A stretch of DNA of 64,000 bases, taken from the NCBI GenBank assembly GCA_030390025.1, contig CM059431.1, positions 95,792,001-95,856,000 of the forward strand, in the 5' to 3' direction. Below the pieces are notes generated by a model. That model did not search any database and had not been told where the DNA came from. It worked only from the letters and a program-made list of their open reading frames with translations. Below, piece after piece: positions 1-64,000 of the stretch. Both the position numbers and the translations under genes were made by a program. The stretch comes from Squalus acanthias. Taxonomy: Eukaryota. Numbering within the stretch: position 1 is the first letter of the stretch; each line of letters begins with the position of its first letter.

Positions 1-368
1 TGTTCACAGATGTGATTCCCAGTAAAAAAGTAAAATTTTTAAAGTTAATCGTTTTACATACAGACAGCAGCTTTTGACACGTTCGACCCCATGCGATTCC
101 ACCTCATTGTCTCAGTTGTATCTTGCTATGTCTTTGATGTGGTACCTTCCTGACCTGATTAACTTTATCACACCTCGGCAGATAAACAGTCAGGATGATT
201 GAATTCAGTTGTCTGCAATTGTAAGTTACACATGCTTTGTTCTCTATCTATATATGCTTTGACGATTCTGTATCTCCTCACTTCACCCGACGAAGGAGTT
301 TTAACTCCGAAAGCTTGTGATTTAAAATAAAACTGTTGGACTATAACCTGGTGTTGTGCGACCTCTCA
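1..368 (+). mobile_element. Penelope-like element terminal repeat (family P1), cut by window start
   Basis: 181-368 is homologous to the reverse complement of about 41231-41420; contains a hammerhead-like core followed by aaataaaactgttggactataacctggtgttg. Confidence 0.7.
283..320 (+). ncRNA. Minimal type I hammerhead ribozyme motif, core-mutated (U4C)
   Basis: tcac-CCGACGA-a-ggagt(ttta)actcc-GAAA-gctt-gtga; stems I and II pair, palindromic AGCT stem III; core reads CCGACGA instead of CTGACGA. Confidence 0.6.
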
Positions 369-1154
369 ATTTTGTCCATTTATAAAACCCAGGATCCCAT
401 ATGCTTTATTAACTGCTTTGTTAACCTATCCTGCCACCTTCAAAGGTTTGTGCACAATCACCCCAGATTGCTCTGTTCTTACATCCTTTTTAAAATTGTA
501 CCATTTAGTGTGTATTGTCTTTCCTCATTCTTCCGACCAAAATGTATCACCTTACACTTCTCTGCGTTGAATTTCATCTGCCATGTGTCCACCCATTCCA
601 AGAGTCTGTCTATGTCTTCTTGAAGTTTTAAAGAGTGTGCAGGAACAGAGGGACCTGGGAGTTAATGTGCATAAGTCCCTGAAGGTGGCAGGACATATTG
701 AGAGAGTGGTTAACAAAGCATATGGGATCTTGGGCTTCATAAATAGAGGTATTGAGTACAAAAGTAGAGAAGTTATGCTGAACCTTTATAAAGCGCTGGT
801 TAGGCCACAACTGGAGTATTGCGTCCAGTTCTGGTCACCACACCTTAGGAAGGATGTGAAGGCCCTTGACAGGGTGCAGAGGAGATTTACCAGAATGGTT
901 CTGGGGATGGGGGATCTTAGCTACAAGGACAGATTGGAGAAGCTGGATTTGTTTTCATTAGAGCAAAGGAGGTTGAGGGGTGATTTGATAGAGGTGTACA
1001 AGATTATGACAGGTTTGGATAGGCAAGATGGGGAAAGGGTGTTCCCACTAGTTGATGGTACAAGGACGAGGGGACACAGATTTAAGGTTTTGGGCAAGAG
1101 ATTCAGGGGGGATGTGAGGAATTTGCTGCCGACGGAAGTGGTGGAAGCGGACAC
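369..1154. mobile_element. CR1 LINE 3' RT fragments in inverted arrangement (369-620 minus, 621-1154 plus)
   Basis: ORF 583-1287 encodes RDLGV...LYKALVRPQLEYCVQFWSP...RRLRGDLIEVYK; the overlapping RT segment is on the minus strand at 369-620. Confidence 0.85.
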
Positions 1155-1155
1155 A

Positions 1156-1883
1156 CTGGAGGTGATTGGAGCGCTAAATCAGGCATTACACATCTCTCTT
1201 AAGGCGCTAACGTCGAGGAGTGAGGCGCTACCTCAGATGCTGGCAAAGCAATGGAACACAGGCACACTGGCACCAGCCAGTTCTTAAAGGGGAGGGTCGA
1301 TCTTGCTCTCCCTCCACACCCTGCTCATTTGCAGCCTTGAATATTGGCCTGGAGAGACCTGTACATCAAATCTGCTGGAAAGAACAATGGAGAGGCCCAG
1401 GAAAGAGCTCAGAGTGCAGCCCCCATTATCTCTTCTAAATCGATGCAAGGAAGGCCAAACCAAAATGAACCTGAAAAGTGCTGCTCAGTACCCAAAACTC
1501 CTTCACGTAGCGCTGAATCTCTCCAGAAGTCTCTCTTTCTCTCTCAGAATGCGTGGTGCAAAAATGTTGCCGACAAAAAAGGCAGTAAGCGGTCGCCTTT
1601 AAATAGCGCTCCCCCAGTCCCTTCCCAACTGCAAAACGTTCCGCTCAACCTGTCATTGCTAGCGGCAGGCGGAAAGGCAGGGGGTACCACTCAATATCCG
1701 GTCCGGGGCGCTACCGGGGCGTTGCATGCTCGACTGACGTCACAACCTGCGGGCGCAGGAGATCATGGCGGTAGTGTTTAGTGCCGCCGCAAAATGTCTG
1801 GTCAATTTCGCGAGCGGCGCAAACAACGCTAGTTGCTTTGCGACCCACTAACGGGAGGCGCAAAGCAACTGAATTTTTCCCCC
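1156..1883 (-). mobile_element. Non-autonomous deletion derivative of the Harbinger family at 10126-14145 (one end missing)
   Basis: About 1156-1420 matches the reverse complement of about 13760-14030, and about 1590-1883 matches the reverse complement of 10126-10440; ends in TIR gaatttttccccc followed by TAA. Confidence 0.8.
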
Positions 1884-1984
1884 TAAGTCTATTACTATCT
1901 TTCTCACTGTTTACTACACTTCCAAGTTGCTTGTCATCTGCAATTATTGAAATTGTGCCCTGTACGGCCCCAAGTCCAAGGAGG

Positions 1985-2847
1985 GGGAGGAATTCCTGAA
2001 ATGTGTACAGGACAAATTTCTTGATCAGTATTTTTCCAGCCCAAAAAGGATCTAGTTCTGAAAAATAAAGTGGGGCAAGTGCAGCAGGTTTCAGTGGGAG
2101 AGCATTTGGGAAACAGTGATAACAAAAAATTAGGTTTAGAGTAGTTATGGAAATGATTGGAAACAAAGATTATCAGGTAAAACAGTAAATGAGCCTTCAA
2201 AGAGATAGTTTAGGTACAGGCTGGACACATACGTATAAGGGGTGAAAAGAAGGGCATCCACAGCTAGAGCCCACTGGATGACTAAAGGAATTGGGATTGA
2301 AATGAAACAGAAAAAGAAGGCTTAGATAAATGGCAGGTTCATAATACAGTAGAGAATCAAGCAGAATACGGAAAGTGCGGAGAACTGACAAAGGAAATAA
2401 GAAGGAAAAATCCATGAGAAAAGATTAGCAGGTAACATAAAAGGGAACATTATAGTATTTTATAAACGTATCAAGAATAAAAGGATAGTTAAAGGAAGGG
2501 TGGGGCCAGTTAGGGACCGAAAAGGAAATCTTCTTGTGGAGCTAGATGGCATGGCTGTGGTTCGAAATAAGTACTTTGCAGCTGTCTTTGCTAAAGAAGA
2601 AGATCATGCCAATGTCACAGAAAAGGAGGAGGTAGAGAAATTAGATAGGATAAAAATAGATAAAGAGAAGGTACTAAAACGGTTGGCATTGTTCAAAGTA
2701 AAAGTCACCTGGTCCAGATGGGATGTATCCTACATTGATGAGGGAAGCAAGGGTGAAAATAGCAGAGGCTTTGGCCACAATCTTTTAATCCTACTTGGAT
2801 ATGGGAGTTGTGCCAAAAGACTGGAGGGTTGCAAATGTTATAACCCT
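1985..2847 (+). mobile_element. Old degraded CR1 ORF2 (EN-RT linker); apparently continues at 17741-18398
   Basis: GPVRDRKGNL...NKYFAAVF and SPGPDG-like motifs; RT motifs (QHGF, FQKVFDKVPH) resume after the SINE/Tx1 block. Confidence 0.75.
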
Positions 2848-3171
2848 GTTGTAACGTAGGAAACACGACAGCCAATTTGTGCACAGCAAGCTCCCACAAC
2901 CAGCAATGTGGTATTGACCAGATAATCTGTTTTTTTGGCCAGGACACTGGGGGTAACTCCCCTGCTCTTCTTCAAAACAGTGCCATGGGATCTTTTGCGA
3001 CCACCTGCGAGGGCAGGTCGTTTAATGTCGCATCTGAAAGATGGCATCTCCGACAGTGTAGCACTCCCTCAGTACTGCACTGGAGTGTCAGCCTAGATTT
3101 TCGAGCTTAAGTCTCTGAAGTAGGGCTTGAACCCACAACCTTCTGGCTCAGAGGCGAGAGTCCTACCCACT
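2848..3171 (-). mobile_element. tRNA-derived Deu-domain SINE; 5' end displaced to 17708-17739 by a Tx1 insertion
   Basis: Closely matches the uninterrupted copy at 23360-23829; Deu-type core (gtgcagtactgagggagtgc...gatcccatggcact); B box ggttcaagccc on the minus strand. Confidence 0.8.
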
Positions 3172-4350
3172 TTTTTTTTCATTGAACATTAAAATCATTT
3201 ATAATATTATGATCATTCCATTGTATCATACAAATCCATTCCGCCACTCTGCACAGCCATTCCTCCAACACATATTAACATCAAAACCTGAAGTTTAATT
3301 TGTCTCCCGTAACATATTAACCTATTGTACTTTAAAAATTGATCATAAAATACTGATCATTTAAATTCCTTTCTGAATAAAACATCCACAGAGCCTTATA
3401 ATGATCTTTTAGCTTATATTTAGGTTTATTCTACCCCCACCCCTCCCCCCCACTCTAAAGCAGAACATACCTTCTTTGCACAATCAGAAACCTAGCCAAA
3501 CTGAACATTAAATTAATTGCCGCTCCACTAGACTCGAGCAGACTCTGCTGCAATCCCCATCTCAAAATTGAGTCTCACGGGATTTCCATTCTCATTCTTC
3601 GGTCCCCAGCCAGCAAAAAAAACTCATACAACTGTCGAACATAGTACTTAAAATCATTTAACTGCGAACATAACACCAGCATATGGGACAGAGACTCATC
3701 CCGTGTCCCACACACTGCGCCAGTTGCCCCCTCCACTCGCCCAATCTTACATAAGACTGTCATGGTAAAAATCCGGTTATGAGCCAATTTGAAATCCAGT
3801 TCAATCCACTCTGGACATTTAAAATTCGCCCACACTCCCTTCCAAATCCTGTTGAAGTCCAGCTGTGGGTATATACTCTGCCAAAACTCCTGACAAGCAG
3901 GTATCTTGAATCTCCATTCTCTAAATACCCTATAGAAATCTCGAGTATTACAGTTGTCAAATTGGACCAACTCCTCCCCTTTCTCCAGCAGAAAGCTTGG
4001 AAAAGCGGGACGCATTTTACTTCCTTTGGAGATTTGCGCATTTATTTCTACCATCCAATCATGTGGCATTGCCCTCACAATCTTCTCATACATGATCATA
4101 ATTGCTTTTTCCTCTACCTCTTGATCCTCCTCCCAAACCATGTCCCTCACTACTGCTTCTGGCAACCAACCTGGAAATACCTCATATAATACATCTTTCA
4201 CGTATATAATACCAGCTTTTATAAAACCTTGATTAAATAATACCTCTCCTTCAATGTTGACCCACCTGTTCAAAAATAAGGGCTGTTCTAAAAATTCCTC
4301 AGCACCCTTGGGCATAAACTGCACACTTTACAAAAATTGGGCCCAAGTCT

Positions 4351-7300
4351 TTTTTTTTTATTCGCTTATGGGATCTGGGCGTCGCTGGCAAGACCAGCAT
4401 TTATTGCCCATCCCTGCTTGCCCTTGAGATGGTGGTGGTGAGCCGCCTTCTTGAACCGCTGCAGTCCATGTGGTGAAGGTACTCCCACAGTGCTGTTAGG
4501 TAGAGAGTTCCAAGATTTTGACCCAGCGACGATGAAGGATAGGCGATATACTTCTAAGTCAGGATGGTGTGTGACTTGGAGGGGAACTTGGAGGTGGTGG
4601 TGTTCCCATGCACCTGCTGCCCTTGTCCTTCTAGGTGGTAGAGGTTGCGGGTTTGGGAGGTGCTGCTGAAGAAGCCTTGGCGAGTTGCTGCATTGTATCT
4701 TGTAGATGGTGCACACTGCAGCCACGGTACGCCAGTTGTGGAGGGAGTGGATGTTTAAGGTGGTGGATGGGATGCCAATCAAGTGGGCTGCTTTGTCCTG
4801 GATGTTGTCGAGCTTCTTGAGTGTTGTTGGAGCTGCACTCATCCAGGCAACTGCAGAGTACTCCATCACACTCCTTACTTGTGCCTTGTGGTGGAGTGCT
4901 CCAGCATTGATTTTCCTGCGGCATTGTTTCTGTTGCTGCTGCTGCTTTGGGGTTACGTTGATGGAAATGACAGAGCGGATTAGGCGGTGGTCTGTCCAGC
5001 AGTCGTCAGCTCCTGTCATGGCGCGGGTGATACGGATGTCCTTGCAGTCCCTCGCTCGGACGATGACGTAGTCCAGCAGATGCCAGTGCTTGGAGCGACA
5101 GTGTTGACATGAAGCCTTGTACTTGTCTCTCTGACGGAAAAAGGTGTTGGTTATGACAAGGCCATGTTCTAAGCATTTCGTCAGGAGGAGGGTACCATTG
5201 GAGTTGGCTTTCCCTAGCCCCTCTCTGCCGATCACACCTCCCCAGAGATCTGTGTCCTTTCCAACTCTGGCGTTGCAGTCGCCAAGGAGAATCAGCTTGT
5301 CACCCATTGGGACTCGGGACAGGGCTTGTTCGAAGCTGGAGTAGAATAACTCTTTGGTCACATCTGTGGCTTCCAGTGTTGGGACGCACTGGTTCCGGGC
5401 TAGGGTGAGCCGTAGAGTCATGAGGCGTTCGTTTATTCCACAAGGGGAGTCTCTGAGACGTGCAACTAGCTCATTTTTTATGGCAAAACCTACCCCATGG
5501 AGGCGGCATTCTTCTTCAGGTTTGCCTTTCCTTGCTCTTTGAGTTGGCCTTCCCCAGCCCGCCGGGTCTCGCTTAGGGCGGTGATGTCTATGTCGAAACG
5601 CTGAGCTCCCGGGCAACGATAGGTGCCTGCTGTACATGGTCCATGTCTCTGAAGCATACAGCAGGGCGGGTATCACTACTGCTCTGTAGACCATGAGCTT
5701 GGTGCTGGGTTTGAGGTCCTGGTCTTCAAACACTCTCTTCCTCAGGCAACCAAAGGCTGCACTGGCATACTAAAGGCGGTGTTGGACTTCGTCATCGACG
5801 TCTGCCCTTGTTGACAGTAGGCTGCCGAGTATTGAAAGTGGTCCACGTTGTCCAAGGCCTCGTCTTGGATTTTGATAATCGGGGAGCAGTACTGTGTGGC
5901 GGGGGCAGGTTGGTAGAGGACCTTTGTCTTACGAATGTTTCGTGTAAGGCCCATGCTCTCGTACGCTTCGGTGAAGGTGTTGACGATGGTTTGGAGTTCG
6001 GCCTCAGAGTGTGCTCAGATGCAAGCGTCGTCTGCATACTGTAATTCGATGACAGAGGATGGGATGACCTTGGATCTGGACTGGAGGCGCCGGAGGTTGA
6101 ACAGTTTCCCGTTTGTTCTGTAGATTAGATCCACTCCAGCGGGGAGCTTACTGAGGGTGAGATGGAGCATTGCAGCCAGGAAGATCGAGAAGAGCGTTGG
6201 TGCGATGACATAGCATTGCTTGACCCCGGTCCGTACATGAATTGGGTCTGTGGTGGATCAGTTGGTCAGGATCACGGCTTGCATGCCGTCGTGAAGCAGG
6301 CGGAGGATGGTGAAAAACTTTTGAGGGCAGCCGAATTTGAGAAGAACACTCCATAATCCCTCACGGTTGCTGGTGTCGAAGGCCTTTGTGAGGTCAAAGA
6401 AGGCCATGTACAGCGGTTGGTGCTGTTCCCTGCATTTCTCTTGTAGTTGACCCGCAGTGAAGATCATGTCCATTGTGCCCCTTAGTGGGCGGAATCCGCA
6501 TTGCGACTCTGGAAGGAGCTCTTCAGCCACTGGTAGAAGGTGATTGAGGAGGATTCTTGCGATGACTTTCCCTGTGGCAGACAGCAGGGAGACTCCTCTG
6601 TAATTATCGCAATCGGACTTGTCACCTTTCTTGAAGATGGTCACGAGTACGGCATCTCTGAGATCCCCTGGCATGCTCTCCTCCTTCCAAATAAGAGAAA
6701 TTAGTTCATGTATTCGCACCAATAGGGATTCTCCGCCATGTTTTAGCGCCTCGGCGGGGATTCCATCTGCTCCTGAGGCCTTGTTGTTCTTAAGTTGTTG
6801 GATGGCCTTTTCAACCTCATGCCGGGCTGGGGTTGTGCTGAGGTGGTGGCAGGTAGCATGCTGCGGGATGGAGTTGAGGACACTCGCGTCGAAGACAGAG
6901 TCTCGGTTAAGGAGCTCTTCGAAGTGCTCCTTCCAGCGGGCACTGACTGGCCAGCAGTGGGGTAGGACCTTGGGTGCGTGGGCCGTAGGTGGTCTTGACT
7001 GCGCTAAAGAATCCACGCACGTCATGGTCGTCGGCTAGCTGCTGGATCTCCTGCACTTTCTCCACCCACCATCTGTTCTTTAGGTTGCGAGTTTTTTGTT
7101 GGACCACGGCCTTCAGGCATCTGTAGAGCTGCTTTCTTGCTCTCGAGTTCTGTTGCTGTTTCCAGATCAGGAATGCCTTACGCCTGCGGCTTATTAGCTC
7201 CTGGATCTTCTGGTCAATCTCGTCGAACTAGTCTTGGGGTTTCCTGTTCGAGTGACCGAGCGTCTCTTCACAGGTGCTGATTATGGAGGCCTTGAGTGCA

Positions 7301-9230
7301 GACCAGGAGCTGTGGACATTCTGTGTCTCTGAATCATGGAAGTCGTCAGGTTGGTTGTGAGGCGCAGGCTGAATAGGGCTTTCTTAGCAGGGTCTTTGAG
7401 TGCTCTAGCGTTGATTTTCCTGCGGCTTTGAGGTGCCTACTGTACAGTTCCATGTACAGCAGGCACCTCAAAGTACTGGAGAGGTACCACCAACGCAGCC
7501 TCCGCAAGATCCTGCAAAACCATTGGCAGGGTAGGCGCACCAACGTCAGTGTTCTCACTCAGGGCAACATCCCCAACATCGAAGCTTTGACCACGCTCGA
7601 TCAGCTCCGATGGACGGGCCACATCGTCCACATTCCCGATACGAGACTCCCAAAACAAGCGCTCTACTCGGAGCTCCGACATGGCAAGAGATCCCCAGGT
7701 GGGCAGAGGAAATGCTTCAAGGACACTCTCAAAGCCTCCTTGAAAAAGTGCAACATTCCCACCGACACCTGGGAATCCCTGGCCCAAGACCACACAAAGT
7801 GGAGGAGAAGCATCCGGGAAGGCGCCGAACACCTCGAGTCTCTTCGCTGGGAGCAAGCGGAAACCAAGCGCAAACAGCGGAAGGAGCGCACGTCAACCCA
7901 AGAAACCCACCCACCCGCCCCTTCAACCAACGTCTGCCCCACCTGTGACAGAGACTGTAGGTCCCGCATTGGACTCATCAGTCACCTGAGAACTCATTTT
8001 TAGTGTGGAAGCAAGTCATCCTCGGTTCCCGAGGGACTGCCTAAGAAGAAGAAGAGATGGTGGAAAGGCTTTGGGGAGTCAGGAGGTGAGACACTCGCCG
8101 CAGAATACCTAGCCTCTGACCTGCTCTTGTTGCCACAGTATTTATGTGGCTGGTCCACTTAAGTTTCTGGTTAATGGTGACCCCCAGGATGTTGATAGTG
8201 GGGGATTCGGCGATGGTAATGCCGTTGAATGTCAAGGGGAGGTGGTTAGACTCTCGCCTGTTGGAGATAGTCATTGCCTGGCATTTCTGTGGCGCGAATG
8301 TTACCTGCCACTTATCAGCCCAAGCCTGAACGTCATCCAGGTCTTGTTGCTTGCGGGCATGGACTGCTTCATTATCTGAGGAGTTGTGAATGGCGCTGAA
8401 CACTGTGCAGTCATCAGCGAACATCCACATTTGTGACCTTATGTTGGAAGGAAGGTCATTGATGAAGCAGCTGAAGATGGTTGGGCCTAGGACACTGCCC
8501 TGAGGAACTCCTGCAGCGATGTCCTGGGGCTGTGATGATTGACCTTCAGCCACCACAACCATCTTCCTTTGTGCTAGGTATGACTCCAGCCAGTGGAACG
8601 TTTTCTCCCTGATTCCCATTGACTTCAGTTTTACTAGGGCTCCTTGATGGCTAACTCGATCAAATGCTGCCTTGATGTCAAGGGCAGTCACTCTCACCTC
8701 ACCTCTGGAATTCAGCTCCTTTGTCCATGTTTGGACCAAGGCTGCAATGAGGTCGGGAGCTGAGTGGTCTTGGCGGAACCCAAACTGGGCATCAGTGAGC
8801 AGGTTATTGGTGAGTAAGTGCCGCTTGATAGCACTGTTGATGACACCTTCCATCACTTTGCTGATGATTGAGAGTAGACTGATGGGGCGGTAATTGGCTG
8901 GGTTGGATTTGTCCTGGTTTTTGTGGACAGAACACACCTGGGCTGTTTTCCACATTGTTGGATCGATGCCAGTGTTGTAGCTGTACTGGAACAGCTTGGC
9001 TAGAGGCACGGATAGTTCTGGAGCACAAGTCTTCAGCACAAAAGCTGGGATGTTGTCGGGGCCCTTAGCCTTTGCTGTATCCAGTGTACTCAGCCATTTC
9101 TTGATATCACGTGGAGTGAATTGAATTGGCTGAAGACTGGCTTCTGTGCTGGTGGAGACCTCGGGAGTAGGCCGATATGGATCACCCACTCGGCACTTCT
9201 GGCTGAAGTTGGTTGCAAACGCTTCAGCCT
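4351..9230 (-). mobile_element. 5'-truncated CR1/Jockey-group LINE (family B), interrupted by an RTE element
   Basis: RT in ORF 8041-9285 (ANYRPISLLS, QFGFR, ALDIKAAFD, GVPQGSVLGP, FADD); 3' part at 4351-4889 with poly(A) tail. Confidence 0.88.
4895..8054. mobile_element. RTE-clade LINE, rearranged: EN (4895-5620, minus), RT (5621-7427, minus), 3' end (7428-8054, plus) with (AAG)n tail
   Basis: HGVGFAIKN/DHRLI endonuclease motifs; NYRGVSLLS, ESQCGFR, FFDLTKAFD RT motifs; C-terminal CPTCDRDCRSRIGLISHLRTH; tail ctaagaagaagaag. Confidence 0.88.
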
Positions 9231-10698
9231 TCTCTACAACCCCCTTATAAAACCAAGGGATGGGTTTAATTGATTTCAAAAACATATTATTCTATTCCAT
9301 ATAAAATATCCCCTGTCCTCCTATCCCATTTCGTTTTAAAAAATGCTCAAATCAACTCTTCCAAAAACTTGTATTTGACTTTTTTGAAAATCTCTTCACC
9401 CATTTGATTCTAAAGGATTTTTTCTTCAAATCAGTATCTGGGAAATTGAGTCCTCCCTGATTTCTCCATCCAATGATGGTATTGTAAGCAACAAAGGCTG
9501 ATTTCCCTTCCCATAAAAACCTCTCAGATGGACTTATCCACCCACTCAGGAATATCCTCCACCGTCAATAAGTACCATAGTTTAGATAGCAGGAGAGCGG
9601 ATACCACTGTCGCTCTTCCTTGCACATTCAACCACCTTCTTTCTCATCTTCCCAAAATCTTTTTAATTTTCAATACCTTCGGTTCCCAATTTAATCGATC
9701 CACTTCATCCCTGTCTTTCTTACACCCCATATGCACCCCCAGAACTTCCAAAACCTCCACCACCTTAAAGGGGCTTTCCTCCAACCACTCACCCCACCCC
9801 TTCCCGCATCCAGGCATTGGGACTTACTATAATTCACTCTGGATCCCAAAGCTTTACAGTACTCCTCCACTACTCCCATAGCTTTCCTCACCGACTCCCC
9901 ATCTCTCAACGTTAAGGTTGTGTCATCTGCATATTGGTGTATCACGACACCCGCCCGTAACTGGGAACCACAATCCCGACTGCACCTTGTTCTTTTCGCA
10001 TCATTCAATTTAATGGTTCTGCTACCAATGTGTACAGCAATGGGGGCGGGGGACAACCCTGTCTCACTGACCTCTGTATCAGAAAATACTTGGATAAAAA
10101 ACCATTACATTTAGCACAGCTAAATGGGGGGAAAATTCAGTTGGTTTGCGCCTCCCATTAGCGCCTTAAGAGGGCGCAAAGCAACTCGTGCCCGGGCACG
10201 GCGATATCTGCACCTCTCGCGAAATTGACCGGACATTTTGCGGCGGCGCTAAACAATACCGCCCCGATCTCCTGCGCACGCAGATCTTGACATCATTCGA
10301 GCGTGCAACGCCCTTGGGGCGTCCCGGAATGGAAATTGAGTGGCGGCCCCCTCCTTTCCGCCTGGCGCAACCAACGACAGGTAGAGTGGAATGCTTCCCA
10401 GTCGCTGTGGGGCTGGGGGGGCGCTATTTAAAGGGGGCCTCTTCCTGGCTTTTTCTGTGGTGGACATTTTTGCATCACTCGTTCTGAGAGAGAGATTTTG
10501 AGAGAGAGAAAGAGAGACTTCTGCATTGAGTCAACGCAGTGTGAAGTAGTTTTGGCTACTGAGCATAACTTTGCAAGTACTTTGGTTTTTGACCTTCATT
10601 ACTTTGATTGCCAAGAGACTTCGGGGGCTGCACTAATTGGGGGCGTCGTCCTGCGCCAGCAGAATCGGAGGCCACAGAGACGCAGAGAGAGAGTGGCA

Positions 10699-11646
10699 AT
10701 TATGGCCAGACGGAGGAGGGCCAACAGGCCTCAGTACAGGAGACCTTACCCTCCCAGGGTATTTCGCCAACAATTCTCAAACATTAATATGTCTGAGGAG
10801 CAGTGTTTGCAAGGCTGCGCTTCAGCAAGGAGGTGGTCACTGAGCTCTGCCACCTGTTGCAGCCAGATCTGCAGCCTCTACTGAGGACCAGGACGTCTCT
10901 GTCGGTGGCAGTGAAGGTCACAGTGGCTCTCAACTTTTATGCCACCGGCTCATTTCAATCAGCTACTGGGGACATCGCCAATATCTCCCAGTTCACGGTC
11001 CATTGCTGCATCCGTCAGGTCACAAATGCCCTCTATAAAAGGAGTACATCTCTTTCCCCATGACCCCGGCCAAGCAGCATGAACGGGCTTTGCGAGGATA
11101 GCGGGCTTCCCCATGCTGCAGGGCGCCATTGACTGCACGCATGAGAATGCAGAGGATTTCTGCAACCGAAAGGGGTTCCATTCCCTAAAAGTGCAGTTGG
11201 TCTGTGACCACAGACAGCTGATACTCGCTGTCAATGCCCGCTATCCTGGCAGCATCCACAATGCATACATCCTGCGCCAGACTACTGTGGCAGAACTTTT
11301 CCAGGCACCGCATCACCCAGGTGGTTGGCTTCTCGGGGACAAGGGATATGCACTGTGCACCTGGCTGATGACACCGCTCTATACGCCCAACACCCCTGCT
11401 GAGCTGTGGTACAACGAGAGCCATCTAGCTACCAGGAACATCGTTGAGCACACAATCGGCGTGCTCAAGCAACGGTTCCGCTGTCTGGACCATTCTAGAG
11501 GAGCCCTGCAGTACTCGCCTGAGCAAGTCTCCCTCTTCGTTGTGTGCTGCATGCTGCATAACCTGGCAATCCTCAGGACCCAGCCAATGCCACCAGGCCT
11601 TGGAGCACCACCAGAGGAAGAAGAGGAGGAGGATGATCATCAGTAG
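10699..11646 (+). pseudogene. Harbinger (HARBI1-like) DDE transposase, frameshifted
   Basis: RLRFSKE..., ALNFYATGSFQ, GAIDCTH, NRKGFHS, LLGDKGY, RNIVEHTIGVLKQRFRCL. Confidence 0.9.
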
Positions 11647-12020
11647 CACCAAGGCGGGAGGGAGACCTACAATGTAGAAACTGGAAGGGCCGTCCGTCAA
11701 CGGTTGATAGCGAGCCGCTTCTAGGCCCCTGCTGAGGAAATGGCTTCTGCCATTGAGAACATGAATGAAACCAACCCGCAACCCCTAAGCCGGCCAAGGC
11801 AGCAATGATTCCAAAGACCAAACATGTACATTTTGAATACAAAAACTTATTTATTTCACAAACTCTGTGTGTGTCATTTCCTCATGACAAACTAATAGAA
11901 AGAAACACAAAAACACAGTCATTAACATAACTGGTTCTCATAACCTGGAGATAATGTTCAAAAGTTTGACCACGACCCTCAGCCTTTAATAAAAAAATGA
12001 CCAACATTTTGTCACACCTC

Positions 12021-13784
12021 CTACTTTTTACCCTTCGAGGGTGATCTCCTTCCCTTGCGCACTTCCCCCCTTCCCACCCTACTGCTCCTCCGTAATGGGA
12101 CCTCAGTGGCTGCAGCAAGGCTGGTGGAAGGCTGCTGATTGTCAGAACCTGAGACTGCAGATGCCCTTGAAGGACGGCCTCGACCAGCTCTGGACCTGAA
12201 GGGCCCGGCTGCAGATTGCACCAACTCTGCATGGGCGGCAGCAGTCTGTCCTACAGGCGGTGGCAAGTGCAGTGGAGAAGTGACAGTGGTGGCAGCAGGA
12301 ATGCTGTCATCTTGAGAGAGGACAGCAACTCGCTGCTCGACTGACACACTGGCACTCCCACGGGGCAGCACTTCAGCATCCGGAGCAATCTGCTGGAGCA
12401 CAGATTGCTGGCCTGCTGCGGCGTGGTGAGAGCCCCGGGGAAATGTGTCCGAACCAGTGAGGATGGCAGCAGTCAGTGCTCGCGTGGCCTCAATCTGAGT
12501 CTGCATGAGAGCAGTCAGAGATGGGGTCATGGCAGCCAGTGACTGAATTGCAGCACTAAACATTTGCGTGGCATCTGCCTGTGCTACAGCGAAGTGCTCC
12601 ACACTCCTTGCCAGTGATTCAATGCATTCGGGCACCCTTCCCACTGCACCCATGAGCTCAGTGTGCATGTCCACCGCCTGGCTGTTCTATTCAGCGATCA
12701 ACCGCTCCTCCTCTGCGTCCAGTGCAGTAGGACTCGCTGGCATACTCTCCCTCCATGGAGAAGGCCCCCGAGCTTCCCTACTCCCATCGCGTTGCTAAGC
12801 CCGCTGGGTCCTGGAGCTTCACCCTCATCAGACCCTTCCCCCCTGCTCCCCTCCAGGGAAGGCGTGTTCCCAGTGTGGGCATGGGCTTCCTCGGGAGAGG
12901 GTGGCGTTGATGCTCCAGCTTTATCTTCCTCCTCGCCTGCAGCTTCACTCCCACTGGCAGCTTGAAGGCCCGTCTCTTCAGCTGGTGAATCACCATCTGA
13001 AAGCAGGGAGGTACAAGAGTGGCTTTAGCGTGAGGACAGGGTGGCAGTAAGGGAGGAATGAGTGCAGCGATTTAGTAAGTTGGATTGAAAGTGTCAATGG
13101 CTGATGTTGTGAGGGACAAGTGGAAGGAGAGAGGACAAAAAGGTGATGACCTTACCATTGCTGTCCAGAATGGGGTCGGCGTCTCCAGTGGCGACGGGAC
13201 CGATCACCCGGCTTGCCACAATCCTCTGGACGCGCGCCTCAAGATCGCTGAGGGGTTGCAGCTGAGGCCGCCCTCCACCCGTCCGTTGCTGCTGTCTCCT
13301 ATTATGAGATAGCTTGGCCTGCAAGAAAAAGGACGGCGTCTGAGTAAATATACAGCCATGGTCTTGCCTGATGTGCCTCCCATAGATGAATAGCCCTTAC
13401 TGTATGCAAAGTGTGGAATGTGCGTGTGTGTTTCATGAGAGGGCCATAGGAGTTGGATGAGTGTTGTGCATTGGGGTTTTAAGACCCTCTGGCCATAGAG
13501 TGAGGTTGAGATGGGGGGATGGAGAGGTATTGAAAAAAAGCCACTCACCCTGACGACCTGAGTGAGGTCGTTGAACTTTTTTCGACATTTTATATGGGTC
13601 CTGGGCACCATGCTTCTGGAGGAGACGCTCTTGCCACCTCCCTCCACACTCTTCTGTAATCGCGCGGCAAAGGCCTCCTGCCACTCTCTGGGTACAGTAT
13701 TGATCTTCTGCGCTCCACCGCGCCAAACAGAGCCTCCAAGGCCCGCTCGCTGAAGTGCTGTGCTCGCTCCCTGGCCCTCTCCAT
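12021..13784 (-). pseudogene. Harbinger Myb/SANT-like DNA-binding protein, 3 exons (13784-13549, 13318-13156, 12996-12021)
   Basis: FSERALEAL...W...CRKKFNDL Myb motif; donors gtgagt and gtaag, acceptors ttgcag and tttcag; basic C-terminus; frameshifts present. Confidence 0.8.
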
Positions 13785-16138
13785 AATCCTTGGCTGTAAG
13801 ATTTAGGCACAGGTCTCTCCAAACCGAGATTAAAAGCTCCAATGAGCAGGCTGTGGCTGGAGAGCAAGATCGACCCTCCCCTCCAAGAACTGTCAGGCGC
13901 CAGTGTGTCTGTGTTCCATCGCTAACTGACATCACATGAGCTTCGCCAGCACTCTGAGGTAGCGCCTCGCTCCTCGGCCTTTGCGCCTTAAGAGAGGTGT
14001 GTAGCGCCTGATTCAGCGCTCCAATCACCTCCAGGGGCGATAAAAGCCAAGTTTGCAGTCGGAGGCGATAATTAGCGCCAGTCGCTAAACTTTGCGCACG
14101 GCCGATAATCGCGCCCCAAACGGGGCGATACTGAATTTTTCCCCCAATATGTTTGAATTAAAAATCCTTATCCACTCAATTAATTTTTTCCCGGAACCAA
14201 ATGCTTCCAAAACCATCAATAAAATCTCATGAGAGACCCTATCAAAGGATTTCTCTTGATCTATCTAACACATAAGCCTCCCTCCCATTCTCTTCCATGA
14301 GCTCTATCGCATCTCGGATTGACTCCACAGAGTCTGCGATATCCCGTCCTACAACTCCATAGGACTGAGAGGGCCAAACTATCTGCGGCATCACCTCCTT
14401 CATACGATTTGCCATAACCCTCACCAAGATCTTATAATCCACATTTAATAATGTGATGGGCCTCCAATTCTTCAGATCCCTTCTATCCCCTTTATTTTTA
14501 GAAGCTAAGCTTAAGATACCTCTCCTCATAGATGGGGCCAGGTTTCCCTCAATTTTAATCTCCTTAAAAGCCTCTAAAGAGAAATGGACTTAAAATCTCA
14601 AAATTCTTTATAATATTCTGCACTTAGTCCATCGGACCCTGGGCTTTCCTTCCGTTTCATTCCACTTATTGCTACTTTTATTTCCACTAATCCTACTTCT
14701 TTGTCACACAAGCTTCTCTCATCCTCCTTTAAACCCTCTTCAATAGAAACATTAAGCTTCTCCATCACCAATTTGGAAATGTCTTGTTTTGTATATAACT
14801 CTTGATAAAAGCTACTAGCCGCCTCCAAAATCTCCCCACTTTCATTCATGATCTTCTCCCCAACCCGCAACTCTCTAATTAATGATAATCTCTGTTGCAG
14901 CTTCTCCTGCTCTAGAAAATATCTCGTGCATCTTTCTCCCTCCAACGCATCTTTAGCCTTTGCACAGAGAATGGCCCCCTTGCAATTTTCAGCTTGCAAT
15001 AATTCCTACTCTTCCTTTAAAACCACCCACTTAGTCTCTGATCCCTTATCCCCTCCATCAACTGCTTTACAGATATCCATAAACCTTCTGTTTATCTTCT
15101 CTTCTCGACGCCGGTTAGCTGCTGCTCTCTCTTTCCCATAACGCACCGAGAAAACCTTTACCTCATATTTGAAATTGTCCCACCAAACACTTCTTTCTTT
15201 CAAGAATAAAGGTTCATTCTGAGCATTCTTTATTATATTTAAAATCCCTTCTTTCTAAGCAATTTCTTTCAGGTATTGATTGTTTAAAATCCATATCTCT
15301 GGACTGATTTTAACCCTGCTGTTCCTAATTCTAAGAACCAAAGCTGAGTGGTCACTAAAAAATACTTTTTTATAATAAATCTCCATCACCTCAGAACATA
15401 ACCCTTCCTGCATTAACACAAAATCTATCTGGCTCTGTTTTAAAACATTACCCACCCAACCTCTTCTGGAGAACTCCCTTTTTATGGGGATCCGATCCCT
15501 CCATAAATCTCTCAAATGTAAATTTGCCATAATTTTTACAATCATCCCTCTGGAGTTATCATCCTTAAAGGTCATCTGGGCTGAAATGTCCATCTGAGAT
15601 AAAAATACATTAAAATCCCCCACTATACAAGGGTTTTCCGCCTCTGCCATTTCTGAATAACCATCGAAAAATCTCACGATGGTCGTTCGAGCAATAGATA
15701 TTAAAGAGTTCATAATTAAATTCCTCCATTTTTACCTTTAGCTGTAAAAATCTCCCCTCAGTGACCTTGTCCACCAAGGCAACGTTCTTTTTTATGGACG
15801 GACTCACCAAAACAGCCAATCCTCTACGATTATTGTTTGTGTAACGTGCAAACACCTCTCCCTTCCAAACCTTCCGAACTCTTTATAGGATATCCTCATC
15901 CCACAAGGTTTCTTGCAGATACAACAGGTCAGTGCCTTTAAAACACTGCAACAACTGCTGCAATTTTGTTCACATTAATCGAGACCAATGTAATCATGAC
16001 TCCTAATAAAAGAAGTGTGCCTGATAATGCCCCCATTATTTAAACCCCTTCCCTCCTCTCATGCTCCTTCCCAACTATTCAGGCAGCTGTTGCTTTCTCC
16101 TGCAGCCTCCGACTCTTTTTCACCTCCTGTTTGAACCT

Positions 16139-17570
16139 TCACTGCAGTTTCTGCCTCTTCCTTACATTAGATTTCGGCTGAGGGGCTTCCCCTTCTCCCT
16201 CCTTCTGCCCCTCACTAACCTCTCCCGTTCCACATGATGCCACCCCACCCCCTACTTCCATGTCTCTGTTCCCCTCTGATTTCTCACTCTCGAGCTCTTC
16301 TGTAACCTCCAACAGTGCAGCTCCCTTCAGCCTCAACTCCACTGCTGACCCTTGCTCCCCGTTTCTTTTCCCTCTGGGACAATGGTCAAGGTCTTCACCT
16401 ATCTTGCTCCCTTCTGCCGTCTTTGTCTCCCCACTCCCCTCCTGCTGCCCCTTTAAGGCTCCTGCCTCTTGCACCCTCTCCTTGTCTCGTCCCCTCCTGC
16501 TCCCCGAGATGTCTTTCTTTGGAGTACTTACAATTACCCCGCTCCCGCCTCCGCTTCCCCCGCGGACACCAGATTCTTTAAGGAGAGCTGAGCCGTATTG
16601 TGGCTTGACCCGTGCTGTTCTCCGCTGTCTTTGTCCTTTTCCACCATACTCGGTGTGTTTTTCACCATCTCCATCCTGTTCTCCGCTCCGCAATCTTCTC
16701 TCTCTTCCTGCATTCTTTTCTCCTTCCATTCACTGGCTGTGTCCTCCGCTCCTGTGGTCGCTCCACTCACACCTCCTTCTCCTTCTCCCATCTCCTCATC
16801 ACTCAAGGGCTTCTGTCTGCCTGACACTCACAGCGGGTGGAGCCTTTGTGACACACCCCACAGCTCTCCACCATGCAGCTCCGAGCGATGTGTCCAGACT
16901 CACCGCAGTTATAACAGTACAGGTCTGGACAGTTTCTTACAAGATGGTCATGTCCAAAACAATAATAACAAACCTTCACCTGGTTATCGTGTAGTACCCG
17001 GAAATACTGCACTACTTCCATTGTCTCAAATTTCATGCTATACGGCAGCGACCTCACCCCCTTTGGGAACCGCACCTTCACATAACGGGTCCCATCTGCT
17101 ACCCGTGTTCCTGGATAGTATCTCCTCTTTAAAGCTGAGCAAATTTTAATGTCCCACGACTCCAACTTTTTTATTAGCACATCGTCCTCATTATAAACCG
17201 GCAGGTTTAAGAATGAGACCACCACCTCTTCAGAATATAGCAGAGATACCTCCAAGAACTTAACTCCAACCTTCAAACTCAGTAAAAGTCTTTCCACCTC
17301 CTCTCGGCCACTGACCGTCACCTCAAACCCAACATTTGGCTTTGGTTGGCAGGCAAAGCAGCTTCCCTCACCGCAGTCCTCATGCACAGCCTGGATAATA
17401 TCCCAAACTCGTATCTCCTTATCCTCGCAATGAACTACCACCGTATATTCCTTTCCAAACCTCCTGGAGTCCTGGCCTGAATCTTTGGGCCTTTTATTCT
17501 CCCTTCCCCCAACATTTTCTCCCCTGATTAAATTCATCCTGGGAACATTGTCCTCTGAGGGGCCTGGCAC
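16139..17570 (-). pseudogene. Tx1 ORF1: RRM-like region plus CCHC zinc knuckles and a low-complexity tail (frameshifted)
   Basis: VSFLNLPVY...DGTRYVKVRFP...CYYCFGHDHLVRNC, CYNCGESGHIARSC. Confidence 0.85.
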
Positions 17571-17740
17571 GCCTGCTGCTGTTTATGAATCAAAAAGGCA
17601 CTAAAACCTGAAATAAAAACACCACCAACTTTTCTCAAACTCACTCAAAATCCCTGCAGTAATCAAGCACCAAGCAGCACCTGCTCACTCCTAGCCCCTC
17701 CCACCTAGAGCGTGCTACCCACTGAGCCACAGCTGACACT

Positions 17741-18398
17741 TGGAAGAGCAAGGGTAAATAAATGGTAGCCAACATGGATTTATTAAAGGCAAATCATGTC
17801 TGACAAACCTGATTTGAGTTCTTGAATGAAATAACAGAGAGGGTTGATGAAGGTAGTGCAGTTGCTGTTGCGTATTTGGCCTTTCAGAAGGTGTTTGATA
17901 AAGTGCCACATAATAGACTTGTTAGCAAAATTGAAGCCCATGGGATTAAAGGGGCAGTGGCAGCGAGAAAGCAGAGACTAGTGTCGAACAATTCTGTTTC
18001 AGACTGGAGGGAAGTATACAGTGGTGTCCCCAGGGGTCGGTGTTGGGACCACTGCTCTTTTTGATATATATTAATGACCTGCACTTGTGTACAAAGACCA
18101 ATATTTCAAAGTTTTCACATGACACAAAGCTTATAAATGTACTAAGCAGTGACGAGGATAGTAACAGACTTCAGGAGGACATAGACTGACTGGTGAAATG
18201 GGCAGCACATGGCAGATTAAATTTAATGCAGAGAAATGTGAAGTGATGTATTTTGGAAGAAAAAATGAGGAGAGGCAATATAAACTAAATGGTACAATCT
18301 GAAAGTGGGTGCTGGAACAGAGAGATCTGGGGGTTCACATACACAAATCTTTGAAGGTGGCAGGACAAATTAATAAAGCTGGGCTTTATAAATAGACA
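17741..18398 (+). mobile_element. Degraded CR1 RT fragment
   Basis: ORF 17822-18064: FQKVFDKVPHNRL...SGVP. Confidence 0.8.
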
Positions 18399-18494
18399 CT
18401 CACAGCTAAAAATTCGAATTAGGCCCAAAAATGGGCGCGGGAATCACGATCATTGTTCGCTCTCACGTTTTTGGGGGTGCACGGTCCCCTTAAG

Positions 18495-21152
18495 TGATTA
18501 AAGAAACTATTACATCTGTGAGGAGGGATGATATGTTGGAGGGATCATCAAACGAAGCCATATGGGTCGAATTGAAAAACAAAAAAGGGGCGATCACACT
18601 GCTGGGAATGTACTACAGACCCCCAAACAGTGAGAGGGAGATAGAAGAACAAATATGTAGACAAATTTCTGAGAAGTGCAAAAACTATAGGCCAGTAATA
18701 GTAGGGGATTTCAACTACCCCAATATTAACTGGGATAAAATTAGTGTGAAGGGTATCGAGGGTGCGGAATTCCTAAAAGGCATCCAGGAGAACTTTTTTA
18801 GCCAGTATGTAGCAAGCCCAACAAGGGAGGGGACGGTTCTGGACTTAGTTTTAGGGAATGAAGCTGGGCAGGTAGAAGGCGTATCAGTGGGGGAGCATTT
18901 TGGTGCTAGTGACCATAATTCTGTTAGATTTAAGGTAGTTATGGAAAAGGACAAGGATAGACCAGGAATAAAAATTCTAAATTGGGGAAAAGCAAATTTT
19001 GCTAAGCGAGGGGATTTAGCCATAGTGGACTGGAAACAGCTACTTGAAGGCAAATCAGTGTCAGAGCAGTGGGAGGCATTCAAGGAGGAGATCCGGAGCG
19101 GTCAGACCAAATATGTGCCCTTAAAGAAAAAAGGTGGGATTAACAAATCTAGAGCCCCCTGGATGTCTAGAGACATACAGGGTAGGATAAAGAAAAAAAG
19201 GGAGGCGTATGACAGATACCGAGGGCTAAATACTCCAGAATCTTTAGAGGAGTACAGAAAGTGCAGGGGTGCAATTAAAAATATTAGGAAAGCAAAGAGA
19301 GAGCATGAAAAATTCTTGGCAAGTAAAATCAAGGAAAACCCAAAGATGTTTTATAAATATATTAAGAGTAAGACGATAACTAAAGAAAGGGTAGGGCCTA
19401 TTAGAGATCATGAGGGTAATCTGTGTGTGGAGGTGGGAGACATCGGTAGGGTTCTTAATGAATACTTTGCGTCTGTTTTCACAAAGGAGAGGGGCGAAGC
19501 AGACATTGCTATCGGGGGGGGAGGAGGGTGAAATATTAGATGAAATAAACATAGTGAGAGAGGAAGTATTAAGGGGTTTAGGAGCTTTAAAAGTGGATAA
19601 ATCCCCAGGCCCGGATGAAATGTATCCCAGGCTGTTAAGCAAAGCAAAAGAGGAAATAGCAGAGGCCCTGACCATCATTTTTCAATCCTCTCTGGCTTCA
19701 GGTGTGGTGCCGGAGGACTGGAGGACTGCTAGTGTGGTACCCTTGTTTAAAAAGGGAGAAAAGGATAGACCGAGTAATTACAGGCCAGTCAGCCTAACCT
19801 CGGTGGTGGGAAAATTATTGGAAAGAACTCTGAGGACAGGATAAATCTTCATTTAGAAAGACACAGATTAGTCAAGGATAGTCAGCACGGATTTGTTAAG
19901 GGAAGGTCGTGTCTGACAAACTTGATTGAATTTTTTGAGGAGGTAACTAGGAGGTTAAATGAGGGTAGTGCGTTTGATGTAGTGTATATGGACTTTAGCA
20001 AGGCTTTTGATAAGGTTCCACATGGCAGACTGGTCACGAAGTTAAAAGCCCATGGGATCCAGGGCAAAGTGTCAAGTTGGATTCAAAACTGGCTCAGAGA
20101 CAGGAAGCAGAGGGAAATGGTTGATGGGTGTTTTTGTGACTGGAAGGCTGTTTCCAGCAGGGTTCCGCAGGGCTCAGTACAAGGTCCCTTGCTTTTTGTG
20201 GTATATATCAACGACCTTGACTTGAATATAGGGGGTATGATTAAGAAGTTTGCAGATGATACTAAAATCGGCTGTGTGGTTGATACTGAAGAAGGAAGCT
20301 GTAGACTGCAGGAAGATATCAATAAATTGGTCAGGTGGGCAGAACAGTGGCAAATGGAATTCAGTCCAGAGAAGTGTGAGGTAATGCATTTGGGGAGGGC
20401 TAACAAGGAAAGGGAATACTCATTAAATGGTAGGACACTGAGTAGTGTAGAGGAACAAAGGGACCTTGGAGTACATGTCCACAGATCCTTGAAGGTAGTA
20501 GGCCAAGTAGATAAGGTGGTTAAGAAGGCATATGGAATGCTTGCCTTTATTACCGTGGCATAGAATACAAGAGCAGGGAGGTAATGCTTCAACTGTATAA
20601 AACACTAGTTAGGCTTCAGCTAGAGTACTGCATGCAGTTCTGGTCACCACATTACAGGAAAGATGTGATTGCACTAGAGAGGGTACAGAGGAGATTTACA
20701 AGGATGTTACCGGGAGTAGAGAATCTTTGCTATGAGGAAAGATTGGATAGGCTGGGTCTGTTTTCCTTGGAACAGAGGAGGCTGAGGGGAGACCTTATTG
20801 AGGTGTATAAAATTATGAGGGGCCTAGATAAAGTGGATAGAAGGGACCTATTTCCCCTAGCAGTGGTGTCAACAACCAGGGGGCACAGATTTAAAGTAAT
20901 TGGTGGAAGGTTTAGAGGGGATTTGAGGGGAAATTGTGGGGGTCTGGAACTCACTGCCTGAAAGGATGGTAGAGGCAGAAACCCTAACCACATTTAAAAA
21001 GTACTTGGATGTGTACTTGGGATGCTCGAACCTGCAGGGCTATGGACCAAGAGCTAGGAAGTGGGATTAGGCTGGATAGCTCTTTGTTGGCCGGCGCGAA
21101 CACGATGGGCCGAAATGGCCTCCTTCCGTGCTGTAACTTTCTATGATTCTAT
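18495..21152 (+). mobile_element. 5'-truncated CR1 LINE (EN-RT ORF2, frameshifted) with 3' tail
   Basis: YYRPPN, VGDFNYP, SDHN, SPGPD, NYRPVSLTS, DFSKAFD, KFADD motifs; tail atgggccgaaatggcctcc...ctatgattctat. Confidence 0.92.
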
Positions 21153-21489
21153 AAAGTGGCTGCGCGGCCCATTCAAATTCTCATCCCATTTAAAAGCCGG
21201 TTAGCGGCCGCGCAGCTTAATGGGAACATTGATTGCGATGTGCGATCGGCCCGTTGAAAGGAGTGCAGGCAGCACGGAAACTTCTTGCTGCCTGCTACTT
21301 TGCATGATAGCAGTGCACAGCCCAACACTGAGTGCGCTACTGACTGGCTGTGTGCTCAGTAGGAGGCCGACGTTTGTGATGTTTGTAGGAGGCTAGCTAA
21401 CCTACGTTTCTTAAAGGTGGTCTATACCTCTTAACGGTGAGCTACCTCTGGTTATTAAAAATGATAAAACTACTTCAGCACAAACCAAA

Positions 21490-23350
21490 ATGGCTCAACA
21501 AGCCAGAGAATGGACACCCAGAGCCTCGGACGCAGCACTCAAGGCCTTTGTGCAGGGAGTGAACACCCAAAGAGAGGTCCACTAACCACAGGGGTCCAGG
21601 AGGCCCTCCAGAAACACTAAGAAGGTTGAGGGACCAGATCGCCGAGGCGGTCACTGCCAGGAGTGTCACTCTCCAGGACCTGGCTCCAGTGCCCAAAGAA
21701 GTTTTATGATCTCAGACAAATAGTCAAGGTCAGTGAATGCATCTTCAAAAGCCATCTACCAACTGCACCACTAGCCTCACACTGCTCAATGCATCATTCC
21801 CCTACCAACAATCTCTACCAAACACGACGCACACCTCATATTCCTAGCTTCACCTCACCCTCACACACTTATCACTACTGCAAGCCTTACACCCACAACT
21901 CACACCGTGCACACACTGTCAGCTATTCAGCCATGACACGCACATCACCCAAACACATTGCACCAAAATAATTGACACACTTCCTTTTCTCTTGCAGGCC
22001 AAGGTGGCTCATAACTGGAGAGAGTAGCAGTGAACCAGCGGGGGACAGGCAAGGCTACATGTCCTCACCACCATGGAGGAGAAGGTGCTGCAGATAATTG
22101 GAGGGACCGTCACTGAGGCTGTGGCGAGCAGCAACGTAGAAAGCATTCAAGATGACGGCATGCTCATACTTAATCTTCCTTCTCACATCCAAGTTCCTCC
22201 TCAGCCCAAAATCTGTTCTCAATTGCAAACTGATGATAGCATAAGCATGCACATCTTGCTTCCCCCCCCCCCCCACTTCCCTTCACCACAACCCTATCCT
22301 TGTGCTTTTCTCCTTTCAGATACCCAAGACCTCCGAGCTCTCTAGCCAGTGGTGGAAGAGGAGATTGTTGAAGAAGAAGAGACACCATCACTCGATTTGA
22401 CACTTGCAGGCACCAGCTCAGATACTGGCACTGCGTGCATTTTAGAGGGTAGTATAGAGGCGGCATCTGCACATGGTGACTCACCGGGCACAAGTGGGCT
22501 GCAGCCAGATCAGGTGGAAAGGGCAGGGCAGGTGCCAGCTCCCCGGAGGGCGAGGTCACACACTAGTTCTGCTGCAGAGGACTCAGATGAGGACTTCAAT
22601 AGGGCGGCCTACAGAAGATCACTGATGGGCATGCACAATGAGCTGCTTGGTGCATTGGCAGGCCTGCCAGAAAGCCTGCGTGCAATGTCAAGGAGCATGG
22701 AGCACTAACCTTGCACAGGGCTTTGCACAGTCCATCCTTTTCGGCGTGGAAGTGGAGGGCAGCTCCATTAGTGTACTTGTGGACCCAACCATGATGCAGC
22801 GTATTATGGCCAATGTCTCAGCTTTCATTGCAGCACAATCAAAAGCCGTCCAAAGTATGAGTGCTGCAGTGGAAGCTCAGACTGAAGTCATGCAAGAGCA
22901 GTTTGCTACCACGCAAGCACAGACTGCTGCCATCATAGCTGTGGTTACCAGTGTTGAAAGGGCATACAGGGTGTCACAGGAGTCCAGCAATCTGTCCTCC
23001 AACAGATTACTAGGATTGCTGAGGTGCCGACCTGGGGGAGTGGCAATGGCTCCGTGGAGCACAAACCTGCTGTTTTCTCTCAGGATGACAGCATTCGTCC
23101 TCCCACCACTGCCACTCGACAAGTGCCCTTGATGATGCCTGTCAGCCAGCCAACCCAGACTGCTGCCGCCCATGCTGAGGTGGTGCAGTCTGAAGCCAGG
23201 CCTTCTAGGCTCGAGGTCATCCTGCAAGGCCATCTGCAGTCACCCCCACTGAGAGTCAGCAGCCTTCCACCAGCCATGCTGCAGCCACTGGGGTAGCACT
23301 GCATAGGAGCACTAGGACAGGCAAAGGCACTCGGTAGTCAGGCACTAAGG
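21490..23350 (+). pseudogene. Harbinger Myb/SANT-like gene remnant (3 exons)
   Basis: MAQQARE..., RTWLQCPKKFYDLRQIVK|gtcagt; acceptors ttgcag|GCC (about 21998) and tttcag (about 22320). Confidence 0.7.
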
Positions 23351-23359
23351 GAATGCATA

Positions 23360-23829
23360 AAAAAGAAAGACTTGCATTTATATCGCGCCGTTCATGACCT
23401 CAGGACGTCCCAAAGCGCTTTACCGCCAATTAAGTACTTTTTGAAGTGTAGACACTGTTGTAACATCGGAAACGTGGCAGCCAATTTGCGCACTGCAAGC
23501 TCCCACAAACAGCAATATGATAATGACCAGATAATCTGTTTTTGTGATGTTGATTGAGGGATAAATACTGGCCAGGACACCAGGGATAACTCCCCTGTTC
23601 TTCTTTGAAATAGTGCCTTGTGATCTTTTACATCCACCTGAGAGAGCAGACGGGGCCTCGGTTTAATATCTTATCCGAAAGACGGCACCTCCAACAGTGC
23701 AGCACTCCCTCAGTACTGCACTGGAATGTCAGACTAGATTTTTGTGCTCAAGTCTCTGGAGTGGGACTTGAACCCACAACTTTCTGACTCAGAGGTGTGG
23801 GTGTTACCAACTGAGCCACAGCTGACACT
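23360..23829 (-). mobile_element. Full-length tRNA-derived Deu-domain SINE
   Basis: Minus strand: A box tggctcagttgg, B box ggttcaagtcc, Deu core, L2-like tail gcgcgatataaatgcaagtctttcttt. Confidence 0.85.
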
Positions 23830-23918
23830 GTCACAAGGGTGATTGGTTGACTTTGGTATGTAATATTTGATGGTTTGATTTATAAATTTGGTTTGGAATG
23901 TTTGTTTTGTGGTGGCTT

Positions 23919-25990
23919 TTATTGTCGCATTGTTGCCAAGACGACACTATGATGTTCAGTAACACAGAGAAGGTAAGGTGGGGAACTGTTGGTGAATGGG
24001 GAATTGGGGTTTCGGTCACTGGTACCGCAGTCAAATGAGTCAACCACAGACAGCCCAGCCAAAAGGGGCTGTGTTGGTTGCCTCCTCCCTTCCTCCTCCT
24101 CCTTCTCTTCCTCCTCCTCCTTCTCTTCCTCCTCCTCCTCAGCTCTTTGTTGTGTCCGTGGTGACAAGGGCTGTGCCCTCAAGATGGGGAGGTTGTGCAG
24201 CATGCAGCAGACCACGACGAAACTTGAGACGTGCTCTGGTGAGTACTGCAGGGCTCCTTCAGAGCAGTCCAGGCAGCAGAAGCATTGTTTAAGCACGCCA
24301 ATGGTCTGCTCTATCAGAATCCGTGTGGCAGCATGGCTTTCATTATATGCATGCTGCCCACGTGTGCATCAGTTGCACACCAGAGTCATGGGCCACGTGA
24401 TTAGCAGATGGCCCTTGTCGCCCAGTAGCCATCCTCTGGTTTGTCGCGGTGGCTCAAATGCGGATGGTACAGCGGACTGCCTCAGAATGAAGTCATCATG
24501 ACTGCTGCCAGGATACTGAGCAATGGCTTGCATGATGCGCTGAGTATGGTCACATACCAGCTGGACATTGCAGGAGTGGAATCCCTTCCGGTTGCGGTAC
24601 ATCTCCGAATTCACATATGGCACCTGCAAAGCGATATGCGTACCATCAATGGCACTCTGCACCATGGGGAAGCCTGCTATCCTGGCTAAGCCATGTGCTC
24701 ACTCCACCTGCTTCTCTCTGGCAAGAGCAAATGAAATGTGTTCACCTCTCTTTACATCCAGAGCCTCAGTGACCTCCCTTATGCAACAGTGCACGGCAAA
24801 CTGGGACATGTTGGAAATATTGCCTGCTCCAGGCTGGAAGGAGCCCTATGCATAAACATTCATGGCCACGCTCACCTTCACAGCCACTGGCAATGCCATC
24901 CTTGCCCTGCTCTGAGGCTGCAACAGGTGGCAGATTTCAGTGAGCACCTCTTTAGTGAAGCGGAGACATCACATACAGTGGGCTGGATTTTGTCTTGGGG
25001 TCGGGTTGGGGTCGTGTCATCTGCATTTCGTGTTTCCCCCCCGACTCCAGTTGAATGTGGAAGAATGATGCAATTTTCACTTAATTGGTCAATTGAGTTT
25101 GAGCATGTGGGAACCCATGAACTAATTAGTGGTTTCAGTCTGAAAGTCGCCTCTGATGATGTCATCATTGCTGACTGCCTAGTCTGAGAGACTGTTGGTG
25201 AGAGAGGACCTGCCTGCCTTGCTTTTGATTTGAGTGGACCTGGATGCAAGATGTGGGGGGAAGAAAGGAAGCAGAGAGAGAGAGAGAGAGAGACAGAGCG
25301 AGAGAGAGAGAGAGAGAGAGAGACTCGCACCAAATGCCACGCAGTCTCTGAACACATTCAATGCAGCAGCATCACACGCGACTTTCACACCACCTAATAC
25401 TACTACTACCTTCATCACATCTCTGTTGTAACAGTGGACCTGCAGCTGATAGTCAGCTATCCACTTGTGCTCCCGCCAGGTTTCACTGGAGTGATTCACA
25501 CCAGGCGTGCTTCACATCAGAAAAGGGTTAAACTAGCTGAAACGTTTTAAAATCGCATCACAGTGCCAATTTAGAGCTTGTTAAGGGCTTTAATGGCCTC
25601 TCCTGCCTCTTGGAGGCGGGACGGAGTCGGGAACCCTGCGACTGATTTTGTCAAAATTGCATGGAGGTGGAATGGAGTCGGGATGGGGTCGGGACCCCCA
25701 ACCACGCAAATTTAACCCCCCACACGCCTCCAAACCCGACTCCATGGGTCATTCAAAATCCAGCCCACTGTTTCTCGCTGAGGTTGAGGTAGGAGAATTG
25801 CTCCCTGAAGACCCTGGGTGGATATGGCCTCCTGCTGAGAGCCCTTCTCCCCCTCCTCCTGCTCCCTCTTCCAGCAGCTTGTCTTCCTCTGTGTGGCCTC
25901 TGCTCATTCTCCTTGTCATGCTGCAGGCCAAGGGTGATACAAACTACTGCACCCAAGTCTGGGAGCCAGTAGTCTGAGCAGAAGCCTTGA
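23919..25990 (-). pseudogene. Harbinger DDE transposase remnant, interrupted by a MITE
   Basis: SAIDGTH, NRKGFHS, YPGSSHD, WLLGDKG, VCCMLHN followed by an acidic run. Confidence 0.85.
24980..25766 (+). mobile_element. Harbinger-type MITE, family M1 (internal GA microsatellite)
   Basis: TIR gggctggatttt/aaaatccagccc; 3-bp TSD (agt/act); homologous to 31714-32474 and 54488-55242. Confidence 0.88.
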
Positions 25991-27419
25991 AGTAACCTGC
26001 CACACCACTCCCTGGACACTTCAGTAACTTCAAATCAGATAACAAACCACCAAACACTTCTACAAACTCATCAAGAGCCAGTAGAAATCAATCAGCAACT
26101 AAACCTGAAAACAGTTGATGATCCCTTTAAGTAGCGCTGTTGGGGTGTTCTTCCTGCTGCTGAACGCATGTTCAGCTGTGTGTGTTTAAGAGCGTTGGCT
26201 GGAGCGTTGAGGTCAAAAATGGCAGCGCTGACATCAAATCAGTGTTACACGCTGATTGACGTCATGGTCTGCGTACTCTGCATACCTCCAGGGCACGCTC
26301 CTAGCGCCTACGCTAATGCCCTACCCAAAAAGGCGTCCAGCGAGGCCTGCACCAGAAATGTGCACATGGCGCTGACGCCATTTTTGACCCAAAATGACAC
26401 TACAGAGCCGAATTTAGCAGCCAGAATGTATTACGTAACCCGAGAATGTGTTAGTTTCTGTGCTTTCAGCATGTAATAAACACTATGGATGGGCACAAGT
26501 GCCAGCCTTGCCCACATCCCAAGAACAAAAATATATATAAAAAATATCCCGGCCCTCACCCGAATGGTGAGTAAATCATGATACCCCAAACTCAAATGTC
26601 ATCATATACCCGACATGGAAGAGCAAAGCATCAGATAACCCAGGTGGATGAACAAAGGATCAGATACCCCAACACCATTCTGAAGAAATGTTGCCTGTTG
26701 TTCCTGTAGATATTGACTGACCTGCTGTTTTCGAGTATGTGTACTGTTGAAGTAATTTGCTTTTTACCTCCCTATAAAGGGACACTTTGATAAGTCATAT
26801 TGTGAACCTGCACCACATTAATTCCAAGTTCTAGGGAGGCGCAGCATGATGAGATGCCAGGCTCGACCTCCTGCCTCACAGGTTACTGGAGCGGCTGCCT
26901 ACAGATGACTAACAGCGACCCCAGCACAGCCGGAGTCTGGACAGGGGAAGGCAGAGCCTGTGGCAGATGCCGGATCCGCAGGGGGGGTGGGGGGGGGAGG
27001 GCACACGGGGCACTGAGGGGGGAGGACTGGGTTGCAACTTGTCCGGTTATCCGTCAACATCACCCCACCCCGCACAGCGGGGAGCTGGGACTTACCTAGA
27101 CATTGCGGCCTCACTGTCTCCAGGTGAGTTGCTTGGAATATCCCCACGCGCCGCTGTCTGTCGCCAGGTGCGTCCTTCACCTCCACGTGCTGCTTTATAA
27201 CGACTCGCTTTTTTCAAACATTGCACTGCTGCTGATAGCTTCCAATCACCGTCCACTTTTCAGTGACCTCATTATACCGCATGCGCACTGTGAGGCTGTG
27301 CCGATTTGAGAATGGGTGCTGCCATATTTCGCCAGGGCAAAAAAAATTTATTACTTTTGCCCGCAGATTGGTGGATCCTTTGAAATCTTCTTGCGAACCC
27401 CTGGTTGAGAACCCCTGCT

Positions 27420-30400
27420 CTAATGTACGCACAGTGCCAGTCTTTGAGCTGGTGGCTGCGACTGTAAGGTCGATTGACGATGTCGCTTCATTATCACTGT
27501 CTTTTTCCCCTTCCACCTCTAGCTGGGAAGGTTTCAGTTCTTGGGTATCTGAAATGAAAAAGAGGCAAATGTTGGGTTGTGGTGAGGGGAGAGAAGAAAG
27601 TAAGAAATTCGTGCTTACACCATCTGCAGAGATTGTAAGATGAGGGAGAAGGGAGAAGTGGGAAGAGAGAATGAAGATTAGGAATGCAGAGACCCTCATC
27701 ATCACTCCATCCAGCGCCGCCGGTGGCCATGGCCTCAGCAGTACCCCTCTTTTTAATTTGTTTCTGGGACGTGGGCATCGCTGGCAAGGCCAGCATTTAT
27801 TGCTCATCTCTAATTGCCCTAGAGAAGGTGGTGGTGAGCTGCCTTCTTGAACCGCTGCAGTCCGTGTGGTGAAGGTAGTCCCACAGTGCTGTTAGAGAGG
27901 GAGTATTTCCAGATTCTGACCCAGCGACGATGAAGGATCGGCGATATATTTCCAAGTCAGAATGGTGTGTGACTTGGAGGGGAACTTGGAGATGGTGCTG
28001 TTCCCATGCGCCTGCTGCCCTTGTCCTTTTAGGTGGTAGAGGTCGCAGGTGTGGGAGGTGCTGTCGAAGAAGCCTTCACAAGTTGCTGCAGTGCAACTTG
28101 TAGATGGTACACACTGCAGCCATGGTGCGCTGGTGATGGAGGGAGTGAATGTTTAAGGTGGTGGATGAGCAAGCGGGCTGATTTGTCCTGGATAGTGTCG
28201 CACTTCTTGAGTGTTGTTGGAGCTGCACTGGCAAGTGGAGAGTATTCCATCACACTTCTGACTTGTGCCTTGTAGATGGTGGAAAGGCTTTGGGGAGTCA
28301 GGAGGTGAGACACTCACCACAGAATATCTAGCCTCTGACCTGTTCTTGTGGGCACAGTATTTATGTGGCTGGTCCAGTTATGTTTCTGGTCAATGGTGAC
28401 CCCCAGAATGTTGATGGTGAAGGATTTGGCAATGGTAATGCCATTGAATGTCATGGGGAGGTGGTTAGACTTTCTCTTGTTGGAGAAAGTCATTGCCTGG
28501 CACTTGTGTCGTCCAGGTCTTGCTGCATGCGGGCATGGACTGCTGCATTATCTGAGGAGTTGCGAATGGAACTGAACACAGTGCAATGATCAACGAATAT
28601 CCTGACTTCTGACCTTATGATGGAGGGAAGGTCATTGATGAAGCAGCTGAAGATGGTTGGGCATAGGACACTGCCCTGAGGAACTCCTGCAGCGATGTCC
28701 TGTGGCTGAGATAATTGACCTCCAACAACCACAACCATCTTCCTTTGTGCTAGGTATGATTCTAGCCAGTGAAGAGTTTCCCCCCCGATTCCCATTGACT
28801 TCAGTTTTACTAGGGCTCCTTGATGCCACACTTGGTCAAATGCTACCTTGATGTCAAGGCCAGCCACTTCACCTCACCTCTGGGATTCAGCTTTTGTGTC
28901 CATGTTTAGACCAAGGCTGTAATGAGTTCTGGAGCTGAGTGGTCCCTGGCGGAACCAAAACTGAGCATCGGTGAGCAGGCTATTGGTGAGTAAGTGCCGC
29001 TTGATAGCACTGTCGATGACACCTTCCATCACTTTGCTGCTGTCCTGCTTTTTGTGGAAAGAAAATACCTGGGCAGTTTTACACATTGTCGGGTAGAAGC
29101 CAGTGTTGTAGCTGTACTGGAACAGCTTAGCTTGAGGCGCAGCTAGTTCTGGAGCACAGGACTTCAGCACGACAGCTGGGATGTTGGCCGGCGCCCATAG
29201 CCTTTGCTGTATCCAGTGCGTTTAGCCGTTTCTTGATATCACGTGGACTGAATCAAATTGGCTGAAGACTGGCTTCTGTGATGGTGGGGACCTCAGTTGG
29301 AGGCTGATATGGATCATCCACATGGCACTTCTGGAAGAAGATGGTTGCAAACGCTTCAGCCTTGTCTTTTGCACTCACACGCTGGGCTCCACCATCATTG
29401 AGGATGGGGATATTCTTGGAGCCTCCTCCTCCTGTTAGTTATTTAATTGTCCACCACCATTCACAACTAGATGTGGCAGGACTGCAGAGCTTTGATCTGC
29501 TCTGTTGATTGTGGGATCGCTTAGCTCTGTCTATAGAAGGCTGCTTTCTCTGTTAAGCATGCATGTAGTCCTGTGTTGCAGCTTCCCCAGGTTGGCACCT
29601 CATTTTTAGGTTCGCCTGGTGCTGCTCCTGGCATGGCTCTTGTGCACTCTTCATTGAACCAGGTTTGGTCCCAATTTTGAGCTGCTGGATCTGTTCTGAA
29701 TCTATCCCATTTAGCACAGTGGTAGTGCCACATAACATGATGGAGGGTGTCCTCAGTGTGAAGACGGGTCTTCGTCTCCACAAGGACTGTGCGGTGGTCA
29801 CTGCTAACACTGCTGTCATGGACAGATGCATCTGCGACAGGTAGATTAGTGAGGACGAGGTCAAGTAGGTTTTTCCCTCCTGTTGGTTCCCTCACCACCT
29901 GCTGCAGGTCCAGTCTGGCAGCTATGTCCTTCAGGACTCGGCCAGCTCGGTCAGTAGTGGTGCTACCGAGTCACTCTTGGTGATGGACATTGAAGTCCCT
30001 CACCCAGAGTACATTCGGTGCCCTTGCTACCCTCAGAGCTTCTTCCAAGTGGTGTTCAACATGGAGGAGTACTGATTCATCAGCTGAGGGAGGGCGATTG
30101 GTGATAATCAGCAGGAGGTTTCCTTGCCCATGCTTGACCTGAAGCCATGAGACTTCATGGGGTCCGGAGTCAATGTTGAGGACTCCCAGGGCCACTCCTT
30201 CCCGACTGTGTACCAGTGTGCCGCCACCTCTGGTGGGTCTGTCCTGCTGGTGGGACAGAACATACCCAGGGATGGTGATGGAGGAGTCTGGGACGTTGGC
30301 TGAAAGGTATGATTCTGTGAGTATGACTATGTCAGGCTGTTGCTTGACTAGTCTGTGTGACAGCTCTCCCAATTTTGGCAAAAGTCCCCAGATTTTAGCG

Positions 30401-31556
30401 AGGAGGACGTTGCAGGGTCGACAGGTCCGGGTGTGCCATTGTCGTGTCAAAGCCGGTGCCGAGGTCGATGCCGGGTGGTACATCTGGTTTTATTCTTATT
30501 ATTGTTTTTCGTAGCAGTTTGTTACAATTGAGTGGCTTGCTAGGCCATTTCAGAGGGCAGTTAAGAGTCAACCATATTACTGTGGGTCTGGAGTCACATA
30601 TAGGCCAGACCATGTAAGGATGGCAGATTTCCTTCCCTAAAGGACATTAGTGAACCATGATGGTCAGCACTGTCTCCTCCATGGGGGTTAAAATGTGCAG
30701 GCGCGCTTTTCCAGTTTCTTGCTGCTGATATGCACCATGTTCTCCTGCAAGAAAGATGCAAGTGTGTCAGTGAGTGTCCTGAAATATGTTTGGGTGATAT
30801 GGCTGTCATGGTTGAACAGCTGCCCGTGTGTGTGAGCTGTAAGTTGTGGGTGTGAGGCTTGCAACGGTGCTAAGTGTGTGAGGGTGAGGTAAAGCATATG
30901 AATTGAAGGGTTGAGTACTGATTGATAGAGACTGTTGGTAGATGGGTGATGGGGGTGTAGTGAATTGAACAGTAGATGAAGCTAGTGGTGCAGTTGGTAG
31001 GATATGCCATTTGAAGATTGAACTTGGTAACTCGTGCCGAATCATTTAACTTCTTCCTGCACTGCATCTATGTTCTTGGAGCTATACTTCTGGCATTGAC
31101 CTCAGCCAAGCTTCCTCCCACTGCTTCCTGACCACAGTCTCGAGGACCTCCTGCCCCACTACGGATACAGAATGTCCCCCCCTTCTCTCCACCTCCTGTA
31201 CCAAGGCCTGCAGTGAATTATCATAAAACCTTGATGCCCAATCTCTCGCATTCCTCAAAGTATCACAGCACAGACTCAATTCACAAACAACTCCCACCAC
31301 TTCTTGCAGCCACAATACACCTCAACTTTAAGAGAGGTGCAGCCTGCCTTTAAGTAGAGCTAGCCACTCGTGAATCTGGTCTCCTGCTGATGCGGCAACC
31401 AATGAACAGTGCAGGTAGCGTTGGCTGCAAGCAGTAATCATGTAAAACAGCAGGCAGCACGAATTTAACGTGCTGCCTGCAATGCAATGAATGGGTATGT
31501 GTTAATCGCATACCACGATTCACGCCCCGTTTTCGGGGTTATCCAATTTAACCCCC
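27420..31556 (-). mobile_element. Third Harbinger relic (Myb-like gene only), split by a family B LINE
   Basis: QCRKKLND motif at about 31040-31067; exon remnants at about 30660-30745, 27690-27748 and 27420-27548; TIR-like caatttaaccccc at about 31544-31556. Confidence 0.6.
27751..30657 (-). mobile_element. Family B CR1/Jockey-group LINE, near full length (leader, EN, RT, tail), decayed
   Basis: PDIVILTESYL, RGGG, DFNVHH, LDLVLTN, SDH, GVPQGSVL motifs; same 3' end as 4351. Confidence 0.88.
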
Positions 31557-31976
31557 TTAGTGTCATCTGCAAACTTGGATATACAACTCTCTCTTACTTC
31601 AATCAAGACTTTAATAAATATGGTGAAAAGTTGAGGCCCCAGAGCAGATCCCTGGGGAACACCACTTGTCACATCCTGCCAATCAGAGAACCTACCCTTT
31701 ATCCCCACTCTATGGGCTGGATTTTGATACTGGGGTGGGTTGGGGTCGTGTCATCCGCTTTTCGTGTTATCCACCCGACTGCAATTGGATGTGGGAGATT
31801 GATGCAATTTTCACCTAATTGGGCAATTGAGTTCCAGCATGTGGGAACCCATGACCCAATTAGTGGTTTCAGTCTGAAAGTCGCCTCTGATAATGTCATC
31901 ATTGCTGCTGCACTGAAGGTCAGAGACTGCCTGGCCTTTGCTGTGAGAGGACCTGGATTCAAAATGAGCAGCAGCT

Positions 31977-32015
<39 letters not shown>

Positions 32016-32570
32016 TATAATTCATTTTGCATCCAGGTCCTCTCACAGCAAAGGCCAGGCAGTCTCTGAAGACCTTCAATGCAGCAGCATCAGAGGCGAC
32101 TTTCAGACCTAATACTACTACTACCTTCATCACATCTCCGTTGTAATAGTGGACCTGTAGCTGATAGTCAGCTATCCAAATGTGCTCCCGCCAGGTTTCA
32201 CAATCGTGGTTCAGAACAGGCGTGCTTCACGTAGATCAAGGGTTAAAATCACAAAGGCCTTTCAAAATGGCATTATAGAGGCAATTTAGTGCTTGTTAAG
32301 GGCCTTAACAGCCTATCTTAAAGGCGGGACGGAGTCGGGACCAGCAGACACAATTTAATGAAAATTGCGTGGAGGCGGGATGGAGGCGGACTTGTGCCCG
32401 CCCGCCAGTTTTCGCAATTTTAACCCCCCACACGCCTCCAAACCCGCCTCCACGGGTCAATGAAAATCCAGCCCTCTATCTCCGATCTACCAACCAATTT
32501 CCAACCTAAGTCAAAAGGCTACCTCCAATTGCATGTGCTCATTTCTGTTAATAATCTCTTTTGTGGAATC
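31557..32570 (-). mobile_element. CR1 RT fragment interrupted by a MITE
   Basis: VTSGVPQGSALGPQLFTIFI...KFADDT. Confidence 0.75.
31714..32474 (+). mobile_element. Harbinger-type MITE, family M1
   Basis: TIR gggctggatttt/aaaatccagccc; tat/tct TSD; central inverted repeat around (GA)n. Confidence 0.88.
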
Positions 32571-32708
32571 ATATAAACAAAGGAATTACAGTATAGGAGG
32601 CCACTCGGTACATCGCGTTTGTGCCAGCGCTAGCTGTTGAACTGAAGTTGTCAATTTTAATCCCAATTCCCTCCGCTTACCCTGTATCCATTTTTTACTC
32701 TTCCTGTT

Positions 32709-32945
32709 CAGGTGGATGAAAGATCTCATGACACAATGCAAAAAAGAGCTAGGAGTTCACCTGATATCCTCATCAACATTCCTCCCTCAAACAACACCAC
32801 CAAAAACAGATTATCTGGTCTTTGTTCATTTGCGGTTTGTGGGATTTTGCTGTGTGCAAATTGGCTACCATGGTTAACTATATAACAACAGTGACTGCAC
32901 TTCACAATTAATTCATTGGTTGTGAAGTACTTTAGGATGACATGA
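32709..32945 (+). mobile_element. Degraded DeuSINE 3' half
   Basis: Similar to the reverse complement of 23400-23640. Confidence 0.65.
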
Positions 32946-33254
32946 AAATTTGATAAGGTAGACTTTTACACTGACGGTAGTTACACGGAGCAACATGTCC
33001 TCACCTACTTTTAATAATACATTACAGTTTTACCAGCAGAAGTTGCCAAACTTACATCAGTATCATCCAGTGCCAGCAGCACAATATAGTATTTGTGGGA
33101 CTGGCAGGCAAACAAAAAAATCTTAGGTTATCAGCAGTGCCAAGAGTGTGATGTGATGGCCTTGTCAGCGGCTGCAATTATCCCGACCAGCCTGCCGATT
33201 TGTTAGTTGGTACAATGCTCACTATTGAGATGGGAGTGGTGGAGATCTACCCAA

Positions 33255-34251
33255 CATCTCAGCCCCAGGACATTGCTGCAGGAGTTCCTAAGCCCAACCA
33301 TCTTCAATTGCTTCATCAATGACCTTCCCTTCATCATAAGGTCAGAAGCGGGGAACTTTGCTGATGATTGCACAGTGTTCAGTTCCATTCGCAACACCTC
33401 AAATAATAAAGCAGTCTGTGCCCACATGCAGCAAGACCTGGACAAAATTCAGGCTTGGGCTGTAAAGTGGCAAATAACATTTGCGCCACACAATTGCCAG
33501 GCAATGACCATCTCCAACAAGAGAAAGTCTAACCACCTCCCTATGACATTCAATGGCATTACCATCGTCGAATCCTCCACCGTCAACATCCTCGGGGGTC
33601 ACCATTGACCAGAAACTCAACTGGACCAGCCACATAAATACTGTGATTACAAGAGCAGGTCAGAGGCTCGGTATTCTGCGGTGAGTGATTCACCTCCCGA
33701 CTCCCCAAACACTTTCCATCATCTACAAGGCACAAGTAAGGAGTGTGATGGAATACTCTCCACTTGTCTGGATGAGTGCAGCTCCAACAACACTCCTTGA
33801 CACCATCCAGGACAAAGCAGCCTGCTTGATTGGCACCCCATCCACCATCTTAAACATTCACTCCCTCCACCACCAGTGCACCATAGCTGCAGTGTGCACC
33901 ATCTACAAGATGCACTGCAGCAACTCACCAAGACTTCTTTGACAGCACCTGCCAAACCTACGACCTCTACCACCTAGAAGAATAAGGGCAGAAGGCGCAT
34001 GGGAACAGCACCACCTCCAAGTTCCCCTCCAAGTCACACACCATCCTGACTTAGAAGTATATCACCGTTCCTTCATCGTCACTGGGTCAAAATCCTGGAA
34101 CTCCCTACCTAACAGCACTGTGGAAGTACCTTCACCACACGACTGCAGTGGTTCAAGAAGGCGGCTCACCGCCACCTTCTCAAGGGCACTTAGGGATGGG
34201 CAATAAATGCTGGCCTTGCCAGCGATGCCGATGTCCCGTGAATGAATAAAA
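33255..34251 (+). mobile_element. Family B LINE 3' fragment
   Basis: FNCFINDLP, FADD, YKAQVRSVMEY motifs; tail gggcaataaatgctggccttgccagcg...aataaaaa. Confidence 0.88.
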
Positions 34252-35159
34252 ACTCTGGGTGCCCAAAAATTCAGTTGGTGCAGTTACCAGAAACTTGGGG
34301 AGATGCTAGCAGATATATCAATGTTGTATTAGGTCAGCACATGAACTTCTCAAACAAAGTTCAGACTTTAACAAGCCTCATTTAAAGTCACACCATCAGC
34401 AGCTGATGTTCACTGGCCCATCCATGGCCCAACACAATACACCAACATGTCAATCAGAAATTTCTATTAAATGTACATGGCATGAATCTAAATTTACAGC
34501 TTCGGGCTGTCACCAGGTGCTTTGGAGGAAATGCAGATGTAAAAAGCATAACGGTGTCACATAAACACATGCACTGCAGTACACACCAAACAGTACACAA
34601 CACAAAACATGACATGTGATATCATGGATACATGCAAAGCTACTACACATCAGGATTGGCCAACAAAATATTGGGACAAATTTCGCAAGGAGTTGCAAGT
34701 GTGTGGTGGAGGGGGGAATAATACCATACATCTTATTCTACGACCTATGCCTGCCATTAGTGAATAGCCTGCTCACCTTTCAGACCTAGATTTTCCAATG
34801 CTGTTATCTTAATGACACCATTAAAATAAATGGGTTATTGCCAACGCTCAAATAATGCTGGTCAGAAAATCAAGGCTGCACTCCCAGTGGCATTGCGATT
34901 TTGTAAAAAAATCCCCTAATGACATTTTCTACCATGCTGTTTATTTTTCAAATGTAAACTGCTGCTACTAATGTCCTGATGTTGCTTGTTGTTGTCCTAC
35001 CACTCACCCTCCATCCTGCCCCACCAATCATAGTTGCATTGTTCCTTTCAGGCTCTGTGCTTATCTTCATTCAGGACCTGGGAGTGAGATCGCATACTGT
35101 TGGAGTGACAGCTGGAAAGATCCCAACCTGGTACAGATGTGACCCGTCTCAGATAGATT

Positions 35160-35326
35160 TGTAGAATCTTACAGCACAGAAGGAGGCCATTTGACCCATC
35201 ATGCTTGTGCCGGCTCTTTGAAAGAGCTATCGAATTAGTCCCACTCCCCTACTCTTTCCCCATAGCCCTACAATTTTCTCCCCTTCAAGTATTTATCCAA
35301 TTTCCTTGTGACAGTTACTATTGAAT
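35160..35326 (-). mobile_element. CR1 3' tail fragment
   Basis: Reverse complement of atgggtcaaatggcctccttctgtgctgtaagattcta. Confidence 0.7.
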
Positions 35327-35598
35327 TAAAATGGTGTTGAGATTATACAGAGTACTAACTGTTAAAAGTTTGTGACAACTGTAAATTTAAAAACATGTTT
35401 ATTCCTAGACTGTTAATTGATAAATATTGGCCATTTTTCCTTCTAATCTTTTTTCAAACAAAATGTGGCCAGGCCTGATTTTGACATATTAGTCCTTTAA
35501 ATCTGGGCTCAAGTACAAGACCACGCAGTTAACTCAGCCTTTCAATTCTTCTGAATGTGGGATCAGTGTTTTCAGATGAAAACTGCATTTGGAGTTAA

Positions 35599-37616
35599 AT
35601 GGCCTTGATGCTGAATCAGCTATCGCCTGTTACTGAGAATGATGAACAGACTTCCTCCCAAAGGAAGAAGAGATCACTAACCAATTGGGTAGTGGTAGGA
35701 GTGGTGTTTAATAGCTTAGACATTGAAAATCAATACTATGATCAAGCTAGATTAATAACACAATTGAAGAAATTATTAACTGAAGAAAATAAAAGAGAGA
35801 AGAGGTTGATGGAAAGCATCTTATCATTTAAAGAGATAATGGGGTAATGAATTTAACTAAGAATAAGATAAACAAGATAATTAACAACAAAAATATCATA
35901 TCCTCTAATGGCCTGTAGTTTGTATGTGTCCTATTGGGAAGGCATGATAGATGAAGGGTTAAAAGATATGTTTGAAGGGAATTTACCCAATTCGATCCCT
36001 GAGTAATTACAAAAGTAGGTACCAGAAGATTTTGGGCTGTATTTTCCGATCCCTACGGGTGTGTACAAGCTGTGTACGCACCCATAGGGACCTCGAAACT
36101 GCGAAGTGCATGCGCTGAAAACCGACACTTCCGATCTGTCAAGAATGCTCTTGACAGATCGGACGCCTGCCCTGGAGAAGGGCCTCTGCAGGTGGAGAGT
36201 TCCGCTTTCTGCAGAACCTCCGCCCGCTGAAATCCCTTAAAAATCTTACGCCTGGTAAAAGCAGGCGTAAGGCCTGCTTTTGCCAGCATAAGAATTTTAA
36301 AAAGTAGAAAAATATTTTTTTTTCCACTCATTTATAATTTTAAAATACTTTTAAAAAAGGTAAGTTTATTTTTAGCCCCGTAAAAAACATGATTTAAAAA
36401 AAGAATTATTTAATGTTTTAATGTGTTTTTTCAGTGATCTCCATTCATACTTTTGACAGGTCTAAGCTGTCAAAAGTATGAAGGGGGATTCCCATCTCCC
36501 ATTGGCTCCCCATGGCCCACGTGATCCCAGGGACGCTTGCGAACCGCATGTGCCCCTGGGATACCTGGGCCCTGCGCATTTTGTAGAGCAGAGGCCCAGG
36601 ATTGGAAATGGCCGGACCTCTGGAGCCCTCGGGTAAGGGCGTAGATTTTTTCCAGATTGGAGGCCTCCGCACGCAGGAAGCCTCCGATCGGAAAATACGG
36701 GCAAATGTCTGTTTAGTAAGAAGTTTCGCTCAAACCCATGTAATGGAGGTATCGTGTAATTGCACATCAAAACCAGGTATTAGTGGGGTCCTATTCAAAA
36801 TACCCAGGTTTGAGACAAGTGAAGGGGCAAAACTTTATAAAATTGAATCGATTGGGCAGGTAGAAAATGGAAACCTAAAAGAATATATGAGCCCTCCAGG
36901 ATATCTAACAAAGGGGGACAGATGGAATGCGATAGATTTAAGTTTGTGCAGATGCAGGGGAGACAGGTGGGCATGCGAGTATAATGTCACTTGAAACCAA
37001 GCTTGTGGATACACTCTAGAAGATGAGTCGCCTTTGTGTGATATACAGATAACATCATAATGGATGAACATAGCCTATAATGGAAAGGGAGAATATTGTT
37101 TTACCACCTCAGAAAACGACTTCTATCATGGGGGAAAGAGGTGCGCACTGACACAAGGGTGTATCAGGCCAACACAAGTTACAAATAGGAGGGCAGTACG
37201 AATTCCTAATAAGAGGACATAACATTATGACTATACAACTACATGGCGACTTACAGAAAGAAGCATTGGAAGTAATTGCTAAGTTTGGGCACCCCATACC
37301 ATCATTAACTTTTAGTTTATACTCCATTCTCCAATGAGGGGTTACATCACAAAAACATCTGGTAAAAATATATCAGGATAATAAAGATATCGAGAAAGGT
37401 ACTAGAGTGTTGCGAGATCACTCATGATGGCAGACCGCATACAATGCTGGTCAATCACCAAGGGTGCGATTAATGTCAAACGCTTTTGTTATTATCCAGA
37501 TGATAATGATGTGTGGTCTGTTTGTGCTAATATGCATAAAACGGAGGGTGATTAAACGTATGCAAAAGAAAGCGGATCATCTAGAGTTAGCTCAATTACT
37601 AACAGAAAGAAAGTGA
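35599..37616 (+). pseudogene. Endogenous viral class I fusion glycoprotein (Env TM/F1-like; spuma-like or lokiretrovirus-like), disrupted
   Basis: RKKR furin site at 35662-35673 then SLTNWVVVGVVFNSLDIE; helical heptad region; frame stays continuous when MITE 36034-36703 is removed (VPEDF-NVCLVRSF); Cys-rich domain; TM AFVIIQMIMMCGLFVLICI at 37482-37538; KRRVIKRMQKK tail; stop at 37614-37616; several internal stops and frameshifts. Confidence 0.78.
36034..36703. mobile_element. Harbinger-type MITE inserted in the env-like gene
   Basis: TIR gggctgtattttccgatc / gatcggaaaatacgggca; AT-rich centre. Confidence 0.8.
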
Positions 37617-37879
37617 GGAATCAGAAATTAGATTTCTTTTCTCTCAAGGAGAATTGGATTGGAACAGTGGGGACACTGCTAGAATATAATTCCCTTTATT
37701 ACCTTTCAGTATTAATCGGTGCTAGATTGCAGTTTAGTATTAAGTTTTGTTAGCTTTTTAATTCTCCTCTTTAGAATTAATGATAAGTTGATGTTGAAAC
37801 TAGGTTTCTTACAGCTAGAACTATTGTTATCTTCAAGGTCCAGAAGATGAGTCATGAGCTGCAAAAACAGAAACCCATT

Positions 37880-38622
37880 GGGCTAGAAATTCAGTGTATT
37901 TGCGCCTCTCATTATCACCCCTGGGGCGCAAACGACTTTTTGCCCGGCCGCTGCACCGTGAACAACTCCTGCTAAATTCAGCGGGGGTTTAGCGATGGGG
38001 TTAACCGGTAGCATCCCGTTCCGTTGCACAGGCAATGACGACGTCATCACCGTGCACAGAGCTTCGTTTTCACCCCGCCTGCAAAATTGGCCTGCGCCCC
38101 CTGAATCTGCGCCGGGCGATGACAGCGACCGATTCAGGGGGCGGGAACGGAGCGGCAGGAGGCTCATGGGGCACTAAGAAAAGGGGAGGTGGCGGGCGGG
38201 GGAAAAAAATCGGCCAACTTACTTGTCGCGGCACGTTGTGTCTTTCAACGCGGAGTCCATGCTGCGATCTGGCAGCCTGGCACTCCTCTTGAGTGCCGGG
38301 CTGCTGGCACGGCACCCCGCTCCCTGGTGGTCCAGGTAGGGCCCCGCAGACTTGTGGGCTTGGGCCCTCCCCTTTAATGAGGGGAAGTGCCCTTCCATGC
38401 GGCAGCGCTACGTGGCCCAGTGCGTAGCGCTGCAGAACGCACCGCCCCGATATTCGGGGCTAGTGCTTGAAGAAGGAAGTGGAGCGCTTGTATTAGTGCT
38501 CCACCTCCCTCTTGGGGCGCTAAAACTGAAGTTAGCAATTGCCGGCGCTATTTTTTGCCGGGCGCTAAATTTAGAGCCATGATGTTAGCGACATAAAATG
38601 GTCGCTAACGAATTTTCCCCCC
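37880..38622. mobile_element. CpG-rich Harbinger-type MITE
   Basis: TIR gggctagaaattc / gaattttcccccc; ATT TSD on both sides. Confidence 0.85.
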
Positions 38623-38910
38623 ATTGTGTTGGGGTTAGAATTGAAACAGAGTATTAACATATGGTCACGAGACGTTAACTGTATCTGGACGAGTACATAT
38701 GCCCATTATGATTGGATAAAATAAGGGACGTACTGGAGAAAATACCTGATTGGATGTATTTTGCCGCAGCTCCGTTTTTTAGGGTATTATATAGGGAACT
38801 TGGGTTTTTGTTAGTGTAGAGTCAATCACCAGGTGAAAAAGACTGTCATAGATGGGAACAAGCAACAGGCATCCATAGTTACGGGCCCTATCAAAATCAG
38901 ACCAGAAAAT

Positions 38911-39859
38911 GGGCCAAAAATTGCAATCGGCTACGTACCTCCGGAGTACACTGGCGAGCTGTGAAAAGAATACGCACCTACCTGATGGCGGCCCTCCTGT
39001 GTAAACTTGCGGTCTGATGCTGCGAGTAGGAGGGCAGCGTAATGGCCCACGGATCTCAGGGAGCATACCTGGGATCACGTGGTCCTGGTCCTCCAATCAG
39101 AAAACAGAATTAGATTTTACATCAGGTCAGAAGGGAATCCCATAATCAGATTTAATGCAATCCCATAATCAGATTTAATGCAATCCCATTATCAGATTTA
39201 ATGCAATCCCATAATCAGATTTAATGCAATCCCATTATCAGATTTAATGCAATCCCATTATCAGATTTAATGCAATCCCATTATCAGATTTAATGCAATC
39301 CCATTATCAGATTTAATGCAATCCCATAATCAGATTTAATGCAATCCCATTATCAGATATAATGCAATCCCATTATCAGATTTAATTACAATTTACAGAA
39401 TTGGAATTTAATTCGTAATCAGCTTCATTCCACCAACTTCATGAAAAATTTAATTTTGCTGATAATTTTGTTGACATCATTAAAACTCTAATATTTGCAG
39501 AAACAAGAAAAACTCATTTGATACAGTTAAACAATATGATTTACAAGATGAAAATGTTTAAAACATGCCTGAGGTATCCCCTTACGCTGATGCAAACAGG
39601 CCCTGTGTCTGTTTGCATCAACCGTATTCATTTCCGTACGCAATTTCTGGGCAGTTGGTGGGCAAATAGCCCAAGTCTGTGCCAGCAATTGTTTTTTTGT
39701 GGGCCGTGCGGAAAGCCTGTCAACGCATAAATTGACAGACCGCAAGATTGGGATTTAGCGCATACGTGTGCAGAAATCCCGTACTTGCAGTGGATTTCAA
39801 AGGAGGTATGACGGCGTACTCTGAGAGTAGTCCGCCATACCCACCGCAAAATCTGGGCC
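38911..39859. mobile_element. Harbinger-type MITE carrying a minisatellite
   Basis: Imperfect TIR gggccaaaaattgc / gcaaaatctgggcc; AAT TSD. Confidence 0.75.
39136..39386. repeat. 23-bp minisatellite, about 11 copies
   Basis: Unit AATCCCAT(A/T)ATCAGATTTAATGC, head-to-tail, no spacers. Confidence 0.97.
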
Positions 39860-40957
39860 AATATCATTTCTTGCTCCGTTTTGTTAATTACTGCTTAGAT
39901 CCTTGCATGTATCGATCTTTGTTTTACTTCTCGACATAAACTGTTACTGGTGTCAACTCTAAAATTATTCAGTAAAACGGGACCTCTTCATGTTTCTTAC
40001 AGCGCCCTGAGCGAGAGAGATTGGCCAAGGTTCCCATTCCAGATTGCTATACAGTGGGGTTGCCAGGTGCGAATAGGATCAGTGCCGACTGTGATGTCTC
40101 CCACAATCAAATAACCTGTCGTCAGTCAGCGTCAAGGATTACACCTAAAAATAGATACCCAGGCAAGACAGCAAAGGGCAATCAGTGCTTGTCATATCCT
40201 ACCCAAACAAGCAGTCAAGCTTTGGAAGGGGAAGGGGAGAGAGGGGGAGAACCCGACAAGAATAAAATTCATAAGAAATTATAAAGAAAGAACATTTCAC
40301 TGGACTAAAGCTATGCTTTTAGCTTTGCATTTTTAATTATTTTCCCCTTTTTTCATTTCCCCTCCCCCACACCATTCACGAAGAGAATGGGATGGAAAAG
40401 AATCAACTCATGAGCCTTTACAACTTTCTAATCATTAGTAATGATGAGTGCTTCAGTGGCCTGGGTTATCTCACCTGCTGAGATTTCCATCCCCATCAGG
40501 GGGGTTTGACCCTTCCTCTTCTCTGTGCATTGCACTGACAGCTTGGCTGAGACCAGAAACTGGTGGCATGGGAAAATTAGAAGTACAAACCCCAAATCAC
40601 AGGGCTACATTTTGATTATTTTTAACTATTCCACAGTGCACACAAAATAACTTCACAAATTGCACAGAGCCTTTTTGCTTTATACAATTTCTTTCCCTTT
40701 CTCTTCTGCAGTAAATCCTGCTAAAGTACAGCTTGAAGGGAATCAACAGCCCTCAGCTAGTCTGCCCACTAGTCTGTGAGAGTCGTGATTAATGAGCATA
40801 AATAGCCTATTTAATCATGGTGGGGACACTGCAGAATGGCCCGATCCCATCCACACATACAAAAGTACAGGACTGGAAAAGGCTGCAATACATTCAAGTG
40901 TCAATCGTCACTCCATCAAATATCTATCCAATTCTCCCTTAAACTTTCTCACACTAA

Positions 40958-41185
40958 GGGCTGGATTTTACCAACCTCAGTGGGTTCGTGGCGGGCGACG
41001 TTGGTGGCGGGTCCCAACCTCGCCGCTGTCTCCATCCCGGCCTCTGCAATTAATTTACCGTGATTGGGCTTGTTAAGCCCACCCAGCGCGTTTGCCGGCC
41101 AATTGGAGGAAGCAGGTCTGGTGACATCATTTGATGAGGCGTCATCAGCCGGTTTTCCTTAAAGGGACCATGGCCAACTTTTTTT
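40958..41185. mobile_element. Truncated Harbinger-type MITE end
   Basis: taa|gggctggatttt TIR; internal similarity to about 62140-62220. Confidence 0.6.
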
Positions 41186-41190
41186 TGCCA

Positions 41191-41420
41191 TGATGCGGAG
41201 ATGCCGGTGTTGGACTGGGGTAAATAAAAGTGAGAAGTCGCACAACACCAGGTTATAGTCCAACAGTTTTATTTGAAATCACAAGCTTTCGGAGCTGCTG
41301 CCCCTTCGTCAGGTGAAGTGAAGGAATACGAATCGGCAAAGCATATATAGACAGAGAACAATGCATGTGTAGCGTACAATGTCAGACGACTACATTTAAT
41401 CCTCCTGACTGCCTTTCGTC
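41191..41420 (-). mobile_element. Penelope-like terminal repeat (family P1)
   Basis: Homologous to 181-368; carries a hammerhead and a gttggact...agtccaac hairpin. Confidence 0.75.
41279..41316 (-). ncRNA. Minimal type I hammerhead ribozyme, intact core
   Basis: Minus strand tcac-CTGACGA-a-ggggc(agca)gctcc-GAAA-gctt-gtga. Confidence 0.75.
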
Positions 41421-41609
41421 ACACCTCTTTCCTCCTTTAAGACTCTCCTTAAAACCTACATCTTTGACCAATCTTTTGGTCAACTGCCCTAATTTCTAAT
41501 TATGTGGCTCGGTGTCAAATTTTTTGTTTTATAATACTCCTGTGAAGCGCCTTGGGAAGTTTTATTACATTAAAGGCGCTATATAAATACAAGTTGTCGT
41601 TGTTGTTGT
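41421..41609 (+). mobile_element. L2-like LINE 3' tail
   Basis: ccttaaaacctacatctttgacc...gtgaagcgccttggg...ggcgctatataaatacaagttgtcgttgttgttg. Confidence 0.65.
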
Positions 41610-43560
41610 ACCGTCATACCTTTTAATGTAGTTTCCCAATCTACCTTAGCCAACTCGTCCCTCATACCTATGTAGTTTGCTTTGTTTAGATTTAAGACCC
41701 CAGTTTTGGATTTAACTAAATCACTTTCAAACTCAATATAAAAATCTATCATATTATGGTCACTCTTCCCTAAGGGCCCCTTTACTACAAGGTTATTAAT
41801 AACCCTTTCTCATTGCGCAATACTAGATCTAAAATAATCTGTTCCCTTGTTGGTTCCTCAACATACTGATCGAGAAAACTATCTTGTGTACATTCCAAGA
41901 ATTCGTCCTCCACACTATTACTGCAATTTGGTTTGCCCAGTCAGTATGTAGATTGAAGTCCCCCATGATTACTATATTACCCTTGTTACATGTGTCTCTA
42001 ATTTCCTGATTTATACTCTGCCCTACATTACAACTACTGTTTAGGGGCCTATAAACAACTCCAACCTACTGCCCCTTGCTGTTTCTTAGCTCCACCCAAA
42101 CTGATTCTACAACTTGATTTTAGGAGCTAAGATCCTTTCCCTCTACTGTCTTTATCCCATTCTTTATTATCAGGGCTACCCCTACTCCTTTTCCATTTTG
42201 TCAATCTCTTCTAAATGTTAAGTATCCTGGAATATTTAGTTCCCAACCTTGGCCACTTTGCAACCATGTCTCTGTAATGGCCATTAGATCAAACGTATTA
42301 ATTTCTATCTGCACTATTAATTCATCTATTTTGTTGCGAATACTTCGTGCATTCAGATATAGTGCCTTTAGCTTTGACTTATTTCTATTTTTCCCTGATG
42401 TCACCTTAGTCACTGATGCCTTATTACCTTTGTTACTCTCTCTGTCCCTTCCTGACCCACTCTGCTTATTTTTACCCAAAACTCTACTCTGCTCTAGAGC
42501 TTGACATTTCTCTCGCTGCTTTTAAATTTACTCATTCCTGAATCCTCCCGCACCCGCCCCTGCTCCCCCCTTCATTAGTTTAAAGCCCTCTCTACTGCCC
42601 TAGTTATTCGGTTCACCAGGACAATGGTCCCAGCCCAGTTTAAGTGGAGCCCGTTCCAACGGAACAGCTCCCTCTTTCCTCAGTACTGGTGCCAGTGCCC
42701 CATGAACTGAAACCCCTTCCTCCTACACCACTCTTTGAGCCACGCATTTAAACCTCTAATTTGTTTGTCCCTATGCCAATTTGCACGTGGCTCAGGTAAC
42801 AACGAGGTTCTGCTTTTCAATTTGGATCCTAGCTCCTCAAACTCCCTCAGCAGAACCTCATTCCTAGTTCTACCTATGTCGTTGGTTCCTACTTGGACCA
42901 CGACAACTGGATCTTCCCTCTCCCACTCCAAGTTCTTCTCCAGCCGCGAGGAGATATTCTTAACCCTGCCACCGGGCAGGCAACACAGCTTTCGGTGCTC
43001 CCTGTCGCGGCTGCAGTGAACAGTATCTATCCTCCTGACTATACTGTTCCCTACTACTACCGCATTCCTTCCTTTTCCCCCCACTTGGATGGCCTCCTGT
43101 ACCATGGTGCCGTGGTCAGTTCGCCCATCCTCCCTGCAGTCCTTGTTCTCACCCATACAGGCAGCAAGTACATCATACCTGTTGGACAAGGTCAAGGGCT
43201 GAGGCTCCTCCATCACTACATCCTGGGTCCCCATACCTTCCTGACTCGCAGTCACACCCTTCTGTCCCTGACCATTGACTAACTGTAAAGTACTGCTCAA
43301 CCTAAGGGGTGTGACTGCCTCCTGGAACAAAGTGTCCAGGTAACTCTCCCCTTCCCTGATGCATCGCAATGTCTGCAGCTCGGACTCCAGTTCAAGAACT
43401 CTGAGCTGAAGTTCCTCGAACTGCAGGCACTTACCACAGATGTGGTTGCTTGGGATCTCATTGGTCTCCACCAACTCCCACATGCAGCAGTTACGACACA
43501 CCACCTGCACTGCCATCTCTAGCTAACCTTATTTTATTTATATAATTAGTTACAGTATTT
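41610..43560 (-). mobile_element. CR1 5' portion: ORF1 (zinc finger, leucine zipper, SGNH esterase; 42680-43516) and start of EN
   Basis: CRNCCMWE...CGKC, VVGNSIVR, CCLPG, VGTND; ORF2 YLNARSIRNK...AITETWL. Confidence 0.88.
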
Positions 43561-44613
43561 TTCAAATGATTATTTTTACTTTATGGTGTTGGTGTGGGGT
43601 GGTGCCAACCTGGAGCATCATGTGGCAGCCAGGGTGTATAGCTTCAAGTGAAGTTAATCTGGCCATGGTGAGGCCATCCCTGGCCTCTCGGGCAGCAATG
43701 TGGTCGGGTGCTGATGCCCTGTGTCCTGTGCAGCATCAGGTGATTGCGGAGAAGGTTGGTGTTGCTGGTGTGCCTGGTCCTGCTGGTGTGCCTGGCCATG
43801 CTGGTATTCAGGTTGATCGTGGTGGGATTCTGAGGACCAAGGTGAGAGAGGTTCAAGGCCACTGATGCTGATGGAATAGATGGCAGGGGAAGTAGAGATG
43901 ACAGAAGTGATCTGTCAATGGTGGGAGAGGTAATGAGGTCAGATTGGATGGAGACTTGTGTAAAGACTTGCAGCATGGTGAATCTGTAGTGGAAATGCAG
44001 TTTAGAGAAGCTAGTGGTTAAGGGAACATTTCTCAATCAGCTGGGAGCTTTGATTTGACATGTGAAGCTGTCAACTCATCAGCTGATTCAATGGCCACTG
44101 ACCTCCCGCCTCAGCTTCACAGACGAGGTCCAGGACAGCAGGAAACCAGTGGCCGACCTATTAAATCCAAAAAGTTGGTAAAAAAACCATTGATAAGTGG
44201 CTGTAAACAAGCCACTAATGATTTTAATTGCCTCCCCCGCCGCTGCAACTTGATTCCTGATGTTCCAAAAGGCCTTTGACAAAGTTCCAGGTGAAAAGCT
44301 GCCCCTTAATTTTAATGAATGAGGATTCAAGATGGGAAACAGTATAGAAAAGTTTAATAGCCAGAACACTACTTCAAATTAAACTGTGACTGTAGGACAA
44401 GGGCACAGGGGCTCAAACAAGGAAAAGCCAAATTTTGGGCTGGCGTCAGGAGTTCTTCAGTGGTCTGCAGAGAGCGGGATTAAACAGAGTGGACTTGAAC
44501 AGAGTGCTTTATTTGGGAACTTGAAAAGAGTGGCAATTTGGAGAAGAGGGGGAAGGAGTTGCTGCTTTTTGCCTACACTACTTGTAGTGCTTTGTGTTAT
44601 AGGTAGATATTTA

Positions 44614-45152
44614 GGGCTCGATTTTGCCAGGCCCGGGGAGTCGGGAATGGAGGCGTGTGGGGTGTTAAAATTGCAAAAAATGGCGGGCGGCCTGACCCCG
44701 CCTCCATCCCACCTCCAAACAATTTTTCCAAATGCGTGGTTTCTGATCCCGTCTCCGTCCCGCCTCCAAGAGGCGAGATAGGCCCTTAAGGCCCTTAACA
44801 ACCACTTAATTGCCTCTATAATCCCATTTTGAGAGGCCTTTCTGATTTTAACACTTTTCCGACGTGATGCACGCCTCCTCTGAAACACGACGGTGAAACC
44901 TGGCGGCAGCACACTTTGATTGCTGACTATCAGCTGCAGGTCCACCATTAAGAAGGAGATTTGATCAATCATCATTCTGGGGGAACTTTTAGCAGTCATA
45001 ACCATTGTTGTGGAACTTTGGAGCCTGGAGTAGTGGTGGTGGTGGTGGAAAAAAAATCTGGGAGCAGACTTAGGTCTCCTGCTGCTCATTTTGCCTCCAG
45101 GTCCCTCTCACAGCAAAGGCCAAAAGCTTCCCAGTCTTTGCAGACCTTTGCA
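44614..45152 (-). mobile_element. Truncated MITE related to family M1
   Basis: tta|gggctcgatttt TIR; similar to about 54490-54850. Confidence 0.7.
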
Positions 45153-47380
45153 GTCCTAGAGTGTATACGGGATGGTTTCCTGGACCAATATGTCGAGGAA
45201 CCAACTGGAGATCAGGCCATCTTAGACTGGGTATTATGTAATGAGAAAGGATTAATTAGCAATCTTGTTGTGCGAGGCCCCTTCGGGAGGAACAATCATA
45301 ATATGATAGAATTCTTCATTAAGATGGAGAGTGAAGTAGTTGACTCAGAGACTAGGGTCCTGAATTTAAATAAAGGAAACTACGATGGTATGAGGCGCGA
45401 GTTGGCTCGGATGGATTGGGGAGCGTTACTTAAAGGGTTGACGGTGGATAGGCAATGGAAAACATTTAACGATCGCATGGATGAACTACAGAATTTGTTC
45501 ATCCCTGTTTGGCATAAAAATAAAACAAAAAAGGTGACTCAATCGTGGCTAACAAGGGAAATTAGGGATAGCATAAGATCCAAGGAGAGTACATATAAAT
45601 TGGCCAGAAAAAGCAGCAAACCTGAGGATTGGGAGCAGTTTAGGATTCAGCAAAGGAGGACAAAGGGATTAATTAAGAGGGGGAAAATAGAATATGAGAG
45701 TAAGCTTGCAAGGAACATAAAAACTGACTGTAAAAGCTTCTATAGATATGTGAAGAGAAAAAGATTGGTGAAGTCAAGCATAGGTCCCTTGCAGTCAGAA
45801 TCAGGGGAATTTATAATGGGGAACAAAGAAATGGGTGACCAATTAAATGCATACTTTGGTTCTGTAAAGGCCAACATGCCAGTTGCCTTCCTTATTGCTT
45901 GCTGTACCTGCATGCTAGCTTTCTGTGTTTCTTGCACGAGGACAACCAAATCTCTCTGAACACCAACATTTGAAAGTTTCTCACCATTTAAAAAGTATTC
46001 TGTTTTTCTATTCTTCCTACCAAAGTGAATAACCTCACATTTCCCTACATTATACTCCCTCTGCCACTTTACTGCCCACTCACTTAGTCTATCTATATCC
46101 CTTTGCAGACTCTTTGGGGGCGATTTTGCCAGCCCTGGGGAGGCGAGTATGGAGACGGGACTGCCGGGAAAATGGCAGAATTTGGGGGCGGGTGCCTAAC
46201 CCGCCCCCAACCTGCCTCCATGCAATCTTGCCAGGAGGCGGGTAGCCGTCCCGTGCCGGGTCCCATCTCCTTGGAGGCGGGAAAGGATTAAAGCCACTTA
46301 ACTGCCTGTTAACAGGTAGTTAACAGGCAGAAAATAGGATTATCCCCATTTTGCCCACACAAAGGCTCCAAAACCCGCCAGGTCAGTGAGGCGAGTAGTG
46401 GGTCTGCGAGGGTCGGAGGGGTGCAAAAGTCTGCTGTGGAGATGAGTGATGGGCGCAAGCGTGGAGAGGTGAGTATCTGAGGTAAGTGCAAAGTGTTAGA
46501 AAATGTGTACTTACCTTTGTTTCTTCCCGCAGGCTTCAGTCGGTGGGTATGCGGAGAGTCTCGGACCTTCGCAGTAGAGATGGCAGATGGCCGTTGCTTC
46601 TCCAATGCAACAACCATCTCATTTCTGCAAAAGAAAGATGTTTGATGAGGTCTTCAATTCAAGACCTCATCAAACTACAGAGAATGTCAGTGTTTGACAG
46701 CTTCACAGAGCTGTCAAAAACGATGACAATTCATCTGTCAAAAGTTTTTGACAGATGAAACGTCATACGTTGACGTTCTCTGCAACCGGCTTTCCCTTAA
46801 TTGGCCTGCTAAGCCCGCTGGGTGGGCTTTACAAGGTCAATCAAGGGAAAATAGCGTGGGTTGGCCAGAAGTTGATGGAGGCGGGACTGAAACCCGACAA
46901 GTGGGAGTCCCGCCTCCAAAAGCTTCCCATTGGCAAAATTACCTCCTTTGTGTCCTCCTCACAACTTACTGACCCATCTAGCTTTGTATCATCAGCAACC
47001 TTGGATACATTACACTCGGTCCCTTCATCTAGGTCATTAATATAGATTGTAAGTAGCTGAGGCCCCAACACTTATCCTTGCGGCACCCCACTAGTTACAG
47101 CCTGCCAACCTGAAAAAGATCCGTTTATCCCTACTCTCTGTTTTCTGTCCGTTAACCAATCCTCTATCCATGCTACTATATTATGACTATCCCCATGAGC
47201 CCTAATCTTGTGTAATAACCTTTGATGTGGCACCTTATCGAATGCCTTTTGGAAATCCAAATATACTACATCCACTGGTTCCTCTTTATCTACCCTGCTA
47301 GTTACATCCTCAAAAAACTCTAATAAATTTGTCAAACACAATTTCCCATTCATAAAACCATGTTGACTCTGCCGAATCAT
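45153..47380. mobile_element. CR1 ORF2 pieces in opposite orientations (45153-45863 plus; about 45862-47380 minus, split by a MITE)
   Basis: LDQYVEEPT...LDWVLCN on plus; QHGF, DFQKAFDKVPH, ADDTKL on minus. Confidence 0.85.
46116..46946 (+). mobile_element. Harbinger-type MITE, family M2
   Basis: TIR gggggcgattttgcc / ggcaaaattacctcc; TTT TSD; homologous to the inverted copy at 62037-62860. Confidence 0.85.
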
Positions 47381-50300
47381 TAAGTGCCTGCATCTTGAGG
47401 AACTTCAGCTCAGAGTTTTTGAGCTGGAGTCTGAGGTGCAGACATTGTGTGACATCAGGGATGGGGAGTGTTACCTGGACACTTTGATCCAGGAGGCAGT
47501 CACACCCTTTAGGTTAGGTAATGGTACAGGTCTGGTTAGCGGTCAGGGACAGGAGGGTGTGACAGCAACTCGGGCAGGTAAGGGGACCCCAGGTGCAGTG
47601 CTGGAGGAGCCTCAGCCTTTGCCCTTGTCCAACAGGTATGAGGTTCTTGCTGCCTGTGTGGATGAGGGAAAAGCCTGCAGGATGGATGAGCAAGCTGACC
47701 ATGGCACCATGGTGCAGGAGGTCATTCAAGTGGGGGGTGTGAAAGGGAATGTAGTTGTGGTAGGGGATAGTATAGTCACGGGGATAGATACTGTTCTTTG
47801 CAGCCGCGACAGAGAGTTCCGAAGGTTCTGTTGCCTGCCAGGCTTAAAGACATCTCGCAGCTGGAGAAGAACTTGCAGTGGGAGGGGAAGGATCCAGTTG
47901 TCGTGGTCCATGTAGGAACCAACGACATAGGTAGAACTAGGAATGAGGTTCTGCTGAGGGAGTTTGAGGAGCTAGGATCCAAATTAAAAAGCAGAACCTC
48001 AAAGGTAATAATCTTTGGATTGTTACCTGAGCCACACGCAAATTGGCATAGGGACAAACAGATTAGAGGTTTAAATGCATGGCTCAAAGTGTGGTGTGGG
48101 AGGAAGGGGTTTCAATTCATGGGGCACTGGCACCAGTACTGGGGAAAGAGGGAGCTGTTCCATTGGGACGGGCTCCACTTAAACTGGGCTGGGACCAGTG
48201 TCCTGTCGAACCGAATAACTGGGGCAGTAGAGAGGGCTTTAAACTAATGAAGGGGGTGATGGGGAGGATTCAGGAAAGAGTAAATTTAAAAGCAGCGAGA
48301 GAAATGTCAAGGATCTAGAACAGAGTAGAGTTTTGGGTAAAAATAAGAAGAGTGGGTCAGGATGGGACAGAGAGAGTAACAAAGGTAATAAGGCATCAGT
48401 GACTAATGTGAAATCAGGCAAAAATAGAAATAAGTCAAAGCTAAAGGCACTATATCTGAATGTGCGAAGCATTCACAACAAAATAGATGAATTAATAGCG
48501 CAGATAGAAATCAACAGGTTTGATCTAATAGCCATAACGGAGACGTGGCCAAGGTTGGGAACTAAATATTCAGGATACTTAACTTTTAGAGGAGATTGGC
48601 AAAATGGAAAAGGATAAGGGCTAGCCCGGATAAGAAAGGATGGGATAAAGACAGTAGAGAGAAAGGGTCTTAGATCCGAAAATCAAGAAGTAGAATCGGT
48701 TTGGGTGGAGCTAAGAAACAGCAAGGGGCAGAAACCACTGGTTGGAGTTGTTTATAGGCCCCCAAACTGTAGTTGTAATGTAGGGCAGAGTATAAATCAG
48801 GAAATTAGAGGCGCATGTAACAAGGGTAATACAGTAATCATGAGCGACTTTAATCTACATGTAGACTGGGTAAACCAAATTTGCAGTAATAGTGTGGAGG
48901 ACGAATTTGTGGAATATATGCAAGGTAGTTTTCTAGATCAGTATGTTGAGGAACTAACTAGGGAACAGCATATTTTAGATCTAGTATTGTGCAATGAGAA
49001 AGGGTTAATCATAACCTTGTAGTAAAGGGTTTTTTAGGGAAGAGTGACCATAATATGACAGAATTTTATATTGTGTTTGAAAGTGATTTAGTTAAATCCG
49101 AAACTAGGGTCTTAAATCTAATCAAAGCAAACTACGTAGGTATGAGGGGCGAGTTGGCTAAGGTAGATTTGAAAACTACATTAAAAGGTAAGATGGTAGA
49201 CAAGCAATGGCTAGGATTTTGAAGAATTAATACATAATTTACAACAAATATACATTCCTTTAAGGCACAAAAACCCCACAGGAAAAGTGGTCCAACCATT
49301 GTTAATAAGAGAAGTTAAAGATAGTATTAGATCAAAGGAAGAGGCTTATAATGTTGCCAAAAAGAGTAGTAAGACTGAGGATTGGGAGGATTTTAGAATT
49401 CAGCAAAGGAGGACCAAGAAATTGATAAAGAAAGGGAAAATAGAATACGATAGTAAACTAGCTAGAGACATAAAAACAGACTGTAAAAGCTTCTATAGGT
49501 AAGTAAAAAGGCAAAGATTAGCGAAAGTAAATGTGGGTCCCTTACAGGCTGAGACAGGAGAAATTATAATGGGGAATAAGGAAATGGCAGAGAAATTAAA
49601 CAAATACTTTGTGTCTGTCTTCACAGAAGAAGACACAAAAAACTTCCCGGAAATAGTAGAGGACCAAGGATCTAGCGAGAATGAGGAACTGAAAGAAATT
49701 AGTATTAGTAAAAAAATAGTACTGGAGAAATTAATGGGACTGAAAGCCAATAAATCCCCTAGACCTGATAGCCTCTATCCTAGGGTTTTGAAAGAGGTGG
49801 CTACAGAGATAGTGGATGTATTGGGTTGTCATTTTCCAAAATTCCATAGATTCTAGAATGGTACCCGCGGATTGGAAGGTAGCAAATGTAATCCCCACTA
49901 ATTAAGAAAGGAGAGAGAGAGAAAATGGGGAACTATAGACCAGTTAGCCTGACATCAGGAGTAGGGAAAATGCCAGAATCTATTATTAAGGACGTGGTAA
50001 CAGGGCACTTAGAAAATAATAATAGGATTAGGCAGAGTCAACATGGATTTATGAAAGAGAAATCGTGTTTGAAAAATCTGTTGGAATTTTTTGAGGTTGT
50101 AACTAGCAGAATAGATAAGGGGGAACCATTGGATGTGATGTACAGGTTGAGCATCCAAAATCCGGAGTTCCGGAATCCAGAATTTTCCGGAATCCGGACT
50201 CCGGGACGATTGGTGGCAGGGTCGTCCAGAATCCGTAAAATGTTCCGGAATCCGGACACCCTGTCAAACCGTTTCCGCCGCCAGCCAGGCCCAGTGAAAA

Positions 50301-51078
50301 CCTTTATTATATTTCATGCTTTGAGTACTGTACATTCCTTTTCAAAATTGAAGATGGTAGCAATAGATCCAGGCCGGGACGCTCACATTAAGTACAGTTA
50401 CAGAGTACAGCATTGCAAAAACAAGAGAGGGAGGCTTACCGTGCGTTGTGAAGAAGCGAGGACTACAAGGCCTGCGAGGTGAAGAACTACAAGGTGACGT
50501 CCAAAAACCGGAAATAACGCAGCCTGGGCCCAGGCATTTCCGGACTCGGAACGTGTTTCTGATGTCCGAAGTCTGGAAACGCCCGAGCCCAGGTTGCGAT
50601 ATTTCCGGACTTCGGACATCAGAAACACGTTCCGAAGTCCGGAAAAAACACGAAAACCGGCTCGGCCTCGGTCCCGAGGTTGCCAGATTCAGGACGCTCA
50701 ACCTGTATTGGATTTTCAGAAGGCATTCAATAAGGGGCCACACAAGAGGTTATTAAACAAAATTAGGGCTCATAGAATTGGGCATGGATACTAGCATGGA
50801 TTGAGGATTGGTTAATGGACAGAAAACAGAGAGTAGGAATAAACGGATGATTTTCGGATCTTTGGAATTCTCTCCCCCAGAGGGCTATGGAGGCTCAGTC
50901 GTTGAGTATATTGAAGACAGAGATCGATAGACTTTTGAATATTAAGGGAATCAAAGGATATGGGGATAGTGCAGGAAAGTGGAGATGAGGTAGAAGATCA
51001 GCCATGATCTTATTGAATGGCGGGGTAGGCTCGAAGGGCCAAATGGCCTACTCTTGCTCCTATTTCTTATGTTCTTAT
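47381..51078 (+). mobile_element. CR1 LINE with esterase ORF1 and decayed ORF2 (internal RT deletion near 50858)
   Basis: GDSIV, HVGTND, DGLHLN; YRPPN; NYRPVSLTS; tail ggcctactcttgctcctatttcttatgttcttat. Confidence 0.9.
50143..50705. mobile_element. Tc1/mariner-pogo (Tigger-like) MITE
   Basis: TA TSD; TIR caggttgagcatcc / ggacgctcaacctg; subterminal TCCGGA-type repeats; the host CR1 motif (DVMY-LDFQKAF) is restored on removal. Confidence 0.88.
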
Positions 51079-54000
51079 TTTCAAGTAAAGCGTTTTCAGC
51101 ATGTGGAATAGACTTCAGTTAGGCTACTGGAAACAAAATGCTGGGTTAGCAATGTGAGTTCTTTCTGGATGGTGAGCTCGGATGGGCCTCACCCAATCAA
51201 ATCTATCACTGTTCATAGGCTCATTATCATGGAAAATTTCAACATGCTCACAGAATCTTTTGAAAAAGTAAAGCACAACTGTGCTGAAAATAGCAACGTT
51301 ACAGGAGTTCAGCGTTCAAAGCAAATATTAAAAGCTTCAGAAAATAAGGCTGGATTATTTACCTGGCGAGGCACTGGGAGCAGTGGGGTCCGGTAGCGCA
51401 CAGGAAACCCAGAAGTAGCTGCGGCACGTCTGTCAGTGGCTTTTTAACACAGCCACTGCATTTGCATCTGACTTTCGGGTTTCCCGAACAATTAGCACGA
51501 GTGGTCGTAATGACGACACACATAGGTCTATTTCAGCTGAGATATTTAAAGGAACACTACAAAGATGACAGTTGAAGGATTGTGAAGGTGGGAGAAAGAT
51601 TCAATGGAGTCTCAACGTTCCAAAGCTGTCCCTCGCTTTAGTGATGCCTCCCTGGGGAGGAAAAAGCCAGCCTCACTGATGAAGAAGGCATGGCTGGAGT
51701 TAGCAGCAGGAGTGTGGTGCCACGCTCCTGGATACAGTGCAGGAAGAGATTTAATGACCTCATGAGGGCAGCAAAGGTGAGTACAATGCCACATTCAACT
51801 ACATCCTGATGAGCATGTCACCCCAACCCCCTCACTCTGCCTTCCCAAGCCTACTACTGCACATCACTCCTCATACCAACGTACCTTGCAGATGCACCCA
51901 TCCCTCTGACCATCCACTACTGACACTCATCCTCATCTTAATGCAATGTCACGTCTCTCCCTCAAAGTCACCCGCAACAGATGTTGTCCATCCATCCATT
52001 ACACTCATTCCATGACTCTCACTCCAAGATCTCTTGTTTCCCTCCTTGTAGGAGAAGAGAGCACAGAACACCCGGGAGAGGTAGAATCTACTTATCGCCA
52101 TGCTTACAGCTGCAGAGGAGGAGGCACGTGAAATAAGCGGCATGTCGGCATGCCTGGCAGTGGGAGATGGGGAGCCCCCAGCTACCTGGTGTCAGAATTA
52201 AATATCACACAGCCACACGGCATACAACAGTCACTCATGCTGACTTGATGTCAGCAGCCAGTGAAATATAATCAAGTGCATAATGTTAGCTTAAAATGTT
52301 CTTACCATGACAGTTCAAATTCATGTCTTTAATCTCCCACAGGCCCATTAAGTGTCCCAGAGGCAGTGGAGCTAGAGGAAGATGACTCGTCAGAGGAGGT
52401 CGCTAATTCTGAGGGTGCATCGTCACACCAAGCACCAGCGCAGATACACACATGTCGGTGGGACCATCAAGGCAGGTAGTTGTGTTGTCACCTGGTGTCT
52501 CACAGATCAAATGTGAGCAAGAGCAGGTGGTGAAGTCAGGGACAGCAGTGGAGAGTCCTCGTCAGAGGGTGCAGGACGCTCCAAGCTCTGCTCAGCTGGA
52601 CGCAGATGCTGAACCTCGGGGGTCGTCGACAAAGAGGATGATTCTGGAGGAGCAGCAAAAAATGCGTGAGGCTCTGGCAGGATTTCCAGGTGTGATGTGC
52701 ACACTTGCAGAGAGAATGGAGGAGTCCATCTCAAGCATGACTGGCATGATGTCGCAGGCCTTAGCTATGATGTATTCATCCATGGAAAGAGTGGCAACCT
52801 GCATGGAGCATCAAACGTGGCAGTCAAACGAGTGCATGCTTGCCCTCACCAATAGCTTGCACACTCTGAATGCCACCTTAACTAGGATGGATCAAAACCT
52901 AGCATTGGCCGTTCAGTGCCCCACTGATGTCCAGCAAAGTGCTCTCCAGCTCATTGCTAGCAGGGAAGTGTGGGTGGGCCATGAGAGGAATGATGGCGAA
53001 ATGAGACATAGAAGGGGTCTCTACTCAAAGCGCTTCCATTTCTCTCCAATTGCAGCCCGCCCCCCGCCCCACATGCTTCCTCGTGTCCCAATGGCCAAGT
53101 CTGCCTCTGCCCAGGTGCAGGTGCAGCAGTCTTTGGCGGGGCCCTCACGGCCTCCAAAACCCAGAAGACGTCGGCCAAGAGCATCTGAGCAGTCAGAGCA
53201 GGGATGTGAGCAGCCTGCTTCTATCTCTGCTGAAGCCACAGCGGTTGCACATCGTAGGAGTTATAGGAAGAGGAAGATGAAAGATTATTAGTTGCATGAG
53301 GGTATGCACATGGGTGTGTTAGACATGTCACAATAATAAGTTAATGTATAAGCTTTGATCCACGTATAAAAATATTTCTTTGCACCACTCTCCTGTCTTG
53401 CCCATTTTTGCCTGCAGCCTGGCAATTGGCCTTCTCAGTTCTGATGACTGGTAAGACAAGACTTAAATCTGAGCAATGGGTGTCTGTGAAAGGGATGCTT
53501 TGTTGATTGCAGGACTGCTTTGTGCTGGGGGAAGCGGAGGGACAAGTGTGTTCAGCATGTGGTTGCCAGATGGGTACAGTGGTGCAGCCTAACTAAATCT
53601 TGCCCTGATGAGTCCATCCTAGGCAGCAACGTGCGCTGCTGCTGGTGCTGTTGATGCTGGAAATCCTCTTCTGAGGCCCAAGGTGAAACAGCATAAGCGG
53701 CACTCATGCTGATCTGATAAATGACAGATTTAAAGGGGAGATCAGATGCACAAACATCCAAAGTAATGAGAGTGACCTCCAATGTAGTGAAAGTCACCTC
53801 CAAAGTAGTAGAAACCACCTCCAAAGTTGTAGAAATCACCTGCAAAGTACTGAATGCAAACTCTCAGAACAAGTGCTGTGAGCAAAGCCTTCACTTAGAC
53901 AAGGAATCAGGTGTGAGGTCTCTTTTTGCCTGTCATTTCTTCAGCCTCCTCAATTGCCGCTGTGCTCTTGCCTTGCTTTCACTGACGAGGTCCAGGAAGC

Positions 54001-54315
54001 TTGGGGAACCCGTGGACCCACAGTGAAAGTTGAAAACCCCTGTTAAAAAACCTGTTAACTACCTCTTAATTGCATTCACTTGGTAACCCGCCTATCCCAA
54101 GGGTCTCTCGCACGTTGCCGAACATGCTCCAGTGAAATGTGGAGCTCAGCGGGTTGCAGCCCGATGCGCTGTCAATTTTAGCACATTTTACTACCCACCC
54201 GCTCCCAAACCCTAATACGATAGCAAAATACTGCGGATGCTGGAAATCCGAAATAACAACAGAAGACACTGGAAAAACTCAGCAGGCCAGGCAGCATCCG
54301 TGGAGAGAGAAACAG

Positions 54316-54352
54316 AGTTAACGTTTCAGGTCGAAGACCCTTTGTCAGAACT
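54316..54352 (-). ncRNA. Minimal hammerhead motif, core-mutated (G8A)
   Basis: agtt-CTGACAA-a-gggtc(ttc)gacct-GAAA-cgtt-aact. Confidence 0.6.
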
Positions 54353-54487
54353 GGCAAAAAGCAGGAAATGAAATAGATTTAAAGCAAGTATAATGCTGGG
54401 AAAAGGAGAAGGGGATGAAAGAACAAAAGGGAAGGTCAGTGGTAGTATAGAAGGCAGGAGAGATTAAGAGACATTGAGAGACATTAA

Positions 54488-55242
54488 GGGTTGGATTTTC
54501 ATAGGGCCGTGGAGGCGGGTTTGGAGGCATGTGGGGGGTTAAAATTGCGAAAAGTGGCGGGTGGACCTGATCCCGCCTCCATTCCGCCTCCACGCAATTT
54601 TGATAAAATCATGTGCGGGGTTCCCGACTCCGTCCCACCTCCAAGAGGTGGGAGAGGCCATTAAAGCCCTTAACAAGCCCTAAATTGGCTCTGTAATGTC
54701 ATTTTGAAACATTTTAGCTAGTTTAACCCTTTTCCCACGTGAAGCACGCCTGATGTGAAACACGCCAGTGAAACCTGGCGGGAGCACAAGTGGATAGCTG
54801 ACTATCAGCTGCAGGTCCACTATTACAACGGAGATGTGATGAAGGTAGTAGTAGTATTAGGTCTGAAAGTCGCCTCTGATGCTGCTGCATTGAATGTCTT
54901 CAGAGACTGCTTGGCCTTTGCTGTGAGAGGACCTGGATGCAAAAAAAAATTCTCTCTCTCTCTCTCTCTCTCTCTGAGGTGCTTCTCATTTTGCATCCAG
55001 GTCCACTCACAGCAAAGGCCAGGCAGTCTCTGAAGACCTTCAATGCAGCAGCAATGATGACATCATCAGAGGCGACTTTCAGACTGAAAACATTAATTGG
55101 TTCATGGGTTCCCACATGCTGGAACTCAATTGCTCAATTAGGTGAAAATTGCATCAATCTCCCACATCCAATTGCAGTCAGGTGGATAACACGAAATGCG
55201 GATGACATGACCCCAACCCGCCCCAGTATCAAAATCCAGCCC
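54488..55242 (-). mobile_element. Harbinger-type MITE, family M1
   Basis: TAA TSD on both sides; TIR gggttggatttt/aaaatccagccc; (CT)n centre. Confidence 0.9.
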
Positions 55243-55696
55243 TAAGAGATATTCAAGGCGAGAGAAGGTGGTAATGTGACAGGTTGAGGCTCGATGAAGT
55301 GTGAAATGCACTGGCGGAATGAAGGACAGCTGCCAGCTTCAGGGAGGGAAGAAAAAAAGGGGCAACAATTTCAGATCATAACCACGGCCCCTATCATATA
55401 TATATATATATATATATTTTATTTTTTCATCCACCCTTTTGTTTGGCCCCTTTTTTCTTCCCTCCCTGAAGCTGGCAGCTGTCCTTCATTCCGCCAGCAC
55501 ATTTCACACTTCATCTGGCCTCAACCTGTCCCATTACCACCTCCTCTTGCCTTGAATATCTCTTAATGTCTCTCAATGTCTCTTAATCTCTCCTGCCTTC
55601 TATACTACCACTGACCTTCCCTTTTGTTCTTTCATCCCCTCCCCCTTTTCCCAGCATTATACTTGCTTTAAATCTATTTCATTTCCTGCTTTTTCC

Positions 55697-55733
55697 AGTT
55701 CTGACGAAGGGTCTTTGACCTGAAATGTTAACT
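55697..55733 (+). ncRNA. Minimal hammerhead motif (core intact; stem III ACGT changed to ATGT)
   Basis: agtt-CTGACGA-a-gggtc(ttt)gacct-GAAA-tgtt-aact. Confidence 0.68.
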
Positions 55734-56095
55734 CTGTTTCTCTCTCCATGGATGCTGCCTAGCTCGCTCCCAAACCCACTCACTCTTTGATGTTAAAATT
55801 CCCCCCAAGTGTGGAATTATGTGCTAATTAATGACCGCAAAATGGCAGAGCAGAGTGCAAATTGGTAGTTAGTGAGGTTAGGTTATTCAGCATTGGGCAT
55901 TGTCTTCACAGAAAGTGTTGGGCAAATGTTTCTTTCTTTTAGAAGTGAGAAGAACCAAAAGTTATTTTTCTCCATAATGTGAAATCACACATAAATGACA
56001 TGATATTCCTCCAACATCTGTTTGTCAAACACCTTTTTCTCAATGCAATGCCCCATTAAATCCATTGGTCTGCTACAAAGTGATATAATCATAAT

Positions 56096-56328
56096 GGGGT
56101 AAATTTTATGAATTACCTCTGCCAGCACGGAGCCTGACTTGATGGGAGGATGCATCAGACAATCAGTGTAGAGGTCAGCGTGACCAATTTGCGGCCCTCC
56201 TGATTTTAATGACCGGGTAATCAGGAGGGCTATGCATCATGTGATCTGGCTCCTGCACCCAACTATCTTATCTACCCTCCCATCGAGTGAGATTCCATGT
56301 CAAGAGCACTAACTCATAAAATGTATTG
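56096..56328. mobile_element. Old palindromic (hairpin) MITE
   Basis: Nested inverted repeats ttttatgaatta/taactcataaaa, gatgggagg/cctcccatc and gccctcctgatt/aatcaggagggc. Confidence 0.6.
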
Positions 56329-56829
56329 TTCTTTTTGGCTGAAAACTGGCCAGAGAGTTATAACTCACTCATGAGGACGATGACCACAACATGCTCAATA
56401 CTCTGTCACTCATCAGCTATTATATACATTCAAAATAGTACTTCATGGCTCTTGGCAAGAATACTTTTACAGTGGGCACTGGTGACAGAGACAACAAATA
56501 AGCACAATGATGAATACTTTCAGAGTTTGTTAAAATCCATATGCTATAAAGAACTACAAAAGAGAAAAATCTCTGATGGACACTTCATTCAGCTCAGACA
56601 CTGATGTACTAGTGTAAAGTTCTGTTTTTTTCTCTTCAATCATGTACAGACTTAATCGATCCAGAAATAAAATGTGTTTGTTTCTATTTTAAAAATCCGT
56701 TAATACCTTTACAATCAAACTAAACAAGTTTGTGGTTATTTTATCAGGAGCTAATTTTCAATGAATTGTCCTGCAATAAAAAGAACCTGTGAGGTTCCAA
56801 TGCTGTCATATCATTCTATTGAGACTTTT

Positions 56830-57483
56830 GTGGGCGCCATCAATGATAGCTTCCTTATATATCACGTTGGTGAGGCAATTGGATAAAAAATTCTAGATCT
56901 GTTTTTTTGCAGTGATCCTAGTGTTGTATCAAACCTTCATGTGGGAGAACACCTGGTCAGCTCAGAGCATAATATAATTAGGTTTAATCTTATTGGCCAA
57001 TCCAAGGCTGCAGCCAATTTAATGCTGAGCCCAGATTTTAAGAGGGCTAACTTTATAAAAATGGCTGAGGATCTGGCAAAAGTTAACTGGGCAGCCCTAC
57101 TAAATAGGCAATCAAGTACTGAGGACAAAAGGGTTCTATTTAAATCCATTCTCAAACAGCATGAAGACCTGTATGTCCCAATGATTAAAAGGAAGGCACA
57201 TGGCAAAACAAAACCATTATGGTAGATGAGGAATGTACAGAGGCAAATTTGATTGAAACAGAAGGCACTCTACACACTGAAGGCATTTAACTCACAAGAG
57301 AATGGGGAAAAGTATCACTTGCAATTGAGGGAGACTGAAGCAGCCATAAGATTAGCCAAGAGATCTCTGGAAAAGGAGATGGTACATAATTGTGGCAGTA
57401 ATAGCAAAAGCTTTTTCAGCTATGTCAGAAGTCAGAAGACCATTAAGGACCACATAGGGCCAATAAAGGATACTGGAGGGCAA
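56830..57483 (+). mobile_element. Old CR1 EN-linker fragment
   Basis: GEHLVSSEHNIIRF...DFKRANF; NSKSFFSYVRS...IGPIKD. Confidence 0.75.
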
Positions 57484-57580
57484 CGGTAGCATAGTGGTTA
57501 TGTTACTGGACCAGTAATCCAGAGGCCTGGACCAAGATCCACCACAGCAGCTGGGGAATTTAAAATCAGTTAATTAAATT
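57484..57580 (+). mobile_element. Short tRNA-like SINE head remnant
   Basis: ggtagcatagtggt (A-box-like)...actggaccagtaatccaga; B box damaged. Confidence 0.45.
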
Positions 57581-59534
57581 AACTGATTAACTGGGACCAT
57601 TTCTGGTGAAGGTGGGACCTGTACAAGCCGGATGGGTTACACCTCAACAGAGCTGGGACCAATATTCTCATGGGGAGGTTTGCTAGTGCTGTTGGGGAGG
57701 GTTTAAACTAGCTTGTCAGGGGGATGGGCACCAGCATGTAGGAGTGGAGGGGAGGAATGGGGTGCATGGAAGAGTGAGTGTGTTGGATGGTACTGGAGGG
57801 GAAGGTAGCGCTGGAGGCGGAAGTAGTACCATGTTAGATAGGAGCAGACTAAAAAAGACAACGAAAAATTGAACAATGGGTTTAGAATGCATGTACGTAA
57901 ACGCACAAAGTGTGGTGAATAAGGTTGGTGAGCTACAAGCACAATTAGCTGTATGGCAATATGATGTTGTGGCAATAACGGAAACGTGGCTTAAAAATGG
58001 TGAGGACTGGGCACTTAATATTCAAGGGTACAAGGTGTTCAGAAAAGATAGGGAAGGAAAAAAGGGAGGTGGGGAGGCAGTGCTGATTAAGGAAGACATT
58101 GTAGTGTTGGAAAGGGAGGTTATTCTTGAGGGGACAAGGACAGAATCCATTTGGTTAGAGTTGAGGAGCAAAAAGGGTATGATCACGCTATTGGGGGTAT
58201 TCTACAGGCTTCCAAATAGTGAGAGGGAGGTAGAGGAGCAAATCTGAAGAGACATGCAAGAGCTATAGAGTGGTGATATTGGGGGACTTTAATTACCCAA
58301 ATATCATTTGGGATAATGCTAGGGTAAAGGAAAAGGAGGGGGAGGAATTTCTGAAATGTGTTCAGGAGAATTTCCTTGACAAGCATGTTCTTGGCCCAAC
58401 TAGGAAGGAGGCATTGCTGGATCTGGTGCTGGGGAATGAGGTGGGCTAGGTCGACCAAGTGTCTGTGGGAGAACACTTAGGTACGAGTGATCATCGTATC
58501 ATAAGATTTAGATTAGCAATGGAGAGGAGCAAGGAACAATCTAGAGTGGAACTTCTAAACTGGAATAGGGCAAACTTCAATGGGATGCGAAAGGATCTAG
58601 CCAGATTAAAATGGAACCAAAGACTGACAGGAAAAACTGTAACAGAACAATGGGTGATCTTTAAGGAGGAGATGTTCCAAGTACAGGCTAGGTGCATTCC
58701 AACAAGAGGGAAGGGTAAGGGAACCAAAGCAAGGGCTCAGTGGATGACGAGGGAGATTGAGAAGATGATGAAACAAAAAAAGAGGGTGTATAATGCATGT
58801 CAGGTGAATTTGTCAAGGGAGAACCAGACCAAATATAATAAGTTGAGAGGGGATGTGAAGATGAAAATAAGATTTAACAAAGAGAGAATATGAGAGTAGA
58901 ATGGCGGTTAACCTAAAAGGGAACCCAACAAACCCAACCGGCATGTAAACAGTAAGCGGGTAGTAAGAGGCGGGGTGGGGCCTATTAGGGACAAAGAAAG
59001 TGATATATGCTTAGAGGCGCAGGGCAAGGCTAGAATACTCAATGAGTACTTTGTATCGGTGGTTACTAAGGAAGTGGATGCTGACAAAATATCGGTAGAA
59101 GTGGAAAAGGTAGAAGCAATGGAAGGGATGAAAAATGATAGACAGGATGTACTAGAAAGACTGGGTATGCTTAGAGTGGCTAAGTCACCTGGTCCAGATG
59201 GCTTGCATCCCAGGTTGCTAAGGGAATTGGGGGAGGAGATAGCAGAAGGGCTTGCCATAATTTTCCAATCTTCCCTAGATGCGCGTGAGGTGCCTGAGGA
59301 TTGAAAAGTGGCAAATGTGACACCATTGTTCAAGAAAGGGTGTAAGGACAATCCTAGTAGCTCGAGGAACAGCACCTCATCTTTCGTTTAGGCACGCTAC
59401 AGCCCTCTGGACTCAACATAGAGTTCAACAATTTCAGATCATAACCACAGCCCCTATCACAGATATATATATATATATTTCATTTTTTCATCCACCCTTT
59501 TGTTTCGCCCCCTTTTTTTCTTCCCTCCCTGAAG

Positions 59535-60438
59535 GCGTGTGTGTTGTGAGGAGGATGCAGAGAAACTCCAGTATGATTTAGACAAGTTGGGTGATTGGAC
59601 AGATGCATGGCAGATGCAGTATAATGTGGATAAATGCAAGGTTATCCACTTTGGTGGCAAAAACAGGAAGGCAGATTATTATCTGAACGGCAATAGATTG
59701 GGAAAAGAGGAAGTGCAACGAGACCTGGGAGTCCTTGTGCACCAGTCGTTGAAGGTAAGCATGCAGGTGCAGCAGGCGGTTAAGAAGGCAAATGGTATGT
59801 TGGCCTTCATAGCGAGAGGATTTGAGTAAAGGAGCAAGGATGTCTTGCTGCAGTTGTACAGGGCCTTGGTGAGACCACACCTTGTGTATTGTGTGCAGTT
59901 TTGGTCGCCTTATCTGAGGAAGGATGCTCTTGCCATGGAGGGAGTGCAGCAAAGATTCACCAGACTGATACCTGGGATGGCAGGAATGACGTATGAAGAG
60001 AGATTGGGACGATTGGGCTTGTATTCGCTAGAGTTTAGAAGAATGAGAGGGGATCTCATTGAAACTTATAAAATTCTAACAGGACTAGACAGACTAGATG
60101 CAGGAAGGATGTTCCCGATGGCGGGGGAGTACAGAACCAGAGGTCACAGTCTAAGGATAAGGGGTAAGCCATTTAGGACTGAGATGAGGAGGAATTTCTT
60201 CACCCAGAGAGTGGTGAACCTGTAGAATTCTCTACCACAGAAGGCAGTTGAGGCCAATTCATTAAATATATTCAAGAAGGAGTTAAATATATTTCTTAAG
60301 GCTAAAGGGATCAAGGGATATGGGGAGAAAGCAGGGACAGGGTACTGAATTTGGATGATCAGCCATGATCGCATTAAATGGCGGAGCAGGCTCGAGGGGC
60401 CAAATGGCCTACTCCTGCTCCTATCTTCTATGTTTCTA
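59535..60438 (+). mobile_element. 5'-truncated CR1 inserted in the Penelope repeat
   Basis: WQMQYNVDKC...LYRALVRPHL...FFTQRVVNL; tail ttctatgtttcta; tgaag on both flanks. Confidence 0.9.
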
Positions 60439-60659
60439 TGAAGCTGGCAGCTGTCCTTCATTCCGCCAGCGCATTGCACACTTCATCTAGCCTCAACCTG
60501 TCACATTACCACCTCCTCTTGCCTTGAATATCTCTTAATGTCTCTTAATCTCTCCTGCCTTCTATACTACCACTGACCTTCTCTTTTGTTCTTTCATCCC
60601 CTCCCCCTTTTCCCAGCATTATACTTTCTTTAAATCTATTTAATTTCCTGCTTTTTGCC

Positions 60660-60696
60660 AGTTCTGACGAAGGGTCTTCGACCTGAAACGTTAACT
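60660..60696 (+). ncRNA. Minimal type I hammerhead ribozyme, intact
   Basis: agtt-CTGACGA-a-gggtc(ttc)gacct-GAAA-cgtt-aact; palindromic ACGT stem III. Confidence 0.78.
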
Positions 60697-62036
60697 CTGT
60701 TTCTCTCTCCACGGATGCTGCCTCGCCTGCTGAGTTTTTCCAGCGTTTTCTGTTGTTATTTCGGATTTCCAGCATCTGCAGTATTTTGCTATCATTTTTA
60801 ACGACAGTTTAACATCAGTGGTGGGTAAAGTTTATGAACAATAACCAAGGAAAAAATTAACGTGCACTTGGAGAGGTTTAAGCTAATTAAGGAGAGCCAA
60901 CACAGATTTGTAAAAGGCAGATCATGTTTGACCAATCTAACTGAATTTTTTGATGAAGTAACAGAGAGGATCGATGAAGGGAATGCAATGGATGTTGTCT
61001 ACATGGATTTTAGGAAGGCGTTTGACAAAGTACCACATAGAAGTCTGGTTAACAAAATTGAGGCTCACGGAATAGGTGGGTCAGTGGCAGCTTGGATAAG
61101 GAATTGGCTTAAGGACAGAAAACAGCGAGTTGTGGTAAATGGCTGTTTTTCAGACTGGAGGATGGTAGACAGTGTTGTTCCCCAAGGGTCAGTGCTGGGG
61201 CCACTGCTTTTTTTTGATATATATATAAATGACCTGGATATTGGAATACAAAGTAGAATTTCTAAATTTGCCGATGACCCCAAACTTGGGGGTGTGGCAA
61301 ACAGTGAGGATGATACCAATCGACTGCAACAGGACATAGAAAGGCTAGCAGAATGGGCAGACAAGTGGCAGATGGAATTTAATACAGTGGCAGATGGAAT
61401 TTAATATAGAGAAGTGTGAGGTGATGCATTTTGGCAGAAGGAACAGGGAGAGGCAAAATACACTTAATGGCACAGTTTTAAAGAGTGTGCAGGGACAGAG
61501 GAACCTGGGAGTTAATGTTGCTGAAGGTGGCGGGACATATTGAGAGAGTGGTTAACAAAGCGTATGGGATCTTGGCTTCAAAAATAGTGGTATTAAGTAC
61601 AAAAGTAGAGAAGTTATGCTGAACCTTTATAAAGCGCTGTTTAGGCCACAACTTGAGTATTGCGTCCAGTTCTGGTCACCACACTTTTGGAAGGAGGTGA
61701 AGGCACTTGAGAGGGTGCAGAGGAGATTTACCAGAATGGTTCTGGGGATGGGGGATCTTAGCTACAAGGACAGGTTGGAGAAGCTGGATTTGTTTTTATT
61801 AGAGCAAAGGAGGTTGCGGGGTTATTTGATAGAGGTGTACAAGATTATGATGGGTTTGGATAGGCTAGATGGGGAAAGGCAGTTCCTACTACTTGTTGGT
61901 AGAAGGACTAGGGGACACAGATTTAAGGTTTTGGGCAAGAGATACAGGGGAGACGTGAGGAAAAACTTTTTTACGCAGCGAATGGTGAGGACCTGGAACT
62001 CGCTGTCGACGGAAGTGGTGGAAGCGGAGATACTCA

Positions 62037-62860
62037 GGGCTGAATTTTGTCAATGGGAAGCTTTTGGTGGCGGGACTGCTGCTTGCCGGCTTTCAATCCC
62101 GCCTCCATCAGCTTCTGGCCAACCAGCGGGATTTTTCCCTGATTGACCTTGTTAAGCCCGCCCAGCGGGCTCAGCAGGCCAATTAGGGGGAAGTCGCTGA
62201 TGTGCTATCTGTCAGGATTTCTTGAAAGAAGAAATGTCAGCTTTGACAGCTCTGTGAAGCTGTCAAACACTGGCAATCTGTGTAGTTTGATGAGGCCTTG
62301 TGTTCAGGACTCATCAAACCTTTCAACTTTGCAGAAATCACCTGGCTGTTGGTTCGGAGGATCCAACAGCCAGTCTGTGAAATCTACAATGAAGATGTCG
62401 GGACTCTGGATCCACAGCGGCTGAAGTCTGAGGGCAGAAACAATGGTAAGTGAACATTTTATAACACTTAACACTCACCTTACATACTTACCACTCCACA
62501 CTTGCACCCATCATTCACCTCTACACCTCACTTTCAGACCCCTCTGACCCCCGCAGACCTCCTTCTCGTCTCCTGCACCCTGGCGGGGTTCTCCGAGGTC
62601 AAGAAGCCTGCACTTCGGAGCTAAAAATAGGGATAATCCTTTCTTCTGCCTGTTAACTACCTGTTAACAGGCAGTTAATAGGATTTAATCCCTTTCCCGC
62701 CTCGAGGAGATGGGACCCGGGGCAGGACGGCTTCCCGTCTCCTGGCAAAAGGGCACGGAGGCGGGATGGGGTCGGGTTTACCAGCCGCACCCACTTTCTG
62801 CAACTTTACCGGCAGTCCCGCCTCCATACCCGCCTCCTCGGGGCTGACAAAATCCAGCCC
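62037..62860 (-). mobile_element. Harbinger-type MITE, family M2
   Basis: TIR gggctgaattttgtca / tgacaaaatccagccc; inverted homologue of 46116-46946. Confidence 0.85.
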
Positions 62861-63020
62861 ATAATGTTTGCAAGGGGAGACTGGATAGGCACTTGAGGGA
62901 AATATACTTGCAGGGCTACGGGGATAGAGCGGGGGAATGGGACTGACTGGATTGCTCCACAGAGAGCCGGCACGGACTCGATGGGCCGAATGGCCTCCTT
63001 CTGTGCCGTTGTGACTCTAC

Positions 63021-64000
63021 GTGTCGAGTGGATGATCCATATCGGCCTCCTCCTGAGGTCCCCACCATCACAGAAGCCTGTCTTCAGCCAATTCGATTCA
63101 CTGCATGTGATATCAAGAAACAGCTGAGCGCACTGGATATAGCAAAGGCTGTGGGCCCCAACAACATCTCAGCTATCGTGCTGAAGACTTGTGCTCCAGA
63201 ACTAGCCACGCATCTAGCCAAGCTGTTCCAGTACAGCTACAACAATGGCATCTATCCGACAATGTGGAAAACTGCCCAGGTATGTCCTGTCCACAAAAAG
63301 CAGGACAAATTCAATCCGGCCAATTACAACCCAATCAGACTACTCTCAACCATCAGCGAAGTGATGGAAGGTGTTATCGACAGTGCTATCAAGAGGCACT
63401 TACTCACTAATAACCTGCTCACTGATGCCGAGTTTGGGTACCGCCAGGACTACTCGGCTCCTGACCTCACTTCAGCCTTGGTCCAAACATGGACAAAGGA
63501 GCTGAATTCCAGAGGTGAGGTGAGAGTGACTGCCCTTGACATCAAAGCAGCATTTGACCGAGTGTGGCATCAAGGAGCCCTAGTAAAACTGAAATCAATG
63601 GGAATCGGGGGGAAAACTCTCCACTGGCTGAAGTCATACCTAGCACAAAGGAAGTTAGTTGTGGTGGTTGGAGGTCAATCATCACAGCCCCAGGACATCG
63701 CTGCAGGAGCTCCTCAGGGCAGTGTCCTAGGCCCAACCATCTTCTGCTGCTTCATCAACGACCTTCCCTCCAACATAAGCTCAGAAATGGGGATGTTCGC
63801 TGATGACTGCACAGTGTTCAGCGCCATTCACAACTCCTCAGATAATGAAGCAGTCCATGCCCGCATGCAACAAGACCTGGACGACATTCAGGCTTGGACT
63901 GATAAGTGGCAGGTAACATTTGCGCCACACAAGTGCCAGGCAATGACTATCTCCAACAAGCGAGTGTCTAACCACCGCCCCATGACATTCAACGGCATTA
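63021..64000 (+). mobile_element. Family B LINE RT region, runs off the window end
   Basis: Closely matches the reverse complement of about 8220-9200 (ALDIKAAFD, PQGSVLGP, FADD). Confidence 0.9.

Follow-up and report, generated by a model that had tools for sequence, protein, structure and literature searches.

Positions 35599-37616 of the window, by which we mean the whole 64,000-nucleotide stretch of Squalus acanthias DNA analysed here, hold a dead, 5′-truncated copy of an envelope-type gene from which no protein can be made. The copy is itself inert, and it belongs with a shark and frog glycoprotein family that is invisible to Pfam and is described nowhere in those portions of the literature that were searched. 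We consider it probable that the gene was of the F/class Ib fold class and that it reached the germ line, most likely, with a retrovirus-like element whose env it was.

The decayed gene and its inserted element

The gene survives as six plus-strand stop-to-stop ORFs (35599-35847, 35881-36006, 36587-36994, 37061-37222, 37152-37337 and 37428-37616), each of 41-135 aa, and the features read across them are collected in Table 1. The fragments and peptides quoted in an earlier note on this DNA are all present at their positions, in the ORF list as well as in the three-frame view. That note had bridged about three frameshifts; at least three are there, with frame changes near 35842-35844 (frame 1 to frame 0, within the HRA-like region), near 35892, across the insertion and near 37178, and to them must be added six in-frame stops, at 36004, 36016, 36992, 37058, 37335 and 37425. 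The reading frame closes at the stop 37614-37616. With the 684-bp insertion removed, about 419 codons follow RKKR up to this stop, which agrees with the post-furin subunit of some 420 codons that had been claimed. Since no CC dipeptide occurs in the window pieces (read-through and regex), the window copy has no CX6CC, and the earlier statement that the CX6CC/immunosuppressive motif is lacking stands.

Table 1. Features of the fossil gene, in positions of the window
Feature	Position	Strand	Evidence or remark
Last ~25 codons of the N-terminal (surface/F2-like) subunit	35599..35673	+	ORF list, tblastn, HMM piece (E 4.4e-6)
Furin-type site RKKR	35662-35673	+	followed by SLTNWVVVGVVF
Fusion-peptide-like hydrophobic stretch SLTNWVVVGVVFNSL	35674..35718	+	alignment with P0004, P0006 and P0012, whose post-cleavage peptides are Gly/Ala-rich
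Heptad-repeat-A-like (HRA-like) helical region	35719..35891	+	alignment to P0004 293-360
Post-HRA segment with conserved Cys (MACSLY...) and DL.E..[IL]P motif	35893..36026	+	weak collinear HMM piece, hmm 133-162
Inserted non-coding MITE-like element with terminal inverted repeats	36027..36710	.	inverted arms, depth
β-rich, Cys-rich core of the fusion subunit (LYKIESIG, C..C...CG, GKGEYC)	36710..37177	+	phmmer, tblastn, HMM
Membrane-proximal part: distal β domain, PIPSL motif, HRB-like helix	37179..37481	+	tblastn, HMM
C-terminal transmembrane anchor AFVIIQMIMMCGLFVLICI	37482..37538	+	matches the P0004 and P0006 anchors in the alignment
Short basic cytoplasmic tail and natural stop codon (37614-37616)	37539..37616	+	ORF list

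The earlier note had placed a MITE at 36034-36703 as an interruption of the gene. This is borne out, with slightly wider arm limits of 36027-36710. The two arms (36027-36051 and 36686-36710) are inverted, 25 nt long and 80% complementary, with a perfect 13-nt core, and they bound an element of 684 bp that shows the terminal inverted repeats, small size and high copy number of a MITE. The summed contig depth in one DNA sequencing run is 51,000-835,000 over 35996-36778 and 12-44 on the env-like flanks. This contrast marks the insertion as a repeat of very high copy number and puts the env-like DNA at the level of unique flanks. The insertion is found at very high copy in the host and in two other organisms, and has a possible target-site duplication, GGGC, on both sides. 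No tRNA or Rfam match was found in or around it, and no second copy of it within the window.

As for a carrier, the 54 ORFs of the window match, in Pfam, only LINE reverse transcriptase/endonuclease, GDSL, Harbinger, zf-CCHC and zf-RVT, and the window is dense with LINEs (RVT_1 and Exo_endo_phos). It holds no retroviral sign in the form of rve, RNase H, gag, pol, an LTR pair or a PBS; there are no LTR-like long direct repeats in its 26-48 kb part, and the downstream flank of the env-like DNA has no other copy within the window. The absence of gag-pol from view, asserted in the first reading, is thus confirmed by the Pfam comparison of the ORFs and by the search for long direct repeats. No RNA data set is listed as containing the locus; a 165-nt piece of it is present in one sequencing run that is guessed to be RNA, and transcription is putative only.

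A glycoprotein family of sharks and frogs

A phmmer search of 1.84 billion proteins with a 175-aa piece of the window, stops being written as X, gave a best E of 2.8e-16 and ten matches at E ≤ 1e-3; one of these is a false match to a bacterial RCC1-repeat protein, which leaves nine true ones. In the reverse direction, tblastn of P0004, a shark protein of 739 aa, recovers three collinear pieces with a summed E of 8e-49. The homology starts near 35623, with P0004 259-340 aligned to 35623-35841; the Cys-rich core aligns to P0004 443-586, and the membrane-proximal part to P0004 588-718 with 45% identity over 131 aa. The family HMM finds five collinear pieces in the window (E 5.5e-13 to 6e-5) and three further weak ones, also collinear; the core accounts for pieces of 5.5e-13 and 2.5e-8 and the membrane-proximal part for pieces of 1.1e-6 and 6e-5. 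Over 412 aligned positions, the read-through, with X at the breaks, is 36% identical to P0004. Cysteine is kept in the window at eight of the ten Cys columns that are common to P0004 and P0006 and covered by the read-through. The anchor-like stretch has a Kyte-Doolittle mean of 2.77 over 19 residues. No remnant of the ~260-aa N-terminal part of the intact relatives was detected upstream by tblastn or by an HMM of the N-terminal subunit.

Might the pieces nevertheless be chance short ORFs in A-rich repeat DNA, with motifs over-read? The ORFs are short and were bridged by eye. However, collinear matches of 2.8e-16, 8e-49 and 5.5e-13 to independent proteins of other species, together with the 45% identity of the last piece, make a chance reading hardly credible, and a chance arrangement is refuted by the phmmer, tblastn and family HMM matches.

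In a maximum-likelihood tree, the window, the P0004 group and the frog proteins form one clade with 100/100 support, and an hhalign comparison shows homology between the family's two clades (probability 99.7%, E 3.3e-26, 335 columns). Relatives were found only in sharks (Chiloscyllium, Scyliorhinus, Heterodontus, Mustelus and Pristiophorus) and in frogs (Xenopus and Pelodytes), so that the chondrichthyan setting surmised earlier is the right one. A single genome may carry several diverged lineages, as that of C. punctatum does with P0004, P0009 and P0011. A word-indexed protein search with P0004 or with the alignment recovered only P0004 and P0014, and with the window fragment it found no relatives of greater length; scans of viral contigs and metagenomes gave no relatives.

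Members of the family are type I membrane glycoproteins, some 720-750 aa long. Their N-terminal subunit, which contains a weakly Ig-V-like module, leads to a furin-type R-x-K/R-R and a hydrophobic peptide (both seen in P0004, P0014, P0017, P0006 and P0012). Next come a long heptad region of helical character, the β core rich in Cys, another helix close to the membrane, an anchor and a short tail. The fusion subunit comprises about 420-460 residues after the cleavage site, and CX6CC is absent from P0004, P0014, P0006, P0012 and P0015. The P0004 model, of low pLDDT, places helices at 277-391, the counterpart of the HRA-like region, and at 631-667, and the anchor at 681-721.

Full-length intact relatives of 739-754 aa exist in Chiloscyllium punctatum, Scyliorhinus torazame and Heterodontus francisci. 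They are 85-88% identical, with no internal gaps, and the share of variable sites differs between regions, with a low of 4.8% in the HRB/membrane-proximal part and a high of 60.6% in the tail (χ2 60.6, p 3e-9). Both the gap-free identity across three species and the uneven constraint would suit host proteins, and the window copy could then be a pseudogene of a cellular shark gene, the intact proteins being Ig-like membrane proteins whose likeness to viruses is an ancient co-option or convergence. In the same direction, the intact proteins are annotated as host, one of them as 'Ig-like domain-containing', and PDB sequence searches with a profile, P0001, P0004, P0006 and P0012 returned weak antibody VH-like matches in the N-terminal part and no fusion protein. 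Yet close full-length relatives were found in three species only, with two 90% clusters among 8000 scored candidates; the family is patchy, being confined to sharks and frogs with nine true matches in 1.84 billion representatives; and a viral fusogen is what the architecture and every fold lead indicate. We regard a cellular origin of this kind as very unlikely. Moreover, the gene would be a captured env even if cellular, and therefore this reading nests inside the main one.

Fusogen type and origin

The earlier note had called the locus a fossil of a class I viral-type fusion glycoprotein, which is supported by homology, the furin site, the hydrophobic peptide and the anchor. In the window, the proprotein-convertase site stands directly before the fusion-peptide-like stretch; HRA after the fusion peptide and HRB beside the C-terminal anchor are placed by the low-pLDDT P0004 model, and the anchors by hydropathy.

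The note had gone further, to an F-type/foamy-like protein. In the ESM Atlas, P0004 183-686 scored 0.92 with Baculo_F (200 of 256 features) and 0.92 and 0.91 with Fusion_gly (202 and 195), although a score of 0.9 is also reached by 4-10% of shuffled proteins; the ten best matches all have one family or clan in common. Folds were searched with Foldseek and VIA-align on two AlphaFold models, P0004 and P0015, both of which are poor (mean pLDDT 45.6 and 47.7, pTM 0.32 and 0.25) and of a quality that can give meaningless matches. Against the PDB, the P0004 model had 29 Foldseek matches at E ≤ 1e-3, the best of them hPIV3 F at 6e-5, and all 39 of the PDB matches listed are paramyxo/pneumovirus F or foamy virus Env. 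Against BFVD it had 24 matches at E ≤ 1e-3, led by the Env proteins of WDSV (1e-9) and WEHV-1 (3.3e-7), with PIV3 F0 (1.1e-6), baculovirus F (1.7e-6) and feline foamy Env (2.4e-5) further down. The frog P0015 model gave 36 such matches, to mononegavirus glycoproteins, F0, baculovirus F and foamy Env.

Eleven family members and the window pieces have no match to Pfam viral envelope families at E ≤ 10, PF00523, PF12259 and PF03408 included. Of the profile and structural comparisons for which the note had called, sequence-profile searches of Pfam and the PDB gave no fusion protein, and the fold comparisons, on low-confidence models, led to F and foamy Env. Taken together, language-model features, fold searches, motifs common by eye with lokiretrovirus Env and the architecture argue with moderate strength for a predicted fusogen of the F/class Ib type, and that part of the earlier reading is upheld to this degree, the missing Pfam and PDB sequence matches and the lack of relatives among the viral and metagenome contigs scanned counting against it.

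How did such a gene reach the genome? One conceivable route is that of a non-retroviral EVE, in which LINE machinery copied the F mRNA of some RNA virus with a negative-strand genome (paramyxo-, lispi- or arli-like), so that gag-pol was never present. The LINE-packed window without gag, pol or LTR, the unique-flank depth of the env-like DNA and the many BFVD matches to mononegavirus glycoproteins and F0 proteins are what such an event would leave. However, no poly(A) run follows the stop, the best BFVD matches of the shark model are retroviral Envs, and motifs are common by eye to lokiretrovirus Env. Deeply diverged lineages in the same shark genomes fit a proliferating or repeatedly invading retroelement better, and in the accessible part of a vertebrate EVE survey, paramyxovirus EVEs are reported for RdRp and N only, and in teleosts only (PMC11521997). 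We consider this route unlikely.

Entry as the env of a retrovirus-like element is the reading that we prefer, and the diverged lineages in one genome, the patchy hosts and the decayed window copy all point to a mobile or viral origin. Gag-pol and LTRs would since have been lost or would lie outside the window. Because the window is without gag, pol and LTR, we do not assign the carrier to a loki-, foamy- or WDSV-like lineage. The fold class would be that of paramyxo/pneumovirus and baculovirus F, lokiretrovirus Env and foamy Env ('class Ib'), not the gamma type. By analogy with such proteins, the intact members would be made as a trimeric precursor, which a host proprotein convertase would cut and which would then stay in a metastable state. 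A trigger would drive the fusion peptide into the target membrane, and HRA and HRB would fold back into a helical bundle, so that the membranes merge.

The 85-88% identity of the intact relatives across three shark orders may, as far as sequence comparison goes, reflect co-option, and these strongly conserved copies merit a test for domestication. It is tempting to propose that one F-type env was captured before the split of Orectolobiformes, Carcharhiniformes and Heterodontiformes (galeomorphs) and has been kept by purifying selection, and perhaps also that the family is the unrecognised env of shark-frog foamy-like or WDSV-like retroviruses; we offer this tentatively, as a doubtful possibility. 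If the former were true, it would be a 'syncytin-like' co-option of non-gamma type, far older than those known. If the latter were true, foamy, loki and epsilonretroviral Env would be joined to a single F-type ancestor. As a probe, the family could help to find env genes that screens based on pol call 'not detected', for example in shark/frog foamy-like ERVs.

Comparison with known Env and F proteins

Gamma-type Envs are likewise furin-cleaved class I proteins endogenised in cartilaginous fishes, where the syncytin-like ones, according to the available text of a preprint (Proudley et al. 2026), all carry the immunosuppressive domain (ISD) and CX6CC. The shark/frog family has neither and has a long fusion subunit (~420-460 residues). 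A gamma-type identity is rejected because CX6CC and ISD are both absent, and the syncytin-like Envs of the preprint, as far as it was consulted, are a different, gamma-type family. No F-type env of cartilaginous fishes is described in the portions of the literature searched.

The F proteins of paramyxo/pneumoviruses and of baculoviruses/errantiviruses have the same order of parts: an F2-like strand and helix, cleavage site, fusion peptide, HRA, Cys-rich β domains, HRB and anchor. Those of paramyxo/pneumoviruses and baculoviruses are the nearest named ESM clusters and fill the PDB and BFVD fold matches listed. They differ in that the shark/frog family has a much longer N-terminal subunit and no sequence-profile match to them, and in context, which is a vertebrate genome for the family and an RNA virus or insect element for the F proteins.

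Foamy virus Env resembles the family in carrying a fusion subunit of more than 400 aa on an F-like core, as described in the accessible part of Fernandez et al. 2024 (PMC11468914). In addition, REKR comes after a membrane segment at the N-terminus of the frog protein P0006, an arrangement reminiscent of the foamy leader peptide and its separate furin site. A clade of foamy-like ERVs of sharks and frogs has been published whose env, by the text available, was never found (PMC5512871). On the other hand, the family does not match PF03408, and its total length is about 740 aa against 981 aa for feline foamy virus Env (BFVD entry); in the account available, the receptor-binding domain by itself takes up residues 225-555 of foamy Env (PMC11468914). 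The extra module of the shark/frog proteins is at the N-terminus, whereas that of foamy Env is inserted before the furin site, and shark members, unlike foamy Env, have no second furin site and no clear first membrane segment.

WDSV Env, the best BFVD match of the shark P0004 model, is aligned over 789 columns, albeit to a low-confidence model. With the frog P0015 model, WEHV-1 ranks 37th (E 1e-3), and the best 50 matches listed do not include WDSV. The Envs of WDSV and WEHV, at 1159-1317 aa, are well beyond the ~720-750 aa of the family. A review, in the part available, sets them apart as a distinct Env without gamma-type hallmarks (PMC9967133), and epsilon-like ERVs are reported, in the text consulted, from chimaera (elephant shark) and amphibians (PMC4422223). 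The searched literature, so far as accessible, contains no description of WDSV Env as F-like. The model comparison suggests that this odd walleye epsilonretrovirus Env may belong to the F-type class.

The comparison with lokiretroviruses draws on the available parts of Wang and Han 2020 (PMC7947760) and of its supplement. These viruses have endogenous copies in lower vertebrates, among them Xenopus tropicalis; the work spans lampreys to reptiles and, in those parts, names no cartilaginous fish, and the sole Chondrichthyes row of the supplementary screen, Orectolobiformes, has none of three genomes positive. The X. tropicalis protein P0015 is excluded as the Loki-Xtr Env, three of its motifs being absent from that supplement. 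Loki Env matches PF00523 at 2.2e-7, which no shark/frog member does even at E ≤ 10, and it is shorter, at ~585 aa with an N-terminal subunit of ~115 aa, the shark/frog family having 150-180 more N-terminal residues and extra cysteines (G.G.YC region). The loki-type layout, with env 3′ of gag-pol and between LTRs, was not found within the window. Common to both are R-x-K-R, a Gly/Ala-rich hydrophobic peptide, a long coiled-coil, a C-terminal anchor and the absence of CX6CC. Moreover, five collinear motifs are common, by eye only, to the family and to the Envs of Loki-Xtr, Loki-Pma and Loki-Str, such as NRIPSYLV in the family against NRIPAFVK in loki Env, and C-x8/9-C-x11/13-CG[FLI]-x8/9-C. In the sources as available, F-type env in vertebrate genomes has so far meant lokiretroviruses (PMC7947760) and, by structure, also foamy viruses (PMC11468914); the present locus suggests that sharks and frogs have an additional sequence family of this fold class.

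The envelope-type fossil and its decay

Coordinates of the env fossil and of other features in the window
Feature	Position	Strand	Details
ORFs of env fossil, stop to stop	35599-35847, 35881-36006, 36587-36994, 37061-37222, 37152-37337, 37428-37616	+	ORF listing
Cleavage site RKKR, then hydrophobic stretch	35662-35673	+	translation
Frame changes of env fossil	near 35842-35844, near 35892, across insertion, near 37178	+	
In-frame stops of env fossil	36004, 36016, 36992, 37058, 37335, 37425	+	
Insertion, 684 bp	36027-36710		inverted ends 25 nt, 80% complementary
Membrane anchor, 19 residues, in last fragment	37482-37538	+	hydropathy
Terminal stop of env fossil	37614-37616	+	translation
Upstream repeat	~35171-35305		two further occurrences in window
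Tandem array	39136-39386		23-bp unit, 10.9 copies, 96% matches
Harbinger/PIF-type transposase ORF	11083-11646	+	DDE_Tnp_4, E 5.6e-33
Harbinger/PIF-type transposase ORF	23919-24368	-	DDE_Tnp_4, E 4.3e-12
ORF with GDSL-lipase-like domain	42680-43522	-	adjoins LINE endonuclease/RT ORFs
ORF with GDSL-lipase-like domain	47771-48247	+	adjoins LINE endonuclease/RT ORFs

All the fragment peptides quoted by the earlier note are present, exactly, in the plus-strand ORFs, and its frameshift-broken reading stands, with three frame changes besides the one across the insertion. The MITE that it placed inside the gene, at 36034-36703, is the inverted-ended element of the table, which splits the fossil in two. 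Summed depth of public contigs is 51,000-835,000 over the insertion vs 12-44 on both flanks; therefore, the insertion is repeated at very high copy number, whereas the env-like DNA has the depth of unique sequence. Within the insertion, neither tRNA-like features nor Rfam matches were found. The ~260 residues that precede the cleavage site in intact relatives were not found upstream by tblastn or with an N-terminal HMM, and part of the DNA there is a repeat. Given the frame changes, the stops, the insertion and the missing N-terminal part, the window copy is unable to encode a working protein and is inert.

Near-identical pieces of the fossil (157-158 nt, 1-2 differences, within 36803-37211) occur in sequencing runs X6, X7 and X8, which are of low coverage and labelled as two organisms other than the host, so that the same decayed locus is probably present in close relatives of the host too. 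Just past the env stop, at 37649-37900, contig depth climbs to 76-293 vs ~17 on env; this sequence is moderately repeated and could be LTR-like, but no matches to it were found elsewhere within the 64-kb window. The GDSL-lipase-like ORFs are esterase-type ORF1s of non-LTR retrotransposons, and many more LINE RT fragments are scattered over the window.

A family of shark and frog proteins

The 175-codon piece 36695-37219, its two stops read as X, was compared by phmmer with 1.84 billion representative proteins and matched 10 at E<=1e-3, the best being the shark protein P0004, our reference relative (2.8e-16). Nine are vertebrate proteins; the tenth, a bacterial RCC1-repeat protein, is a false hit. 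tblastn of P0004 against the window gives three collinear pieces (summed E 8e-49), the last with 45% identity across 131 residues, and a family HMM finds five pieces with E between 5.5e-13 and 6e-5 as well as three weak ones, each in its expected order. These results rule out a chance arrangement. When every break is bridged with an X, the window copy and P0004 have 36% identity across 412 aligned positions.

The shark members are P0004 (739 aa, Chiloscyllium punctatum), P0014 (754 aa, Scyliorhinus torazame), P0017 (754 aa, Heterodontus francisci), P0012 (673 aa, Mustelus asterias), P0007 and P0010 (312 and 323 aa, Pristiophorus japonicus), P0009 and P0011 (211 and 311 aa, C. punctatum) and P0016 (317 aa, C. 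plagiosum); the frog members are P0006 (723 aa, Pelodytes ibericus) and P0005 and P0015 (438 and 519 aa, Xenopus tropicalis). The family appears to be without a description in the literature searched. Its two clades are clearly homologous to each other (hhalign 99.7%, E 3.3e-26), and a maximum-likelihood tree, midpoint-rooted for drawing only, groups the window copy, on its own branch of length 0.87, with the P0004 group and the frog proteins (100/100 support). Common to members are R-x-K/R-R followed by a Gly/Ala-rich hydrophobic peptide, one Cys following the first helical region, an invariant Cys cluster (C503, C512, C524-G525 and C558 in P0004), G.G.YC, PIPPL and WWD motifs, and a C-terminal anchor.

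In the N-terminal subunit, residues 106-231 of P0006 gave 50 weak matches, to antibody heavy-chain variable domains only (best E 0.0049), residues 68-145 of P0004 gave weak matches to the same domains (E 0.054-0.85), and the scores for Pfam Ig_2 and Ig_3 are 0.13-0.14. Together these matches suggest that an Ig-V-like module precedes the F-like core.

P0004, P0014 and P0017 represent three shark orders and align at 85-88% identity without internal gaps. Their variable sites are very unevenly distributed: the HRB/membrane-proximal part has the lowest share, 4.8%, and the cytoplasmic tail the highest, 60.6% (chi2 60.6, df 10, p 3e-9). Such unevenness shows selection on the protein, either as virus or as captured host gene, and the three may represent a co-opted env. 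Simple old orthology, however, fits poorly with close full-length relatives being found in only these three species, and with Scyliorhinus being slightly nearer Heterodontus than Chiloscyllium.

Fold type

For the family, no Pfam viral families were found at E<=10, and PDB sequence searches gave no match to any fusion protein. The F-type fusogen proposed by the earlier note has moderate support from motifs and from fold and language-model matches, but none from sequence profiles. The language-model features of P0004 183-686 lie nearest clusters with Baculo_F and Fusion_gly (0.92, 0.92, 0.91 and 0.90; 195-203 of 256 features in common); all 10 best matches belong to one family or clan, and hemagglutinin and coronavirus S2 rank lower.

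The note had also proposed AlphaFold trimer prediction and Foldseek. The single-chain AlphaFold2 model of P0004, from an 11-row alignment, is poor (pLDDT 45.6). It has strands at 199-218, a helix at 231-253 ahead of the cleavage site, helices at 277-391, a beta-rich region at 425-607, a helix at 631-667 and then the anchor, which we take to be the order known for F proteins. Against 350,542 PDB chains, all 39 matches listed are paramyxo/pneumovirus F or foamy virus Env, 29 of them at E<=1e-3 (best hPIV3 F, 6e-5). In BFVD, WDSV Env (1e-9) and WEHV-1 Env (3.3e-7) come first, with mononegavirus glycoproteins, PIV3 F0, baculovirus F and feline foamy Env at lower ranks. The equally poor model of frog P0015 (pLDDT 47.7) again finds F-type glycoproteins in BFVD, 36 of them at E<=1e-3; foamy Env ranks 34th and 40th, WEHV-1 37th. 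Both models are of low confidence, a kind for which the tool warns of meaningless matches, and TM-scores are <=0.26. Since independent lines agree and the match lists are so uniform out of so many chains, we consider the feature at this locus, on sequence and model evidence, a genuine and well-supported envelope-gene fossil, probably of F type (class Ib-like), that belongs to the shark-frog family.

Carrier lineage and likeness to known Envs

The earlier note saw no gag-pol, and Pfam on 54 window ORFs agrees, finding LINE reverse transcriptase/endonuclease, GDSL, Harbinger transposase, zf-CCHC and zf-RVT only; no long direct repeats flank the env locus. A non-retroviral EVE is an unlikely source of the window copy. 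A foamy-like retrovirus is one candidate carrier: Aiewsakun and Katzourakis (PMC5512871) report that the foamy-like ERV of X. tropicalis groups with those of sharks and that pol was the only gene detectable in either host, the same odd host pair as in the family. According to PMC10699275, homology of fish foamy-like env genes to known genes is not detectable. Frog P0006 has a foamy-like N-terminal membrane segment (25-43) and then REKR (59-62), a second convertase site reminiscent of the leader peptide of foamy virus and missing from the shark members.

A WDSV-like retrovirus is another candidate, WDSV Env being the best BFVD match of the P0004 model, though in only one of the two models. WDSV/WEHV Env is described as distinct from the gamma type by Hogan and Johnson (PMC9967133). 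Since A4GTG3 and Q9WHI8 (Env of walleye dermal sarcoma virus, WDSV, and of walleye epidermal hyperplasia virus 1, WEHV-1), the top viral fold matches of P0004, rank among F-type proteins, the P0004 model hints that these epsilonretroviral Envs are themselves F-type; we found no paper saying so in the literature searched. What deserves attention beyond the inert window copy is the family, its possible linking of loki, foamy and walleye-virus Envs, and the shark copies that are still intact.

Gamma-type Env carries an immunosuppressive domain and CX6CC, as do, according to a 2026 preprint, all its candidates for chondrichthyan "syncytin-like" Envs, whose adjoining pol genes are epsilon-like. CX6CC is absent from every family member examined and the family is without the immunosuppressive domain, as the earlier note had read the fossil; the gamma type was therefore rejected for the window copy.

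A loki-like retrovirus is a further candidate. Loki-Xtr exists in X. tropicalis, although P0015 is a different protein from its Env, and the sole Chondrichthyes row (Orectolobiformes) in the loki screen had 0/3 genomes positive (PMC7947760). Compared by eye with the lokiretrovirus Env proteins of that paper, the family has five collinear motifs in common: P.P..G[ILV] in the N-terminal subunit; the cleavage site with the Gly/Ala-rich peptide; NRIPSYLV vs NRIPAFVK; LP[VL]V...[YF]R[LV]..[NS][VI]G; and C-x8/9-C-x11/13-CG[FLI]-x8/9-C.
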